This document shows positions 1-64,000 of a stretch of 64,000 bases of DNA, one piece after another. Origin of the DNA: an uncultured Anaerolineales bacterium. Its GTDB lineage: Bacteria; Chloroflexota; Anaerolineae; B4-G1. Position 1 is the first letter of the stretch, and each line of letters opens with the position of its first letter. Location: the NCBI GenBank assembly GCA_964542755.1, contig CAZIWL010000005.1, forward strand, positions 12,439-76,438. Reading direction: 5' to 3'. The position numbers were made by a program, and so were the translations under genes. The notes under the pieces are model-generated. The model saw nothing but the letters and a program-made list of their open reading frames with translations, ran no database searches and was not told the origin of the DNA.

Positions 1-140
1 TTCTGTGTAGTCGGCCTGGCTGGAACGAAGGGCGGACGCTATACGATCTCTCATCATAGGGAATCCTCACTGTCGACAGCCTGTGTCGCTATCAGCACGC
101 TGGGCTGGGTGGGAACGCTTCTCCCTTCAGGTACGGGAAA

Positions 141-1541
141 TCAGCCGCTAAGCGCCAGGCCTAACTTGTGAATCAGTTTCTGGGGGGTGATCCTCTGGGC
201 GCGTTCCCATTGACGGCCCATCCACCTTCTCAGGGCGTTCATCGGGGTGCGGCGCTGGCTCTCGGCCATGGCCCACTTGAGGAAATCATAGTCCTGCCCC
301 TTGATCTTGGGCTCTGTGGGATTGCGCCGATAGGAATCATAGTCCACAATGCGGCTCAGATCGTGCTCAAGGGCGTAGGTGAAGAGATCGGTGCCGGGGT
401 GGGGGGTGAAGAAAGCCGGGCTGTAGTAGTCAGGGTCGATTGCCTTCATCATCCGCACCGTGTCCATGACCTCGTCCTTTGTCTCCGTAGGGAGGCCCAT
501 CATGTAGTTGGCCCAGATCCGGATGTCATACTTGCGGCACACCCGGGCCGCCTCGAGGTTCTCTGCGACCGTCGTACCCTTGCGTATGAAATCGAGCACC
601 CGGTCGTTCCCACTCTCAAAGCCGATGAAATAACCCCGCAGCCCGGCCTCGGCCATCCGTGCCACCATATCCTCGTGCTTGACGATGATGTCAGCCCGAC
701 TCTGGCAGAAGAAGGGCATCTCGAAGCCCTCCTCGATATAGGCTTCGCTGAACTCGGTAACCCAGGGGCGGTCCTCCGTCAGGCAGTCGTCGTGGAACAT
801 AAAAGACGCGATCTGGTACCTGTTGACAAGCTCGCGGAGTTCCGACATCACGTTGCCCACGCTGCGCCGACGCGTCCGCTTGCCAAAGAGGTAATCCTCA
901 CCGGGCTTGCAGAAGGCGCAATTGTAGAGGCAGCCTCGCCCGGCGATGATTGTCACGAACGGCGCTGGCAGCTCGGGCACGAAGGGGACCTCGGGCGAGT
1001 TCAGATCATAGCCCCACTCTCTCCACTCTTCCAGAAAGAGCTCCCGATCGGCAAAGGGAATCCCATCCAGATCCGGCGGCGCGCCCCGCAGCACCCGGTC
1101 TGTGGGCGGGTCCCCGGCCTCGATCAGACGCAGTAGGCGGGGGAAGGTCACCTCTCCCTCCCGCGTCACCAGGTAGTCCACGTGGGGAATCTGCAGTGCA
1201 TCCTCGAGGGCGATCGTCACGTGCGGCCCTCCGATGACCGTCGTCAGCTCCGGCTTGAAGTCCTTGGCGATGGCGACGGCCTTCCTCGCCGGGTTGTAGT
1301 CGACGCTCATGAGCGTGATGGCCACGACGTCCGGGTCCCGCTCAACCAGCACATCTCGGAAGTGGTCCCAACTGGAGAGCGCCCGCAGGTCGATCAGATC
1401 GACGTCAAAGCCAGCCGCTTCGGCCGCCGAGCTGAGATGGGCCAGTCCGTGGGAGATCCAGCCTGCCTCCATGCCGCGTTTAAGCGAGTTGAAGCCCTGG
1501 CCCGCGATGCCTGGGTAGATCAGAGTCGTCTTGAAGCTCAT
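141..1541 (-). CDS. B12-binding radical SAM enzyme (class B rSAM, methyltransferase-like)
   Basis: 466-aa ORF. N-terminal cobalamin-binding-like Rossmann region. CxxxCxxC motif (GCLYNCAFC) and the rest of a radical SAM core. Confidence 0.8.
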   Translation of the reverse strand: MSFKTTLIYPGIAGQGFNSLKRGMEAGWISHGLAHLSSAAEAAGFDVDLIDLRALSSWDHFRDVLVERDPDVVAITLMSVDYNPARKAVAIAKDFKPELTTVIGGPHVTIALEDALQIPHVDYLVTREGEVTFPRLLRLIEAGDPPTDRVLRGAPPDLDGIPFADRELFLEEWREWGYDLNSPEVPFVPELPAPFVTIIAGRGCLYNCAFCKPGEDYLFGKRTRRRSVGNVMSELRELVNRYQIASFMFHDDCLTEDRPWVTEFSEAYIEEGFEMPFFCQSRADIIVKHEDMVARMAEAGLRGYFIGFESGNDRVLDFIRKGTTVAENLEAARVCRKYDIRIWANYMMGLPTETKDEVMDTVRMMKAIDPDYYSPAFFTPHPGTDLFTYALEHDLSRIVDYDSYRRNPTEPKIKGQDYDFLKWAMAESQRRTPMNALRRWMGRQWERAQRITPQKLIHKLGLALSG

Positions 1542-1649
1542 AGGTTGATTAGGCCTGATCGAGGGGGCCGAGATCCGATCACAGAGCCCGGCCGCTCAGT
1601 CGGGGCCAACGCAGAAAAGGCTATTCGGCGATGGCTCCTCCCGACCCCC

Positions 1650-2273
1650 TCAACTGTTATGGAGTCGGATAAAGTAGGTGCAGTGATGGGGTGGGTCTGC
1701 GATGCGCTCGAGCTCCGCCAAGCGGGGGCCGAGGAGCTCCGTCAACAGCGTGTGATCAATCTTGCACACCTCGCTATGTCGTCGGGCCACCCCTTCGTAG
1801 GGGCAGTTTGCCACGTGGACGAGGTATTGACCGTCGTCGTCTCTCTCCCAATGCGCCATATACCCGCGAAGATCCATGAACTCCACAGCCACCACGACGC
1901 GTTCTTCGAAGCTGGCGCCTGTAGGAATCCTTACTTCGCTCGCTATACGTTTTCCAATCCGCGCCATCAGATTCTCTACTTCTTCCTCTGAGAGGTGCTC
2001 TCTGAGCTCAGCGAGGATCATGTCAGTCAAAGTCTCATATCGCTTCGGGAAGAAGTCACTCGCCTCCTCAGTCAACCTGTAGACGTGTTGAGGGCGTCCG
2101 GGAGCCTTGCGGTGGAGCACCTCGGGTGCTGCAACGAGCTTCTCCCTCCGCAGGGTGTCCAGGTGGTGACGGATGGTCACCGTGGTCAGGTCCAATGTAC
2201 TGCTCAGTTCTTGTACGGTGGCCTGTCCTCGTTCCTTGAGGATGTTGAGTATCCGTTCTCGGGTGGCCTGCAT
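1650..2273 (-). CDS. HTH transcriptional regulator (winged-helix N-terminus plus C-terminal sensor-like domain)
   Basis: 207 aa. N-terminal ILNILKERGQATVQELSSTLDLTTVTIRHHLDTL is typical of ArsR/GntR-like wHTH. GAGGGAG RBS 8 nt upstream of the ATG. Confidence 0.6.
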   Translation of the reverse strand: MQATRERILNILKERGQATVQELSSTLDLTTVTIRHHLDTLRREKLVAAPEVLHRKAPGRPQHVYRLTEEASDFFPKRYETLTDMILAELREHLSEEEVENLMARIGKRIASEVRIPTGASFEERVVVAVEFMDLRGYMAHWERDDDGQYLVHVANCPYEGVARRHSEVCKIDHTLLTELLGPRLAELERIADPPHHCTYFIRLHNS

Positions 2274-2740
2274 GATCTTGCTCCCTCTCGTCTGTGTGTC
2301 GCTTGGCCCGGTCCACGCGCAACGCGGGTCCGCGCCAGCGATGAATGAGGCGATTCTATCACGCGCATGCTAATTTGTCAAACAGACATCATTGTAATTG
2401 ACTCGGCGGATGCGCACCGCCTGCTCTGAGGGTAAGTCGGGTGCCGTGCGTATCCCCTGGCGCCACTTTCTTCGCTGAGCCTGATTCTCGATTCCCGGCG
2501 GGTCGTTCGAGCGCCGGTGAGACCCTGTGTCGCTTGCTGCCGAGGAACCCTGTTTGCCCGTTTTTCGAAAGCGTTGTAGAATAGCTAAGGGTGTGCTGTA
2601 ACGAAGGTGGATCACTGGTTGCGGGTAGCCCCGAGTCCATCCCCGGCGAGGGGCTGATGGTTTGTGAAGCGGTCCTTGCCCCAATGCACCATGTTGCACC
2701 GCATTATCGACAACTCCACGATGGCAAGCGTCCGACCCCG

Positions 2741-2823
2741 CGACTATGGCCAACAAACGACTATGGTTAGACGACTATGGTTAGCAAACAACTATGGCTA
2801 GCAGACAACTATGGCTAGCGAAA
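2741..2823. repeat. Tandem direct repeat array, 5 units of about 14-18 bp (CGACTATGGYTAGCAAA-like)
   Basis: Units read directly from sequence: cgactatggccaacaaa / cgactatggttaga / cgactatggttagcaaa / caactatggctagcaga / caactatggctagcgaaa. Intergenic. Confidence 0.8.
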
Positions 2824-2909
2824 GTGTTGTTTCGATGAGCTCTCAGAATCGCAGCTATGGGACCCGCGATACGCCGGAAACCCTACCGGAGCGGGATAGC
2901 GGTCGGGCC

Positions 2910-3321
2910 ATGAACGGTCTCACCATCCAGTATCCCGACGAGGTGCCTCTCCCCGGAGCGTTTCTGCGTCTTGCCCTTCCACGTCTTCGATCCGGAGACG
3001 GGCAAATCGCGCTGCGTGGCCTGCGAGATGTGTCCTCGAGGATGCCCACCGTAGTGCAGTTGGATCAAGCCGGGAAAGGAGCCGGAGCCCGTGGGGGAGG
3101 CTGGGGCGCCCAGTGAGTTCTTCATCGACAGCGGGATCTATGTGTCGTGCGGGCTGTGCGCTAAGGTCTGTCCCTTCGATGCCATTATGATGGATCATGA
3201 CAATGAGGTCGCTCCCTACGAACGGTATGAGAGCTCCATCTGGGGTGTGGATAAGCTATCCAGACCTCATTCGTGCGGCGTTCAACGCCACCTCTCTGGC
3301 TATCCAGAAGGGGCCTTCTGA
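2910..3321 (+). pseudogene. NuoI/EchF-like 2x[4Fe-4S] ferredoxin subunit, disrupted (frameshift near 2955 in a CCCC run, in-frame TAG at 3052-3054)
   Basis: Frame 0 gives IQYPDEVPLPGAF (NuoI YPEEPVYLPP region). Frame +1 continues RFCVLPFHVFDPETGKSRCVACEMCPRGCPP-TAG-CSWIKPGKEPEP..EFFIDSGIYVSCGLCAKVCPFDAIMM. This matches both CxxCxxCxxxCP motifs of NuoI-type subunits. Confidence 0.55.
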
Positions 3322-3341
3322 TCGTGCGCCGGAATAGCGCC

Positions 3342-4187
3342 ATGGGTCATTCGAGCAACGAATCGACGCTCTCGGACTTCAGCGAGACACTGATTGCCGG
3401 TGTCCGATTCCAACCCTCGGGCAAGATCTACCACTTTGACGCCAGCAGGGTGGAGGATCTCCGCCCCGGTGATTTCGCCCTGGTGGAGACGGTGCGGGGC
3501 ACCCAATTGGGTGAGGTCGTCACCGTTCGGCCACCGCGCAGGGGCGAGGATGTCAGAACTCTCAAGCCCATCAAGCGGCGGGCCACCGGCCGCGACCTGG
3601 CACTCCGCCAGTGGTGGCAGAAGCGCGAGGAGGAGACCCTGGAGCTGGCCCGCCGGGAGGCGGACCGGCTTGCGCTGCCAATCAAAGTCGTGGTGGCCGA
3701 GTATACCCTGGACGGTAAGCGGCTCACCCTCCTGTATGGTAGCGAGGAGCGGCATTATGACGTCAATGAGCTGGAGCGGCGTCTGCAGCGAGAGCTCAAG
3801 ACCCGGGTGGAATTGCTTAAGATTGGTCCTCGCGATCAGGCCAAGCTGATGGGGGGTTGCGGCGCCTGTGGAGGTCCGCGCTGCTGTTCCCATTTCCTAC
3901 CCGAGTTCACCTCTATCTCGATCAAGATGGCCAAGAAGCAGGGTGTCTCACTTCATCCCTCTGCGATCACGGGCATGTGTGATCGACTGCGCTGTTGTCT
4001 GCAGTACGAGTATGACCAGTACGTCGAGGCCCTAAGGAAGCTGCCCCGGCGTAAAAGACGGGTCAAGACGCCCTATGGCGAGGGGACAGTGATCGATCTC
4101 GTTCCCCTGAAGCACGCGGTCATCGTCAGCATCGAGGATCGCCGGGTTGAACTCTCTGTTGAGGAGGTGGAGCCTGTCTCGAGGTAG
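3342..4187 (+). CDS. ricT: PSP1 C-terminal domain protein (RicT/YaaT family)
   Basis: VRFQPSGKIYHFDAS...VETVRGTQLGEVV N-terminus. Conserved GGCGACGGPRCCSHFLPEF...MCDRLRCCLQYE cysteine block characteristic of YaaT/RicT. Confidence 0.8.
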   Translation: MGHSSNESTLSDFSETLIAGVRFQPSGKIYHFDASRVEDLRPGDFALVETVRGTQLGEVVTVRPPRRGEDVRTLKPIKRRATGRDLALRQWWQKREEETLELARREADRLALPIKVVVAEYTLDGKRLTLLYGSEERHYDVNELERRLQRELKTRVELLKIGPRDQAKLMGGCGACGGPRCCSHFLPEFTSISIKMAKKQGVSLHPSAITGMCDRLRCCLQYEYDQYVEALRKLPRRKRRVKTPYGEGTVIDLVPLKHAVIVSIEDRRVELSVEEVEPVSR

Positions 4188-4347
4188 ATCCACTGTTGTC
4201 AGCCACCTGAGCTCACTCCGAAACCCTGCTGAGCCACAATGCGATGCATGGGTGATCTGACACTTGGAATGCGACATCACACATCCGTCTGTAGGTCGGA
4301 CGCGAAGCAGCTCGGGCCGCTGGCCCGATACCAAAGGAGATAGACAC

Positions 4348-5190
4348 ATGGAGACGATTCTAACTGGAACAGAGGGAGAGGTACGTATCAGCCTTGAGCT
4401 CCCAACCGTGATCATCGGTGAGCGGATCAACCCCACCGGCCGGAGTTGGCTCACCAAGCAACTGACCGAGGGGAATCTTGAGATCCTCAAGAGCGAAGCC
4501 TTGAAGCAGATTGAGGAGGGGGCTGATGTACTCGACGTCAACGTAGGCGCTGCGAGCGTCAAGGAAGTTGAGCTCTTGCCCAAGGCTGTCCAACTCATTC
4601 AGGAGACGGTCGGCGTGCCCCTATGCATCGACACCGCCGACAAGGACGCTCTGGAGGCGGCGCTGAAGGTCTATCAGGGTAAGCCTCTGATCAACTCGGT
4701 CAATGGCGAGGAGGCTAGCCTCCAGCGTGTCCTCCCGCTCGTTGCTGAGTATAATGCGGCCGTGATCGGGCTGGCCATGGACGATGACGGCATTCCGAAG
4801 GACCCCCAGAAGCGCCTCGAGATTGCCACAAAGATCGTCGAGCGCGCCGAGGCCCTGGGCATTCCCCGCGAGGATGTCTTGATCGACTGCCTCGCTTTGA
4901 CGGTCAGTGCGGAACCTGATGCGGCCGTTATCACCCTGGAAGCCATCGACTTGGTCAGGGAGGAGCTGGGCGTCAACCAGGCCCTGGGGCACAGCAACGT
5001 CTCCTACGGCCTTCCGGACCGTGACGTGATCAACCGTGTTGCCCTGGGGATGGTCATCCGTGCAGGTGTCAATGCCCCCATCGTCGACGCTGCGGAGGTC
5101 AAGCAGTCCATCCTGGCAGCCGACCTGCTGATGGGGCGCGATCAGTACGCCATGAACTACATCAAGTACTACCGCCAGCACAAGGACTAG
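4348..5190 (+). CDS. Pterin-binding methyltransferase (MtrH/AcsE/MtgA-like, DHPS-fold)
   Basis: 281 aa. RINPTG...VNVG...CIDTAD...INSVN motifs of the pterin-binding barrel. AAAGGAGA RBS 7 nt upstream. Confidence 0.75.
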   Translation: METILTGTEGEVRISLELPTVIIGERINPTGRSWLTKQLTEGNLEILKSEALKQIEEGADVLDVNVGAASVKEVELLPKAVQLIQETVGVPLCIDTADKDALEAALKVYQGKPLINSVNGEEASLQRVLPLVAEYNAAVIGLAMDDDGIPKDPQKRLEIATKIVERAEALGIPREDVLIDCLALTVSAEPDAAVITLEAIDLVREELGVNQALGHSNVSYGLPDRDVINRVALGMVIRAGVNAPIVDAAEVKQSILAADLLMGRDQYAMNYIKYYRQHKD

Positions 5191-5330
5191 CGCCACGACG
5201 TGACGCTGCGGGGTCTGGGCGTACCCGCAACAGCCCAGGTCGCTGGAGAGTTCCTCTGCAAGACGAGCGCTCCAGCCGATGATACGGCGCCGTTCTGAGC
5301 CACCTGGAACACGATAAACGGACCAACTGG

Positions 5331-5379
5331 CTGGGAAGCTTTCCTATCGAGATGAAAGGTAAAGCCTCCCAGCCTTTTT
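5331..5379 (+). terminator. Hairpin plus T-tract (terminator or attenuator between the pterin methyltransferase and MttB-1)
   Basis: ctgggaagctttc...gaaaggtaaagcctcccag imperfect stem, followed by cctttttg. Confidence 0.4.
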
Positions 5380-5413
5380 GATTCCTTAACGGAGGGAAAC
5401 GGAGACGGTATCC

Positions 5414-6877
5414 ATGGTCAGGAGTATCGAGGGGCCCGGAAAGGGCCTGGTCGGGGGACAGTACAAGCCGTTGACCGATGCCGAGGTGACGCGGATTCAC
5501 GAGGCATCGCTGGAAGTCCTGGAGCGGACCGGCGTGAACGTCCAGGAAGCGGAGGCGCTGGCACTCTTCAAAGAGGCTGGGGCGGACGTGCATGGAGACC
5601 GTGTCCGCCTTTCCAGGGCCATGGTCGAGGACGCCATCGCCACGGCGTCGTCCAAGGTGGTCTTGGCGGGCCGCGACCCGGACAATGACCTGATTCTGGA
5701 GGACGCACGGGTTCACATCGGGACGGGAGGTGCTGCTCTCCAGGTGCTGGATCTGGAGACGGGTACAATTCGAAAGGCGCTCTTGAGTGATGTCGGGGAT
5801 ATGGCGCGTATCGTGGATGCCCTGGACAATATCCACTTCTACCTCATCCCGATCTATCCCACCGATCTACCTGAAGAACAGGTGGAGATCAGCAAATACT
5901 ACGCTTCTCTGGCCAATACGACGAAGCACGTCCAGGCGGGAGTTTACACACTGCGGGGCATCCGCGATGTCGTGGCGATGTGTGAGAGGATCGCCGGCAG
6001 TCCGGAGGCCCTCCGTGCCCGGCCGCTCGTCTCGTTCATCACCAGCTGGATGGTCAGCCCGCTGAAGTTCGCCACCGACGTGACCACACTTCTCATTGAA
6101 GTCTGTCGCCAGGGTATACCCGTCGTCCTGTCGGCGGCCCCGATGGCTGGTTCGACGTCACCCGTGACGCTCGCGGGGACGTTGGTTCAGCTGAACGCCG
6201 AGCAGTTATCTGGCCTCACGTTGACACAGCTCGTCAATCCGGGGACGCCGGTCATCATGGGGCCGATCCCTGCGACGGCGGACATGCGGAGTGGAAAGTA
6301 CCTGGGTGGCTCCGTGGAGCTGGGTATCGGTAACGCGGCTATCACCCAGCTCGCTCACCGGTACGAAGTGCCCATCTACAATAGTGCCGGTATGACCGAC
6401 AGCAAGCTTCCGGATATTCAGGCCGGGATGGAGAAGGCTCAATCGGCGATTCAGGTTGCCCTTGCCGGTGCCAATTTCATCCACCACGCCGCGGGGATGC
6501 TCGAGGACATGTCTACCATCGCCTATGAGCAGTTCGTCATCGACAACGAGATGTTGGGGATGGCGATGCGCGCCGTACGCGGCATTGAGGTCGATGACGA
6601 TACGCTCGCTGTCGAGGCCATCGACCGGGTGGGCCCCGGGGGGCACTACCTGGCGGACGAGCATACGATGCGCTACATGCGCACTGAGCACTACTACCCG
6701 TCCCGAGTCTTTGACCGGCAGGGCCGTGACGAATGGGAGGACGACGGATCGACCGACGCGTGGCTCCGGGCCAGAGAGCTGGCTCGGGAGATCTTGCGTA
6801 AGCACGAACCGGAACTCCTGGATGGCGAGGCCGATGCCTGGATCAAGGAACAGTTCGCCCACACGCTGACCCTGTGA
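5414..6877 (+). CDS. MttB-superfamily methyltransferase (non-pyrrolysine; glycine betaine/quaternary amine methyltransferase-like)
   Basis: 487 aa, full-length MttB-like TIM barrel with no in-frame TAG. GGAGGG RBS. Confidence 0.85.
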   Translation: MVRSIEGPGKGLVGGQYKPLTDAEVTRIHEASLEVLERTGVNVQEAEALALFKEAGADVHGDRVRLSRAMVEDAIATASSKVVLAGRDPDNDLILEDARVHIGTGGAALQVLDLETGTIRKALLSDVGDMARIVDALDNIHFYLIPIYPTDLPEEQVEISKYYASLANTTKHVQAGVYTLRGIRDVVAMCERIAGSPEALRARPLVSFITSWMVSPLKFATDVTTLLIEVCRQGIPVVLSAAPMAGSTSPVTLAGTLVQLNAEQLSGLTLTQLVNPGTPVIMGPIPATADMRSGKYLGGSVELGIGNAAITQLAHRYEVPIYNSAGMTDSKLPDIQAGMEKAQSAIQVALAGANFIHHAAGMLEDMSTIAYEQFVIDNEMLGMAMRAVRGIEVDDDTLAVEAIDRVGPGGHYLADEHTMRYMRTEHYYPSRVFDRQGRDEWEDDGSTDAWLRARELAREILRKHEPELLDGEADAWIKEQFAHTLTL

Positions 6878-7019
6878 AGGACTCGTGACCGGTCGGGGTG
6901 GCCTGATCGGTATCGCCCAACGCGCGAAGCGTGTGCCGGAAGCTGGCAAGGTCTATATGGATTCGCCACAGCTTCCCTGGTTCACGCGTCGCTTTTCGAT
7001 GTACCGGAGGTGACTTCTC

Positions 7020-8474
7020 GTGACGGATCAACTGCCGATTCCGACGCTGCAGCCATTTAGTCGCGGCCTCTCTGACGAACAGGTGCGTGAGCTACATTAC
7101 GCCACGCTTGAGATCCTCTCAAGCACGGGAGTCGATATGCAGGACCCCGAGGGCCGTGAACTCCTCTTGGAGGCGGGCGCCTGGGAGTCTGACGACCGCA
7201 TCAAGGTGCCCGAGAACCTGGTGACCGACGCCATCGACGCGGCGCCCTCGCGCATCCCCATGTACGATCGATTGGGTAACCTGACGATGCCGCTGGAGCT
7301 TGGAAAGGTCTTCTTTGGCGCCGGGTCAGACACCACGTTCACGCTCGACGTGGAGACTGGCGAGCGCCGTCGTACCACAGCCCGGGATGTCGAGGACATT
7401 GCGCGCCTCTGTGACGCATTGGACAACATCGACTTCATCATGTCGATGAGCAATCCCTCGGACGTCCCCGCCGACGATCTGTACATCCACGAGTTCGCCG
7501 GAATGATCCGGGGCTCCGCAAAACCGAACGTCTACACGGCGAAGGACCGTGCCGACGTGGAGGATATCTATCGCATCGCTGCCGCCGTGGTCGGTGGCGA
7601 ACAGGCCTTGCGTGAGAGACCATTCTTCTTGCTCTACGCTGAGCCCATTTCGCCCCTGATGATCATCGAGGAATCGCTACAGAAGCTGATCTTCTGCGCC
7701 GAGAAGGGAGTCCCGTCAGGTTACATTCCCTCACCCAACATGGGGGGAGGGGGACCCATCACGCTCGCCGGCGCTCTCGCGGTCGGTAACGCCGAGTGTC
7801 TGCTGGGCCTGGTCATCGCGCAGCTGCTCAACCCCGGCACCCCGTATATCTACGGGATGAACACCGCCGCTATGGATATGAAGACCACCATCATCAGCTA
7901 CGGCAGTCCTGAGTGGCCCCTTGGCATGATGGCTCAGATGGACTTGGCCCGATACTACAATCTCCCGGCGTGGTCGGCTGCCGGAGCGAGCGACAGCAAG
8001 GTCGTTGACGCCCAGGTGGGCATCGAGATCACGTTCTCGGTCCTCGCCAACTTCCTGGCGCGCGCCACACTGGTGCACGACGTGGGCTACATTGAGTATG
8101 GTTCGACGTCCTCGATGGAAGCGCTGGTTATCGCCGACGAGGTCATACGCCAGACCCGCTTCCTTACGCAGGGCGTCGAGGTCAGCCCGCGCACGCTGGC
8201 GTTGGACGCCACAGCACGTGTGCGGCCTGGAGGTGGCTACCTGGCCGACGACCACACGCTGGACAACTGGCGGGAGGCGCAGTGGCACCCTGACCTGATC
8301 GACCGCGCTCGCTACGACGACTGGGTGGAGGCTGGCAGCAGGGATATGTTCACACGCGCCAACGAGCGGGCACGGAGGATCCTGAGCGAGCATGAGGTGG
8401 CGCCGCTGCCGGAGGAGGCCGAGAGCCTCATCGCGGAGATTCTGGAGAAACGAGCGTCCGAGCAGGGCGAGTAG
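7020..8474 (+). CDS. MttB-superfamily methyltransferase, second paralogue (non-Pyl)
   Basis: 484 aa, paralogous to 5414-6877. GTG start with GGAGGTGA RBS. Confidence 0.85.
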   Translation: MTDQLPIPTLQPFSRGLSDEQVRELHYATLEILSSTGVDMQDPEGRELLLEAGAWESDDRIKVPENLVTDAIDAAPSRIPMYDRLGNLTMPLELGKVFFGAGSDTTFTLDVETGERRRTTARDVEDIARLCDALDNIDFIMSMSNPSDVPADDLYIHEFAGMIRGSAKPNVYTAKDRADVEDIYRIAAAVVGGEQALRERPFFLLYAEPISPLMIIEESLQKLIFCAEKGVPSGYIPSPNMGGGGPITLAGALAVGNAECLLGLVIAQLLNPGTPYIYGMNTAAMDMKTTIISYGSPEWPLGMMAQMDLARYYNLPAWSAAGASDSKVVDAQVGIEITFSVLANFLARATLVHDVGYIEYGSTSSMEALVIADEVIRQTRFLTQGVEVSPRTLALDATARVRPGGGYLADDHTLDNWREAQWHPDLIDRARYDDWVEAGSRDMFTRANERARRILSEHEVAPLPEEAESLIAEILEKRASEQGE

Positions 8475-8678
8475 AAAGCCTGCGTGATCAACCCGCGCGG
8501 TGGCGAGTCCCCGCGGGCCGGCTGCTTCCCGATGGAGTTGGCGTCTGGCGAGACGGAAGCGGCTGCCGCCGCCGAGGGCATCCACCCAGCCCTGGGCCTT
8601 TCGGGCATTGGCGGAGACCAGGATTGAGGGCGGCGGGAAGGAGGCCCCAGGACCCGGTGGTCCTGGGGCCTCTGGACG

Positions 8679-9011
8679 TCAGCCTTGCTCCTCCGACCAG
8701 ACCGAGTTCTCGATCCAGGCCAGGTAGTCCGACGTTCCCTGGACGATGGACGTGGCGATGATCTCCGGGACATCGTAGGGATGATTCTGGCGGACCGTCG
8801 CCGCCAATTCATCAAAGTGTGCTGCCAGAGTCTTGATCAGTAGAAGAACCTCCCCATCTTGGCAGACCTCCCCCTCCCAGATGTAGAACGAGGTCACCGA
8901 CGGCAGGATGTTCACACACGCGCAGAGCCGCCTGTCGAGGAGTGCTTCGGCAATCTCCTTGCCAGCGGATTCTGAGGGTGCTGTCACAAAGACCACCAGG
9001 TACTCGCTCAT
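8679..9011 (-). CDS. cutA: Divalent-cation tolerance protein CutA
   Basis: MSEYLVVFVTAPS...CACVNILP...S.Y.W.G is classic CutA1. GAGGAGG RBS 6 nt upstream of the ATG at 9011. Confidence 0.8.
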   Translation of the reverse strand: MSEYLVVFVTAPSESAGKEIAEALLDRRLCACVNILPSVTSFYIWEGEVCQDGEVLLLIKTLAAHFDELAATVRQNHPYDVPEIIATSIVQGTSDYLAWIENSVWSEEQG

Positions 9012-9045
9012 CGAGTTCCTCCTCACAGAAGTACGCTACCGCACG

Positions 9046-9771
9046 TCAGTCAAGATCGACAAGGGTAGCGATATGGGCAATGGCCCGATCGACATAGTCA
9101 TCATTGTCTATGGAGAGCTCGACGGCGCCGTGCGGGCAGACTGCCACGCACCGTCCGCAACCCCGACAGGCATCGTCGATGACCGCGTGTCCCGCCTCCA
9201 GGCGGATGGCATCCACGAAGCAGATCCCCTCGGTGCATGCCCCGCAGCCCGTACAGTCCTCGTTGACCGTGACGGTCACGCCCGGCATTCGATGGATCTT
9301 GTCGCTGATGCGAGGCATCACGTGAGGGAGGACGCCCCAGAGGCAGCAACAGGGGCAGCAGTGGCAGATGGTGAGCAACTGCCGTCCTGGACCCACGCCA
9401 AGCCACACCGTGTCGAGCTTGTTTCGACCTACCATATGGATTAAGCCCGCTTCGCGGGCTCGCTGGACGTGCGCCAGGGCCTCCTCCCGCGTCACCTGGT
9501 GGCCCAGCTCCGGATTGATCTTCAGCGCCGCGCGACCCAGGAAGAGGCAGCCCAGTTCGACCGGATAGTCCTGGCAAGCCTCCGAGGCGCGGCAGAGACA
9601 GAAGTCCATAATCCAGTGGACCTGCGCCTCTTGCACGAAGTGCTCCACCACTCGGGAGGGCACGACCATCTCGCCGGGTTGCCCCACCGGCTCGTCGACC
9701 CGGATCGTGGTGGCAATGTGATCCTGGGGCAGGAAAACCACATCGTCGTCGTGGAAGAGCCATCGGTCCAT
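9046..9771 (-). CDS. Cys-dense Fe-S protein: N-terminal CHCCPCCC domain plus C-terminal 2x[4Fe-4S] ferredoxin motifs
   Basis: 241 aa. CTGCGACTEGIC and CRGCGRCVAVCP ferredoxin motifs. Unusual ICHCCPCCCLWG cysteine run. Confidence 0.6.
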   Translation of the reverse strand: MDRWLFHDDDVVFLPQDHIATTIRVDEPVGQPGEMVVPSRVVEHFVQEAQVHWIMDFCLCRASEACQDYPVELGCLFLGRAALKINPELGHQVTREEALAHVQRAREAGLIHMVGRNKLDTVWLGVGPGRQLLTICHCCPCCCLWGVLPHVMPRISDKIHRMPGVTVTVNEDCTGCGACTEGICFVDAIRLEAGHAVIDDACRGCGRCVAVCPHGAVELSIDNDDYVDRAIAHIATLVDLD

Positions 9772-10124
9772 GAGGTGGCCGAAGATGGGCAGCTTGGTTG
9801 CCTTGGCGACCGCGAAGCGTGTGGGAAAGATCCGTTTCAGGAGTTGTACCAGCCAGAGCGGATTAGCGATTTCTATGTCTCCGCGGGTGCCTTCGACGCG
9901 AAACCGCCTCTCTCGTTGTCACCCTGATCAACTGCCTCTCTCGTCTCATCATGCACCGGGGAGTCTGCCGCCCACAGCCGCAGCTGGCCGGCGACCACGC
10001 CGGACCATAGTATACTCCTTTGACTCCAGATCACAACCGGTGAGACCGGGCGCTCTGGGGCTGCCCGGACCATTCGTTGGTGCTCAACAGACCGAGGCTT
10101 ACCAGCGCGTTGTATCGCGTGCGT

Positions 10125-10288
10125 GGCTGTGACAACGAGTGGTCGCCCCGCCCGGTGCGATACACCTTCCAGGTGCGTTGCACCTCACGAGCGTATGCTT
10201 GCCTCGTATGCCAGTCAAAACAGGTCAGTACACGGGGGCCAACGGGCTCCAAGCAGCGACCATCTCCGCGACAAGTCGTTAGCGCACC
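10125..10288. repeat. MITE-like interspersed element, copy A (about 165 bp, terminal inverted repeats, internal GGTGC-N3-GCACC palindromes)
   Basis: Shares the core ccggtgcgatRcaccttccaggtgcgttgcacctcacgagcgtatgcttgcc...gcgacaagtcgttagcgcacc with copies at 11211, 25264 and 50703. Confidence 0.8.
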
Positions 10289-10403
10289 CCCCGTGAAAGC
10301 GGCGGCTTGACGAAACGGGGCCTTCGCGTTAGAATACCGCGCGCGGGCAGGATACGCTTCCTGCCCGTTTGTTGAGCAAGACGGTATTCAGGAGGAGTGT
10401 AGT

Positions 10404-11114
10404 ATGAGTCAGAAAGGCCGACTTGAGTTGGCCGCAATGAAGCGGTCCTTGTTTGGCAGCCACGTGAAGCAGCTGCGACGCGACGGCTGGGTGCCCGGCG
10501 TAATGTACGGGCGCGGATTCGACTCCGTCTCTTTGAAGTTCGATCAGCACGAGCTGCGAGACGTCCTGTCTCAGGTGGGCGGAAGCCAATTGGTGAATAT
10601 CAACGTCGAGGGAGCTGACGGACCGGAGTTTGCGCTCCTCCGTGAGGTGCAGCGTGACGTGATCACCAAGGCCCTACTCCACGTTGACTTCTATCGTGTC
10701 ATGATGTCCGAGACCATCACCACCGAGATCCCGCTCTTGACCACGGGAGTCTCACCCGTTGCTGAGCAGAAAGAGGGCATTCTTCTGCATGGCATTGCCG
10801 AGATCGAGGTTGAGTGTCTGCCTGGTGACTTGGTGGACGCCTTTGAGGTCGATCTGTCTGAACTCACTGAGGTGGGTCAGGCAATCCTCGTCGAGGATCT
10901 CACCGTGCCACCTGGCATTGACGTCCTCACCGATCCAGACGAGGTCATTGCGCGTCTCGTTCCGCTGGAGGAGGTCGATCTGGAGGCACCGGCGGCAGAG
11001 CTCGAGGAAGAGCTCCTCATGGGCGAGGAGGGCGAAGAGGTCGAGGTCATCGGCGAGGCAGACGCGGAAGAGGGCGAGGACGCCGGAGAAGACGAAGTCC
11101 GCGACTATATGTAG
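10404..11114 (+). CDS. rplY: 50S ribosomal protein L25 / general stress protein Ctc
   Basis: 236 aa. L25/Ctc N-terminal beta-barrel plus acidic C-terminal tail. AGGAGG RBS. Confidence 0.85.
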   Translation: MSQKGRLELAAMKRSLFGSHVKQLRRDGWVPGVMYGRGFDSVSLKFDQHELRDVLSQVGGSQLVNINVEGADGPEFALLREVQRDVITKALLHVDFYRVMMSETITTEIPLLTTGVSPVAEQKEGILLHGIAEIEVECLPGDLVDAFEVDLSELTEVGQAILVEDLTVPPGIDVLTDPDEVIARLVPLEEVDLEAPAAELEEELLMGEEGEEVEVIGEADAEEGEDAGEDEVRDYM

Positions 11115-11138
11115 CCATCAAGCTGAATTGAGCGCCAG

Positions 11139-11175
11139 GCGGAGGTGGGGTTGCCCATCTCCGCCTTTTGGTGTC
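11139..11175 (+). terminator. Rho-independent terminator after rplY
   Basis: aggcggaggtggggttgcccatctccgcct stem-loop followed by ttttggtgtcttt. Confidence 0.55.
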
Positions 11176-11210
11176 TTTGGGGCAAGCGGCGGCCGCACGT
11201 GCTGGAGAGA

Positions 11211-11290
11211 GGTGCACGAACGAGTGACCGCCCCTCCCGGTGCGATGCTCCTTCCAGGTGCGTTGCACCTCACGAGCGCATGCTTGCCAC
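11211..11290. repeat. MITE-like element, truncated copy B (5-prime half only)
   Basis: ggtgcacgaacgagtgaccgcccctcccggtgcgatgctccttccaggtgcgttgcacctcacgagcgcatgcttgcc. Similarity to the family ends about 11290. Confidence 0.7.
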
Positions 11291-11339
11291 ATCTCGCCGT
11301 AAACTTGAAATGCACCCGCTCCGATCCGAGAGGGATGGC

Positions 11340-11368
11340 TTGACAGTGCCCCGCTTACCGTATAGAAT
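11340..11368 (+). promoter_or_regulatory. Sigma70-like promoter for the dnaJ-like gene (TTGACA-17-TAGAAT)
   Basis: cTTGACAgtgccccgcttaccgtaTAGAATga. The -35 element is at 11340-11345 and the -10 at 11363-11368. Confidence 0.5.
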
Positions 11369-11395
11369 GACGTGCCAACCGTGAGGGGTGGCAAT

Positions 11396-12385
11396 TTGGA
11401 GTATAGGGACTACTACGACATCCTGAATGTTGGCCGGGGCGCGAGCGAGAAGGAGATCAAGCAGTCCTTTCGCCGCCTGGCCCGCCGCTGGCACCCCGAC
11501 GTGAACCCCGACGACCCCCAAGCCGAAGAGAAGTTCAAAGAGATCAACGAGGCATACGAGGTACTGAGCGATCCAGAGAAGCGCTCCAAGTATGACCGGC
11601 TGGGCCATAGCTGGAAACAGTGGCAGCGGTCAGGTGGCGATCCGGGACAGTACGACTGGTCCCAGTGGTTCACCGGTGGACCGCGAGGAGCCCGCGTCCA
11701 CTGGAATGGCGACCTGGGCGATCTCTTCGGTGGCGCCGGTGGTGAGGCCTTCTCGGATTTCTTCGGCGCCATCTTTGGCGGGGGGACGGCCGGCCGCCGC
11801 CGATCCGCGGCTGACATCTTCGGTCAGCCGGTTCGCGGTCGGGCCTATGGCGCTGGGTCGCGCGGACGGGACGCGGAGACCAATGTCACTGTCACCCTTG
11901 AGGAAGCGTACCGTGGGACGAGCCGTGTCCTGGAGAGAGGCGGACGGCGCATACGGGTCACCATTCCCCCGGGTGTGCGTACCGGTTCCCGAGTGCGAGT
12001 CGCCGGCGAAGGGAACTTCGGCCATACCGGCGGGGATTCTGGTGACCTCTATCTGAGCATTGCCGTGGAACCGCATCCTGTTTTCGAGAGGGAGGGCGAC
12101 GATCTCCGCTGCGATGTGGCGGTGGATCTTTGCACGGCCGTGCTTGGAGGGCGGCTCCGGCTGCCCACGCTGAACGGCGACGTATCGTTGAGGATTCCCG
12201 CCGGGACCCAGGGTGGGCAGACCTTCAGGCTCCGGGGAAAAGGGATGCCCAATCCCCGACGCCCTGACGAGCGAGGGCATCTCTTGGCCACAACAGAGAT
12301 CGAGATTCCGCAGAAGCTGACTCCCCGTGAGAGAGAGTTGTTTGAGGAGTTGGCGAAGAGTAGAGGAAAGGAACGCCATGCATAG
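11396..12385 (+). CDS. DnaJ-class co-chaperone (J domain plus DnaJ C-terminal domains, CbpA-like, no zinc finger)
   Basis: [37 protein letters not shown] domain with the HPD motif. Gly-rich linker, then C-terminal DnaJ_C beta-sandwich. TTG start with GAGGGG RBS; the start codon is uncertain. Confidence 0.75.
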
Positions 12386-13553
12386 AGGGAAGCCGCTGTT
12401 GCTTCTCATAGCGCTTCTGACCCTGGCCGCGTTAGCCTGCAACGCCCAGGAGCTAGTGTTCGAACCCACGCCCACCTTGCCTTCGCAGTTTGCCCCGAGT
12501 CCAGAGCCCACGCCCACACTTCTGCCCGCCTCCGAGGGCGACCTAAAGGAGTTGGATGCTCAAGACGCACTCCTGGCGAGCCTCTATCAGCGGGTCAATC
12601 CTGCTGTCGTCTATATCGAGGTCCTTATGCAGCGCGGCGGTGGACTCCAGCCCGTGAGCAGCGGGTCTGGCTTCATGATAGACAAGGACGGCTATGTGAT
12701 CACGAACAACCACGTCGTCGAGGGCGCCAACGCCCTGCAGGTCGTGCTGGCCGATGGCTCCGTCGTGAACGAGGTCGAGATCGTGGGGCGTGATCCCTAC
12801 TCGGACATCGCTGTCATTCGCATGGAGGCCCCGCCGGACCGCTTGACGCCTCTGGAGCTCGGAGACTCCGATGCACTGCGCGTCGGACAGAGGGTGATTG
12901 CTATCGGGAACCCCTTTGGTCTCCAGGGAACTATGACCTCCGGCGTGGTGAGCGCCGTGGGGCGGACCCTGACGTCTCAAGCACTGGAGGGCGGCTCGTT
13001 CTCCAATCCGGAGATTATCCAGACCGACGCATCAATCAACCCGGGGAACTCCGGCGGCCCGCTTCTGGACTCGCGTGGGCGCGTTGTGGGCGTCAACACG
13101 GCGATCCGTTCCGGGACGGGTGTCAACGCCGGGGTGGGCTTCGCCGTGCCCGTGAACACAGTCAAGCGCATTGTTCCGCAGCTCATCGAAAATGGGGCCT
13201 ACGACTACCCGTACCTGGGGATCACGTCCGATACGAGGTTCACTTTGGCCGAGTTGGCTGACCCGTTGGAGCTCCCCGTCGACTACGGGACGCTCGTCTC
13301 TGAGGTCCAGCCTGGCACGGCAGCGGCGGAGGCAGGTCTCCGGGGTGGTGATCGCGAAGTAGAGGTTATGGGCCTCCCGGTCGTGGCTGGCGGTGACATC
13401 ATCACCGCCATCGACGGCGAGCAGCTCCGGACGTTCGACGATCTCGTGGCGTATCTCGTGAGCGACACGGAGGTGGGACAGCAGGTGACACTGACTGTCT
13501 ACCGTGACGAAGAGCAGCTGGAGGTTCCAGTCATCCTTGGGCAGAGGCCGTAG
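12378..13553 (+). CDS. HtrA/DegP-family serine protease with PDZ domain (secreted or lipoprotein)
   Basis: Signal peptide with LAALAC. Trypsin-like catalytic motifs (HVV, DIAV, GNSGGPL) and a C-terminal PDZ domain. Confidence 0.85.
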
Positions 13554-13696
13554 GATGTTTGGGACACACGGCATCGGGTACACGGGCTGGGGGTTCGAGA
13601 GGCCGTAGCGAGCTGAGGGCTTCCAGATCTCGGCCCGAAATCGTAGCGCACGATTGGATTGGTAATGGTCAGAAAGGGATGAAAGGGGTAAAGCCT

Positions 13697-14806
13697 ATGT
13701 TCAATCGAGAGGACCTGCGTGAACTCGCGGCGTACCAAACAGACGCACAAGTGTTGAGCGTCTACCTGAACGTGGACCCTACAGACCGATCGCGGGACGA
13801 GTACCGCATTGAGCTCCGCCAGCTGCTGAAGGAAGCGGCCGGCCTGGCCAGCAGTGAGGATGCAGCGGCGGTGGAGGCCTTCTTTGACCACGAGTACGAC
13901 TGGTCGGGCCGCGGAGCTGTCGCCTTCTCCTGTCAGGAGGAGGACTTCTGGCGTGCCTACTCCCTGGCCATTTCAGTACGCTCAGGCGTTACCGTTGCCC
14001 ATCGACCATACATCTCACCCCTGGCGGAGCTCCTGGATGCCTACGGAAGCTACGCTGTCGCTGTTGTGGATCGCCGTCAGGTGCGTCTCTTCCACTTTGA
14101 TCTCGGCGAGCTCCGTGCGACTGATGAGTTTGTCGGAGAGGATGTGCGGAAGCTGAAGCGCGGCCGCGGATCATCGGGGGGACACGGCCGACGTGGAGGA
14201 GCTCCGATCTCCAGCCAGCACGAGGTTGAGGTCGTCAACCGCAACATCCGACAGGCTGTTGAGCGCATGCAGCACTTCTGTCAGCAGCACGACCCCCAGC
14301 GCTTGATCATTGCCGGAAGCGACGGCACGGTAGCCCAGTTCCAGGAGGAACTACCTAAGCATCTTCAAGACAAGGTCATTGGAACCTTCAGCGCCGACCT
14401 GAATGCCAGCGAGCCCACCATCCGGGATCGCTCCTTGGAGATCATTGAGCAGGTTGAGGTGCACCGCAAAGAGTCGCTCGTGGATGCCGTCTTCACCGCT
14501 GCGGCCAAGGGCGAGAACGGCGTGATTCGCTTGGCCGACACGCTGGGAGCAGCTCACGAAGGGCGAATCCAGACCCTCGTGATTGACCGCCACTATCACG
14601 AACCTGGCTACCAGTGCAAGCACTGTGGCTACATCACCGATCAAGCCCTGCAGAAATGCCCGTTCTGTGGAAGCGAGTTCATGGAGATATCCGACGCCGC
14701 TGAGGCTCTCGTTACCAGGGTGATTGAGGACGGCGGGGACGTGGAGGTCGTTGAAGGGAATCCGAAGGTCGAGCAGTTTGGTGTCGGCGCGCTGCTACGC
14801 TACTAG
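13697..14806 (+). CDS. Bacterial eRF1/Pelota-like protein (baeRF family) with C-terminal zinc ribbon
   Basis: KLKRGRGSSGGHGRRGG...VEVVNRNIRQAVERM parallels the eRF1 domain-2 HGRGGQS loop. Domain-3-like LIIAGSDGTVAQFQ. CKHCGY..CPFCG zinc ribbon. AAAGGGG RBS. Confidence 0.6.
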   Translation: MFNREDLRELAAYQTDAQVLSVYLNVDPTDRSRDEYRIELRQLLKEAAGLASSEDAAAVEAFFDHEYDWSGRGAVAFSCQEEDFWRAYSLAISVRSGVTVAHRPYISPLAELLDAYGSYAVAVVDRRQVRLFHFDLGELRATDEFVGEDVRKLKRGRGSSGGHGRRGGAPISSQHEVEVVNRNIRQAVERMQHFCQQHDPQRLIIAGSDGTVAQFQEELPKHLQDKVIGTFSADLNASEPTIRDRSLEIIEQVEVHRKESLVDAVFTAAAKGENGVIRLADTLGAAHEGRIQTLVIDRHYHEPGYQCKHCGYITDQALQKCPFCGSEFMEISDAAEALVTRVIEDGGDVEVVEGNPKVEQFGVGALLRY

Positions 14807-14843
14807 CGTCGCAGCTCCCGAACCCACGACGTGAGGCCCCGCG

Positions 14844-14890
14844 CTTTCTCTCAGAAGAGATCGCGCGGGGCTTTCTTGTTGCTGAGGCCC
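14844..14890 (+). terminator. Hairpin plus T-rich tail after the baeRF gene
   Basis: ccccgcgc-18 nt-gcgcgggg followed by ctttcttgtt. Confidence 0.4.
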
Positions 14891-14918
14891 TTGAGAAATC
14901 ACACGTGGGAGGTATGGG

Positions 14919-15731
14919 ATGGTCAGAGGTTCTACTGACTTGTCGAGATCGATTCTTCAGGTTGTGAGACATACTGTGGCAGACGCTGAGACGGTCACTC
15001 GATACCGTGAGCCGCTGGTGGCCTTCGCCGACGCTGACGATCCCCGGTTCGCGCGCCTTCGCGAAGTCGCGGATCCTGATCACTTGATGCCTCACGATCT
15101 CCTCTCTCGGGCACGCTCGGTCATCTCCTTTTTCCTCCCCTTCCATCCGGATGTCGTCAGCGCCAATGCCGATCATCCCGAGACCGTGACCGACGAGTGG
15201 GCGCGTGCCTACGTAGAGACGAATGATCTGATTGGAGAAATTGCTCACCAGCTCATCGAGTTCTTCGACGAGCGCGCCGAGGAGGCGGCTGCCGAGCCGG
15301 CAACGGGAAGCTTTGACGAGGGATCGCTGACCAGCCGCTGGTCCCACAAGAGCGCAGCCGTCATTTCCGGCCTGGGGAGTTTTGGTTTGCATCAGATGGT
15401 CATCACTGACGCGGGGTGCGCCGGTCGACTTGGGAGTCTGGTGACGTCGGCCCGCCTTCCGGTGTCATCCGTTGAGCCTCGGGAGCGGTGCCTCTACTTC
15501 TACGACGGCAGCTGCACGAGCTGCATGCAACGTTGTCCCCTGGATGCGCTATCCGTAAACGATACGTTTGATCGGTGGGCTTGCTGGGGGCGCTGTCGGG
15601 AGGTGGCCGACCAGTTCCTGCACCTGGGCACGGTTAAGGCCTGCGGCAAGTGCGTCGTCGGCCCCTGTGCATTTGAGTCGCCAGTGTCCATCACAGAGCA
15701 CAGAGGTCAGATCCCTGCTTCACGGCGATAA
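14919..15731 (+). CDS. 4Fe-4S cluster protein, QueG/reductive-dehalogenase-like family
   Basis: 270 aa. CLYFYDGSCTSCMQRCP and CWGRC...CGKCVVGPC cysteine motifs. SHKSAAVISGLGSFG segment resembles epoxyqueuosine-reductase-type folds. Confidence 0.5.
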   Translation: MVRGSTDLSRSILQVVRHTVADAETVTRYREPLVAFADADDPRFARLREVADPDHLMPHDLLSRARSVISFFLPFHPDVVSANADHPETVTDEWARAYVETNDLIGEIAHQLIEFFDERAEEAAAEPATGSFDEGSLTSRWSHKSAAVISGLGSFGLHQMVITDAGCAGRLGSLVTSARLPVSSVEPRERCLYFYDGSCTSCMQRCPLDALSVNDTFDRWACWGRCREVADQFLHLGTVKACGKCVVGPCAFESPVSITEHRGQIPASRR

Positions 15732-16002
15732 CGTCGTCCCGGATGCCGGTCCCTCGGGACGGTTCCTGGTCGCTGGTACGGGACTGCGAGGGACGCATAT
15801 GCGAGATGGTCGTCCAAAGGAAACAAAGGCCGTAATCCATCGGAGCTGGAATGGGAATTTGGGGGTGCGCCGCAGCAACAGACTGCTTGAGCCTTACGAC
15901 CTGTAACCACTTCTCCCCGGCCGCCGGCTTGAACGGACCTGGGTGCCTCGCATCAGACAAATCGCAGGACGGTCTACCACTCCTCTCTCGTCAGCGGTTG
16001 AT

Positions 16003-18207
16003 CTAGTCGACGTCCTTCGCACAGCGAAAACCGGCCACGGTGAAGCCGAACTTCGGATCAAGTTGGAAACGATACGCGCTGCGGACGAACTGCTCAGTGT
16101 CGTACCACGAACCTCCCCGGAGTACCTTCTGCGCGCCTGAGGCCGGGCCCGTCGGATTCACGTCCGCTTCCTCACGGTAGTCCCCGTACCAGTCCTCCAC
16201 CCATTCCCAGACATTGCCTGCCATATCCAGCGCCCCGCACCAGCTTGCGCCTCCCGGATAGCCCCCTACGGGCCCTGTCTTCGCATACCCGTCGTCGCTG
16301 TCCTCGGCAGCCCACTCGGAGGGGCATCGTGCATCGCAGAAGTTGAGCCGCTGCCCGTCAAAGGTGTCACCCCATGGGAAGACCCGCGCCTCGGGACCCC
16401 GGGCGGCATACTCCCACTCGGCCTCGGTTGGCAACCGTCCTCCTATCCATTCGCAGTAGGCCGCCGCACCGTGCCAGGTAACCTCTAGTACGGGGTGGTC
16501 TGCGTAACCGGCCTTGGCCCGGAAACTATCCCCGGCCTGTTCAATCAACGCGCTCTCGCTCTCCACCTCCAGCCAGTCCGTACCGTCCTCTGCCTGGTTC
16601 GTCTCCTGATCGAGGAAGGTTGCGAACTGCTCGTTTGTCACCTCGGTCCTGTCAATCCAGAAGCTGTCTAGGGTCACACGATGGATTGGCCCTTCCTTTT
16701 CGAACACCTCTCTCTGGCACTCGTCATTCAGTTCCAGGCAGAACGCTAGCGCGTGCTCGATATCCTCTCTACTTGTGCCCATGTCGAACGCGCCGGCTGG
16801 CACGAGGATCATCATGGCCCCATCCGTCGGTCGGATCTGTGTCTCGACTTCCGGCGTAGCCTCAGTCCCTGCGGGTTCAGGGGTATCCGCTCTGTTCTCG
16901 TCAGGCAGAGGGCTGGGGTCCACGGTCCTCGTCGGCGTCCCGGTGGCGCTCGGCTCACGAGTCGCCGAATCGCCTTCCGTCGCCTCCGCTGTGGATACTC
17001 GTCCCAGCTCTCCCACAGCGTCACCCGAACGCCCCGTCTGACCGGCCAGGACCAGGCCCAGGGCTACTGCGGCAGTGAGGACCGCCAAAGCCAGGCCTCC
17101 AAGGGCCCAGGCGATTAGAGGTATTCCTCCTGGCGTACTGCGTCGCTGTTGGGAGCCCGAGCCAGGCGGAGCTCCATCAGTCGCGCCGCGTCCGGACTGC
17201 TGCGATACCCGGCGCAGGTCCAGATCTGCCTCATCCACCCCCCTCCTGTCTCCCTCGGCGGCGGGCCCGATTCCCCTACGTGGCGTTTCCCTGGAAGAGG
17301 CTCGTTCACGCGCTGATCCCCCGTCATCCCTCGCTCTGATTGTCTTGCGCCCTTGCCGGCCCGATTGCCTACGCTGCAGGGCATCCCGCATGGCTTCAGC
17401 GCTCGGAAAGCGACCCTTTGGATCCTTATGCAACGCGCGATGCACGACCGCAGCCAGGTGTTCCGGAACGTCCGTCCTCACGTCTGTCAGGGATCTCGGT
17501 TGTGATTGCTGGATCAGCCCGATGTTGTGTGCCTGGGCTGCCGGTGTGGTCTCGGTTCGGAATGCAAGATAGGGCTTGCCGGCCAGCATCGTGTAGAGGA
17601 GCACCCCCACGGCGTAGACATCGATGCGCGGGTCGTCCCGGACGCCCGAGAGTTGCTCCGGGGCCATGTACTGGACCGTCCCCATGGCCAACCCGGCCGC
17701 GGTGTGGAACCTCCGGGTCATCATGTCTGTGGAAACGTACGCGATGCCGAAGTCAACCAACTGCACCTGACCATCCTCATCGAAAAGGACGTTGGCTGGC
17801 TTGATGTCGCAGTGCACAACACCCTTTTGGTGGGCGTAATGCAGGGCCTCGCATAGATCGGCTGCAATGCGGACGACTTGATGGGGCGGGAGCGGCCCAT
17901 CCTCCAGCCGCTCTTCAAGCGATCCGCCGGGCAAGTGCTCCATCGCCAGGTAGTAGGTTCCCTGGTCCTGGAAGATGCCGTACGTCCGAGCGATGTACCT
18001 GTGCTTGAGGCGGAGGGTCGCGCGTGCTTCCTGGATGAATCGGTGCACCATCTCCGGATCATCGACGAAGCTGGGTATCAGCTCCTTGATGGCGACAACT
18101 TCACCAGTCAGCCGTTCGCGCGCGAGATAAACGTAGCCGAAACCGCCTCGGCCTACAATGCCAGAAATCTGGTACTTTCCGTCCAGGATCTTTCCTGGCT
18201 GTCGCAT
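16003..18207 (-). CDS. Ser/Thr protein kinase fused to a C-terminal formylglycine-generating-enzyme (FGE-sulfatase) domain, with TM segment
   Basis: N-terminal Hanks kinase (GRGGFGYVY, HCDIKPAN, DFG, APE). Low-complexity linker and TM helix. C-terminal FGE motifs (RVTLDSFWID.TEVTN, LPTEAEWEYAARG, RGGSW). AGGAGG RBS before the ATG at 18207. Confidence 0.85.
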   Translation of the reverse strand: MRQPGKILDGKYQISGIVGRGGFGYVYLARERLTGEVVAIKELIPSFVDDPEMVHRFIQEARATLRLKHRYIARTYGIFQDQGTYYLAMEHLPGGSLEERLEDGPLPPHQVVRIAADLCEALHYAHQKGVVHCDIKPANVLFDEDGQVQLVDFGIAYVSTDMMTRRFHTAAGLAMGTVQYMAPEQLSGVRDDPRIDVYAVGVLLYTMLAGKPYLAFRTETTPAAQAHNIGLIQQSQPRSLTDVRTDVPEHLAAVVHRALHKDPKGRFPSAEAMRDALQRRQSGRQGRKTIRARDDGGSARERASSRETPRRGIGPAAEGDRRGVDEADLDLRRVSQQSGRGATDGAPPGSGSQQRRSTPGGIPLIAWALGGLALAVLTAAVALGLVLAGQTGRSGDAVGELGRVSTAEATEGDSATREPSATGTPTRTVDPSPLPDENRADTPEPAGTEATPEVETQIRPTDGAMMILVPAGAFDMGTSREDIEHALAFCLELNDECQREVFEKEGPIHRVTLDSFWIDRTEVTNEQFATFLDQETNQAEDGTDWLEVESESALIEQAGDSFRAKAGYADHPVLEVTWHGAAAYCEWIGGRLPTEAEWEYAARGPEARVFPWGDTFDGQRLNFCDARCPSEWAAEDSDDGYAKTGPVGGYPGGASWCGALDMAGNVWEWVEDWYGDYREEADVNPTGPASGAQKVLRGGSWYDTEQFVRSAYRFQLDPKFGFTVAGFRCAKDVD

Positions 18208-18618
18208 AGGGATCCTCCTGTTTCGACCCCGGTCGCTCAAGGTCCTGGGGTGAGCGGCTAGTATAGCATCTCCTGACGGCGCTAACAACCCACCACTTGC
18301 GCTCAACCACGGCGCGCGGGGGAGGCTCTCTCATATGCAAATCCAACACGATTCCTACGAAACTCCTACGAGGAATCCGTATAATCTTGACGAGGCGCAA
18401 GATGCGTCGATCCTGTGGCAGCGCACTATGGTGCAGGAAGAGCGTGGGCGTTTCGAATTGCCGTGGTCTCTCCATGTGAGGTGATCCAATGGAGCATCAT
18501 GCACGACGGGGGCGCTTTCTGGCAATCCCGTGCGAGGGGTGGACGCTCTCTGATCATTGGGTTTGAGCCATGTTAGGCCTATTTGGATAGTTGTCTTTAG
18601 AATCGATTGGTGAGTGAT

Positions 18619-21210
18619 ATGAATCTAAACAAGTTCACGCAGAAAGCACAAGAAGCTGTGATGGAGGCACAGTCGCTGGCGGGCAAGTACAGCCACAGCC
18701 AGATCGAACCCGGGCATCTCCTGCTGGCGCTTCTGCGGCAGGCGGACGGCATCGTCCCACAGGTCGTCCAGAAGCTCGAGGCGAATCCGGGGGAGATGGC
18801 CCTGTCCCTTGAGGGCGAACTGAAGAAGCGGCCGAGGATTCGTGGCGCGGCAGCCCAGGTGGGCATGTCGCGGCAGCTCGGACGTGTACTGGAAGAGGCC
18901 CAGGAGACGGCTCAACGCATGCGCGACGAGTACGCGAGCACGGAGCACCTGCTGCTGGCTCTGACCGGCACCCAGGGGGGTGATGCTGCGCGTTTCCTCT
19001 CAGCTCATGGCGTCACGGAGGACGCTGTTCTCAGGGCACTGACCGCCATCCGGGGCAACCAGCGTGTCACCAGTCAGAATCCCGAGGCGACGTACCAGGC
19101 CCTGGAGAAGTACGGTCGCGATCTAACGGAGCTGGCCCGTGATGGCAAGCTGGATCCTGTCATTGGGCGCGACGAGGAGATTCGCCGCGTGATGCGCATC
19201 CTGAACCGCCGTACCAAGAACAATCCCGTCTTGGTTGGCGAGGCAGGTGTGGGCAAGACAGCGATCGCCGAGGGCCTGGCCCAGCGCATCGCCCACGGCG
19301 ATGTTCCCGAGGGGCTGAAGAACAAGCGCATTGTCGAGCTCGATATGGGGGCTTTGGTCGCTGGCGCTAAGTTCCGAGGTGAGTTCGAGGAACGGCTCAA
19401 GGCGGTGCTCAAAGAGGTTACCGAAGCGGCCGGTCAGGTCATCCTGTTCATCGACGAGCTCCACACCGTTGTAGGGGCTGGCGCGGCGGAGGGTGCCGTC
19501 GACGCGGGCAACATGCTCAAGCCGAAGCTCGCACGCGGTGAGTTGCACGCCATTGGTGCGACGACCTTGAACGAGTACCGGAAGTACATTGAGAAGGATG
19601 CGGCCCTTGAGCGACGCTTCCAGCCCGTCTTTATTGCCGAGCCGGGGGTCGAGGATACCGTCAGCATACTCCGCGGGCTCAAGGAGCGGTATGAGGTCCA
19701 CCACGGCGTGCGCATCAAGGACTCGGCCTGCATCTCGGCGGCCACGCTTAGTGATCGGTACATCGCAGACCGTCAGCTCCCAGACAAGGCCATCGACCTC
19801 ATCGACGAGGCTGCCTCACGCCTGCGCATGGAGATTGACTCCAAGCCGTCCGAGCTAGATGAAGTGGATCGACAGATCATGCAGTTGGAGATTGAGCGCG
19901 AGGCCCTCAAGAAGGAGAGCGACACGGCCAGCCGTGACCGGCTCGAGGACCTGGAGAGAGAGCTGGCTGACCTGGAGGAGACGCGGAAGGCCCTGCGCGC
20001 GCAGTGGGAGCAGGAGAAGAGTGCCATCCAAGCGGTCCAGCAGACGAAGGAGCAGATGGATCGAGTCCGTCATCGTATCCAGGAGGCCCAACGGACGCAC
20101 GACTACGAACAGGCATCGGAACTCCAGTACGGTCGACTTTCGGAGCTGCAGCGGCAGCTTGAGGCTCAAGAGGAGCGGCTCAACGAGCTCCAAGAAGGTG
20201 GTGCTATGCTCAAGGAGGAGGTCGGCTCAGAGGAGATCGCCGAGGTCGTCTCTGAATGGACAAGCATCCCCGTCGCCAAGCTCCTTGAGGGAGAGCGAGA
20301 GCGTTTGCTCCGCATGGAGGAGGCTCTCCACCGCCAGGTTGTGGGACAGGAGGAGGCCGTCGAGGCCGTCTCAAACGCCGTGCGACGGGCCCGCGCCGGT
20401 CTGCAGGATCCCAACCGGCCCATCGGGACCTTCATCTTCCTCGGTCCAACGGGAGTCGGCAAGACCGAGCTGGCCAGGGCTCTGGCCCAATTTCTCTTCG
20501 ACACGGAAGAGGCCATGATTCGCATCGACATGAGCGAGTACCAGGAGCGGCATACTGTCTCCCGCTTGATCGGTGCCCCTCCCGGGTACGTAGGCTATGA
20601 GGAGGCCGGTCAGCTCACTGAGGCCGTTCGACGCCGTCCCTACAGCGTGGTCCTTTTTGACGAGATCGAGAAGGCCCACCCGGAGGTCTTCAACACCCTC
20701 CTCCAGCTGTTGGACGAGGGCCGTCTGACCGATGGGCAGGGGCGGACGGTGGACTTCCGGAACACGATCATCATCATGACGAGCAACGTCGGCAGCCGCT
20801 GGATCAAGGACAAGGGTGTCGATGAGGCGCGAGACAAGGTGATGGAGGAGCTCGATCGCATCTTCCGTCCCGAGTTCCTCAACCGCATCGACGAGATCAT
20901 TCTCTTCCGCAGCCTCACCAAGGAGGACTTGCGAAGGATCGTCGACATCCAGATGCGCCATCTGCGTCGTCTGCTCGACGAGCGGAAGATGGACTTGCAG
21001 ATGACGGATGAAGCACGGCGTCATCTGGCCGAGGTCGGCTACGATCCGGTCTACGGTGCCCGTCCACTCAAGCGCGTCATCCAGCGGCAGGTGCAGGATC
21101 CGCTGGCCCTGTCGCTCCTCCGGGGAGAGTTCGACGAGGGCGACACCGTACGGCTGGAGGCACCTAACGGGCGCATTACGTTCAAGAAGGCCGAGGCTGC
21201 TTCGGCTTGA
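18619..21210 (+). CDS. clpB: Chaperone ClpB (Hsp100 disaggregase)
   Basis: Two AAA+ modules with Walker A/B. Long coiled-coil middle domain (about 130 aa). Clp N domain. Confidence 0.9.
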
Positions 21211-21221
21211 TGCTTTCGGTA

Positions 21222-21254
21222 GGCAGGGCCGCCCACACGCCGCCACAAGGGCGG
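21222..21254 (+). terminator. GC-rich hairpin downstream of clpB (no T-tract)
   Basis: GGGCCGCCC-14 nt-GGGCGGCCC perfect 9-bp inverted repeat. Confidence 0.3.
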
Positions 21255-21404
21255 CCCCGCAGCTCAGTGCGAGTCTGGTCGGGCCGGCTATGATGGGGGA
21301 TACGGCGTCCCTATGCTCACCCGTTCTTCAGCCGGATGCATGGTGAGACATCGAGCACGCTCCAACCACATCCCGTCTTCTGGGGGCAACTCGCTGCCCA
21401 ATAC

Positions 21405-21434
21405 GTTGTCTCGAGACAACTTGTTAGGTATAAT
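21405..21434 (+). promoter_or_regulatory. clpC promoter (TTGTCT-17-TATAAT) overlapped by a perfect 16-bp palindrome GTTGTCTCGAGACAAC (candidate operator)
   Basis: acGTTGTCTCGAGACAACttgttaggTATAATcac. The palindrome spans 21405-21420 and includes the -35 hexamer. Confidence 0.45.
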
Positions 21435-21515
21435 CACAATCAGTAGTCCTCTGGCGCGTGTCCCTACAGAGCCAGAGGGCACCGGTCCCGTAGGGCTAGA
21501 GGAGTCAACTGGTCG

Positions 21516-24017
21516 ATGATGAGGTTAGACCGTTTCACTGAGCGGGCGCAGGCGGCGGCCCAGCGGGCCGTCCAGATCATGGGGCGCTATGGACACACGC
21601 AGGTGGACACGGAACATATCTTCCTGGCGCTCCTGGAGCAACCTCAAGGCGCCATCTCCGACCTGATGGAACAGCTCGGCGCCGATACCGAGCAGGTCGA
21701 GAAGAAGCTCGACGAGGCACTGCAGGACAGTGCCAAGGCCAACGTCTACGGCGGCGGGGGCATGGGGCAGGTATTCATCACCCCGCGCGTGAAGCGCGTG
21801 TTGGACCGCGCGAACGCCGAGGCGAATCGGCTCAATGATGACTATATCTCCACCGAGCACATCTTCTTGGCCATCGCGAGCGAGAGGGACACGCTGCCCG
21901 CCCGCATCCTTCGAGAGCAGGGCATCTCCAAGCAACGGATCTACGAGGCCATCAAGGAGCTGCGGGGTGGCAAGCGAGTCACCGATCGACGAGCTGAGAC
22001 CCACTATCGGGTTCTGGAGAAATACAGCCGAAACCTGACCCAGATGGCGCACGAGGGGAAGCTTGACCCCGTTATCGCCAGGGATGATGAGATCCTCCGT
22101 TTGATCCAGATCCTCTGCCGCCGCACTAAGAACAACCCGGTCCTTATCGGTGAACCCGGAGTGGGCAAGACTGCCATCGCCGAGGGTCTGGCCCAGAAGG
22201 TCGCCGAAGGGGATGTCCCCGAGATTCTGATGGGGCGGGAGGTTGCCCAGTTGGATCTAGCATCAATGGTGGCCGGGACTCACTTCCGCGGCGAGTTCGA
22301 GGAGCGGCTGAAAGCGACCATCGAGGAGATCCAGAGTTCTGAAGGAGATATCATCCTCTTCATCGATGAGCTTCACAACGTGGTGGGGGCTGGGGCCGGC
22401 ATGGGGGCGCTCGATGCCTCAAACATGATGAAACCAGCGCTGGCTCGCGGTGAACTCCAGTGTATCGGGGCGACCACGCTCGATGAATATCGTCAATACA
22501 TTGAGCAGGATGGTGCCCTGGAGCGGCGATTTGCCCCCATCTTCGTCGATGAGCCAACAGTCGAGAAGGCTGTGGTCATGCTCGAGGGGCTGCGGGACCG
22601 ATATGAGGCACACCACAAGGTTCACATATCGGATCAAGCGATTCAGGCGGCTGCTCACCTCTCGCACCGCTACGTCACGGACCGCCGCCTTCCTGATAAG
22701 GCTATCGACCTGATGGACGAGGCCGCGGCCAAACTGCGCGTTGCCCTCCACACCCTCCCTCCGGAGTTGAAGGAGATGCACATTGAGCTCCAGCGCCTCC
22801 AGACGGAGATCGACGCGGCCAGCAATATGGAGGATTACCAGCGGGCGGCCGAGTTGAAGACCGAGCGCATCAACCTTCAGGCTGAGTTCAACCTGCAGCG
22901 CGAGATATGGCAGCAGGAGAATCAGCTGGACGAGACCATTGAGGAGAAGGACATCGCGGAGGTCATAGCCAAGTGGACCGGCATTCCTGTGGCGCGCATG
23001 CTGGAGACGGAGTCGGACAAGCTGCTCCGGATGGAGGATGCGATCCACGAGCGCATTATCGGACAGGAGGAGGGCGTCGCCGCGGTCTCCGATGCCATCC
23101 GGCGCGCCCGGTCCGGGTTGAAGGATCCCAGCCGTCCTATCGGCAGCTTCATCTTCCTCGGCTCGTCGGGTGTGGGGAAGACAGAGCTGGCCAAGGCGCT
23201 GGCATGGTTCCTCTTCGACGACGAGGATGCCCTGGTTCGCATCGACATGAGTGAGTATCGGGAGCGGCACACTGTCTCGCGCCTCTTTGGTGCGCCTCCG
23301 GGATACATCGGTCACGAGCGCGGCGGCCAGTTGACCGAGGCGGTTCGCCGCCGACCTTATCGGGTTGTCCTCTTTGATGAGATCGAGAAGGCCCACCCGG
23401 ACGTGTGGAACGCGCTTCTTCAGATTCTGGACGAGGGGCGGCTCACTGATGGTCAGGGTCGCATCGTGAACTTCCGGAATACCGTCGTGATCATGACGTC
23501 CAACGTCGGGACCTCGTTTGCTCATGAGGGTGGCACGCTAGGCTTCATGCGCTCCGAGGAGGACGGGCAAGGTGGCACGGTGAATCAGGAGCGCATCAAG
23601 CGCGAGCTCAAGGACACCTTCCGACCGGAGTTCCTCAACCGCATCGACGAGGTCATCGTCTTCAACAACCTGACGGTGGAGGACATGGAGAGCATCGTCG
23701 ACCTTCAGATGGCTGAGGTATCGGATCGACTCTCCGACGTGGGTCTGCAGGTCCGGCTGACTGACTTGAGCCGACGGTGGCTGGCGCGGAAGGGTTTCGA
23801 TCCTCAGTTTGGAGCCCGACCTCTTCGCCGTGCTCTCCAGCGGCACGTGGAGAGCCCTCTCAGCGTCAAGCTCCTACGGGGGGACTTCGAGCGCGGAGAC
23901 ATCGTGGTCGTCGACGTGGCGGACGATGATCTCATCTTCCAGACCAGCACTGAGTGGACGGAGCTGAGCGAGAAGACCAGGGAGCCCGTCGCCGGAGAGG
24001 TGAGCGTCGAGTCGTAG
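21516..24017 (+). CDS. clpC: ClpC/ClpA-type AAA+ ATPase (Hsp100 with short linker)
   Basis: 833 aa. Two N-domain repeats, two AAA+ modules, a short UVR-like linker ([25 protein letters not shown]) instead of the long ClpB M-domain. Confidence 0.85.
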
Positions 24018-24086
24018 ACGTCGAGCCCCCATCTCGGTGACGGGGCGAGCGGATGCATCAGCGCGACGTGTCAGTGTGACGTGTCA

Positions 24087-24114
24087 GAAGGGCCTGGAGA
24101 CATCCAGGCCCTTC
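24087..24114. terminator. Bidirectional rho-independent terminator between clpC (+) and degV (-)
   Basis: gaagggcctgga-gaca-tccaggcccttc perfect 12-bp stem followed by tcagttcttc. Confidence 0.6.
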
Positions 24115-24206
24115 TCAGTTCTTCACAGTTCTGCTGGCTCTTGTCCGAGCCGGTCGTGGCCGAGATTCCCACCGGCCCCGCGCAGTTCGGTTGGCGGCTG
24201 CTCTGT

Positions 24207-25061
24207 CTAGGAGACGGGGAAGAAACTCACCCCCACTGTGCCCGGGCCGGAGTGGACCGCCAAGGCTGGTGATAGTTCGCTCACCAGGATCTCGGCGCAC
24301 TCAAAATGAGTGGTCACCATCGCTTGCAGCTGGTCCAGCCGCTCCCGCGCCGCCACGTGTGTGAAGGCTACCTTGATGCGGGCCCCTTCGCCCACCCGCT
24401 GCTGCATCAGATCGACGATCCGCCGGTACGCCTTGAGCCGGCTGCGGGCTGTCCCGAGCGCCACGATCTCCCCATCCGCCATGCTGATAATGGGCTTGAT
24501 ATTCAGCAGAGAACCGAGGAGGTGTTGGGCCTTCCCAATCCGTCCGCCCATGTAGAGATAGCGCAGGGTGTCTGCTGTCTGGATCATCAGACCTTTTCGA
24601 GCCGTCTCCCGGGCCCTTTCGAGCACGTCCTCAAATCCCTTCCCGGTCATCGCGGCGCGAGCTGCCTCGACAGCGACCCAGCCCTGGGACATCGCCACCT
24701 GGAGCGTGTCGACAACCTCCACCCGGACATCGGGTGTTCGTTCACGGAACATCTCCACGGCTGCACGACAGGATTGATAAGCGCCGCTGCCGTGAGAGGT
24801 CATCGTCAGCGCGAGGACACCTTGCACCCGACTCGCTAGATTCCTGAGCCCCCGGAAATAGTCACCTGGAGCCGGGTTGGAGGTGGTCGGCAGCTTGCTG
24901 GCTCGTGCCAGCCAGTCGGCGAACTCCGCCGGCTTGACGTCGACCATGTCCTTGAGGGTCTCCAGCCCACGGTGGACGTAGTAGGGAACCACCTCGATTT
25001 GCAGCCTCTCGATCAGCCTTCGAGGGATGCTGGCCGTTGTATCCGTGAGAATGCCGATCAA
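24207..25061 (-). CDS. DegV-family fatty-acid-binding protein
   Basis: IGILTDTTASIP N-terminus and DegV fold throughout. TTG start at 25061 with GGAGGG RBS. The longer ORF (to 25304) runs into the MITE copy, so it is not the real start. Confidence 0.8.
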   Translation of the reverse strand: MIGILTDTTASIPRRLIERLQIEVVPYYVHRGLETLKDMVDVKPAEFADWLARASKLPTTSNPAPGDYFRGLRNLASRVQGVLALTMTSHGSGAYQSCRAAVEMFRERTPDVRVEVVDTLQVAMSQGWVAVEAARAAMTGKGFEDVLERARETARKGLMIQTADTLRYLYMGGRIGKAQHLLGSLLNIKPIISMADGEIVALGTARSRLKAYRRIVDLMQQRVGEGARIKVAFTHVAARERLDQLQAMVTTHFECAEILVSELSPALAVHSGPGTVGVSFFPVS

Positions 25062-25263
25062 TGCTGTTTGCCCTCCATTCTGCTGCTGCGACACGCGGAT
25101 GAGGCTGAAACGCGTTCTAATGCCGATACTCGGGGTCGTTCGTTGGTTAAGCTCCCGCGCCAAGTTTCTTCGTCCACGCACTCTCCACCGCAAGAAAGCT
25201 TGATGCTGGACAAGTCCATTATACGTCTGAGGCAAGCCCACGTCAATCGGGCGCCCGCCGCGC

Positions 25264-25427
25264 GGTGCACTAACGACTTGTCGCCCACACCCGGTGCGAT
25301 GCACCTTCTAGGTGCGTTGCACCTCACGAGAGTATGCTTGCCACGTATGCCAGTCACGACTGATCAGTGCACGGGCGCCAACGGTTTCCAATCGGCGACC
25401 AGCTCCGCGACAAGTTGTTAGTGCACC
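25264..25427. repeat. MITE-like element, full copy C, with 21-bp terminal inverted repeats
   Basis: Left end ggtgcactaacgacttgtcgc. Right end gcgacaagttgttagtgcacc. Internal ggtgcgatgcacc and ggtgcgttgcacc palindromes. Confidence 0.8.
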
Positions 25428-25455
25428 CCCTGCCGCGCTCTGAGGGTGAAATTGT

Positions 25456-26031
25456 CTACGCGTGGGGGTGGAAAGACGGGTAGAGTTGGGTCCCGGAGAG
25501 CAGCGAAACAATGATCAAGACCAGAATGGCCAGTCCCACCAGCACGATGACTCCAATGAGGATGCGTCGTTCCCGTCGATTCTGTTTCGCCTGGGCCTCC
25601 GCAATGGCCTGTTGTTCCCGTTCCTCCTCGGCCCACATCCTCGCCAGACGAGCCCTGGAAGCCATCTCCTCCTGAGCCTTGACCCGATGGCCCCGGTCGC
25701 GCGCTTGGCGGAGTTGGTCTTCTGTTCTTGTCGTGATCCGCTCAAACAGGGCGTCCGTCCCGGTCAACGTCTGCGAGCAGACGATGCAGCGGGGGATGTT
25801 CATCGGGTTGAGGATGCCGCAGGCGGGGCATGGAAGGGCCAGACGGGCACCGCACGCGTGGCACGTCCGCGTGTCCAAGTCAATGGGTGTCTCGCAGCGG
25901 GGGCAGCGGCCGCCGGAAGGAGCGAGAGGCTGGCCGCAGTAGTCACATTGGGGCACGTTATGCTGACCGACGCTGAACGAGACTGCTCCGCAGGACCGGC
26001 ACTGCACTGCTGGCTCCGAGGCTTGGGCCAT
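25456..26031 (-). CDS. Multi-zinc-ribbon protein with C-terminal transmembrane anchor (hypothetical)
   Basis: Four CxxC pairs (CRSCG, CDYCG, CPRCE, CHACG, CPACG, CIVCS). Charged helix, then C-terminal hydrophobic segment ILIGVIVLVGLAILVLIIVSLL. Confidence 0.5.
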   Translation of the reverse strand: MAQASEPAVQCRSCGAVSFSVGQHNVPQCDYCGQPLAPSGGRCPRCETPIDLDTRTCHACGARLALPCPACGILNPMNIPRCIVCSQTLTGTDALFERITTRTEDQLRQARDRGHRVKAQEEMASRARLARMWAEEEREQQAIAEAQAKQNRRERRILIGVIVLVGLAILVLIIVSLLSGTQLYPSFHPHA

Positions 26032-26055
26032 CGTCCCTATGCTCCGATCAACACC

Positions 26056-27768
26056 TCAACCGTCGGCCCCACCGACCGTCTCCGAACGCTCCCTCGGGGA
26101 GAGGAGATGGTAGGTGAAACCGTTCATACAGACCTGGTCCATAGGCTCGTAGTTCTGCCCAATGGCCTCTAGAACCGGCGGCGGGTAGAACTGCGCGCGG
26201 AAGATGACCAGATCGAACCGCTGTCCGTTGATCTGCTCGATGATCTCTGTCATGTCCAGCAGGCCGTTGTTATACAGGTTCAGCAGCTGCGTTGGGTTGG
26301 TCACCACAGGTTTCTCGCCCAGAATGCTGAACATCGCTTCCTCACTGAAGATGGGCCCGTCGGCCGCGCGCACGTGGGCCATGATCTCCTCACCGGCTGC
26401 GTAATCCTCCTCTGACAGTGGATGACCCAGCTGCGTGTACCCCATCGCGTCGTGGTAGGCCACAGGCGCGCAGTGGGTGGAGGCGAGGTTTTCTCCTTTT
26501 CCGTAGGCCAGTTGGTTGTCGACACCCAGGGCTCGGGCGACCGTGGAGAAGATGGGTCCAGACGTGGGCAAATGGAGCATGCGTGGAGCTTGTCCCAGGT
26601 AGAGCAAGGGGATCAGCAGGGCGACGAGCGGTCCGATATGATGGCCCATCCAGGGAGGTCCAGACGCCGATGGGGCTCTTCCGTGGGAGTGCTCTCTCAG
26701 CTTGCCCAGGGCTAGGCCGGAAGTAAGGCAGGCTGCCGCCACCGCCGTATTGAAGTAGCCGAACCCGGCTCCCCACTTGCCGCTCAAAGCGCCGACGCCG
26801 AGAGCAAAGAAAAACCAGAGAGAGTACGCCGACAGGCGGTCCCAGAACAGCTCATAGACCAGATAGCCCGCACCCAAGACGACGAATAGGGTGTGCAGAT
26901 CGAACCACTGGCGGAAGAGGAAGAGCGTCTGGCGATAGTCGAACTCGTTGACGTTCGCCTGGATGATATTGATCCACCATTGGCCATCGGTCGCCACGTT
27001 GAGCAGCCAGAAGACGGTGCCGGCACTGACGGCCAGAGCGGCGCCCGCTGCCAAGGCCTTTCTTATGTCTCGCAAGAAGACGTACGACAAACCCGCTGCG
27101 ACGGTGAATACGGCTGTCTGTTTCGTGTACCCGGCGCAGAAGAGCATCACCAAACCCAGGATCAGATTCCGCCTGCCGTGCTTCGGGTCATCGAACTCGG
27201 CGATGAAGGCGATGGAGAGCGTCTCGAACATCACGAGCGTCATATGCATCCGGCACAGAGGCCCAATCTGGTAGACGTAGTTCGATGCCAGGAAGGCCAG
27301 TCCTGAGATGAGAGGAATCAGCCATCCTCGCATCCAGTCCTTTGCGTCGCCTCGGATGCTCCGCCGAACGACCAACCCGATCGCCCCTGCAGTCACCAGT
27401 GTTGCCGTGAAGGAGAGAAGTCTTCCGGTCAGAAGCCTGGGGCCGAGGAGGGGCAGCAGGGGGACGATAAGGAGGTGAAACAAGGGGGGATAGTTCGAGG
27501 CGTAGAAAGGGAAGGTCCCGTTGTCCCGATAGGGCCACTCCCCCCGGCTATAGAGGATCGCGTCGTATAACTCAAACCCCTCCCCCTGGTCGTAGTCGTA
27601 CGGCCAACGGAAGAGTTCGACGGCATAGGAGACGTAGACGACCAGATAACCAACGTAGGCCAGGATAACGAGCGCGGTCAACAGGATGCCGAGGCCGCTG
27701 AGGATGCGTGACGTGCTACGGCTCATGGTGATGGTCAGTCCAGATCGGTCACGCTGGTCGGTCTCCAA
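26056..27768 (-). CDS. Polytopic GT-C fold membrane glycosyltransferase (PMT/ArnT, GT39/GT83-like)
   Basis: 570 aa with more than 10 predicted TM helices. N-terminal loop with the DYDQGEGFELYD acidic motif typical of GT-C enzymes. Confidence 0.5.
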   Translation of the reverse strand: METDQRDRSGLTITMSRSTSRILSGLGILLTALVILAYVGYLVVYVSYAVELFRWPYDYDQGEGFELYDAILYSRGEWPYRDNGTFPFYASNYPPLFHLLIVPLLPLLGPRLLTGRLLSFTATLVTAGAIGLVVRRSIRGDAKDWMRGWLIPLISGLAFLASNYVYQIGPLCRMHMTLVMFETLSIAFIAEFDDPKHGRRNLILGLVMLFCAGYTKQTAVFTVAAGLSYVFLRDIRKALAAGAALAVSAGTVFWLLNVATDGQWWINIIQANVNEFDYRQTLFLFRQWFDLHTLFVVLGAGYLVYELFWDRLSAYSLWFFFALGVGALSGKWGAGFGYFNTAVAAACLTSGLALGKLREHSHGRAPSASGPPWMGHHIGPLVALLIPLLYLGQAPRMLHLPTSGPIFSTVARALGVDNQLAYGKGENLASTHCAPVAYHDAMGYTQLGHPLSEEDYAAGEEIMAHVRAADGPIFSEEAMFSILGEKPVVTNPTQLLNLYNNGLLDMTEIIEQINGQRFDLVIFRAQFYPPPVLEAIGQNYEPMDQVCMNGFTYHLLSPRERSETVGGADG

Positions 27769-27946
27769 GTCGAATCAGCACCAAGCTGACTGCGGTCGCT
27801 CCCAAACCCAGTGCCATCCCAAGTCGCTGCAGGGGGCCGAACCCGCTCCACTCGCCAGCACCGACAACGTCGACCCCAACCAGGCCAGCGATGCCGATCA
27901 GGCTGATGATGAGGATAACGATACCGAGCTGGCGCTTGGTGACCAT
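27749..27946 (-). CDS. Small membrane protein (65 aa), possibly co-transcribed with the GT-C gene
   Basis: Two hydrophobic segments. Overlaps the downstream gene start by 20 nt. Confidence 0.3.
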   Translation of the reverse strand: MVTKRQLGIVILIISLIGIAGLVGVDVVGAGEWSGFGPLQRLGMALGLGATAVSLVLIRLGDRPA

Positions 27947-28187
27947 CGAGAGGAAGGCTCAATCCTTCGCTTAAGGCCTGTCGGGCCAAGAACGAAGCCG
28001 ATTATAGCACGCGCACGAGGCGCTGCAACTTTCTACTGCCCAGCCCGTATTGGTAAGGTGGAGGGAGCTCGGACGATGCAGCTTGGTGGGTCCGGCATGG
28101 TGTGGACCGGCTATCTAGGGTCCACGTCGCGAGTGCCCTCTTGGTCGGGCGTGGTACGATCTGAACAAGCAAGGAAGGACAAGGAGG

Positions 28188-28784
28188 ATGGACAAGAAGT
28201 GGGACCGAAGGTTGACGTACGATGACCGGCGTTTTCATACGGAGACAGCGGCGAGGGGTTCTGCTGAGGCCCCTCCTACGGGACCTCTTGGAACGGACCG
28301 GGAGACCGAGGAAGGCCGGGCCGGCGCCGCCGGCGACAGGAACGTGGCGGCCGTGGCTCACGCCAGCGTCTTGCTGACCCTGATGTCGGCGGGCGCCGGT
28401 GGGGTTGGCGCCCTCGTCGCCCTCGTCGTTCCGTGGGTGATCTACCTGGCCTACCGCGAACGATCGCGTTTCGTCGGGTTTCAGGCACTCCAGGCACTCG
28501 TCTATCAGGGGGTGGGGGTTCTGACCTACTTGGTGATCGCCGTCGCCTTGGCCCTGCTCGTGACTGTGGTCTGGATCATTACCGGGCTCTTGTCGGCTGT
28601 GGCCGTTGGCTTTCTACTTGTCCCGGCGGCGCTTGTTGTCACAGGATTGATGGTCGTCGTACTCCTGGGTGCTCCCCTGGTGTGGATGGCGTACGGGCTA
28701 TACGCTGCCTACCAGGTCCATCAGGGTGGAATGTTCCGCTACTGGCTACTCGGTGAGTGGCTCGAAAGAGAGGTGAGAGACTAA
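28188..28784 (+). CDS. DUF4870-like integral membrane protein
   Basis: NVAAVAHASVLLTL...VVPWVIYLAYRERSRFVGFQALQALVYQ topology typical of the DUF4870/Tic20-like family. Confidence 0.5.
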   Translation: MDKKWDRRLTYDDRRFHTETAARGSAEAPPTGPLGTDRETEEGRAGAAGDRNVAAVAHASVLLTLMSAGAGGVGALVALVVPWVIYLAYRERSRFVGFQALQALVYQGVGVLTYLVIAVALALLVTVVWIITGLLSAVAVGFLLVPAALVVTGLMVVVLLGAPLVWMAYGLYAAYQVHQGGMFRYWLLGEWLEREVRD

Positions 28785-29050
28785 TGCACGAGCGAGATCC
28801 TATGGTCGCTCTTCTGCTGGAGCTAATTGGAGGTTTCTTCGGTTTCCTGGGTATCGGCTGGATCTATGCCGGTCGCGCTGCGGGCGGCGTCATACTTCTG
28901 GTCGGTTATTGGCTGTTGGACTGGGTCGTTGGCTTGATGCTGGCCTTTGGCACCCTGGGCGCGTGGTGCTGCGTTTGGCCTGCTCAGAATCTCCTCTTTG
29001 GCGCGATTTCGGGTTACATGGCCTACCGCTGGTTGGAGGAGCATCCCTAA
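28784..29050 (+). CDS. Small membrane protein (TM2-like), start overlaps the preceding stop (TAATG)
   Basis: 88 aa with two TM helices. GAGGTGA RBS. Confidence 0.4.
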   Translation: MHERDPMVALLLELIGGFFGFLGIGWIYAGRAAGGVILLVGYWLLDWVVGLMLAFGTLGAWCCVWPAQNLLFGAISGYMAYRWLEEHP

Positions 29051-29172
29051 ATGTTCGCGCCCGACCGGGGGCTATCCAATAGAGATTGACGAAGCCGCCA
29101 TGCCCCGGCCCTTCCGCGTGCGGTTGGGCCGGGGGCACCACACTTGGCGCATCATGCCCTACGTGCCATAAT

Positions 29173-29203
29173 CCTCCGTCACTTCTGACGGAGGATTTCC
29201 TTG
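29173..29203 (+). terminator. Rho-independent terminator
   Basis: tcctccgtca-cttc-tgacggagga perfect 10-bp stem followed by tttccttg. Confidence 0.55.
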
Positions 29204-29323
29204 CAGCGAAAGAGTGGTTATCCTATCTAGCCCGTCATCGCGGCGGCTGTCCCTTTCATCTTCCTCTCTTGGCAGCATCGAGCCTTTCGCCTGTCTACCC
29301 AGACCCTTCCCCCCGATCTCTCC

Positions 29324-30343
29324 ATGGCCGGTCTCCAGGTGGGAGGTATGCCCCGCCATCAGGCTCTAAACGCCGTCGAGGTGGCCCTCGCTACACCACT
29401 GATCGTCACCCATCACCACGAAACCCCGTCCCTATCCCCCAGCCTCGTCGAGCTGCGGTACGATGCCACGCAGACGGTCGCCAATCTCGATGCTGCACCG
29501 GTTGACTGGCACGGCGTCGAAGTCTTCGCGGCTTACGTGCTGCGATGGGGATCGACGCAAATCCTTGTTCCTGTGGCCGTTTCCTTCTCTGAGGCATGCC
29601 TCTCCCGTCACGTTGAACGCATCGCAGAGGAGTACGACGGCCCACCGCAGGAACCGGCGGCGCTTCCCGCGGCGCTGGGCTTCGGGTCTCCTCGTCCGGG
29701 GTGCTGCTTGGATTTCGAAGCAACCCGTCTCCATCTGGCCCTGGCCTTGGTGTCGGCGTCCGCGCGGCGGGTCGACCTGGTGGTCGACGTGGAGGAGTCT
29801 CCGGAGGTCGAGCCAGACCTGCTCTTGCAGTTGCTGGAGGAGCGTCTCGATGACCATCCTGGTCTGATTCCCGGTGTCTTCATCAAGGACCTCCGGTCTG
29901 GTGAGGAGGTGACCCTCAACAGCGACCTAGCCTTCTCGGGTCTCAGCGTACTCAAGGTCGCCGTGTTGGAGGAGGTCTACTGGAACCTTGATCGTCCCCC
30001 GGACCCGGAGACGACGAAGCTGATCTCTGAGACCGTGACCGAGAGCGGCCATTCCACCGCGAACCTGCTTCTGAGGGATGCTATTGGCGACGGGGACGCG
30101 TACGAGGCGACCGAGAGACTGGCAGATTCGATGCGACGCTCTGGTTTGCTCAACACGTTGATGGGCGCCCCACATGACGAGAAGGACCCGGGGCGTGAGA
30201 TCGTGACCGACGCCGACGTGGTGGTAGCCGCCGCCATGATCGATCGGCTGGTTCACCACGCCGAGATCATCAGCTTGAAAGGTCCGAGTTACCGCCGCAA
30301 AGGGAAGGAGGGGTTTATGGACCCTGTGGCAAAGAACCGTTGA
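29324..30343 (+). pseudogene. Class-A beta-lactamase-like serine hydrolase gene, truncated and fused in-frame to an IS21 istB 3-prime remnant
   Basis: SxxK-like LSVLK and SDN-like ESGHSTANLLL motifs. The last 41 codons (VVVAAAMIDRLVHHAEIISLKGPSYRRKGKEG) match the IstB helper C-terminus. Confidence 0.45.
30218..30343 (+). mobile_element. IS21-family istB C-terminal fragment (insertion-sequence remnant)
   Basis: AAAMIDRLVHHAEIISLKGPSYR is the conserved IstB C-terminal signature. No istA and no intact element nearby. Confidence 0.5.
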
Positions 30344-30694
30344 TATTTCATCGTAGGGTGGTACACTTTTACTTCGTTGACGACACGCATCAAGGCAGGG
30401 GTGCTGGGCGGGACTCGGGAAGCCCACAAGCATGGGTGGACGCGCGACACCTACGCCGACGCTGCCCTTGTGTAGAGCCCCGGCAGTGATTGTGTGCTGG
30501 TGGTCTTCCTTCACCGCCCCGTCCGGTTGGAGTGGGACGAGGGCGCGCCTCTCATCGCCGACATCTCCACGGGGACCTACAACTACTTCAATCCCCAGCG
30601 ATGTGCTGCCGTCTCCATTGCACGTTCCCCCGTTTGCTTCTATAATTGAGTTCGATCACCAGGCTGCGAAACAGCCGCGCTTCGCTCGGTACCT

Positions 30695-32668
30695 ATGACA
30701 CCCACCGACCCGCTTGAGACACATAAGATCGAGGATATCCGGTCATCCTCCGTTGGAGCCGATGCGCGGGAGCCCACTGCGCTCGGCTCAAGTGAGGGCT
30801 CGAAGGTCGAGCGCCCCGTGGAGCAACCCTCCCGTATCGACGGGCGTCTACCACCGGGATTCCTCCTCCAGGATCGCTACCGCATCCTGTCGGTGCTGGC
30901 GATAGGAGGTATGAGCGCCGTCTACAAAGGGCAGGATCTCCGCTTCTCCAAAGTCAAGCGGGTCTGTGCCATCAAGGAGATGACCAGCAGCGCCACGGAC
31001 CCCGATGTCCGCCAGATGATTCTGCGCAACTTCGAGCGAGAGACGAACATCCTGGCCACCCTCAATCATCCCGGCATCGTTCAGGTCTACGACTGCTTCA
31101 CCGAGGGCGATCGAAGCTACCTGGTCCTCGAGTACGTGCCAGGGAAGGACCTGGAGGCGATGCTCGAGCAGACGCGAGGCTTCCTCTCCGAAGAGAAGGT
31201 GGTGAGCTGGGCCATTCAGATCTGTGAGGTGCTCAGCTACCTCCACAGCCAGGAGCCCCGCCCCATCGTCTTCCGGGATATCAAGCCCTCCAATGTGATG
31301 CTCGATGACTTTGGACGCGTCAAGCTCATCGACTTTGGCATCGCCAAGATGTTCCAGAGCGGCAAGAGGGGGACAATGATTGGCACGGAGGGATACTCAC
31401 CTCCGGAGCAGTACCGGGGGATGGCCGATCCGAGGGTCGACATCTATGCCTTGGGGGCGACGATTCATCACTTGGTGAGCAAACGGGACCCCCGTTTGGA
31501 GCCGCCCTTTTCTTTCCACCAGCGACCGATCCATGAGACCAATCCAAGTGTCTCTCGAGAGCTGCTGGAGGTAGTGCACCGGGCGCTTGAGTATGAAGCT
31601 AATGATCGCTACGGGTCTGCCGACGAAATGAAGCGGGCATTGACGAGTCTCCGTTCCGCTCGGGGCGGAATGGGCACGGATGCCTTCGGTGCTCCGGCTG
31701 TCGTCAGGGGCGAGATCACGCCCCAGTGGCGCTTCGCCCTTGAGGACGAGATCCGCTCCTCGCCAGCTGTCCATGGCGGCACGGTCTACGTTGGGGCGTA
31801 CGACCACAACCTCTATGCCCTAACAGCCGACACGGGCGAGTTCCTGTGGAAATATGCCACCGATGGCGGCATCGCTTCCTCACCTTGCGTCTATGAGGGC
31901 ATGGTCTTCGTCGGCTCCACGGATAAGGTGCTCTACGCCGTGGACGCCAGCGATGGGCGTATCCGCTGGACTTGCCCCACTGGGGGCAGGGTCTGGTCGT
32001 CCCCCCAGGCTGCCTTCCATCACGTTTTCTTCGGTTCCGATGACCGACACCTCTACGCGGTCAATGTGGAGTCGGGGCGCGTAGCCTGGCGGTTCGAAGC
32101 CGACGGGCAGGTGCGCTCGTCGCCTCATCTGGGCGACGAGGCGATCTATGTCGGCTGTGAGGCAGGTGTCGTCTACGCAGTGGATACCGGTGGCGAGATT
32201 CGCTGGCGCTTTCGGGCTCGCCGGGCCGTGACCTCCTCGCCTGCTGTGACTGACGAGATGGTCTACATAGGGGCGCAGGACCGATATGTGTACGGTCTTG
32301 ACGTCCGATCTGGATGGCTGGCCTGGCGCTACCGGACGGATGGCCCGGTGATCTCCTCACCGGCTGTGGGGAAGGGCATTGTCTTCGTGGGATCAGCGGA
32401 CAGCCATCTGTACGGGCTGGACGCCGAGACCGGTCGTCTGGTCTGGCGGTATGGCACCGACGGGCAGGTGACATCCTCACCGGCGTTGTCTGGAGGGCGG
32501 GTCTACTTTGGTTCCGTGGACGGTGGCGTCTATTGTGTCGAGGCCGAGACAGGCAATCTACTATGGCGGTACCAGACCGACGGCCCGGTGACCTCTTCCC
32601 CCGCTGCTACCGAGGAGAGGGTATACGTGGGATCCTGTGACCGGTACTTGTACGCACTGCCTGGATGA
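30695..32668 (+). CDS. Ser/Thr protein kinase with C-terminal PQQ-repeat beta-propeller
   Basis: Hanks kinase motifs (VYKG, AIKE, FRDIKPSN, DFG, SPPE). C-terminal repeated (V)Y(V/F)G(S)xD..LYA(L/V)D...G...WR(F/Y) PQQ-like blades, about 7 copies. Confidence 0.85.
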   Translation: MTPTDPLETHKIEDIRSSSVGADAREPTALGSSEGSKVERPVEQPSRIDGRLPPGFLLQDRYRILSVLAIGGMSAVYKGQDLRFSKVKRVCAIKEMTSSATDPDVRQMILRNFERETNILATLNHPGIVQVYDCFTEGDRSYLVLEYVPGKDLEAMLEQTRGFLSEEKVVSWAIQICEVLSYLHSQEPRPIVFRDIKPSNVMLDDFGRVKLIDFGIAKMFQSGKRGTMIGTEGYSPPEQYRGMADPRVDIYALGATIHHLVSKRDPRLEPPFSFHQRPIHETNPSVSRELLEVVHRALEYEANDRYGSADEMKRALTSLRSARGGMGTDAFGAPAVVRGEITPQWRFALEDEIRSSPAVHGGTVYVGAYDHNLYALTADTGEFLWKYATDGGIASSPCVYEGMVFVGSTDKVLYAVDASDGRIRWTCPTGGRVWSSPQAAFHHVFFGSDDRHLYAVNVESGRVAWRFEADGQVRSSPHLGDEAIYVGCEAGVVYAVDTGGEIRWRFRARRAVTSSPAVTDEMVYIGAQDRYVYGLDVRSGWLAWRYRTDGPVISSPAVGKGIVFVGSADSHLYGLDAETGRLVWRYGTDGQVTSSPALSGGRVYFGSVDGGVYCVEAETGNLLWRYQTDGPVTSSPAATEERVYVGSCDRYLYALPG

Positions 32669-32690
32669 GGAGGGACCCGAGAGAGGGGGC

Positions 32691-33551
32691 ATGCATTTTC
32701 TACGCAGACTGATTGGCCGTGAGAACCCCTCGGCACCGACCGAGATTCAGGATGGGTCGGGGTCGAGCAGCGAGCGCCCGCGGATGGATGTCGGATGGGT
32801 CACCGACGCGGGCAAGGTGCGCGACCACAACGAGGACGCTGCTCTTGTCATCACGGCAGCCCACGATGCGCGCCAGGCCCATCCTCCATTCGGCCTCCTA
32901 GTGCTTGCGGATGGTATGGGCGGACACCGGGCCGGGGAGGTCGCGAGCTCCCTGGCGGCTCGGGTTGCGGCTCACCATATCACGCGTCGCTCCTATTTGC
33001 CCTCCCTCCTCGGGCCCGAGCAAGATGCCCGGCGTCCGGCTCTGACGGAGGTCCTCATTGATGCCGTGCAAGCGGCTAACCAGACTGTGTCTGAGGAGGT
33101 GCCCGGCAGCGGCACCACGTTGACCTGTGCTCTCGTCTTGGAGACGCAGGCGTATGTTGCCCACGTAGGGGATAGCCGTGCCTACGTCATCACCGAGGAC
33201 GGGATGAAACAGATCACCCACGACCATTCGATCGTCGATCGACTCGTGGACACGGGGCAGTTGACGCCCGAAGAGGCGGCTGAGCACCCTCAGAAGAACG
33301 TCCTCTATCGGGCCATCGGGCAAGGCGGAGCGCTGGACGTGGATACCCACGTGCACAAGGTTGGAGCAGGTGACTATCTACTGTTGTGCAGTGACGGGCT
33401 GTGGGGGCTGGTCAGCGAGACAACCATGGTCGATCTAATCCGGGAAGCCCCATCTCTTCAAGAGGCGTGCCGCCAACTTGTTACCGCCGCGAACGACGCT
33501 GGAGGGAGCGACAACATCACGGCTATCCTCTGGCGCTCTCCGCTCGGTTAG
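32691..33551 (+). CDS. PP2C-family Ser/Thr protein phosphatase
   Basis: DAGKVRDHNED, LADGMGGH, AHVGDSRAY, CSDGL, GGSDNIT metal-binding motifs. Confidence 0.85.
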   Translation: MHFLRRLIGRENPSAPTEIQDGSGSSSERPRMDVGWVTDAGKVRDHNEDAALVITAAHDARQAHPPFGLLVLADGMGGHRAGEVASSLAARVAAHHITRRSYLPSLLGPEQDARRPALTEVLIDAVQAANQTVSEEVPGSGTTLTCALVLETQAYVAHVGDSRAYVITEDGMKQITHDHSIVDRLVDTGQLTPEEAAEHPQKNVLYRAIGQGGALDVDTHVHKVGAGDYLLLCSDGLWGLVSETTMVDLIREAPSLQEACRQLVTAANDAGGSDNITAILWRSPLG

Positions 33552-33566
33552 GACGTTGCCCATCTG

Positions 33567-35069
33567 ATGCCCACCGGGGTCCCTATGGACATTAATGTCA
33601 CCAAGGACTATTACAGCATCTTGGGTGTATCCCCTTTCTCCACCCAGGAGGAGATCAAACAGGCCTATCGGCAGCTGGCTCTCCGCTACCATCCTGACAG
33701 CCGTGAGGCCGACACGTCCACACGTCTCTTTCATCAAGTACACGAGGCCTACGCCGTGCTGGCCAATCCTGAGACCCGTCGCTCATACGACCGGCAGCGG
33801 GATGAGAAGCGGGCAGATGAGACCGCTCCCCTGATCCTTGATGTCGTGCAGAGCCAGGAGACTCTCAGCTCGAGGCATGACGAGCAGATACTCTACGCCC
33901 TGCTGGAGGTCCGTCCCGGAACCGTCTCCAGCCGTGAGCGCCTACCTCTTGACCTATCGATGGTGATCGACAAGAGCACCTCGATGAAGGGGGCTCGCCT
34001 TGCCAGCGTGAAGGCTGCAGCCCGGGAGATTCTCGATCAGCTCAATGATGACGACTTCCTGGCTATCGTTAGCTTCAACGACCGGGCTGACCTTCTGATA
34101 TCCGACCAGGTTGGGGTGAGCCGTGCCCGCGCCAAGAGAGCCATCAACGGCCTGCGCGCGGAGGGGGGAACGGAACTGCTAAGAGGACTCCGTATTGGTC
34201 TCGATGCTCTAAGCAGCTACCGGGGACACGATGTGGTGCGCCACCTGTTTCTTCTCACGGATGGGCGGACATACGGGGATGACGACGCATGTGTCGCGGC
34301 GGCAGCCGAAGCCGCCGACAAGGATATCGGCATCACCGCTATGGGCATCGGAGAGGACTGGAACGACGATCTCCTGGAGGAGATGGCGGCCCTCAGTGGT
34401 GGTACGTCGGCCTACGTGTCGTCGCCCGGGCAAGTGCGTGCCCTGTTGCACGGGATGATCCGCAAGCTCAGTTCGGTTTTCGCCACGGAGATGATCCTCA
34501 GTGTGCGGACGGCCCCGGGGGTATCAGTAGAGAGCATCTTCCAGACTTCACCCTCCCTGGAGCGTCTCCAGCTCTCCGAGGGTGTGACTCGGTTGGGACC
34601 GCTGGAGGTTGAGACGCCCAGGAGGATCCTCATCGAGATTGCCGTCGAGGCCAGGCCGCCGGGCGACCATCGTCTCCTCCAAGCCGACCTGTTCGGCGAT
34701 GTGCCGAAGCTAGAGAAGCGGAGCGAGAGGCTCCGGCGCGCCATCTGGTGTCGATTCACCGACGAGGGGATTGACCAGGAGGAGCAGCAGGTCCCTGAAG
34801 TCATCCTCAGATTGGTGAGCCGGATCACACTCTATCGTATGCAGGAGCAGGCATGGTCGGCTCTTGAGGAAGGCAACGTCGATCAGGCGACTCGTCGGTT
34901 GGAGGTGGTAGCGACCCGCCTCCTTGACATGGGTGAGGAGCGCTTGGCGCAAGCTGCTCTGCTTGAGGCCAAGCATATCGCCGAAAGGGGAGGCGCCACG
35001 GAACGAGGTCGCAAGGAGATCAAGTACGGCACCCGCCGTCTCAGTCTCAGGAGCGAGGCCTATGATTGA
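33567..35069 (+). CDS. J-domain / von Willebrand factor A (vWA) fusion protein
   Basis: N-terminal J domain (DYYSILGVSPFSTQEEIKQAYRQLALRYHPD). Central vWA with MIDAS (DKSTSM..S). C-terminal helical region. Confidence 0.75.
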   Translation: MPTGVPMDINVTKDYYSILGVSPFSTQEEIKQAYRQLALRYHPDSREADTSTRLFHQVHEAYAVLANPETRRSYDRQRDEKRADETAPLILDVVQSQETLSSRHDEQILYALLEVRPGTVSSRERLPLDLSMVIDKSTSMKGARLASVKAAAREILDQLNDDDFLAIVSFNDRADLLISDQVGVSRARAKRAINGLRAEGGTELLRGLRIGLDALSSYRGHDVVRHLFLLTDGRTYGDDDACVAAAAEAADKDIGITAMGIGEDWNDDLLEEMAALSGGTSAYVSSPGQVRALLHGMIRKLSSVFATEMILSVRTAPGVSVESIFQTSPSLERLQLSEGVTRLGPLEVETPRRILIEIAVEARPPGDHRLLQADLFGDVPKLEKRSERLRRAIWCRFTDEGIDQEEQQVPEVILRLVSRITLYRMQEQAWSALEEGNVDQATRRLEVVATRLLDMGEERLAQAALLEAKHIAERGGATERGRKEIKYGTRRLSLRSEAYD

Positions 35070-35577
35070 GTGTCCATCCTGCGGAAGGAAGCACCGCCCG
35101 GGAAGCCTTTTCTGCAGTGAATGCGGTGGGTATCTGCCGACCGCGGGGCGGCCCGGAACAGAACCAATCCCGGGGCGCGAGTTGCCCAACAGGCAGGCTC
35201 GAGCCTGGGGGCCCAGCACGAAGAGCGCCGGAGAGTCGGGGAGGACCGGCACGAAGCTGCAGATCAGGGTGGTCTCCAACGAGCGCGAGATTCAGTTGCC
35301 TCCGGGGGCGGATGTGCATGTGGGCAGGCTGGACGCCGCTCAGGACATCTTCCCCGACGTCGATCTAACCCCGGACGGTGGTTTGAAGGGCGGCGTATCG
35401 CGATGCCACTGCCGTATCTATGGGGAGGACGGCGACTACTACGTCGAGGACCTGGGAAGCGCGAACGGGACCTTTCTTAACGGGGAGCGGCTGACCCCCT
35501 ACCTACCTCACGTGCTCGGGGAGGGCGACCGGCTCCAGCTCGGCCGTGTGGAACTGGTGGTCACGGTCCTGGAGTAG
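35062..35577 (+). CDS. FHA-domain protein with N-terminal zinc ribbon
   Basis: CPSCGRKH...CSECG ribbon. FHA core (GR..DV.L....VSR.H......DG.YYVEDLGSANGTFLNG). ATGA overlap with the upstream stop. Confidence 0.8.
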   Translation: MIECPSCGRKHRPGSLFCSECGGYLPTAGRPGTEPIPGRELPNRQARAWGPSTKSAGESGRTGTKLQIRVVSNEREIQLPPGADVHVGRLDAAQDIFPDVDLTPDGGLKGGVSRCHCRIYGEDGDYYVEDLGSANGTFLNGERLTPYLPHVLGEGDRLQLGRVELVVTVLE

Positions 35578-35602
35578 GACCTCGTGGACTGGGAGGGAGA
35601 CC

Positions 35603-35845
35603 ATGGCCTACACCGTATTGGTACATATCTTGAACGAGGAATCCGTCGTGGGGGAGATCGAGCGCGTTCCGGAGCCTACGGACCAGGTCCTCATCATCCA
35701 CAACGTCCGTTATCGCGATGGCCGGGATGTCTCCTACGTCCTGCCGGAGACTGACACGGTCATCTACCCTTGGCAGCGTATTCACTGTGTCGAGATTCTG
35801 CCTAGCGGGGACGAGGAAGAGGTGGTCAGCTTCATCAGGGAGTGA
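35603..35845 (+). CDS. Small conserved-looking hypothetical protein (80 aa)
   Basis: Compact ORF between the FHA and response-regulator genes. No recognisable motif. Confidence 0.35.
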
Positions 35846-35862
35846 GCGGAGGGAGGGCGTCC

Positions 35863-36603
35863 ATGACCGATGGCCATGAAGGCTTGATCCTGGTCGTTGA
35901 CGATGAACCGCGTATGACGCGTTTCATTCGCATGAACCTGGAGTTGGAGGGGTATCACGTCATTGAGGCTCACGACGGAATTGAGGCGCTCGACAAGGTT
36001 CGAACCGAGCTGCCCGATCTGGTTATCCTCGACGTGATGATGCCCGAGTTGGATGGCTTCGAGACGCTGCGGATGCTGAGGGAGATATCGAGTGTGCCGG
36101 TCATCATGCTGACCGTCCGAGACGAGGAAGAGGACAAAGTCCGTGGCCTGGAGTTGGGCGCCGATGACTACGTCACCAAGCCTTTCAGCGCCCGCGAACT
36201 CGCCAGCCGCGTGAAGGCCGTACTCCGTCGGACGCAGGGGCCGGCCAGTCCTCAGGAGTCCATCGTGACCGTGGACGATCGGCTCAGCATCGACTTCAAC
36301 AAGCGCGAGGTCATCGTCGAGGGCGAGAGGATTCACCTCCGTCCCACGGAGTTCCGTCTCCTCTATCATCTAGTGCAGAACGCCGGCTGGGTCGTGCCCC
36401 ACGAGACACTCCTCTCCAAAGTTTGGGGCTACGAGTACGGGGAGGACGAGATCCAGAACTTGCGGCTCTACATCAGCTATCTAAGGAAGAAGATCGAGCC
36501 CGACCCTTCGGATCCTCAGTATATCTTCACCGAGATCGGGACCGGATACCGCTTCGTCGACTTCAAAGAGGAGGCCAGCGAGCGAGGAGCACATTCTGTC
36601 TAG
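35863..36603 (+). CDS. OmpR/PhoB-family response regulator (orphan, no adjacent kinase)
   Basis: Receiver domain (DDE, D55-like, T, K) plus winged-helix output. GGAGGGAGGG RBS. Confidence 0.85.
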
Positions 36604-37200
36604 GTCGCGCCCATGGTTCGGCTGGGGCTCACGGATTTCGGGTTTGCGATGACGTTGATCTGCACGGGGTGGATGACCGCGACGGTATACCGACGGGAGG
36701 CGAGTTGGTCGTAGAGGCGAGCCCATGATGATCGGAAGGCACCGGAGCGACCTGTACGGACTCACCAAGGGTTTCCCACCTCTCTATGAGTGACGCGACT
36801 CCAGAATGGTTTCTGAGAGTGGCCCTCGGAAACCCTACTCCGCCAGCCTTGCTCATCTGGGAGGAGAGCCTGGTTGTGGCAGCTGGCAATTTCGATGCCA
36901 ACGAAGGTCGTCAGTGCCTTCCAAAGGGCTGGTCACGCCCGATGACGCTCCTGCTCTCTTCCGCCTTCCGGGTTCCCCTACAATCCTGCAAGTGATACGT
37001 AGCTCATCCAAAAACTTCCTCGCTCGCAGTCGCCCGCGGTAGACGAGGTACCAGTCCCTTGCTTGCGTCTCGCCCCCAGAGAGCACCGCCCAGCACCTCC
37101 ACTCTCAGAAGCCAAGGTTCCCGCCGCGGCAGGAGAGGCTCGCCACGAGCATGGAAGGAGTCTTCTCGGTATGGGTGCAAGCAGCTGGTAGGACAATGAG

Positions 37201-37650
37201 GTGCGTGTCAGTCTGCACGCTGTCAGCAGCGAAAACTGGCGTGATGTGGCCGCTCTTCAGGTCACAGAAGTGCAGCGGGCCTTCGTCGCTGAGCCCAGCT
37301 ACTACCTGGCGCGCTGCTGTTATGGGAAGGATTAGCACCTGCTGGCAATCTACACCGACGCGCGTGTCATCGGCTTCATGATATGGGCTCTCGATCCGGC
37401 GGACGGCAGTTGCTGGCTGGGCGGGGTACTGATCGACCAGGCATGTCAGGGACAGGGCTACAGCAGAGAAGCAGTTCGAGCCGCGATCAGGATGCGATCG
37501 GAAGCAGAGGGATACCAGGACTTTGCGCTATCGTACAGTCCGTCTAACACAAGGGCGAAACATCTCTACGAGACGCTGGGCTTTGTCGAGACCGATGATT
37601 GGGAAGGCAATGAGATCGTGGCGCGTCTGTCGGTTGAGGGGTTGATCTGA
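37201..37650 (+). pseudogene. GNAT N-acetyltransferase with in-frame TAG at 37333-37335 (probable TGG to TAG nonsense)
   Basis: Single reading frame encodes WRDVAALQV..FVAEPSYYLARCCYGKD-TAG-HLLAIYTDARVIGFMIWALD...GQGYS..A..A...G. The stop sits where homologues have Trp. Confidence 0.5.
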
Positions 37651-38238
37651 TGCGGCGCACAACGGACATCTCGGTCACTCCGTCTGTGCTTGTGGACGAC
37701 AGACCGATCAGAAAGCCAGAGGAGACCAACGGGAGGACAGCCATAGCACCGAGTGTGACGATCGGACAATGGGCATCCTCCATCATCTGAGATTCGGACA
37801 TACCTGTACGCCAAGTCGTATGGCTGTTCCACCGACGGCTTTCTTGTTTTCACGATGACGTCGTGCCGCGCGTAGCGGACACCCAAGAAGGATACACGCG
37901 CCCTCGATTCCGGATAGGGTTTCTTATGTCGTCATCCCCGCGGGCGCGGCGGGGTGATCCCCACCCTCGCTGCCTCGTCACCGCTTCCTGGCCCTCCAGG
38001 TACTCTGACTGCTCTTCATCGTGCTCCGCAGGCTTTCCACTCAGTCTGTCCGCGAGTGGTCTCGCGCCGAGTGAAAGCCACGGCCGACAGGTTCCTTGCA
38101 GCGCCTTTCTTCTTATGCCTTTCCTATGGCCCTCTAATGCAAATCTAATGGACTTGTGTCATCATACAGTCGAGTCGGAATGGCTTGATCAAGATTTCTG
38201 GCTTGGTTGGCTTGGAATAGGTAACAGGAGGTGCAGAT

Positions 38239-38688
38239 ATGTCACAGTTAACACGTTGGGAGCCCTTCCGTGACCTAGTGAGTCTACGGGAGGCGATGGA
38301 TCGGCTCTTCGAGGAGAGCGTTGTGCGACCTCGATCTGGGGAGCTTTCCCCGCGGATGGTCGGGACGTTGGCAATCGACATGTGGGAGACCGATGACGAC
38401 ATCGTGGTCAAGACAGCGGTTCCGGGGGTCAATCCCGAGGATATCGATATCACCGTGACCGGCGACACATTGACCATCAAGGGCGAGACCAAGACCGAGG
38501 AAGAGACTGAGGAAGGTAACTACGTGTGTCGGGAGATGCGGTACGGCTCCTTCTCACGCTCCATCACGGTGCCAATGCCTGTGGAATCCGAGAAGGCGGA
38601 AGCGGAGTTTGAGGATGGGATGCTGACTCTCAAGCTGCCGAAGGCTGAGGAAGTGAAACCGAAGTCGATCAAGGTCAAGTCCAAGTAG
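38239..38688 (+). CDS. Hsp20 / alpha-crystallin small heat-shock protein
   Basis: WEPFRDL..L...MDRLF N-terminus, alpha-crystallin core, AEFEDGMLTLKLPK and C-terminal I-x-V motif. CAGGAGG RBS. Confidence 0.85.
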   Translation: MSQLTRWEPFRDLVSLREAMDRLFEESVVRPRSGELSPRMVGTLAIDMWETDDDIVVKTAVPGVNPEDIDITVTGDTLTIKGETKTEEETEEGNYVCREMRYGSFSRSITVPMPVESEKAEAEFEDGMLTLKLPKAEEVKPKSIKVKSK

Positions 38689-38729
38689 TTGACCATTGAA
38701 AATCATACGTGTTACTCGGAGGTGACAGC

Positions 38730-39173
38730 ATGACTATCATTCGCGGAAACCCTTGGCGTGAGGCACGAACCCTACGCGAGGCGATGGACCAGTTGTTTGA
38801 GGATAGCTTTGTGCGTCCCAGCGAGGGGCAAATGGAGCGCACGGAACGCCGTTTGCGGTTGCCGCTGGACGTATACACCACACCGGAGGAGATCGTCATC
38901 ATCGCGTCCCTCCCCGGGCTTACGCCGGATGAGGTCGATGTGACGATCGATGATGATCGTCTGATGATCCGCGGGGAGTTGCGCCCCCCCCTGCAGAATG
39001 TAGATTACCTGTTTCAGGAGCGCGCGTATGGGGCTTTCTCACGGACCCTCACGCTCAACGTACCAGTGGAGTCCGACGAGGCCGAGGCTGTCTTCGAGAA
39101 TGGTGTGCTGACACTCACGCTGCCGAAGGCCGAGGAGAGCAAGCCTAGGACGATCGAGGTCAAGCGCAAGTAG
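38730..39173 (+). CDS. Hsp20 / alpha-crystallin small heat-shock protein (tandem paralogue)
   Basis: Same architecture (AVFENGVLTLTLPK). GGAGGTGA RBS. Confidence 0.85.
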   Translation: MTIIRGNPWREARTLREAMDQLFEDSFVRPSEGQMERTERRLRLPLDVYTTPEEIVIIASLPGLTPDEVDVTIDDDRLMIRGELRPPLQNVDYLFQERAYGAFSRTLTLNVPVESDEAEAVFENGVLTLTLPKAEESKPRTIEVKRK

Positions 39174-39200
39174 CGCAGCAGAATCTAGGACTGCATGGTG

Positions 39201-39233
39201 CAAAGAGGCGGGGTATTTGACCCCGCCTCTTTG
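39201..39233. terminator. Bidirectional terminator hairpin between hsp20 (+) and mgtC (-)
   Basis: caaagaggcgggg-tatttga-ccccgcctctttg perfect 13-bp stem. Confidence 0.6.
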
Positions 39234-39350
39234 CATATCGCTCGGGTCTTCTGAATGGGTGGATCGGCAACGCTTCCCCAGCCCTATCCCAAGTACTGCG
39301 TGGGGAAAAGGCTCGCAGCTTTCCCGCATCGTAGCCGCCGGATGACCTGG

Positions 39351-39812
39351 CTAGGACGAATCTGACTCCGTCCGCCTACCCAGGTGGGGCGTCAAGGGCC
39401 CGAGGACCTGTAGGGTCACGAAGGTTAGGGCGGTCCCCACCAGCGATATGCGCCACAGCCCGAGGCCGCAAGCCACACCAATCGCGGATGTGGCCCAAAT
39501 TGCGGCTGCCGTGGTTAAGCCAAGCACCGATCCGCGGGTGACGAAGATTGTCCCTGCTCCAAGGAACCCGATACCCTGAGCGACGCTGGAGATAAGGCGC
39601 ACAGGGTCAACCCGCGTCGGTCCGATCTCCGTCAGTGCTTGGGCTTCCTCAATGACCTCCAGCGTGACGAGGACAAATAGCGCGGCGCCCAGGCAGACCA
39701 GGATGAAGGTGCGCAGGCCAGCTGGCTTTTCCTCGTACTCCCGCTCCCAGCCGATGACGCCGCCCAGGACAAAGGCAAGGGCGAGACGTCCGACGATCAT
39801 CCAGAAACTCAT
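39351..39812 (-). CDS. MgtC/SapB-family membrane protein
   Basis: 153 aa, 4-5 TM helices. GWEREY...GLRT motif typical of the MgtC N-terminal domain. Confidence 0.8.
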   Translation of the reverse strand: MSFWMIVGRLALAFVLGGVIGWEREYEEKPAGLRTFILVCLGAALFVLVTLEVIEEAQALTEIGPTRVDPVRLISSVAQGIGFLGAGTIFVTRGSVLGLTTAAAIWATSAIGVACGLGLWRISLVGTALTFVTLQVLGPLTPHLGRRTESDSS

Positions 39813-39949
39813 AGTCCTTTCCCCCTTCCGTTGGCCTGCCTGCAGGCGACATCAAAAAACCAGAAGAGCGCTGAGTCACCGGAGGATCCCTCCGAACTCA
39901 ACGCACTTCGCTGGAGATGGCTAGACGCAGGACGCGTATCGGGTCTTCT

Positions 39950-40369
39950 CTACCGGGCTAGCTTGACCTCACTTGCCTCCGGGCCCTTATCCGACTCAGT
40001 CACGGAGAACGTCACTTTCACGCCTTCATCGAAGTCTCTCTCGTTCCCTTCAGCAATGGCGTTCTTGTGGAAGAAGATGTCCTCGCCGTTCCGCATGGTG
40101 ATGAAACCGTACCGCTTTCTCGGCTCATACCATTTAACCACTCCGGCCTGCTCGCCTTCCTCCAATGACTCTACCGACTCTACCGACTCTACCGACTCCA
40201 CCGACTCCACCGATTCCACCGACTCCACTGGCTGACCCTCTCGGCACTCCGGACAGAGAGAGGGCTCAACTTCCAACCCCATCTTTTCGAGCCGTCGTTG
40301 CTCCTCAACGGTGAAGACGTACTGCTTTTCGCACTTCTCGCATGTGGCCCACGTATCGCGGTGTGGCAC
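39950..40369 (-). CDS. Zinc-ribbon / (VES)n-repeat / cold-shock-domain protein
   Basis: CEKCEK...CPEC ribbon. VESVESVESVESVESVES linker. CspA-like GVVKWYEPRKRYGFITMRNGEDIFFH core. Confidence 0.75.
   Translation of the reverse strand: MPHRDTWATCEKCEKQYVFTVEEQRRLEKMGLEVEPSLCPECREGQPVESVESVESVESVESVESVESLEEGEQAGVVKWYEPRKRYGFITMRNGEDIFFHKNAIAEGNERDFDEGVKVTFSVTESDKGPEASEVKLAR
40167..40229. repeat. Seven tandem 9-bp units (GACTCYACC) in-frame within the CSD gene, encoding (VES)n
   Basis: gactctacc x3, gactccacc x2, gattccacc, gactccact. Confidence 0.85.
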
Positions 40370-40787
40370 AGAAACCTCCTTATAGCACTTCTAACTGTAA
40401 GAAAACTCACCTGGCGACAGACGCACAACAGCGGCAGATGCCTCTGGCACCCTGCCCTGCCATCGTCTCCGGCTGTCCCCACGTGCTTTCTACGTGTGTC
40501 TCCTGCACGTCCACAGGTACGTACTGAAGGCACCTAATCAAGCCTCGTATCTGCTCTCTGTACGTCCTGTTGACGCTATCTTACGTGATGGAAGAGCTTT
40601 TGTCAATGCGATGCTAGTGGTAGGTTCGCGGTGCGCGGCGGGGTGAGCAGCACGAGTTCCCGGACCCGACCAGTCCAGTGCAAGGGCACGATGAACGGCG
40701 GAGAGGCCATTGCCAAATTGACTCTCCAGGGTAGAATCAAGCCATCGGCAGTGGCGGCATACACTATCGAGGAGCTAGAGAGGCACC

Positions 40788-41561
40788 ATGAGCGATTCCA
40801 ATGAGGCAATCTACGAGGCTGCGGTCAGGGCAATGCGGGATGGTGAAGCAGTGGCGTTGGCCACTATCGTGGACGCGGGCCCCTCGTCGCCGCGGGCGCC
40901 TGGGGCCAAAATGCTGATCTACGCGGACGGGAGGACTGAGGGCACTGTCGGGGGAGGGCCGTCCGAGGCCTGGGTCGTCGGTCAGGCCCGGGAGGCACTC
41001 ATCGAGGGCCGGTCGCGGCTCATCTCTCGGTCGGCAGAGGAGGGGGAGGACGTGTGTGCCGGCGACATCAGCTGCTTCGTCGACATCCTGCTGCCTGAGC
41101 CGACGCTGCTGATCGTCGGCGCGGGCTACATCGGCCAGGCCGTGGCATCCATAGGGGCGTGGCTGGGCTTCCGCATTGCCATCCTAGACGAACGTCCATC
41201 GATGGTATCGCCTGAGCACTTTCCAGATGCGGATGTTCTCATCGGTGGGTCCTTGGATGCGGAGCTCCAGTCTTATCCCTTGGGCGAGCACGTCTATGTT
41301 ATCCTGGTCACACCGCACCATTCCCCGGACGAGGAGGCCCTGGCGATCCTGGCCGAGCGTGAGGTTCCCTACGTGGGTCTGCTCGGCGGAAAACGCAGAA
41401 CTGAGGCTACCTTTGGCAGGGCTCGGGCGCTGGGGGTGCCCGAAGGTTTCCTTGAGCAGATCCACACGCCCATTGGCATCGATATCGGCGCCGAGACGCC
41501 TAAGGAGATAGCGCTCTCCATCCTGGCTGATGTCACCGCTGTCCGGCGAGGAGGACGCTAG
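40788..41561 (+). CDS. XdhC/CoxI-family accessory protein (molybdenum cofactor insertion-like)
   Basis: N-terminal XdhC_CoxI domain. Rossmann segment LLIVGAGYIGQA. Confidence 0.8.
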   Translation: MSDSNEAIYEAAVRAMRDGEAVALATIVDAGPSSPRAPGAKMLIYADGRTEGTVGGGPSEAWVVGQAREALIEGRSRLISRSAEEGEDVCAGDISCFVDILLPEPTLLIVGAGYIGQAVASIGAWLGFRIAILDERPSMVSPEHFPDADVLIGGSLDAELQSYPLGEHVYVILVTPHHSPDEEALAILAEREVPYVGLLGGKRRTEATFGRARALGVPEGFLEQIHTPIGIDIGAETPKEIALSILADVTAVRRGGR

Positions 41562-41564
41562 TCT

Positions 41565-42857
41565 ATGGAAGCAGCGTTGCCTCAGTCTGAGGTGCGGCGC
41601 AGTTTTGTGCTCAACGTCTTCAATGGGGCGCTCTTCAATTCCGCCTCCCGACTGATCGATCCCCCTTTGGTCCTGACCTGGTTCATCAGTCAGTTGACGG
41701 CGTCCAACTTGCTCGTCGGCTTGGTAACACCCCTGGGAACGGCAGCCTGGCTCCTTCCCCAGGTCTTTGTCTCCCCGCGAATCCAGCGCATGGAGCGAAA
41801 AATGGGAAGCTACTCCCTCGCCGGCGCGATCAGGGTCTTGATCTGGCTCGTGTTGGCGGGGATGCTCTGGTTCGTGGATGCACCGGCAGTCTTGCTCCTC
41901 AGCTTCTTCGTGCTGTACACGACGGCTTGGGTTGTGGGCGGTATGGCGGGGCTGACCTTCTTTGATGTGGTGGCGAAAACCATCCCGGCAACGCGCCGCG
42001 GCTCGCTCTTTGCGTGGCGGCAGTTTGTCGGCGGGCTGCTGGGTCTCGGTGCCAGCTGGGTGGTGACTAGGGTCTTGAACCAGCCCAGCTTGCCCTTCCC
42101 CCGGGGCCACGCTGTTCTCTTCCTCCTCTACGGTCTCACCATCGCCCCGGCCGTTGGCGCTTTCGCCGCCATTCGCGAGCCCGCGGGAGAACGCGGGATC
42201 GAGCCCGGATCCCTCGGTGAGCAGCTGGGACGCGCACTTCGGGTTCTCCGGCGGGACGATGTCTACCGGCGCTACATGGTGGCCCGCCTGGCCCTGGGCT
42301 TGGCAGAGATTGCGCTGCCCTTCTACGCCGTGTACGCCAAGCGCGTGCTTGGTGCACCGGACGGCATGGTCGGTATCTACGTGGCTGCGCGCGTCGCTGC
42401 TCAGCTGCTCCTCAACCTCCTCTGGGGGCGGTTGAGTGACCGCCGAGGGAATCAAGTCGTCATGCGGCTGATGAGTGCCGGTGGGGGTCTGGCGGCCGTC
42501 TTCGCCATCGGCCTGGTGGTGCTCGTGAACGTGGCCCAGCCCCAGGGACCGTGGCTGCCTTATCTGGTGTTGCCTCTCTTCCTGCTCGACGGCGCCGTAT
42601 TGCCGGCCAAGGTTCTTTCCGGCAGCAATTTTCTACTCGAGCTCGTGCCGGCCGGTGAGCGTCCACTCTATCTCGGCCTATCGAATACGCTGATGGGTAT
42701 CGTGGTCCTCATCTCGGGTCTCGGAGGACTCGTTATCGACCTCTTGGGGTTCACTTGTCTCTTCGGCCTGGCGGCGGGGCTGTTTGTGGTCGCCTATGTC
42801 TCCACCTCCAGGCTTCCGAACACCCGAGAAACGCTCGAAACGGTGGAGGCTGTGTGA
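41565..42857 (+). CDS. MFS transporter
   Basis: 430 aa, 12 predicted TM helices. D-R-x-G-R-(R/K)-like motif (LSDRRGNQ). Confidence 0.8.
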   Translation: MEAALPQSEVRRSFVLNVFNGALFNSASRLIDPPLVLTWFISQLTASNLLVGLVTPLGTAAWLLPQVFVSPRIQRMERKMGSYSLAGAIRVLIWLVLAGMLWFVDAPAVLLLSFFVLYTTAWVVGGMAGLTFFDVVAKTIPATRRGSLFAWRQFVGGLLGLGASWVVTRVLNQPSLPFPRGHAVLFLLYGLTIAPAVGAFAAIREPAGERGIEPGSLGEQLGRALRVLRRDDVYRRYMVARLALGLAEIALPFYAVYAKRVLGAPDGMVGIYVAARVAAQLLLNLLWGRLSDRRGNQVVMRLMSAGGGLAAVFAIGLVVLVNVAQPQGPWLPYLVLPLFLLDGAVLPAKVLSGSNFLLELVPAGERPLYLGLSNTLMGIVVLISGLGGLVIDLLGFTCLFGLAAGLFVVAYVSTSRLPNTRETLETVEAV

Positions 42858-42906
42858 ACGAGGCTCGGTGGACGCTGATCGGTTGCAGGCGCCGCGGAGA
42901 GTGTTG

Positions 42907-43941
42907 ATGGATCAGGCTGACGAGCGGCTAGCCCCCGTGGAACCGCCGGCCGACGTGCCCGAGATTCAGCGGGGCAATTGGCTGAGCCTCGAACCCGGCG
43001 ACCCTGTGGTTGAGTACGGGGTGGAGAAGCTCTGGGCTGGCCCGGGCCAGCCGGTTTCCTGGCGGGCAGCTAGGCTGTCCCAGGCGGCTTACGTCTACCG
43101 CGAAACCTCGACCAAGTGGTCCTTCGTGGCAAAGTTCTACGCGGTCAAGGCGGGTTCAGAGGCCGACACCTATGCTCAGCGCGAGCACGACCGCATCCAT
43201 CAGGTGCAGGCTCTCGGTCTCGGGGATGGCAAGGCCCGCGCCGTAAAACCGCTTGGCCTCTCGCGCGGTGTTCTCTTCCTGGAGCATCTACCTGGACTCA
43301 CCCTTGAGAACATCATCGCTGTGCGCCACAGCCAGCCAGGAAGGCTGAGCGACGCCCTACGGTCGGTGGCCCAGTTTCTCGTCGAACTCCACGTGCGGGG
43401 CCTCCGGCCCGAGGCTGAAGGACCCGATTTCGCGTCCTCGTTGGCCTACGCTCGAGACGTCGTCCATCAGCTCGCGAAATGGGGGGTGCTGCAAGACGAT
43501 CCGCTGGCCCGTGACGGGGTCCTCCGTCTGATCGACCGCTGGGCCAGAGATTCCGATATGGAGGCTTTCGCTCCCACGCTTACCCACGGCGATGCGACCA
43601 CGACCAACGCCGTCTTTCCAGGAGCGGAGGGGATCGTTGTGTTGGACTGGGAGCGGCTGTACCCGGGAGATCCGGCTTCTGACCTGGGCCGTCTAATGGC
43701 GGAGGTGACCCACAGTATCAACCAACACGGCGGCAGCGTGCTGGAGGCCCAGCCTTTCGTAGAGAAACTGTGTGATGCCTACTTCCGTGCGCTGCCGGAC
43801 GACTGGGACGGCGAAGGCCTCGTCCGACGGGCCAGATTCTACCGAGCCTCAAGTACTCTGCGCATCGCTCGCAATGGGTGGGTCTCCCGCCTGGATCGAA
43901 CGGCTCTCGTGGCTCAGGCCATGGGGCTGCTGGCCCGCTAG
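42907..43941 (+). CDS. Aminoglycoside-phosphotransferase/choline-kinase-family phosphotransferase
   Basis: Brenner-like HGDATTTNAVF and VLDWERLYPGDPASDLG motifs. GGAGAG RBS before the ATG at 42907. Confidence 0.65.
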   Translation: MDQADERLAPVEPPADVPEIQRGNWLSLEPGDPVVEYGVEKLWAGPGQPVSWRAARLSQAAYVYRETSTKWSFVAKFYAVKAGSEADTYAQREHDRIHQVQALGLGDGKARAVKPLGLSRGVLFLEHLPGLTLENIIAVRHSQPGRLSDALRSVAQFLVELHVRGLRPEAEGPDFASSLAYARDVVHQLAKWGVLQDDPLARDGVLRLIDRWARDSDMEAFAPTLTHGDATTTNAVFPGAEGIVVLDWERLYPGDPASDLGRLMAEVTHSINQHGGSVLEAQPFVEKLCDAYFRALPDDWDGEGLVRRARFYRASSTLRIARNGWVSRLDRTALVAQAMGLLAR

Positions 43942-43963
43942 CCGAGTCACCGAGGAGGCCTCC

Positions 43964-44620
43964 TTGGAAGTCTACTTGATCCGCCACGGGCAGTCCACAA
44001 ACCAGGTGCTGGACAGTCGCGACGATATTGTGTTTGATCCGCACCTGACGGAACTCGGCTGTCGCCAAGCCGACCTGCTGGCCCGCTTCTTCGCCGCGGG
44101 CGAGGAGGCCGTCCGATTCGCCGAATCGAGAATCGACCGGCTCGTTTGCAGCCCCATGTGGCGGGCTCTGCAGACCGCCCGGCCCCTCGCTAGGGCCTTG
44201 AACCTCCAGCCGGAAGTCTGGGTCGACGTCCACGAGCAGGTCTTGACCGACGAGATCCGCTCCGGGAGCACGAAACAGGAGATTCTGACTGCCTTTCCCG
44301 AATATGTGCTCCCCGATGGCGTGACGGACGAAGGATGGTGGCATCGGGGACGGGAGACGCGCTCGAGCCGCATGGAGCGAGCGCTCAGGGTAGCCTTTCG
44401 CGTCTGGGAGCGGGCTGACGTAGACGAAAATCTGGCGATCGTGTCTCACGCCAGGTTCATTGATTCGCTCCTGAAGGCGATACAGGACCAACTGCCAAGT
44501 CGGTGGTGCTGGTACCATCACAGTAACACGGCCATCTCTCGCCTCGCCCTCGTCGAGGGGCGGCTTGAGATCCGCTACCTCAACCGGGTCTCCCATCTCA
44601 CGCCGGACCTGGTCTCTTGA
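43964..44620 (+). CDS. Histidine phosphatase family protein (phosphoglycerate-mutase-like)
   Basis: LIRHGQS catalytic RHG motif near the N-terminus. TTG start with GAGGAGG RBS. Confidence 0.7.
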   Translation: MEVYLIRHGQSTNQVLDSRDDIVFDPHLTELGCRQADLLARFFAAGEEAVRFAESRIDRLVCSPMWRALQTARPLARALNLQPEVWVDVHEQVLTDEIRSGSTKQEILTAFPEYVLPDGVTDEGWWHRGRETRSSRMERALRVAFRVWERADVDENLAIVSHARFIDSLLKAIQDQLPSRWCWYHHSNTAISRLALVEGRLEIRYLNRVSHLTPDLVS

Positions 44621-45935
44621 TGCGGCTTTCTTATGCCTCAGCGCCGCCGATTGACCTGAGGCGCCCGGCCATTGCACTCTATCTGCACGTACCGTTCTGC
44701 CGAGCGCGATGTGCATACTGCGACTTCGATACGTTCGCAGGCCTGGAGGCGTTCATCCCTGCCTACGCAGACGCCCTGGCGAGGAAATCCGGGCGGCGGG
44801 CGAGCGGTGGCGACCAGCAACTGTCCCAACGATCTATTTCGGTGGTGGTACCCCCTCCCTTCTGCCCCTCCAAGTTGTGGACGATCTCGTGGATGCTCTG
44901 CATACCGCCTTCGATCTATCCCAGGGTGTGGAGGTCAGTTTTGAGGCAAATCCCGGCACCGTCAGTCCAGACTACCTGTGCGGACTTCGGCAACTGGGCA
45001 TCAATCGCCTAAGCCTTGGGATCCAATCCGCCGATGACGGCGAGCTGGAGAGATTGGGCCGCGTTCACAGTTGGCGTGATGCGGTGCTGGCGGTCGATTG
45101 GTCTCGAAAGGCCGGGTTCGATAATCTGTCTCTCGATCTCCTGTTTGGCGTCCCTGCTCAGTCTTTGAGTGACTGGGAGGTGACCTTGGGACGTGTGATG
45201 GGGCTCGACTCGGAGCATCTCTCGCTCTATGGCTTGGTGATCGAGAAGGGGACACCCCTCGCCGAGAGGATACGACGCGGCGACGCGGTGCCTGTGGAGG
45301 ACGATTTGGCAGCCGACATGATCGAGTTGGCGGAGGAGATGCTCGCCGACGCTGGGTACTTCCACTACGAGATCTCCAACTGGGCCCGGACCGGGATCTC
45401 GCCCCTGGAGGGAGATGCTCGCTGGTGGCCGGAAGGCACCGCCAAGGCATTGGGCTCCGTCTTGTGCGAGAGGATCACGGGCCGGGTCTGTCACCATAAT
45501 CTGACCTATTGGCGAAATCGACCGTGGTTGGGGCTGGGTGCGGCGGCGCACTCCTGGATGCCGCCTGGCTTACCGCCCCGCATCGTGAACTCTGGGACGG
45601 CGTCAATCGGTGGGCAGAGATGGGCGAACCCAAGACATCCACAGGACTACGTCGCCTCCATGTCGAAGACGGTCGGTCTTCCCAGCGTCGAGGAGGTAGA
45701 GGTCATCGACCCTCAGCTAGAGATGGGCGAGACGATGATGCTCGGGTTGCGTTTGGCAGAGGGTGTGCGTGCTCGGCGTTTTGAACAACGCTTCGGTCGC
45801 TCGCTGGTCGACGTCTTCGGCGGCGAGCTGGATGAGCTCCGTGGTCTTGACCTGGTCACCTGGGACGGCGTCGTGGCACGGCTCACCGCGCGCGGCAGGC
45901 TCCTGGGCAACCGCGTATTCGAGCGTTTCATCTGA
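44617..45935 (+). CDS. HemW/HemN-like radical SAM protein, interrupted by an apparent 1-nt frameshift near 44776-44784
   Basis: N-terminus (LYLHVPFCRARCAYCDF) in one frame to about 44788. Remainder (EEIRAAGE..TIYFGGGTPSLL..) in the -1 frame from about 44781. The two ORFs overlap and together span a HemW. Confidence 0.65.
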
Positions 45936-46540
45936 TGGACTTCGCGGCCCGATCGACTCTCGAAGTGGGGCTTCTTTCGGACACCCATGTCCCGTACCGG
46001 ATGAAAGAGCTGCCGCGGACCGTCCTTGACGCTCTCGACGGCGTCGACCTTATCCTCCACGCGGGCGATGTGGACAAGCCTGCGGCGCTGGATCTTCTAC
46101 GCGAGCTGGCCCCGGTATTTGCGGTGCGGGGCAACGTCCACGTGCTCGACCTGTCCACCGGCGGCGCATCACTCCCCGCGTCGCTGGAGCTGTGTCTGGC
46201 CGGTCGGTCCGTGATCGTCACGCACGGGTCTCTCCGCGGACTGAGCAGCCTCTGGTTCAAGGGGCGGGACGTCATTCTGCGTTTGTTGGATGCCAGCGAA
46301 AAGGCCCGTTTCAATGCCCGTGTCGCTCAAAGGCTGAGGGCCCTTCATCCGTGTGCCGATATCATCGTCTTTGGGCACACACACCGTGCCTTCACCGAAT
46401 GCGTCGGCGACACACTCCTCGTCAACCCAGGGGCGGTCTGTCCAACCTTGAGGGAGGTCCCGACCGTCGCGCGCATGACCCTGAACGATGACAACGTCCA
46501 GGTACACGTAATGACCCTTGACCAACCGGGGTCCTGGTAG
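45935..46540 (+). CDS. Metallophosphoesterase (YfcE/MJ0936 family)
   Basis: GLLSDTH, HAGD, GNVH, GHTH metal-binding motifs. Confidence 0.8.
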   Translation: MDFAARSTLEVGLLSDTHVPYRMKELPRTVLDALDGVDLILHAGDVDKPAALDLLRELAPVFAVRGNVHVLDLSTGGASLPASLELCLAGRSVIVTHGSLRGLSSLWFKGRDVILRLLDASEKARFNARVAQRLRALHPCADIIVFGHTHRAFTECVGDTLLVNPGAVCPTLREVPTVARMTLNDDNVQVHVMTLDQPGSW

Positions 46541-46779
46541 CCACCGAAGAAACCAGAATGTCGATCCGACGTCGTCTACCCCGGTCCGCGGTACATCTCT
46601 TACTCTCGATCCCTGTAGATTTTCAGCGCCGTGATTGACTCGGTTCAGTCCCTGGACTTCTTCAGGAGGTCGTCTCCGATCCTCGCGCGTATTCTTGGCT
46701 TGGTAGCCCTTCCGTTGACAGAATCTCGGGTCAGGGCCATAATCGGTGCAAACCGAATAGAAATAGAAAGGGGGACCCA

Positions 46780-48105
46780 ATGGCCGAAGAGAACGTTCGA
46801 GGCAAGGATGAGGTGGTGCGGATCATCGAAACTGCTCAGACCCTGGGGATCGAGGTGGACGAGTCTGACGTAAGTCAGTGGCTGACGGCCATGGCTGCCT
46901 CGGGCTCGATGGATTGGGATGTGGACGAAGAGGTGGGTATCTTTGGCCACGAGATTACGCTCCTTGATTTTGACAAAGCCTCATTGGAACGCTATCGGCG
47001 CATCGCCGACGTCGTCCAACTGCCCGATCTGCCCAACGTGGAGACGGCCATCAGCCTGGCGGGCAGTGCGGCTCAGGGGGTAATCCAGCGCTATCCGGGT
47101 GATGCTGACTACTTCGAGCGTGTCAACATCCACGCCGAGACTCGTGAGGAGGCGTGCCAGATCCTGGCGGATCTGATGCGGGACAAGGCCTTGAACACGT
47201 TCCAGGGGCCAGACTACCATCTCATCGAAGTCAAGTTCGGAACGTGGAAGACGGACGTGGTGAAGGATGGGGAGCACCTCCCTGCCGGGTCCCCCATATC
47301 CTGGAGCGCTGAGGAGGTCCAGGAGGGCACGATGCGCGTCTTCCGCGAGTCCGGCGATCTCTGGGAGGTCGCCTGGTCATACGGTGCCCTTGATCCCGGA
47401 TGGTGCAAGATGGACTGGGTGATTGCGGAGCCCGAACGCGGCCGAGTGGTGAACGCCAGCAACATGTTGGACGTCACTTGGGAGTCCCCTGACGGCGAGA
47501 TCGTGCCCCTCGACGGTTTCTTGGATCCCTATTTCCAGGAGGTCTACCTGGAAGCGGAGTCGGTCCCGCTGTTCACCAAGTTGAGTCGCCAGGTTTCCCC
47601 TCGGGCGCTGGACGACTACGTAGGTCAGATCACGGGCGAGGTCGAGAAGTATACCCACGATCCAGCGAACTACGGTAAGGCGGCCAAGCGCCTCTACAAT
47701 ATCTTTCGCCTCACGGGGCAACATGGGGCGGCAGCGCTTATCAGAGAGCTCTTCGACGAGCCGGCCGCTCTCCTCTATCAGGTCTGGTCCCTCATGGATA
47801 CCATCGATGATGCAGGCAGCGCCGATTCGACGATCGATCGTAGGACCCTGGCGCGCCAGACCGACGAGCTGATCCGAAATGTCGTCGACACCACTGAGGG
47901 GCCCATGGAATCGGAGATCGTCTCCGCTCTCCTCCGGCTGCGCGATGACGTGACCGGTTGGATAGAGCTGGGTGAAGAGCGGGGAGAGTTCATCGCGGAT
48001 TCGCGGGAAAAAGTGGAGAGCCTGGTCAACAAGTACTTCAAGGAGAAACTGCTGGCGATCCCGGACGCTCGCGACTTCATCAGGGCCCTGAGGGTCGAGC
48101 ACTAG
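46780..48105 (+). CDS. Polymerase-beta-superfamily nucleotidyltransferase of unknown function (GS-x3-G-x7-GDAD motif, cGAS/OAS/CD-NTase-like), with large helical C-terminus
   Basis: ISLAGSAAQGVIQRYPGDADYF matches hG[GS]x9-13DxD. 441 aa. No recognisable partner effector. Confidence 0.45.
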   Translation: MAEENVRGKDEVVRIIETAQTLGIEVDESDVSQWLTAMAASGSMDWDVDEEVGIFGHEITLLDFDKASLERYRRIADVVQLPDLPNVETAISLAGSAAQGVIQRYPGDADYFERVNIHAETREEACQILADLMRDKALNTFQGPDYHLIEVKFGTWKTDVVKDGEHLPAGSPISWSAEEVQEGTMRVFRESGDLWEVAWSYGALDPGWCKMDWVIAEPERGRVVNASNMLDVTWESPDGEIVPLDGFLDPYFQEVYLEAESVPLFTKLSRQVSPRALDDYVGQITGEVEKYTHDPANYGKAAKRLYNIFRLTGQHGAAALIRELFDEPAALLYQVWSLMDTIDDAGSADSTIDRRTLARQTDELIRNVVDTTEGPMESEIVSALLRLRDDVTGWIELGEERGEFIADSREKVESLVNKYFKEKLLAIPDARDFIRALRVEH

Positions 48106-48119
48106 GTCTCAGTTCCCAC

Positions 48120-49109
48120 GTGCTCCGTTTCCTCCGCCGGACTCTCCACCCGGCCTGGTACCAGGGTAATCACCAGGGTCCGCCCTATTTCGAGGGCTGG
48201 TACTTTAAGCTGGTCGACGCGACCCAGCAGCATCGGATCGCGGTTATCCCTGGCATCTTCAAGGCGGCCGATCTGGAGAAGGGACATGCCTTCATCCAGA
48301 TCCTTGATGGCGGTTCCGGCGAGGCCACGTATCACGCCTATGCGACGGATACGTTCCGCGCCGCGGAGCGCGAGTTCGACGTCTCCATCGGCGATAGCCG
48401 CTTCACTCTCGAGGGCGTAGTCTTGGGTGTCGATTCGGAGGATCGCTCTCTGACCGGTCAGGTGCGTTTCACGGATGTCACACCCTGGCCGGTCAGATGG
48501 ACCTCTCCCGGGGTGATGGGGTGGTTCGCCTGGATGCCCCTTATGCAGACCTATCACGGGGTTCTCAGTCTTGACCACGCCATTCAGGGCTCCCTCGTCC
48601 TTGACGGAGAACGCATCGATTTTGACGGAGGCCGAGGGTACATCGAGAAGGATTGGGGGCACTCTTTCCCCGAGGCGTGGGTCTGGACCCAGACAAACCA
48701 CTTTGGCCGGGAAGGCACTAGCCTCACGGCCTCCATTGCCACGATACCGTGGTTCTGGACGTCCTTCCGGGGTTTCTTGATCGGTCTCTGGCACGGAGGT
48801 CGTCTCTACCGCTTCGCTACCTACACCGGGGCGCGCATTGAGGAACTCGTCATAGACGAGGACGCGGTCAGCCTGGTCGTCGGCGATGGGACGTACCGCC
48901 TATCGATATCGGCCCATGGCGCGTCTGGAGGTGTCCTGCGTGGGCCCACAGGGCGAGATATGCTCGGTCGTGTGCCCGAGTCCCTGGATGCGCGCGTGAG
49001 GGTCAGGCTCACCGCTCGGCGATCCGGAAGTTCTGCCGTGGTCTTCGAAGGCGTCGGGGAGCACGCGGGATTGGAGATCGTTGGAGACCCGGACGGCCTG
49101 ATCTCCTGA
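48120..49109 (+). CDS. Tocopherol-cyclase-family (VTE1/SXE1-like) protein
   Basis: N-terminal YFEGWYFKLVD matches the FFEGWYFR signature of the family. Confidence 0.55.
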   Translation: MLRFLRRTLHPAWYQGNHQGPPYFEGWYFKLVDATQQHRIAVIPGIFKAADLEKGHAFIQILDGGSGEATYHAYATDTFRAAEREFDVSIGDSRFTLEGVVLGVDSEDRSLTGQVRFTDVTPWPVRWTSPGVMGWFAWMPLMQTYHGVLSLDHAIQGSLVLDGERIDFDGGRGYIEKDWGHSFPEAWVWTQTNHFGREGTSLTASIATIPWFWTSFRGFLIGLWHGGRLYRFATYTGARIEELVIDEDAVSLVVGDGTYRLSISAHGASGGVLRGPTGRDMLGRVPESLDARVRVRLTARRSGSSAVVFEGVGEHAGLEIVGDPDGLIS

Positions 49110-49499
49110 CTGATTTCGGGTCATCTGTCATATCCCACGAGGCTGCTCATCGACGGTTGATGGTCTCGCAACCGAGCCCCCCATGAACATGGGGGAAGGC
49201 CCTGCGTCTATTCCTGGCGCCAAGGGGCAGTCCTTCCCCAATTCACAAGACCTGCCCCACCTCTTCATCATTCCTTCATAAGCCTGTGGCATACTCCTGT
49301 CAGTCAAGTCAAGGTTGTCTGGCAAGGAGGTGGAGCCATGGCGTGTTTCGAGGCGGGGGGGTGAACGTGAGCAAGGTGGATCTGGTCATCATACTCTTCT
49401 GCATCCTGACGCTCGTCCTGCTGACTGGCCTCTGGGCCCACCTGTGGGTCCGCTAGAGCCGCGGCGGGCTATCACACTAACTCAAGGAGGGAACATCCT

Positions 49500-49943
49500 A
49501 TGTCCGAGCAATCGAATCGCCTCGTGTGGATGAGCGTCGTTGGCGTCTTGCTACTCGGTCTGTTGATCGTCGGAGGATTCGCGGTCCATCGCCTCGGCTG
49601 GTCCCAGGGCTTCACCGCGGCCGAGGCCGCTGGCGAGAGAGCCGACGTACCTGTACCGACTCTGGCACCTCCCGGGTGGCGGGCCCTTGGCTCGGGTCAG
49701 CCCGTTGCGCTCCTAGTCCCCGTGCTACTCGGATTCCTCTTCACCGCGGTGATCGCCAAGCTGCTGCGGCTCTTCGTGTGGGGTCTGATGGGCGCGCCTA
49801 TGATGCACCGATTCGCTGGTGGACCGTGGCCCCAGCCTGGATCCGTATGGCGCCGACACCGATACGCGCGGCACGGTTCGTGGGGCTGGTCTTCGTGGCG
49901 GGAGCCCTTCGAGGAGCAGGAGGCGATGGACCCGGAGCCGTAG
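49500..49943 (+). CDS. Hypothetical membrane protein
   Basis: Two TM helices. AAGGAGGG RBS. Confidence 0.5.
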   Translation: MSEQSNRLVWMSVVGVLLLGLLIVGGFAVHRLGWSQGFTAAEAAGERADVPVPTLAPPGWRALGSGQPVALLVPVLLGFLFTAVIAKLLRLFVWGLMGAPMMHRFAGGPWPQPGSVWRRHRYARHGSWGWSSWREPFEEQEAMDPEP

Positions 49944-50085
49944 CCGGGCGGCGCGTCCGGTCAGGTGCTACGGATGGGCCGAGAAGACGGACACGGAACA
50001 ACACGGTTCTGTAGGAGAGGCAGCGGGACGAGCGCTCCTCCTACGGTGCCTGCAGGCACTTCGTGTTAGTGGAGGTACAGAAACA

Positions 50086-50586
50086 ATGAGAGACAAGATC
50101 CGTTTCAAAGGCATCGCTTTTGTGCACGAGACGCTCTATGGTTTGTTCAGAGACCCCTATGAGCCGTTGAGGGCGGCGGGTATTGAAGAAGGCCAGCGGG
50201 TGCTCGAGGTGGGATGCGGACCGGGGTTCTTCACACTTCCCGCAGCTGAGATGCTAGGCGAGGATGGTCATGTGGTCAGCATAGACGTGAGCCCAACGGC
50301 GGTGGACTATGTGAAGAGCAAGGTGGAAGCTGCCGGTACGACCAACGTCGACGTGCTGCTGCGCAATGCCGCCCACACGGACTTCGCGGGCCAGAGCTTT
50401 GACCTCGTCTTCGTTTTTGGCTTAGGCCACGTCGTCGGGGATTTGCGGGAGATGTGGAACGAGCTTCATCGTCTCCTCAGGCCCGGTGGGAGCCTCGCTG
50501 TTGAGGGCCGGCTGAGGCCCCCAGAATCGCTCTTTCGAGCATCAGGCGGCCACGGTCGCATCGATTGCTTTAGTAAGATGGAGTAG
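50086..50586 (+). CDS. Class I SAM-dependent methyltransferase
   Basis: VLEVGCGPGFFT (motif I) and DLVFV. GGAGGT RBS. Confidence 0.75.
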   Translation: MRDKIRFKGIAFVHETLYGLFRDPYEPLRAAGIEEGQRVLEVGCGPGFFTLPAAEMLGEDGHVVSIDVSPTAVDYVKSKVEAAGTTNVDVLLRNAAHTDFAGQSFDLVFVFGLGHVVGDLREMWNELHRLLRPGGSLAVEGRLRPPESLFRASGGHGRIDCFSKME

Positions 50587-50702
50587 ACGGACGGGAGCGC
50601 TGGCGACTGTTAGATCCAGTCGGGCGCGGAGCGTTCCTATCCTGCCATCAGCACCCTGTTATCCTTCCCGGTGAGAAGGGCTTCGGTGCGGCGTCGAGCG
50701 TG

Positions 50703-50842
50703 GGTGCACGAACGAGTTGTCGCCCCGACCGGTGCGATGCACCGAGCGTATGTCTGCCTCGTATGCCAGTCACAAGGGGTCAGTACACTGGCGCCAAGGG
50801 CCTCCAACCATCGACGATCTCCGCGACAAGTCGTTAGCGCAT
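50703..50842. repeat. MITE-like element copy D (internally deleted, about 140 bp)
   Basis: Left end ggtgcacgaacgagttgtcgcc. Right end gcgacaagtcgttagcgcatcc. Lacks the 22-bp ttccaggtgcgttgcacctcac segment between gcacc repeats. Confidence 0.75.
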
Positions 50843-50904
50843 CCGTCGAGCGTGATAGGCTTGCGCACCCGCCTCCTCTATGATACAACATCGACGGGAG
50901 AGCC

Positions 50905-51591
50905 ATGCAAGGACTGATTCTCGTCGTGGACGACCAACCGAAGATCGTCAAGCAGGCCCGTGACTATCTCGAGAAGGCGGGCTTTCAGGTCGTTGGGGCA
51001 GCCGATGGGCAGATGTCGCTGGATCTGGCACGCCGTGAGCGGCCCGATCTGATCGTACTCGATCTCAACCTGCCAGGTATAGACGGACTCGATGTCTGCC
51101 GGGCTCTTCGGCGGCAGTCCGATGTGCCGATCATCATGCTCACCGCGCGGGTTGGCGAAGCTGATAGGCTCATCGGATTGGAGCTTGGCGCCGACGACTA
51201 CATCACCAAGCCTTTTTCCCCTCGTGAGCTGGTCGCTCGGGTGCGGGCTGTGCTCCGCCGCGTCCGCGGCGGTGTCCACCGCCCCGGGGTTATCCGGGCT
51301 GGGGACTTGGAGATCGATATACCGGGTCACCGGGTCACTGTCGAGGGGGAGCCCTGTCACCTGACGCGTACCGAGTTTGATCTCCTGGAGGCGCTGGCTC
51401 AGAGTCCCGGTCAAGCCTTCACCAGGGAGCAGCTTCTCGATCGGCTCCACGGTGTGGCCTACGATGGCTATGATCGGAGCATCGATGCGCACATCAAGAA
51501 CCTGCGTCAGAAGATCGAGCCTGATCCATCGGAGCCTCGCTACATCGTCACCGTTTATGGCGTGGGCTACCGGTTTACCGATGAACTCTAA
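50905..51591 (+). CDS. OmpR-family response regulator
   Basis: Receiver domain plus winged-helix output. Confidence 0.85.
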   Translation: MQGLILVVDDQPKIVKQARDYLEKAGFQVVGAADGQMSLDLARRERPDLIVLDLNLPGIDGLDVCRALRRQSDVPIIMLTARVGEADRLIGLELGADDYITKPFSPRELVARVRAVLRRVRGGVHRPGVIRAGDLEIDIPGHRVTVEGEPCHLTRTEFDLLEALAQSPGQAFTREQLLDRLHGVAYDGYDRSIDAHIKNLRQKIEPDPSEPRYIVTVYGVGYRFTDEL

Positions 51592-51722
51592 GCCTGTGGC
51601 TGCGACGACTAGGCTCCCAGTCGCTTCCGGGTGGAGCGCGCACCGGGCTCGTCCACGACCCGGACCTGATCTCCACCACCTTTTTACACCAGATGTCGTG
51701 TTCAAGATGGAGGATTGACAGC

Positions 51723-52904
51723 ATGAGCTCCGAGGCGGACGACAAGATGTCTGGAAGCCCGATGAGCCGGGGAGACCGTGGGCGCTTCCACGGTCGGTCT
51801 CCGACGTGCCCGGGCCGCTGGCACCACTCCCGTCCTGTACGCCGCCGAGGCGTGTTCCTGCGCCTTGTGGTGACTTTTGGCTTGCTTGCCTTGGTGGCGG
51901 TGGGCGGCATTGCCGCTCTGTCCAGGCTCTTCTCTGGTCTGGCTGACGGATCGATCCTCGGGCCGGACGGCAGGGTGACAGTTGCCGCCTGGCTGGCGGG
52001 GCTCGGTTCGTTTTTCATGCTGGCTTTCGTGATCGCCGTGCTGTCTCGACGTGCCTTCCACGGTGTGGCCGCGCCCCTCGCTGACGTGATGGCCGCTGCA
52101 GACGCCGTGGCGGGCGGAGATCTGTCGGCACGGGTGACCGTTCCGAAACACGGCCCAGACCGGTTTTCCAACCTGGCCGCGTCCTTCAACCGCATGGCAG
52201 AGGAGTTGGAGCGGGCGGAGCAGCGCCGGCGGAACCTGACCGCCGATGTGGCCCACGAGCTACGGAATCCCCTCCACCTCATCCAGGGCAACTTGGAGGG
52301 CATCCTGGATGAGGTCTACGAGGCGACCGATGAGCACGTCCTCGCGACGTTGGAGGAGACCAGGTTGATGGCTCGCCTCATAGAGGATCTCCGCACGCTC
52401 TCGCTGGCGGAGGCGGGAGAGCTGCTCATGCGCAGAGAGTCGGCCGACGTCAACGAGCTGTTGGCTGATGTGCGGACCAGCTTCAGCGGCCAGGCCGAGG
52501 CAGCCGGCCTGGAGCTAGAGCTGAGGCTTGCCGAGGACATTCCATTGCTTGTCGGGGACATCAATCGACTGGAGCAGATTCTGAGCAATCTGACGGCCAA
52601 CGCCATTCGACACACACCACCCGGCGGCGCCATTAGCCTGGCGACGGGACTGTCACCCGACGGCGTGCGCATCTCGGTCAGCGACACGGGGGAGGGGATT
52701 TCGACCGAGGATCAGCCGTACGTCTTCGACCGGTTCTGGCGCGGCGACAGGTCGCGGTCGCGAACGGATGGCGACGGGACCGGGCTGGGGCTGGCCATCG
52801 CCAGACAGCTCGTGGAGGCCCACGGTGGGCGCATTGAGGTCAGGAGCACGCCCGGGGAGGGGACGACCTTCCAGATTGAGCTTCCAGCAACGGAGGCGTT
52901 GTGA
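51723..52904 (+). CDS. Sensor histidine kinase (TM-HAMP-HisKA-HATPase)
   Basis: H-box HELRNPL. N, G1 and G2 boxes. GGAGGA RBS 8 nt before the ATG at 51723. Confidence 0.8.
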   Translation: MSSEADDKMSGSPMSRGDRGRFHGRSPTCPGRWHHSRPVRRRGVFLRLVVTFGLLALVAVGGIAALSRLFSGLADGSILGPDGRVTVAAWLAGLGSFFMLAFVIAVLSRRAFHGVAAPLADVMAAADAVAGGDLSARVTVPKHGPDRFSNLAASFNRMAEELERAEQRRRNLTADVAHELRNPLHLIQGNLEGILDEVYEATDEHVLATLEETRLMARLIEDLRTLSLAEAGELLMRRESADVNELLADVRTSFSGQAEAAGLELELRLAEDIPLLVGDINRLEQILSNLTANAIRHTPPGGAISLATGLSPDGVRISVSDTGEGISTEDQPYVFDRFWRGDRSRSRTDGDGTGLGLAIARQLVEAHGGRIEVRSTPGEGTTFQIELPATEAL

Positions 52905-52977
52905 TTACGCGTCTCCATCCTCGGGGTGCGACGCGCCGGCCTTCGGCACGTAGGATACCGATCCCAAAAAGCCAGCG

Positions 52978-53517
52978 ATGAAGAGGAGAATTGAGGTCGT
53001 TCCGCATGATCCGCTGTGGCCGGAGCGCTTCCGAGAGGAGGCGCAAGAGCTGTTGGAGGTCTTCGGCTCGAACGTCCAGGCGATTCACCACGTGGGCAGC
53101 ACGGCGATCCCCGGCATCAAGGCGAAACCTATCATCGACGTTCTCGTCGTAGCGCGGGATCTCGAGCAGGTGGATCGACACAACAAGGAGATGGCAGCTA
53201 GGGGCTACATACCCAAAGGGGCCTTCGGCATTCCGGGCCGGCGTTTCTTCATTAAAGGCACCGAGACGGAGCGGAGCCACCACGTCCACATCTTCGCGCG
53301 GGCGCACCCGGCGATCCATCGCCATCTAGCCTTCCGGGACTATCTTCGAGCCCATCCCGGTCGGGCGCAGGCCTACGGCCGGCTGAAAGAGGAGCTCGCC
53401 CGCACGTTCCGGCATGACATTGAGGGCTACATGGCTGGCAAGGACGCGTTCATCAAGACGATCGAGAAGGAGGCGCAAGCGTGGAAGGACCGACGCAAAG
53501 GGACCGACAAGACCTAG
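52978..53517 (+). CDS. GrpB-family protein (UPF0157, nucleotidyltransferase-like fold)
   Basis: VPHDP.WP..F......L........IHHVGSTA.PG..AKP.ID signature. Confidence 0.75.
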   Translation: MKRRIEVVPHDPLWPERFREEAQELLEVFGSNVQAIHHVGSTAIPGIKAKPIIDVLVVARDLEQVDRHNKEMAARGYIPKGAFGIPGRRFFIKGTETERSHHVHIFARAHPAIHRHLAFRDYLRAHPGRAQAYGRLKEELARTFRHDIEGYMAGKDAFIKTIEKEAQAWKDRRKGTDKT

Positions 53518-53537
53518 AGGGTGGCGTACCGCAGCCT

Positions 53538-54140
53538 GTGCTCAAGATACTTTTCCGTTTGGCGACCTGGCGGAATATCCTGATTCTCTGGGGCGTACTC
53601 TTACTCTACAATCTTTTCGTCCTGGGCCCGGCTTACGCACGCATTGAAGCGATCTCCGGAGGGGTCCGGGCCCTTGATTTCCTCATCGTCTATCGCCCGG
53701 AGAAAGCGTACGAAATGATCGCCGCCTACGGGGAGCTGGGACGGCGTTACTACGCGACCATTGCACCGACCCTGGACACGGTCTTCCCGCTCCTCTCGGC
53801 GGCGGCGTTCGTTCTGACCCTCACCCGCGTCTTCCCCCGCGCATTCACCAGTGAGGGTGTTCTTCATCGAGCTCTCTTCGTACCCGTAGGTGCGATGGTG
53901 GCTGACCTTCTCGAGAATGCAGGCATTGTGACGATGCTCCTCGTCTACCCCCGCGATCTGCGGGGCGTAGCTCTCTTGACCAGCTCCCTCTCCACCGTGA
54001 AGTGGACGGCGGTCGCTGCCGAGACCGTCCTCGTCATCATTGGCGTGGCCGCCTGGGCCGTCAGGGCGGTACGGGGCCGAATCGAGGATGCGCCGAGCGA
54101 CCAGAACCAGCGGGGTCTGCCGGGGAGCCGGGATACGTAG
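53538..54140 (+). CDS. Hypothetical membrane protein
   Basis: About 5 TM helices. Start codon uncertain: GTG at 53538, the longest ORF from 53481 overlaps grpB. Confidence 0.4.
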   Translation: MLKILFRLATWRNILILWGVLLLYNLFVLGPAYARIEAISGGVRALDFLIVYRPEKAYEMIAAYGELGRRYYATIAPTLDTVFPLLSAAAFVLTLTRVFPRAFTSEGVLHRALFVPVGAMVADLLENAGIVTMLLVYPRDLRGVALLTSSLSTVKWTAVAAETVLVIIGVAAWAVRAVRGRIEDAPSDQNQRGLPGSRDT

Positions 54141-54207
54141 CCAGTCACGCCGTCGAGGCTGCCACCGCAACTGCCTGTGGCGCAGTGGACTGCTTTCGGC
54201 CCTCGCT

Positions 54208-54864
54208 TCAGTGCTGGACCGCTCGTCGTGCGCCAACGAAGAGCAGCATCGCGGCCCCCGCCACGCAGGTCAACACACCCCATCCGGGCCGGGTGGTCAC
54301 CCCATAGAGGTTGGATGCCAGGGGATGAAGCAGCACACTCTGCCAGAGAGCTGGCGCGCTCCCAGCCAGGGCCAGTGTGGCGAGGAGTGCTCCCCGCGTT
54401 CGCTCAGACAGACGAGGCGTCAGCAGCGATGCGACGGTCAGGATGACACCTGCCGCCACAATGGCCAACTGTAGCCGATAGGGAGGCGCTGAGATAGCCT
54501 GGAAGGGAGGGACCACGCTCGTGGCGACCACCGTCAGCAAGCCCGTTGCCGCGAGCCGCCATACAGGAGTTGCTCGGGAACAGTTCACCACGAGAGCCAG
54601 CGAGACGGTGCCGGCCAGCAGGGGCATCACGAAGAGACCTCTCCTCACAGGCACGGCCCCGCCCTGAATCTGTGGGAAGAACTTTGCGAACTCGGAGAGC
54701 TCGTAGCCTGTCACCGTCAAAGCGGCTGTCTTGTGGGCGATCCAGGGCCCGAAGAATCCCACGACCATCAGGAGTGCGGCGACAAACTGGAGGCTGCAGA
54801 TAGAGGAGCCTTGTCGGTTCTCCGTTCGGTAGGGTGCTCGAGGTGCTCGATTCGCGCGAGCCAT
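54208..54864 (-). CDS. Hypothetical polytopic membrane protein
   Basis: 218 aa, about 6 TM helices. Confidence 0.5.
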   Translation of the reverse strand: MARANRAPRAPYRTENRQGSSICSLQFVAALLMVVGFFGPWIAHKTAALTVTGYELSEFAKFFPQIQGGAVPVRRGLFVMPLLAGTVSLALVVNCSRATPVWRLAATGLLTVVATSVVPPFQAISAPPYRLQLAIVAAGVILTVASLLTPRLSERTRGALLATLALAGSAPALWQSVLLHPLASNLYGVTTRPGWGVLTCVAGAAMLLFVGARRAVQH

Positions 54865-56066
54865 TACCGCACCTCCAAGGAGTCAATCGTCTCCAGAAGC
54901 TGCCGCGCCGACGTGTGCCAGCTGAAGCCTGCCGCCTGCGCCAGGCCGCGGTTGATCATCGCTGCGCGCAGTCCGTCGTCCTCCCAGATCCTGGCCATCG
55001 CTGACCCTAATCCATCCACGTCGAGTGGATCAATCAGAAGCGCACCATCCCCGGCGACCTCAGGCAGCGACGACGAGTCTGAGCAGACGACGGGGACGCC
55101 TGACGCCATAGCCTCCAGAACTGGAAGTCCGAAGCCCTCATAGAGCGAGGGAAACGCGAACAAGGCTGCCCCACGGTACAGCGCGGGCAGGTCTTCTTCC
55201 TCCACAAAGCCGAGCAGATTCACCCACTCGTGCTTGCTGGCCTCCTCGAGGATCGGCTCGAAGAGCCACCCGTGACCGCCCCCGATCAACAACTGTATGT
55301 CATCCTTCACCCTCTCCCGCATCCTGGCGAAGGCGCGTATCAGCCGGACGTAATTCTTCCGCGGCTGAAGCGTGCCGACGCTTAAAGCGTAGGGAACATC
55401 GGCTATGTCGTATCGCCCGCGTACGGACGCCGGCAGCCGGTTGGCCTTTCGGGCTATCGGATGACGCCTGGTTTCGACTGGCTGGTCTTTTTCTGGCGGG
55501 TGGAAACGCGAGTCCACACCCGGGGTGATCACCCTCACTTTGGCACCTGGGACGTTGAAGAGGGCCATTAGGTCCGATCGCGTGTGCTCTGAATCCGCCA
55601 GCACCCGGTCGGCGCGTTCGATGGACCGGGGGACGACGCGCTCCAGGTACTGGCGCAAACGGGGCACGAAGGCCTCGGGGTGGTGGATGAAGGAAAGATC
55701 GTGGACCGTCAGCAAGTTCCCGGTGCTACGTCGCGTCGGTGGCAGGGTGAAGTCTGGGGAGTAGAAGACGTCTATGGGGCCGATAGCGAGCTCCACCGGA
55801 ATCGGCACGCGGAGCCTGTGCCAGATTCGCGCCAACCAGTCGTCGGTCACCGGTACGGTGCAAATGTCGAGGGCCTGTCCGCCCAGGAGTCGAAGGCCCT
55901 CTCCTTGTTCTCTCCATCGCTCCTCAGGCAGGCCGCCAGCGGCGGCGAAGAGGGCGAATCGGTGTCCGTTCTTCAGGGCGAGCACCGCCCGGACCAGCTC
56001 TCGTGTGTACCGGCCGATGCCGGCGGCCTGTCGCAGCGCCGAGGTATAGTCAATCCCGATCCTCAA
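54864..56066 (-). CDS. GT4-family glycosyltransferase
   Basis: GT-B fold. EGFGLP..EAMA..P.V E-x7-E region. TTG start with GGGGAGGGG RBS. Confidence 0.8.
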   Translation of the reverse strand: MRIGIDYTSALRQAAGIGRYTRELVRAVLALKNGHRFALFAAAGGLPEERWREQGEGLRLLGGQALDICTVPVTDDWLARIWHRLRVPIPVELAIGPIDVFYSPDFTLPPTRRSTGNLLTVHDLSFIHHPEAFVPRLRQYLERVVPRSIERADRVLADSEHTRSDLMALFNVPGAKVRVITPGVDSRFHPPEKDQPVETRRHPIARKANRLPASVRGRYDIADVPYALSVGTLQPRKNYVRLIRAFARMRERVKDDIQLLIGGGHGWLFEPILEEASKHEWVNLLGFVEEEDLPALYRGAALFAFPSLYEGFGLPVLEAMASGVPVVCSDSSSLPEVAGDGALLIDPLDVDGLGSAMARIWEDDGLRAAMINRGLAQAAGFSWHTSARQLLETIDSLEVR

Positions 56067-56136
56067 GTCCCCTCCCCTAATGTGCTGTCAAGATCCCGGG
56101 CAATTCGGACGGCGGGGGAGTGTGAGAGTGGTTGGT

Positions 56137-56631
56137 TCACTCTACGTGGCTGAAGGTCCATAGGCGGTTGACAAAGAAATTCCAGAAGAGCACCACCGCC
56201 GTGGCCAGGAGCTTCGCGCTGTTATACGCGAAGTCGAAATGGGACATGCCCACGGTCAACGCGAGGCGGCCAACGGGGCCCGCGAGGGCCCCTGACTCTC
56301 CAAGGAGCCACTGGTCGCCTCCATAGAAGATCATCGTGTTGATCACCAGGCCGGCCACGTTGACGAAGAAGAACTGGATAAACTGGCGAGTCAAGGGGTC
56401 CTTGCGCGTCTCTGGGTAGACCCAGACCCGGTTCCAGATGAAGTTACTGATCACAGCGGCAGTGAAGGAACAGCTGTTGGCCAGCACCTTCGGGAATCCT
56501 GCCAGTTGGACCAGCAGATTGAGCGTTCCGAAGTCGATAACTGCGCCGAGTGTACCCACTGCGGCAAATTTCAGGAACCGTACGGCTTCCTTCTGATGTT
56601 CCTGCGCAAACGGTCTGACTCTAGCGATCAT
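56137..56631 (-). CDS. GtrA-family membrane protein
   Basis: RFLKFAAVG..G..ID...L..L and NF.WNR.W.F. Confidence 0.75.
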   Translation of the reverse strand: MIARVRPFAQEHQKEAVRFLKFAAVGTLGAVIDFGTLNLLVQLAGFPKVLANSCSFTAAVISNFIWNRVWVYPETRKDPLTRQFIQFFFVNVAGLVINTMIFYGGDQWLLGESGALAGPVGRLALTVGMSHFDFAYNSAKLLATAVVLFWNFFVNRLWTFSHVE

Positions 56632-58234
56632 GAATGGATGTCATCCTGTTCGTCTGCTGTATTACAAAGGCTCCCAGCCCGAGCAACACGCCCAGGTGGA
56701 GATGGACATTGTTCACAAAAAGGTTGTCCAGGAGGTGATGCACCGTGACGTGAGTCCATACCCCAAGGAGTCCTACGCCGATGCCGCGAGCGAGGCCCCG
56801 AGCTCGACGGGTGACCAGCCAGGTCTGCCAGAAAACAGCGCCCCAGAGGATCAGGTACGCGGTCAGCCCGAGCAGCCCCGTTTCCGCCCATAGATTCAGG
56901 TAGATATTGTGCGCGTGACCCAATGCTATGGGCCAGTTGATCAAGGCGAAGGTGGGATACGCTGCTTCGTAGCAACCCAGTCCCACACCGGTCCATAAGC
57001 GATGCCGGACCATAGAAAAGGCTGCCTGCCAGTGCGCCAGCCGCTCGACGACGGCGTAGTTGGCGTCGTTGATGGGCACACCTCGGACATCCTCCAGTCG
57101 TATGTCCTGCACGAAAGAGGTTAGCCTATGCGTGAACGACGCCGGGAGGCGCCCGGAGACGTAAAGCCCCACGCCGGCGACGGCCAGGGCGGCCACCAAT
57201 ATCGCGCTCCAGAGGGTTCTTCGCGGCAGCGCGGCCGCCATGGCCAGGGTTGCCGCCCCGAATCCCATCCACGCACCTCGGCTCCAAGTAACGACCAAAG
57301 CAGGCAGCATCGCCATGGTCGCCGCGACGCCAAAGCCGAAGAGCGGCCACTCGAACGACCGCGTGCTGTGCCAAGCCACCGCCGGTCCAGGTGCCGCGGT
57401 CTGGAGCAATCTGTGGTCCGCCGGTGCATCCGGTTTCCCAGCGATGAAGCGATCCCAGAGCAATGCAACGACCGTGCCCAGCGCCAGTGCGGTGGTCAGG
57501 CCGATGTATCCCCCGTACGGGTTCGGCTGTTCAAACGTACCATAGGCGCGGAAGAAGTTCCCCCTCAGGATTCTGAAGTGATCCGGTCCATCACGGCGGA
57601 GGCCGAACTGCCAGATGCCTATCAGGGCCTGCACAAGGCCTCCGGCCCACACCACCACCAGGAGGCCTCGCAGCCGGCGCCCTGCTGGACCGGCTATCCG
57701 CCGCATCGAGCCGTGGTTACTGACCCCCCTTGCTGCGAGGTGTTCCTGAACGAAAACGAAGAGCAGGACGATCTCCCCCCACTTGACGAGTTCGGGGATG
57801 CCATAGGAAAGGAGCCCGATGGCATTCCACAAGGAGAGGAGCGAACCTCCGAGGAAGGCCAGTAGGGGAAGGAACAAAGGGCTCGACTGGGATCCGAAGG
57901 GGCTTGGAATGCGGACGTCACGCCTGCTCAGGCCCTTCAGAAGCCACGACCCCAGAGCCAGCGCGATGAATAGGTGTCCCACCTGGGGTGGGACTTGGGG
58001 CACTTCGGCACTTAGATAAGCTTTCAGGGGACCGACGAAGAGCCCAGCAGCCAAACCCACGAACGGTTCTATGAGTGCCCCAATCACCACGCCCAACAGG
58101 CCGACAAAGGCAATGCCCTCCGCCGGGGACAGCTGAATCACCGCTAGGCTGGTCAGCAAGGCCAACGCTAGGCCGGCGGTGGTGACCAGGGGGCCGTTCC
58201 AGGCCAGGGGACGATGGGCTGCGACGAACCTCAC
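56621..58234 (-). CDS. O-antigen ligase/polymerase (Wzy_C-like) polytopic membrane protein
   Basis: More than 10 TM helices. Periplasmic loop with H-x-H-N-x-Y-L...E motif ([15 protein letters not shown]). GTGA overlap with the upstream stop. Confidence 0.7.
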
Positions 58235-59172
58235 ATTTGCTCCCGGAAGTAGACCGCGGTCTCCCTTAGACCTTCCATGAGACTCACCGTGGGAGACCAC
58301 CCCAGCACCTGCATCGCCTTCGTGATGTCCGGGCAGCGGACCTTGGGATCGTCAGCCGTGCGAGCGTCACGTGGCTCAACAAATGTGATCTCCGAGTCGC
58401 TCCCCGTTACCTCCAGGACTTGATGGGCGAACTTGAGGATCGTCATCTCGTCGGGATTGCCGATGTTGACCGGCTCCGTCTCGTCCGAGAAGAGGAGTCG
58501 AACGAGCCCTTCCACCTGATCACTGATGTAGCAGAAGGATCTGGTATGCTTCCCCTCGTCGTAGACGGTGAGCGGGTCGCCCCTCAGGGCCTGGCAGACG
58601 AAATTCGGCACCACCCGCCCGTCATCCATCCGCATCCGTGGGCCATACGTGTTGAAGATGCGGGCGATCCGTGTGTCGACACCGTGGTACCGATGATAGG
58701 CCATGACAAGAGCCTCTGCAAAGCGTTTGCTCTCGTCGTAGACACCCCGAGGCCCGATTGGGTTCACGTTTCCCCAGTAGTCCTCCCTCTGGGGGTGTTC
58801 CAACGGGTCGCCGTATACCTCCGAAGTCGACGCGAGCATGTAACGTGCATGCTTCGCCATGGCCAGCCCCAGGGTCTTATGGGTGCCCAAAGCCCCCACT
58901 TTCAGCGTCTGGATGGGGTAGTTCAGGTAGTCGACCGGGCTCGGAAGGCTTGCCAGGTGGAGCACGACGTCGAGATTGCCCTCGACGAAGATGTAGTTCG
59001 TGACGTCTTGTTTGATGAAGTGGAATCGTTCATTGCCTGCCAGGTGCGCGATGTTGTCCACCTTGCCCGTCATCAGATTGTCCATTGCGATGACGTCGTG
59101 GCCCGCTTCGAGCAGCCGGTCGCAGAGATGTGAGCCGATGAATCCAGCACCACCGGTGATCAGAATGCGCAT
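58231..59172 (-). CDS. UDP-glucuronate decarboxylase (UDP-xylose synthase) / SDR-type NAD-dependent epimerase-dehydratase
   Basis: [14 protein letters not shown], YxxxK. Strong overall similarity to UXS. GAGGAG RBS. Confidence 0.85.
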
Positions 59173-59245
59173 GGATTGCTCCTCGTTGTTCGATATCAAG
59201 CTGAGAGGGGGTGAACCTGAGCAGGACAGGCGACCGGAGATCCGG

Positions 59246-59794
59246 TCAGTCCGTCTGGGCCGCGAGCGCCGCGGCGAACGTGTCGTGGGCCGATTGCCCG
59301 TATAGGCAGAAGACGATCCGTTGGAGCTGCGTGCCGGACTTGGCGTAATCGATGGCGGCGCCGAGCATCACCCGGGCCGCTTCCTCCATGGGATAGCCGT
59401 AGATACCGGTGCTGAGGGCGGGAAGTGCGATCGACCCCAGGTTGTGCTCTTCAGCCATCTCTAGGGCCGAGATCACGGCCGATGCCAGCAGGTGCGCTGC
59501 TTTCGACGACGACATGCTGTCGTACACAGGTCCCACCGCGTGAATCACGTAGTCCGCCTTCAGATCACCCCCCGAGGTGATAGCCGCCGACCCCGTGGGC
59601 ACGCGTCCGTGTTCTTGCACCCAGCGGTTGCTCTCCTTCTGGATCACGGAGCCCGCAGCCCGGGAGATCACGCCGGCGACGCCGCCCCCGTGGGCCAGGC
59701 GCTCATTGGCCGCGTTCACGATGGCATCTGTTTCTAGCGAGGTGATGTCGCCCTCGACCAGTTCGATCGCTGTGCCCTCGATGTTGATCTCCAC
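59246..59794 (-). CDS. Macro-domain protein (O-acetyl-ADP-ribose deacetylase, YmdB-like)
   Basis: GDIT....[15 protein letters not shown] and GIYGYP motifs. Confidence 0.8.
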
Positions 59795-59932
59795 GCTGCC
59801 TCCTTCCCTCAGGCGTGCCTCGGGGTGGCCGATGTCCGTCGAGCCCTCAGAGGAGCTGGGTACGGGGTGGGTGGCTGCTGGGTCTCGGAACGCGTTCGCG
59901 GGGTGTGGGGAGCCCCCTTTCTCAGAAGAAGG

Positions 59933-60586
59933 CTACGATGTGAACCGCACATCGACGAATCCCAACCTGCGAATCAGTTGACGGACTGTCACCTCGGCGT
60001 TTTGCTGGGCCATGTCCAGGATTCCGTCCTCGAGTGCCGCTTGCCGGATCTCCACCTCCGCGGCCTGACGGGCCTGTGTCTCCAGGTCCACCTTCTGGCC
60101 CAACACACCCGTGTCTCGATCGAAGATGTATGACTCCTCGCTATTCAGGGCTGCGACGAACACCTTTGCCTCGGGCAGGCTGACGTGCACCACGCCTTCG
60201 GCGTCAACAGTTATATCGTCTTCGTTTAGCTCGTCCAGATCGACGCCCGCGATGATCTGCCCGTGGGCCACGAGAATAAGCCGGTCCCCCAGGAGGAATG
60301 CGAGGGGGCCCTGCTGCGACTCCGCGGTGACGATCTTCTCGACGGTGTAGGCTGCCGTCTCTAACCTGCTGAGACCCTGAACTTCCTTGACAATGGTCAC
60401 CGGGTCCGGACTGATCGTGGGGGTAGGACGGACGACCCATTCAATCTGCTTCTGCACGGCGCGCTCGGCCGCGACCAGCGGCTGGGTCACCTGCCTAACC
60501 GACCAAATCACGGTCGCGCCAACGACCAACACGGTGGTCAGGATCAAGATCGAGACGACCGTGCCGAAACCCATGCCATTATTCAT
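59933..60586 (-). CDS. DUF4230-like protein with N-terminal TM anchor
   Basis: Start at MNNGMGFGTVVSILIL with GGAGGT RBS. The longer ORF upstream has no RBS. Confidence 0.5.
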   Translation of the reverse strand: MNNGMGFGTVVSILILTTVLVVGATVIWSVRQVTQPLVAAERAVQKQIEWVVRPTPTISPDPVTIVKEVQGLSRLETAAYTVEKIVTAESQQGPLAFLLGDRLILVAHGQIIAGVDLDELNEDDITVDAEGVVHVSLPEAKVFVAALNSEESYIFDRDTGVLGQKVDLETQARQAAEVEIRQAALEDGILDMAQQNAEVTVRQLIRRLGFVDVRFTS

Positions 60587-60591
60587 AATGG

Positions 60592-62598
60592 TTACCTCCG
60601 GCAGGATTGTACCAGACCCAATACCAAAAGGAAAGCAAACGCCAGATCCGGAAAGAAGAACGACGCGTCGACCATACCGTGGGCCACCGTGTAGGCCACA
60701 GACCCGACCAGGCCTATCGAAAGTGCCCGATGACCCTCGCCATTCGCACCTAGCGCCCCCAGGCTGGCGCTCCAGAAGGCGGCGTGTAGCCCCAGACCGG
60801 CCGCCAGCCCCACGATGCCCAGGCGCGTGAGATAGGTAAGAACGATGTTGTGCGCATGGGAGAGATGCGGTTCTTGCCAGGCCGCCGGTAAGATGTACCG
60901 TCCACGGTAGGCATAGAGGAAGTTGTCCGGCCCGACCCCAAGCCAGGGGTGATCCCTCACCATACTCACCGACGAGCGCCAAAGCTGTAGCCGGAAGAAG
61001 AGGGTTCCGCTATGTGGGTCGAAGAGACCCCGGAAGCGCGGCGTGCCAAGCAGAGGGGTCAGGCTCAGGCCCACCACCAGGAGCAAGGCGAGAGAGATCC
61101 ATCGCCACCGCCCACCCGCTGCCAGGCCCATCACCAGGAGCGCGCACGGAATGCCCAGGAGAATCGCCGCGCGCGAGAAACTGAACAGGATGGCCAGAGC
61201 GATGGGCGGTGTGAGCAATCGATACACGGTTCGACGGTTGCCTGATCGGCCCAAGACGGTCACCGCCAGCAGCACGGGCAGCACTCTCCCGAGATAGAGG
61301 GCCGCGTTGTTCGGTGACCCGTAGACAGAGCGCAGACGGCGGAAGCCTCCCTCCGCCGTGATGACGTTGATGTCGAAAGCGTACTGGGCTAGTCCAATCA
61401 GGGCTACGGCGGCTCCGCCTGCCACGAGGCCATCGACGATCCGCCACCGTCCTCCCCTGTTGACCAACCGGGTGGTCCTGAGCATCACGTAGAAGAGCGC
61501 CGGCTCCAGGAGGGTCACGCGGAGCTCGCGCAAAGCCACGTGAGGGCGCTGGGCGAAGAGCGTCGCCGCCGCTGCGGTCACCACCAACAGGAGTACCGCC
61601 CGGTCGGCCCAGGAAAGTGACCAAGCGCCGTGCATAATGGCCCGGCGCTGCTTGATCTGTCTCACGCCCCATGAGACGAGGCTGAGCAGCGTCAGAATCT
61701 CGGCCAAGGAGAACGCCTTGCCTAGCAAGGGGCGCGGGTGAAGATAGAGGGGCGCGCTGAACGCGACCATCGCCAGACCCAGATCGAGCCGCAGCATCAC
61801 CAGGGCTGCCGCTGCCAGTCCGCTGACCAGCGTCACAGGCCACCACGGCGAGATGTAGAAGACCCCAACCGCGAGGAGCAGCGTCACCGGAGCGGTCAGC
61901 GTCCTGTCGAGGGATCCCAGATCCAGCGGTAGCCGAGTTGGGACGGAGACGGAGGCCAGACCGTCCGCCGCTCTGCCGGCAGGATCCGTAGATGCTCTTC
62001 CTGTGCCAAGTACCGATGCCAAGACGGACGTGAGGCAGATGGCGGTTCCTGCTGTCAGCGCCTTGAGGATGTGATCGTAGACCGCGGTGCTCGGACCCGA
62101 CTGTACGCTCCATCCGACCAGCGGGAACTGCCCCCAGCCCCGATCCGCGATCACCTGTGCCACGTGGGGTCCGTCCTCGAGGCCCCCAGCTACCTGGACG
62201 AGATCCACCTCCGGTTCCGGGCCATACTCCGGCGACGTGAGCACCAAGTAGGCTCCCCGCTCGGTCCGCGGCAGTCGGTTTGCTGGTTCACCGTCGACAC
62301 GGATCCAGAAGTTGGCACGGTAGGTGCCGCGTCTCACTCGCAGCGCCAGCCCCGTGCCCTGGAAGGGGATGCTGACCTGATCGGTGCCGGACAAGCTGCC
62401 GAGCTCGCTGGGGTCCGCCCCCAGGGGAGAGAGCGTCCAGTCTCCCTCCCAGTCCGCCTCGCCGGTCAGGGGGGTATAGGTCAACGCCTCCTGGTGGAGA
62501 CCCGCTCGATGCTTGATTGCCGACACGAACCCGATCGCTGCCAGGAACAGGATGAGTGCAGCAAGACAGATACGCGCCCAGTGACTGGAGAATTTCAC
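60592..62598 (-). CDS. Large O-antigen-ligase-domain membrane protein with N-terminal periplasmic domain
   Basis: 668 aa. N-terminal TM, then about 200-aa soluble domain, then a Wzy_C-like polytopic region with HAHN.VL..L...G. Confidence 0.65.
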   Translation of the reverse strand: MKFSSHWARICLAALILFLAAIGFVSAIKHRAGLHQEALTYTPLTGEADWEGDWTLSPLGADPSELGSLSGTDQVSIPFQGTGLALRVRRGTYRANFWIRVDGEPANRLPRTERGAYLVLTSPEYGPEPEVDLVQVAGGLEDGPHVAQVIADRGWGQFPLVGWSVQSGPSTAVYDHILKALTAGTAICLTSVLASVLGTGRASTDPAGRAADGLASVSVPTRLPLDLGSLDRTLTAPVTLLLAVGVFYISPWWPVTLVSGLAAAALVMLRLDLGLAMVAFSAPLYLHPRPLLGKAFSLAEILTLLSLVSWGVRQIKQRRAIMHGAWSLSWADRAVLLLVVTAAAATLFAQRPHVALRELRVTLLEPALFYVMLRTTRLVNRGGRWRIVDGLVAGGAAVALIGLAQYAFDINVITAEGGFRRLRSVYGSPNNAALYLGRVLPVLLAVTVLGRSGNRRTVYRLLTPPIALAILFSFSRAAILLGIPCALLVMGLAAGGRWRWISLALLLVVGLSLTPLLGTPRFRGLFDPHSGTLFFRLQLWRSSVSMVRDHPWLGVGPDNFLYAYRGRYILPAAWQEPHLSHAHNIVLTYLTRLGIVGLAAGLGLHAAFWSASLGALGANGEGHRALSIGLVGSVAYTVAHGMVDASFFFPDLAFAFLLVLGLVQSCRR

Positions 62599-62661
62599 CG
62601 GTGTATCAGCGTACAGATGCTCGGAGGTTGAACGGGAACCAGGGGGCTGGCCCAGGATAGA

Positions 62662-64000
62662 TCAGTCTGGTCGTGGATGCCAGGAATCATCGCCGTGCCA
62701 ATCATGGGGCTCTGGCGTCTCCTCTCCGTCGCCGACGTCAACGTCTGGCGTCGAAGTCGAGTCCCCGCCCGATGCATCTTCGCCCGGAATTGCATCATTG
62801 TGCGGGGTGGCTTCCTCGTGCGGGGGATGGATCTCCGGGCCGAACCTCTCATCGGTGTCCTCGGCCGGGCTCGGCGCGTCCGGCGTAGCTATCTCGCTGG
62901 CTTCATCCCCGGGCGTCCCTTCCTCCGGCCTGGTGTCCGTGTCAGAGCCACTGTCATGGGTGTCCACCCCTAAGCCCGCGTCCCAGGTGCCCGGTTGCCA
63001 CTCCACGTTCGTCGTGCCGCCAGCCACCGTCATTTGATGCACGCCTGGATCGGGCTCGCCGACGTCGATCAGATAGAGGTTTTCTTGATAGACGGTCACG
63101 ATCTGATCGCCTATGGGACTCCAGGCCATCTCTGGGTACTCGAAACCCATCTCCTCGGCGCTGGGAAAGACTTGTCTGCGGTCGGATCCATCGCGATCCA
63201 TCACATGAAGATCGTAACTGCTCGTCTGGCTCGCATAGGGGCTCCGGGCCCGGCCAAAGGCGATCAGACCTGTCCTTGGCGCGAACGTGGGCCACGCCCA
63301 CATACCGGCCTCGCTCGATAACTCGGCGGTGATCGCTCCGTCGGCGCTGAGGGCCCATACGTCGAATACCGGGCTGTCCTCCGGCTCGCCACGGGCTGGG
63401 CTCGGTCCGTGCAGGGTCGTGACGATGTATGCCCCTTCCGGAGACCATCCCACGGTGGGCGTCCAGACCCAGGGGGCGTAGGTGCGGTACGGTGCGAACC
63501 GGAACAGGGGCCTCTCCCATCCGTCGTAGGCGCGGACTACCCCGACCTCGTCGGGAGAGGCGTAGGCCAGGTCTCGCCCATCAGGGGACCAGGCGTATGT
63601 TGTGCCCCACCAACTATACGAGCCTGCACGGTCGGGTTGCAGAACCTGGCGCTTCCCGATGAGGTCGCCGGTGCTGGGCCGCGGTCGGGCTACCCACAGG
63701 TCATTCTCGGCCCGCCAACCCGGATTACCGTCTGTTGGGGCGCCGGTCGTGTAGGCAATGCGGCAGCGGCTTCCGTCGTTCAGCACCTCACAGGCCGGGT
63801 CCCAGGCTGCCCACAGGACGCCGTCCACATCCAGTCTCACCGGCTCTGGGTTAGCCGCGGATCCGTCGACAACCCACATTGTATTCAAGGGGGCGCTCTC
63901 GCCCGTCTCCGTCGGGGCGCGACTGTAAAGCAGGTGGGTGCCGTCGGAGGAGAGGCTGAAGACCCGTCCATCCAGGTCGCCGGTGTGAGTCAGCCGCCGT
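62662..64000 (-). CDS. TolB-like WD40/PD40 beta-propeller protein with acidic low-complexity C-terminal tail (5-prime end beyond window)
   Basis: PD40-like repeats (WSPDGRDLAY, WSPEGAYIV, FSLSSDGTHLLYS in the region past the listed ORF start). The frame stays open to the window edge. Confidence 0.6.
   Translation of the reverse strand, partial: RRLTHTGDLDGRVFSLSSDGTHLLYSRAPTETGESAPLNTMWVVDGSAANPEPVRLDVDGVLWAAWDPACEVLNDGSRCRIAYTTGAPTDGNPGWRAENDLWVARPRPSTGDLIGKRQVLQPDRAGSYSWWGTTYAWSPDGRDLAYASPDEVGVVRAYDGWERPLFRFAPYRTYAPWVWTPTVGWSPEGAYIVTTLHGPSPARGEPEDSPVFDVWALSADGAITAELSSEAGMWAWPTFAPRTGLIAFGRARSPYASQTSSYDLHVMDRDGSDRRQVFPSAEEMGFEYPEMAWSPIGDQIVTVYQENLYLIDVGEPDPGVHQMTVAGGTTNVEWQPGTWDAGLGVDTHDSGSDTDTRPEEGTPGDEASEIATPDAPSPAEDTDERFGPEIHPPHEEATPHNDAIPGEDASGGDSTSTPDVDVGDGEETPEPHDWHGDDSWHPRPD

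Follow-up and report, generated by a model that had tools for sequence, protein, structure and literature searches.

A Chloroflexota-wide nucleotidyltransferase family of the polymerase-beta superfamily with a recurrent Cap18/Exo-type partner and a possible role in 2'-5' nucleotide chemistry

Introduction

Exonuclease-like proteins of the Cap18/Exo family are encoded on proteobacterial plasmids within classical type II and type III CBASS operons. CBASS Exo proteins, including that of E. coli upec-117, are reported by Yan et al. (bioRxiv 10.1101/2025.03.04.641389) to lack nuclease activity on DNA and RNA, to be selective in cleaving dinucleotide intermediates and oligoadenylate with 2'-5' bonds, and to hold their cognate synthase in check. 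This specificity was measured, in a preprint, on the proteobacterial enzymes of Serratia, Vibrio and E. coli. OAS, a synthase of 2'-5' linkages, also accepts NAD+ as a 2' acceptor (PMC4481073). A further described protein of relevance here is Mg662 of Megavirus chilensis, whose status as a nucleotidyltransferase (NTase) rests on the title given by its depositors ("new nucleotidyl transferase") and on a GTP complex (4XUL); a literature search found no paper on Mg662 or its reaction. Sputnik V21/OLV5 is listed without an assigned function.

Here we analyse an NTase gene in a 64-kb stretch of DNA (the window) from an uncultured Anaerolineales bacterium of the Chloroflexota. A preliminary description had presented its product as a divergent, minimal NTase with a cGAS/OAS-like motif and no known effector partner. 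We discuss below its catalytic signature and fold, its relatives in bacteria and viruses, and the genes that accompany it and suggest its possible reaction.

The gene and its surroundings

The open reading frame occupies 46780..48105 of the forward strand exactly as first described, and runs from an ATG start through 441 amino acids to a stop codon at 48103-48105 (read from the sequence). A Sigma-70-like promoter match (TTGACA-17 nt-CATAAT, forward strand, 46715..46743) ends 37 bp 5' of the start codon; it is predicted by consensus matching only, agrees with the consensus at 11 of 12 positions, and comes from a region in which the scan yielded 2 sites against 0.8 expected from shuffles. A Shine-Dalgarno-like AAAGGGGGA (46767..46775, forward strand), likewise read from the sequence, is placed 5-10 nt 5' of the ATG. 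Upstream of the NTase gene, neither the window nor any of six representative operons showed a riboswitch or other cis-regulatory RNA.

Matches in Pfam and NCBIfam bear out the two flanking genes named in the preliminary description. The immediate upstream neighbour is a YfcE-type metallophosphoesterase (45935..46540, forward strand; Pfam Metallophos_2, E 3e-29; TIGR00040), and 15 bp past the NTase stop begins a tocopherol-cyclase-like gene (48120..49109, forward strand; Pfam PF14249, E 5e-25), which is possibly co-transcribed with the NTase. In the window the NTase gene has its own promoter-like site and unrelated metabolic genes on both sides. An APH-family kinase and a histidine phosphatase are also among the window neighbours.

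Conservation of the flanking phosphoesterase, proposed earlier as a check, extends only to the query's subclade: the gene is directly upstream of the NTase in the window and in L001, L006, L010, L013 and L014 (NTase identity 73-83%) and absent from this position elsewhere, and it occurs near the NTase in 4 of 80 genome loci, so that it was rejected as a family-wide partner. The tocopherol-cyclase-like gene was set aside as a conserved partner as well (2/80 genome loci), and HemN, APH, HisPhos, MFS and XdhC are each found near the NTase in 0-2 of the 80. The 64-kb window holds no mobile or defence genes, no CBASS-type effector (Pfam and PADLOC searches) and no Cap18/Exo-family exonuclease.

A large, vertically inherited family

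More than 5,954 homologs of the NTase were retrieved, all unnamed or labelled 'hypothetical', and 493 representatives were obtained at 50% clustering; the gene is present in at least 572 species genomes. Searches with the protein against Pfam, NCBIfam, PADLOC and the PDB (phmmer) gave no match, and neither did a 36-member set and its profile against Pfam and the PDB. Conservation is vertical, with ~75% identity within the query's clade, and the neighbours of family loci include parAB, dnaG-rpoD, glyQS, nadABC and nadE, housekeeping contexts in which no integrases were found; no family member was detected in IMG/VR viral contigs. Across the Chloroflexota, the inheritance of the NTase is that of an ordinary chromosomal gene.

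Catalytic signature and domain architecture

The segment that had suggested an NTase active site, ISLAGSAAQGVIQRYPGDADYF, corresponds to residues 91-112 of the 441, and its GS/D-x-D motif is ~98-99% conserved in 201 homologs. In the AlphaFold model of the full-length protein (pLDDT 90.1, pTM 0.87), the hG[GS] motif (LAG95-S96; G95-S96 at 47062..47067, forward strand) falls at the end of strand beta-1 (residues 87-94) and the start of helix alpha-2 (95-99), and D108-A-D110 (47101..47109, forward strand), the predicted metal-binding D-x-D, at the start of strand beta-2 (108-118). Among 201 family members aligned to an HMM, G95 is kept in 195 and S96 in 194 of 196, and D108 and D110 in 194 of 197 each; S96, D108 and D110 are moreover among only 12 invariant columns of a 36-sequence alignment reaching down to ~30% identity. 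A chance occurrence of the motif was rejected on its conservation together with the fold.

The third catalytic carboxylate is probably E150 (47227..47229, forward strand), by the canonical NTase topology rather than by inspected coordinates: it sits in the sequence LIEVKFG, with I149-E150-V151 inside strand beta-3 of the model (146-155), and of 198 aligned members 178 have E at this position and 9 have D. KTDVVKD (aa 157-163), the earlier candidate, gives way to E150 because it belongs to a variable loop missing from divergent members, whereas the expected h-[DE]-h position is that of E150. The complete hG-S, D-x-D and h-E-h signature is thus carried on strands beta-1, beta-2 and beta-3 of the model and by 94-99% of the 201 members. 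Other near-invariant charged residues are K210, D212, D231, D245, D249, K300, R304, N307 and R310.

Three domains make up the protein, which is why 'minimal' is not an apt term for an enzyme of 441 residues. The N-terminal domain (aa 1-79; 46780..47016, forward strand) consists of helices and a beta-hairpin, is specific to the family with W34, G56, D63 and R73 conserved, and is possibly regulatory. The model bears out the N-terminal extension of ~90 aa noted before, the NTase core beginning at strand 87-94. The catalytic alpha/beta NTase domain (aa 80-258; 47017..47553, forward strand), with extra beta-sheet insertions, is predicted with a pLDDT of 91 when modelled alone. The C-terminal domain (aa 259-441; 47554..48102, forward strand) is the long helical C-terminus anticipated from the sequence, with residues 259-440 modelled entirely as helices; its near-invariant basic motif NYGKAAKRLYNxFR, which supplies K300, K303, R304, N307 and R310, is probably a surface that binds the triphosphate or the acceptor.

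Structural relatives and sequence-based classification

Foldseek with the full-length model returned Mg662 as the only strong PDB match (4XUL and 4AMS; probability 1.0, E 6.5e-7 and 3.5e-6), with TM 0.49-0.59 over more than 420 columns, and with the catalytic domain alone Mg662 was the sole match (4AMS, 4AMQ and 4XUL; probability 1.0, E 9e-5 to 3e-4). Fifteen predicted structures from giant viruses and virophages also matched at E <1e-3, BFVD matches reaching down to E 1e-12; among them are ORFans from Zamilon, Yellowstone Lake virophage, Qinghai Lake virophage and mavirus, a Fadolivirus protein annotated 'V21 virophage-like', and proteins of Tupanvirus, Klosneuvirus and Pithovirus. The family profile gave no Mg662 match against all PDB sequences at E up to 10.

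The likeness to cGAS, OAS and CD-NTases drawn in the preliminary description does not extend to membership. OAS1 and ClCdnE appear in Foldseek at noise level (E 0.05-0.3; for OAS1 1PX5, E 0.045 with the full-length model and 0.26 with the catalytic domain, probability 0.28-0.38), and close fold similarity to solved CD-NTases was not found. CD-NTase models in Pfam gave no match at E up to 1 for 36 members, OAS1_C and NTP_transf_2 none for the NTase, and PADLOC none for the query or for family members P0128, P0152 and P0122; these libraries presumably include SMODS/Mab-21-type and Cdn models. Alignment of the family to CdnC (L173) and to a type II CD-NTase (L174), both genuine Exo-associated CD-NTases from CBASS operons taken from plasmids, gave an hhalign probability of 0.2%. 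Since Mg662 is the sole significant fold match, with OAS1 and CD-NTases at noise and hhalign at that level, we regard the protein, on its predicted fold, as a polymerase-beta-superfamily NTase of a new, previously undescribed family and not of the cGAS/OAS type. That it is a divergent pol-beta-type NTase, as initially proposed, is well borne out by the intact, family-wide catalytic signature, the Mg662 match and a model of pLDDT 90 that carries the NTase fold with the signature on strands beta-1 to beta-3.

The G-S...D-x-D signature is common also to enzymes that nucleotidylate small molecules or proteins, such as aminoglycoside/lincosamide ANT-like transferases, GlnE/GlnD-like enzymes or the MNT-type component of toxin-antitoxin pairs, and the kinase, histidine phosphatase and phosphoesterase genes of the window would suit a function of this kind. 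It is nevertheless very unlikely: these neighbours are not conserved, no HEPN or other antitoxin-type partner accompanies the gene, none of 36 members matches NTP_transf_2, KNTase, GlnE, GlnD or DUF families in Pfam or NCBIfam, and the recurrent Cap18-like partner described below would be left unexplained. The readings as an antibiotic NTase and as a GlnE/GlnD fragment, the latter being the housekeeping assignment that the preliminary description had named as its possible undoing, were rejected because there is no model match.

A recurrent partner of the Cap18/Exo family

An exonuclease gene of ~190 aa is present within the fetched DNA of 63 of 163 NTase loci, which are not phylogenetically independent and include some duplicates (e.g., L029/L094). 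It lies directly upstream on the same strand, often with an overlap of 4-8 bp, in 42 of 73 eligible loci of the clade at 50-57% identity and in 5 of 6 of the 40-50% clade, directly downstream of the NTase in L019, L126, L119, L138 and L170, and convergent with it in L095. In a reverse test, three of four exonucleases picked blind from long contigs adjoined a family NTase. Linkage is loose in the query's own clade (6/26 loci) and was not seen in the 57-65% clade (0/20) or the <40% clade (0/4). The absence of an effector partner noted earlier is accurate for the window, where no CBASS-type effector was found, while for the family it has to be amended, given the CBASS-associated Cap18/Exo partner in other clades.

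By sequence, this partner is classed as a DEDDh exonuclease of the CBASS Cap18/Exo family. It matches the PADLOC CBASS 'Effector/Exonuclease' model PDLC00753 over nearly its full length (E 2e-67 to 2e-69) and E. coli Cap18 (7T2S) at E 3e-43, and across 63 sequences it has a median identity of 46% to Cap18 and keeps the DEDDh, NPFG and GPxP motifs; it also matches Pfam Rv2179c-like and RNase_T.

The last two matches would fit a poly(A)/TENT-like or CCA-like terminal transferase that tails or repairs RNA 3' ends, working in housekeeping RNA metabolism with a trimming exoribonuclease of the RNase T/RNase AS type. The core, vertical distribution of the NTase among housekeeping genes agrees with this, as does the next PDB match of the full-length model after Mg662, FAM46C/TENT5 (6W36; E 2.7e-3, probability 0.82); weaker matches include CCA-type tRNA enzymes. 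We consider it unlikely, however, as the partner is far closer to Cap18/CBASS Exo than to RNase T (E 2e-4 only) and its clade reportedly acts on neither RNA nor DNA, we detected no RNA-binding domain, and the FAM46 and CCA matches have TM values of 0.15-0.23 and are lost when the catalytic domain is searched alone.

Membership of the partner in a family found in type II and type III CBASS operons of proteobacterial plasmids would also be expected of a bona fide CBASS-like antiphage system, in which the NTase would be a divergent CD-NTase and the effector would be encoded elsewhere. This is highly improbable. In addition to the failure of CD-NTase models and hhalign to recognise any member searched, no SAVED, STING, TIR, phospholipase, HORMA or Cap2/3 neighbour recurs in the 163 loci, and vertical conservation in housekeeping contexts free of integrases speaks against it. 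De novo clustering of neighbours over the same loci yielded no recurrent effector- or sensor-domain gene among annotated clusters (some smaller ones, c37 and c36, are unannotated), nor did the analysis turn up a receptor or effector for a putative signal. Genes that do recur beside the NTase are Exo, DUF3786 (for which no functional literature was found), nad genes, an MFS transporter and glyQS. Of the CBASS accessory genes, Cap18/Exo is thus associated with the family and absent from the window.

NAD-gene contexts

The 57-65% clade includes ~10 loci, their NTases 66-100% identical in pairwise comparison, in which the gene is embedded, on one strand, in an nadA-nadB-X-nadC arrangement, the neighbours scoring well above their cutoffs (NadA 414 bits against 294, NadB 553 against 453, NadC 314 against 198), and in 13-15 loci of another clade nadE and a CN-hydrolase partner are found 2-3 kb upstream of the NTase. 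Within the DNA searched, namely the fetched loci and the window, no canonical NadD, recognised by its HxGH motif, was found. Together these observations would accommodate an NAD-pathway enzyme, for example a NadD analogue acting as a non-orthologous NaMN/NMN adenylyltransferase, or some other transferase that forms or recycles NAD. Polymerase-beta NTases, however, normally use hydroxyl and not phosphate nucleophiles. NAD genes, moreover, accompany only ~25 of 163 loci, none of them in the query's clade or the window, and the far more widespread Cap18-like partner would remain unaccounted for, which makes this assignment quite unlikely.

Proposed function

Our preferred reading, offered tentatively and with not quite an even chance of being right, is that the NTase serves, in housekeeping style, as the synthase of a nucleotide product with a 2'-5' linkage, with the Cap18-like enzyme as its antagonist. 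The NTase would be an active, metal-dependent member of the polymerase-beta superfamily that moves an NMP from an NTP donor to the 2'-OH of a nucleotide acceptor. Its product would be linear and 2'-5'-linked, for instance a dinucleotide or short oligomer, or else an adenosine-containing cofactor such as NAD nucleotidylated at the 2' position. The Cap18-like enzyme would remove this product and so set its level. We derive this mechanism from the natural partner, which belongs to a family reported to hydrolyse only 2'-5' phosphodiester bonds; by analogy with the proteobacterial enzymes on which that specificity was measured, the partner, whose Chloroflexota sequences stand at 46% identity to E. 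coli Cap18, indirectly suggests 2'-5' chemistry for the NTase. OAS/cGAS-type action as a 2'-5' synthase is thus plausible by association, the Cap18/Exo gene adjoining the NTase in other clades, even as membership of those families fails.

If the preferred reading is correct, a large unannotated enzyme family would constitute a new NTase branch, and a simple two-protein writer/eraser pair would provide a new context for 2'-5' nucleotide chemistry, until now tied to antiviral immunity (OAS, cGAS, CBASS), and possibly a handle on NAD-linked regulation in an abundant, poorly studied phylum. It would also yield an initial clue to function for the ORFans of giant viruses and virophages that resemble the NTase in structure. 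The Cap18/Exo family would extend beyond CBASS, which bears on the evolution of the Exo checkpoint.

A broader version is more speculative and, taken as a whole, somewhat unlikely: a core-genome module of the Chloroflexota, unrelated to CD-NTases, with an Mg662-type transferase as the writer of a 2'-5' linkage and a Cap18-type phosphodiesterase as its eraser. NAD or an NAD precursor may be what receives the linkage, in view of the nadA-nadB-X-nadC arrangement, the loci near nadE, and OAS, which sets a precedent by making NAD-2'-pN. If true, this version would mean that bacteria employ 2'-5' nucleotide chemistry for housekeeping and outside defence, it would give the Mg662/V21-like ORFans of giant viruses and virophages their first biochemical role, and it would suggest that the Exo checkpoint of CBASS was recruited from, or is shared with, such a module.

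Comparison with known systems

Mg662 and the family share an architecture in which a helical domain comes after an NTase alpha/beta domain that carries elaborations. The two differ in sequence (11-16% identity in structural alignments), in the additional N-terminal domain of ~80 aa in the bacterial proteins, and in setting, the bacterial family being chromosomal, vertically inherited in Chloroflexota and not found on IMG/VR contigs. FAM46/TENT5 shares the combination of an NTase and a helical domain, but the similarity is low (TM only 0.18-0.23), disappears with the catalytic domain alone, and concerns eukaryotic RNA-tailing enzymes without an Exo-type partner.

The CBASS CD-NTases that occur with Cap18/Exo (type III of E. 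coli upec-117, and those of Serratia and Vibrio) are comparable in that an NTase gene is linked to a DEDDh enzyme and, by analogy, in that the NTase product or an intermediate would carry a 2'-5' bond degraded by Exo. Neither sequence nor profile nor fold rank, however, places the family NTase among the CD-NTases, its loci are without effector, HORMA/TRIP13 and Cap2/Cap3 genes, and its setting is neither mobile nor island-like, whereas the classical CBASS systems reside on conjugative plasmids beside integrases. The proposed chemistry would be shared with OAS1 and its 2'-5' phosphodiesterases, where NMP transfer to a 2'-OH is likewise opposed by a dedicated 2'-5' phosphodiesterase. Nothing for the family points to activation by dsRNA or to an RNase L-type receptor. 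The use of NAD+ by OAS parallels the nad-operon contexts in which members of the family are encoded.

The nucleotidyltransferase gene and its family

The NTase is encoded by an ORF at 46780..48105 on the + strand, with an ATG start and 441 aa, preceded on the same strand by a Shine-Dalgarno-like element, AAAGGGGGA, and by an 11/12 consensus match to a sigma-70-like promoter (TTGACA-17 nt-CATAAT) that ends 37 bp upstream; no riboswitch was found before the NTase gene at any site examined. Residues 91-112, ISLAGSAAQGVIQRYPGDADYF, contain the G-S...D-x-D motif, and in position, length and motif the gene is as the preliminary description had it. G-S...D-x-D is a pattern of low information; its occurrence here is not due to chance, since G95, S96, D108 and D110 are each kept in 98-99% of 201 family members, and S96, D108 and D110 are among just 12 invariant columns in a 36-sequence alignment reaching down to ~30% identity.

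Searches of Pfam, NCBIfam, PADLOC and PDB sequences gave no match to the NTase, its 36 aligned relatives or their profile. Homologs number at least 5,954 in a 5.8-billion-protein collection (493 representatives at 50% clustering) and are carried by at least 572 species-level genomes; every named one is called "hypothetical protein" and comes from a MAG of Anaerolineae, Thermoflexia or another Chloroflexota lineage, and the family was not found in IMG/VR contigs. Short contigs with copies from a Helarchaeota MAG (L036), an uncultured archaeon (L040) and an Armatimonadetes MAG (L083) most likely reflect mis-binning of Chloroflexota DNA and not horizontal transfer, these copies sharing 53-58% identity with the query, which is also the range seen for Anaerolineae copies. 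In two long fusion proteins the family domain is C-terminal, preceded in P0213 (1291 aa) by AbfB, F-box-associated (FBA), C-type-lectin-like and PLAT domains in a eukaryote-like architecture, and in P0192 (1067 aa) by a PQQ-type beta-propeller.

Predicted structure and fold relatives

An AlphaFold2 model built on a diverse alignment (pLDDT 90.1, pTM 0.87) predicts an N-terminal domain of helices and a hairpin (aa 1-79), a middle alpha/beta domain in canonical NTase order (aa 80-258) and a C-terminal domain made up of helices alone (aa 259-441), so that the conserved signature lies on a confidently predicted NTase-type fold. In the model G95-S96 close strand 87-94, followed by a short helix, and D108-x-D110 open strand 108-118, followed by a long helix. 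The third carboxylate is expected to be E150, which the model places on strand 146-155 and at whose position 94% of members have E or D; KTDVVKD, earlier suggested for this role, sits in a variable loop and is missing from divergent members.

Foldseek searches of the PDB were run with the full-length model and then with a separate catalytic-domain model (pLDDT 91). The sole significant match to the former was Mg662 of Megavirus chilensis (4AMS; 4XUL is the GTP complex), with probability 1.0, E ~1e-6 and TM 0.49-0.59 over >420 columns, ahead of FAM46C/TENT5 (E 2.7e-3) and of OAS1, CCA-type enzymes and the CD-NTase ClCdnE (E 0.05-0.3). With the catalytic domain, Mg662 (4AMS, 4AMQ, 4XUL) was again alone significant, and OAS1 and ClCdnE ranked amid kinesins. 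Fifteen predicted viral structures, every one of a giant virus or virophage, matched the NTase model, the best at E 1e-12; they include proteins of the Zamilon, Yellowstone Lake and Qinghai Lake virophages, of mavirus, Tupanvirus and Klosneuvirus, a "V21 virophage-like" protein and a Pithovirus "nucleotidyl transferase". The PDB title of Mg662 is "a new nucleotidyl transferase", and a literature search on it returned PDB titles only; for Sputnik V21/OLV5 the literature records no detectable domains.

Motif and predicted fold place the protein in the polymerase-beta NTase superfamily. It does not belong to the CD-NTases: there were no model matches, its fold rank is at noise level, and hhalign gave a probability of 0.2% with two Exo-associated CD-NTases from classical plasmid CBASS operons. 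OAS, GlnE/GlnD and minimal NTase were each rejected as its identity. The original view of a novel, divergent NTase holds, its cGAS/OAS-like membership and the label "minimal" do not, and the protein is no GlnE/GlnD fragment, the assignment against which that view had been set (no Pfam or NCBIfam match).

The neighbourhood in the window

Both flanking genes are present as first described, a YfcE-type metallophosphoesterase immediately upstream (45935-46540) and a tocopherol-cyclase-like gene starting 15 bp past the NTase stop codon, and neither qualifies as a partner across the family: the latter is near the NTase in 2/80 genome loci and the former in 4/80. A relative with 83% identity has the same gene order as the window, and one with 74% has wholly different neighbours. 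The metallophosphoesterase lies directly upstream in the window and in loci L001, L006, L010, L013 and L014 (NTase identity 73-83%), persisting in this subclade even where all remaining neighbours differ; its conservation, proposed earlier as a check, is confined to that subclade, which makes it a subclade-local neighbour and no family partner. It occupies the slot held in other clades by a Cap18-like phosphodiesterase (L013 has both), which could be coincidence or point to a second, subclade-specific phosphodiesterase partner.

The window is otherwise ordinary chromosome, with MttB-family methyltransferases, Ser/Thr kinases, two adjacent ClpB/ClpC-type AAA+ chaperone paralogs (18607-21210 and 21516-24017, +; 867 and 833 aa), DnaJ-VWA, O-antigen ligases, a two-component system, XdhC, MFS, APH, HisPhos and a HemN-like radical-SAM enzyme; neither integrases nor defence genes were seen in it. 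A match to Rfam PYLIS_3, the mttB pyrrolysine-insertion element, at 6392-6491 (+; 49.1 bits, gathering score 38) falls inside the uninterrupted ORF 5414-6877, an MttB-family methyltransferase with an adjacent paralog at 7020-8474 (Pfam MTTB E 7e-123 and 4e-91 for the two genes), and may be a non-Pyl MttB homolog with a retained PYLIS-like structure or coding similarity caught by the RNA model. At 39950-40369 (-) lies a cold-shock-domain and zinc-ribbon protein, whose L001 homolog is annotated zf_Tbcl + CSD; its linker consists of seven perfect tandem copies of Val-Glu-Ser, and translation of the opposite strand gives (Ser-Thr-Asp)n.

A Cap18-like partner

De novo neighbour clustering covered 163 loci (80 genome, 80 metagenome-scan and three encoding-contig look-up loci), the scan having been seeded with the ~30%-identity clade and having returned mostly loci of 50-65% identity. 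The dominant neighbour is a ~190-aa gene, Exo, found in 63/163 loci and absent from the 64-kb window. In 42/73 eligible loci of the 50-57% clade and 5/6 of the 40-50% clade it is the immediate upstream gene in the same orientation, often sharing 4-8 bp with the start of the NTase. In the clade of the query it comes immediately downstream in L019, L126, L119 and L138 and is 2-4 kb distant in L009 and L013; in L095 it is convergent with the NTase, and in L170 Exo follows the NTase and overlaps it by 4 bp. We argue from three differing arrangements that this tight, rearrangement-resistant linkage is under selection and is not inherited synteny. In a reverse test begun from Exo (5,411 homologs), three of four genes picked blind from long contigs abut a full-length family NTase (HMM E ~1e-180), the pairs sitting in parAB or dnaG-rpoD/glyQS neighbourhoods. 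Two tandem Moco riboswitch aptamers (78 and 76 bits) just downstream of the pair in L019 (9973-10284) precede a 920-aa gene and are unrelated to the NTase finding.

Exo has weak Pfam matches to Rv2179c-like and RNase_T, and matches nearly full length the PADLOC CBASS "Effector/Exonuclease" model (E 2e-67 to 2e-69) and the crystal structure 7T2S, E. coli upec-117 Cap18 (E 3e-43). The 63 Chloroflexota sequences keep the DEDDh, NPFG and GPxP motifs and, at a median 46% identity, are about as near to Cap18 as Klebsiella, Acinetobacter or Pseudomonas plasmid Exo proteins. The Cap18/Exo clade is reported to lack DNA or RNA nuclease activity, to hydrolyse selectively 2'-5' oligoadenylate and the 2'-5' dinucleotide intermediates that cGAS-like enzymes form, and to regulate the synthase negatively (Yan et al., bioRxiv 10.1101/2025.03.04.641389); in an earlier study, catalytically dead Cap18 did not abolish phage defence. 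An RNA 3'-tailing NTase with Exo as an RNase T-like trimmer is thus unlikely, the likeness of Exo to Cap18 being much stronger and its clade reportedly inactive on RNA.

NAD genes and DUF3786

In ~10 loci of the 57-65% clade (L027-L033, L094, L115, L121; e.g. L032 6350-10189) the NTase gene, 66-100% identical pairwise, stands between nadA-nadB and nadC on one strand, each nad gene being identified above curated cutoffs, and in 13-15 loci of another clade the Exo-NTase pair has nadE and its CN-hydrolase partner 2-3 kb upstream. Striking as these contexts are, they occur in a minority of loci; the reading of the NTase as a dedicated NAD-pathway transferase, for instance a NadD analogue, leaves the Exo partner unexplained and appears improbable. 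In 22 loci (e.g. L132 2318-3019), 17 of them with the order Exo-NTase-DUF3786, the next gene after the NTase, at +4 bp and in the same orientation, encodes a DUF3786 protein, possibly a third component of the module; a literature search on DUF3786 found nothing, and the window has neither this gene nor NadA/B/C/E genes.

A proposed writer/eraser pair

On the basis of its partner and not its own sequence, the NTase may work like an OAS/cGAS-type enzyme. We propose, with slightly less than even confidence, that it writes a 2'-5' nucleotide linkage which the Cap18-like enzyme removes: the NTase would move NMP from an NTP donor to the 2'-OH of a nucleotide acceptor, and its partner would then remove the linear 2'-5' product, the two forming a putative writer/eraser pair. 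Action on a small molecule or protein seems very improbable to us. OAS enzymes act generally as 2'-5' nucleotidyltransferases and readily take NAD+ as acceptor (PMC4481073), a precedent by which the Exo and nad-operon signals might, speculatively, be brought together. The finding has gained in interest over its first account, in that the family's conserved partner is a CBASS-type 2'-5' phosphodiesterase, the family lies within NAD-biosynthesis operons in one lineage, and its structural likeness is to giant-virus and virophage ORFans only.

Among known proteins, the Mg662-like viral ones are the nearest relatives of the NTase, at the fold level only. Membership of a genuine CBASS system, to which such a partner might point, is highly doubtful in view of the housekeeping context and the lack of a CD-NTase signal and an effector; the proposed writer/eraser pair differs from CBASS in being chromosomal, vertically inherited and free of an effector.
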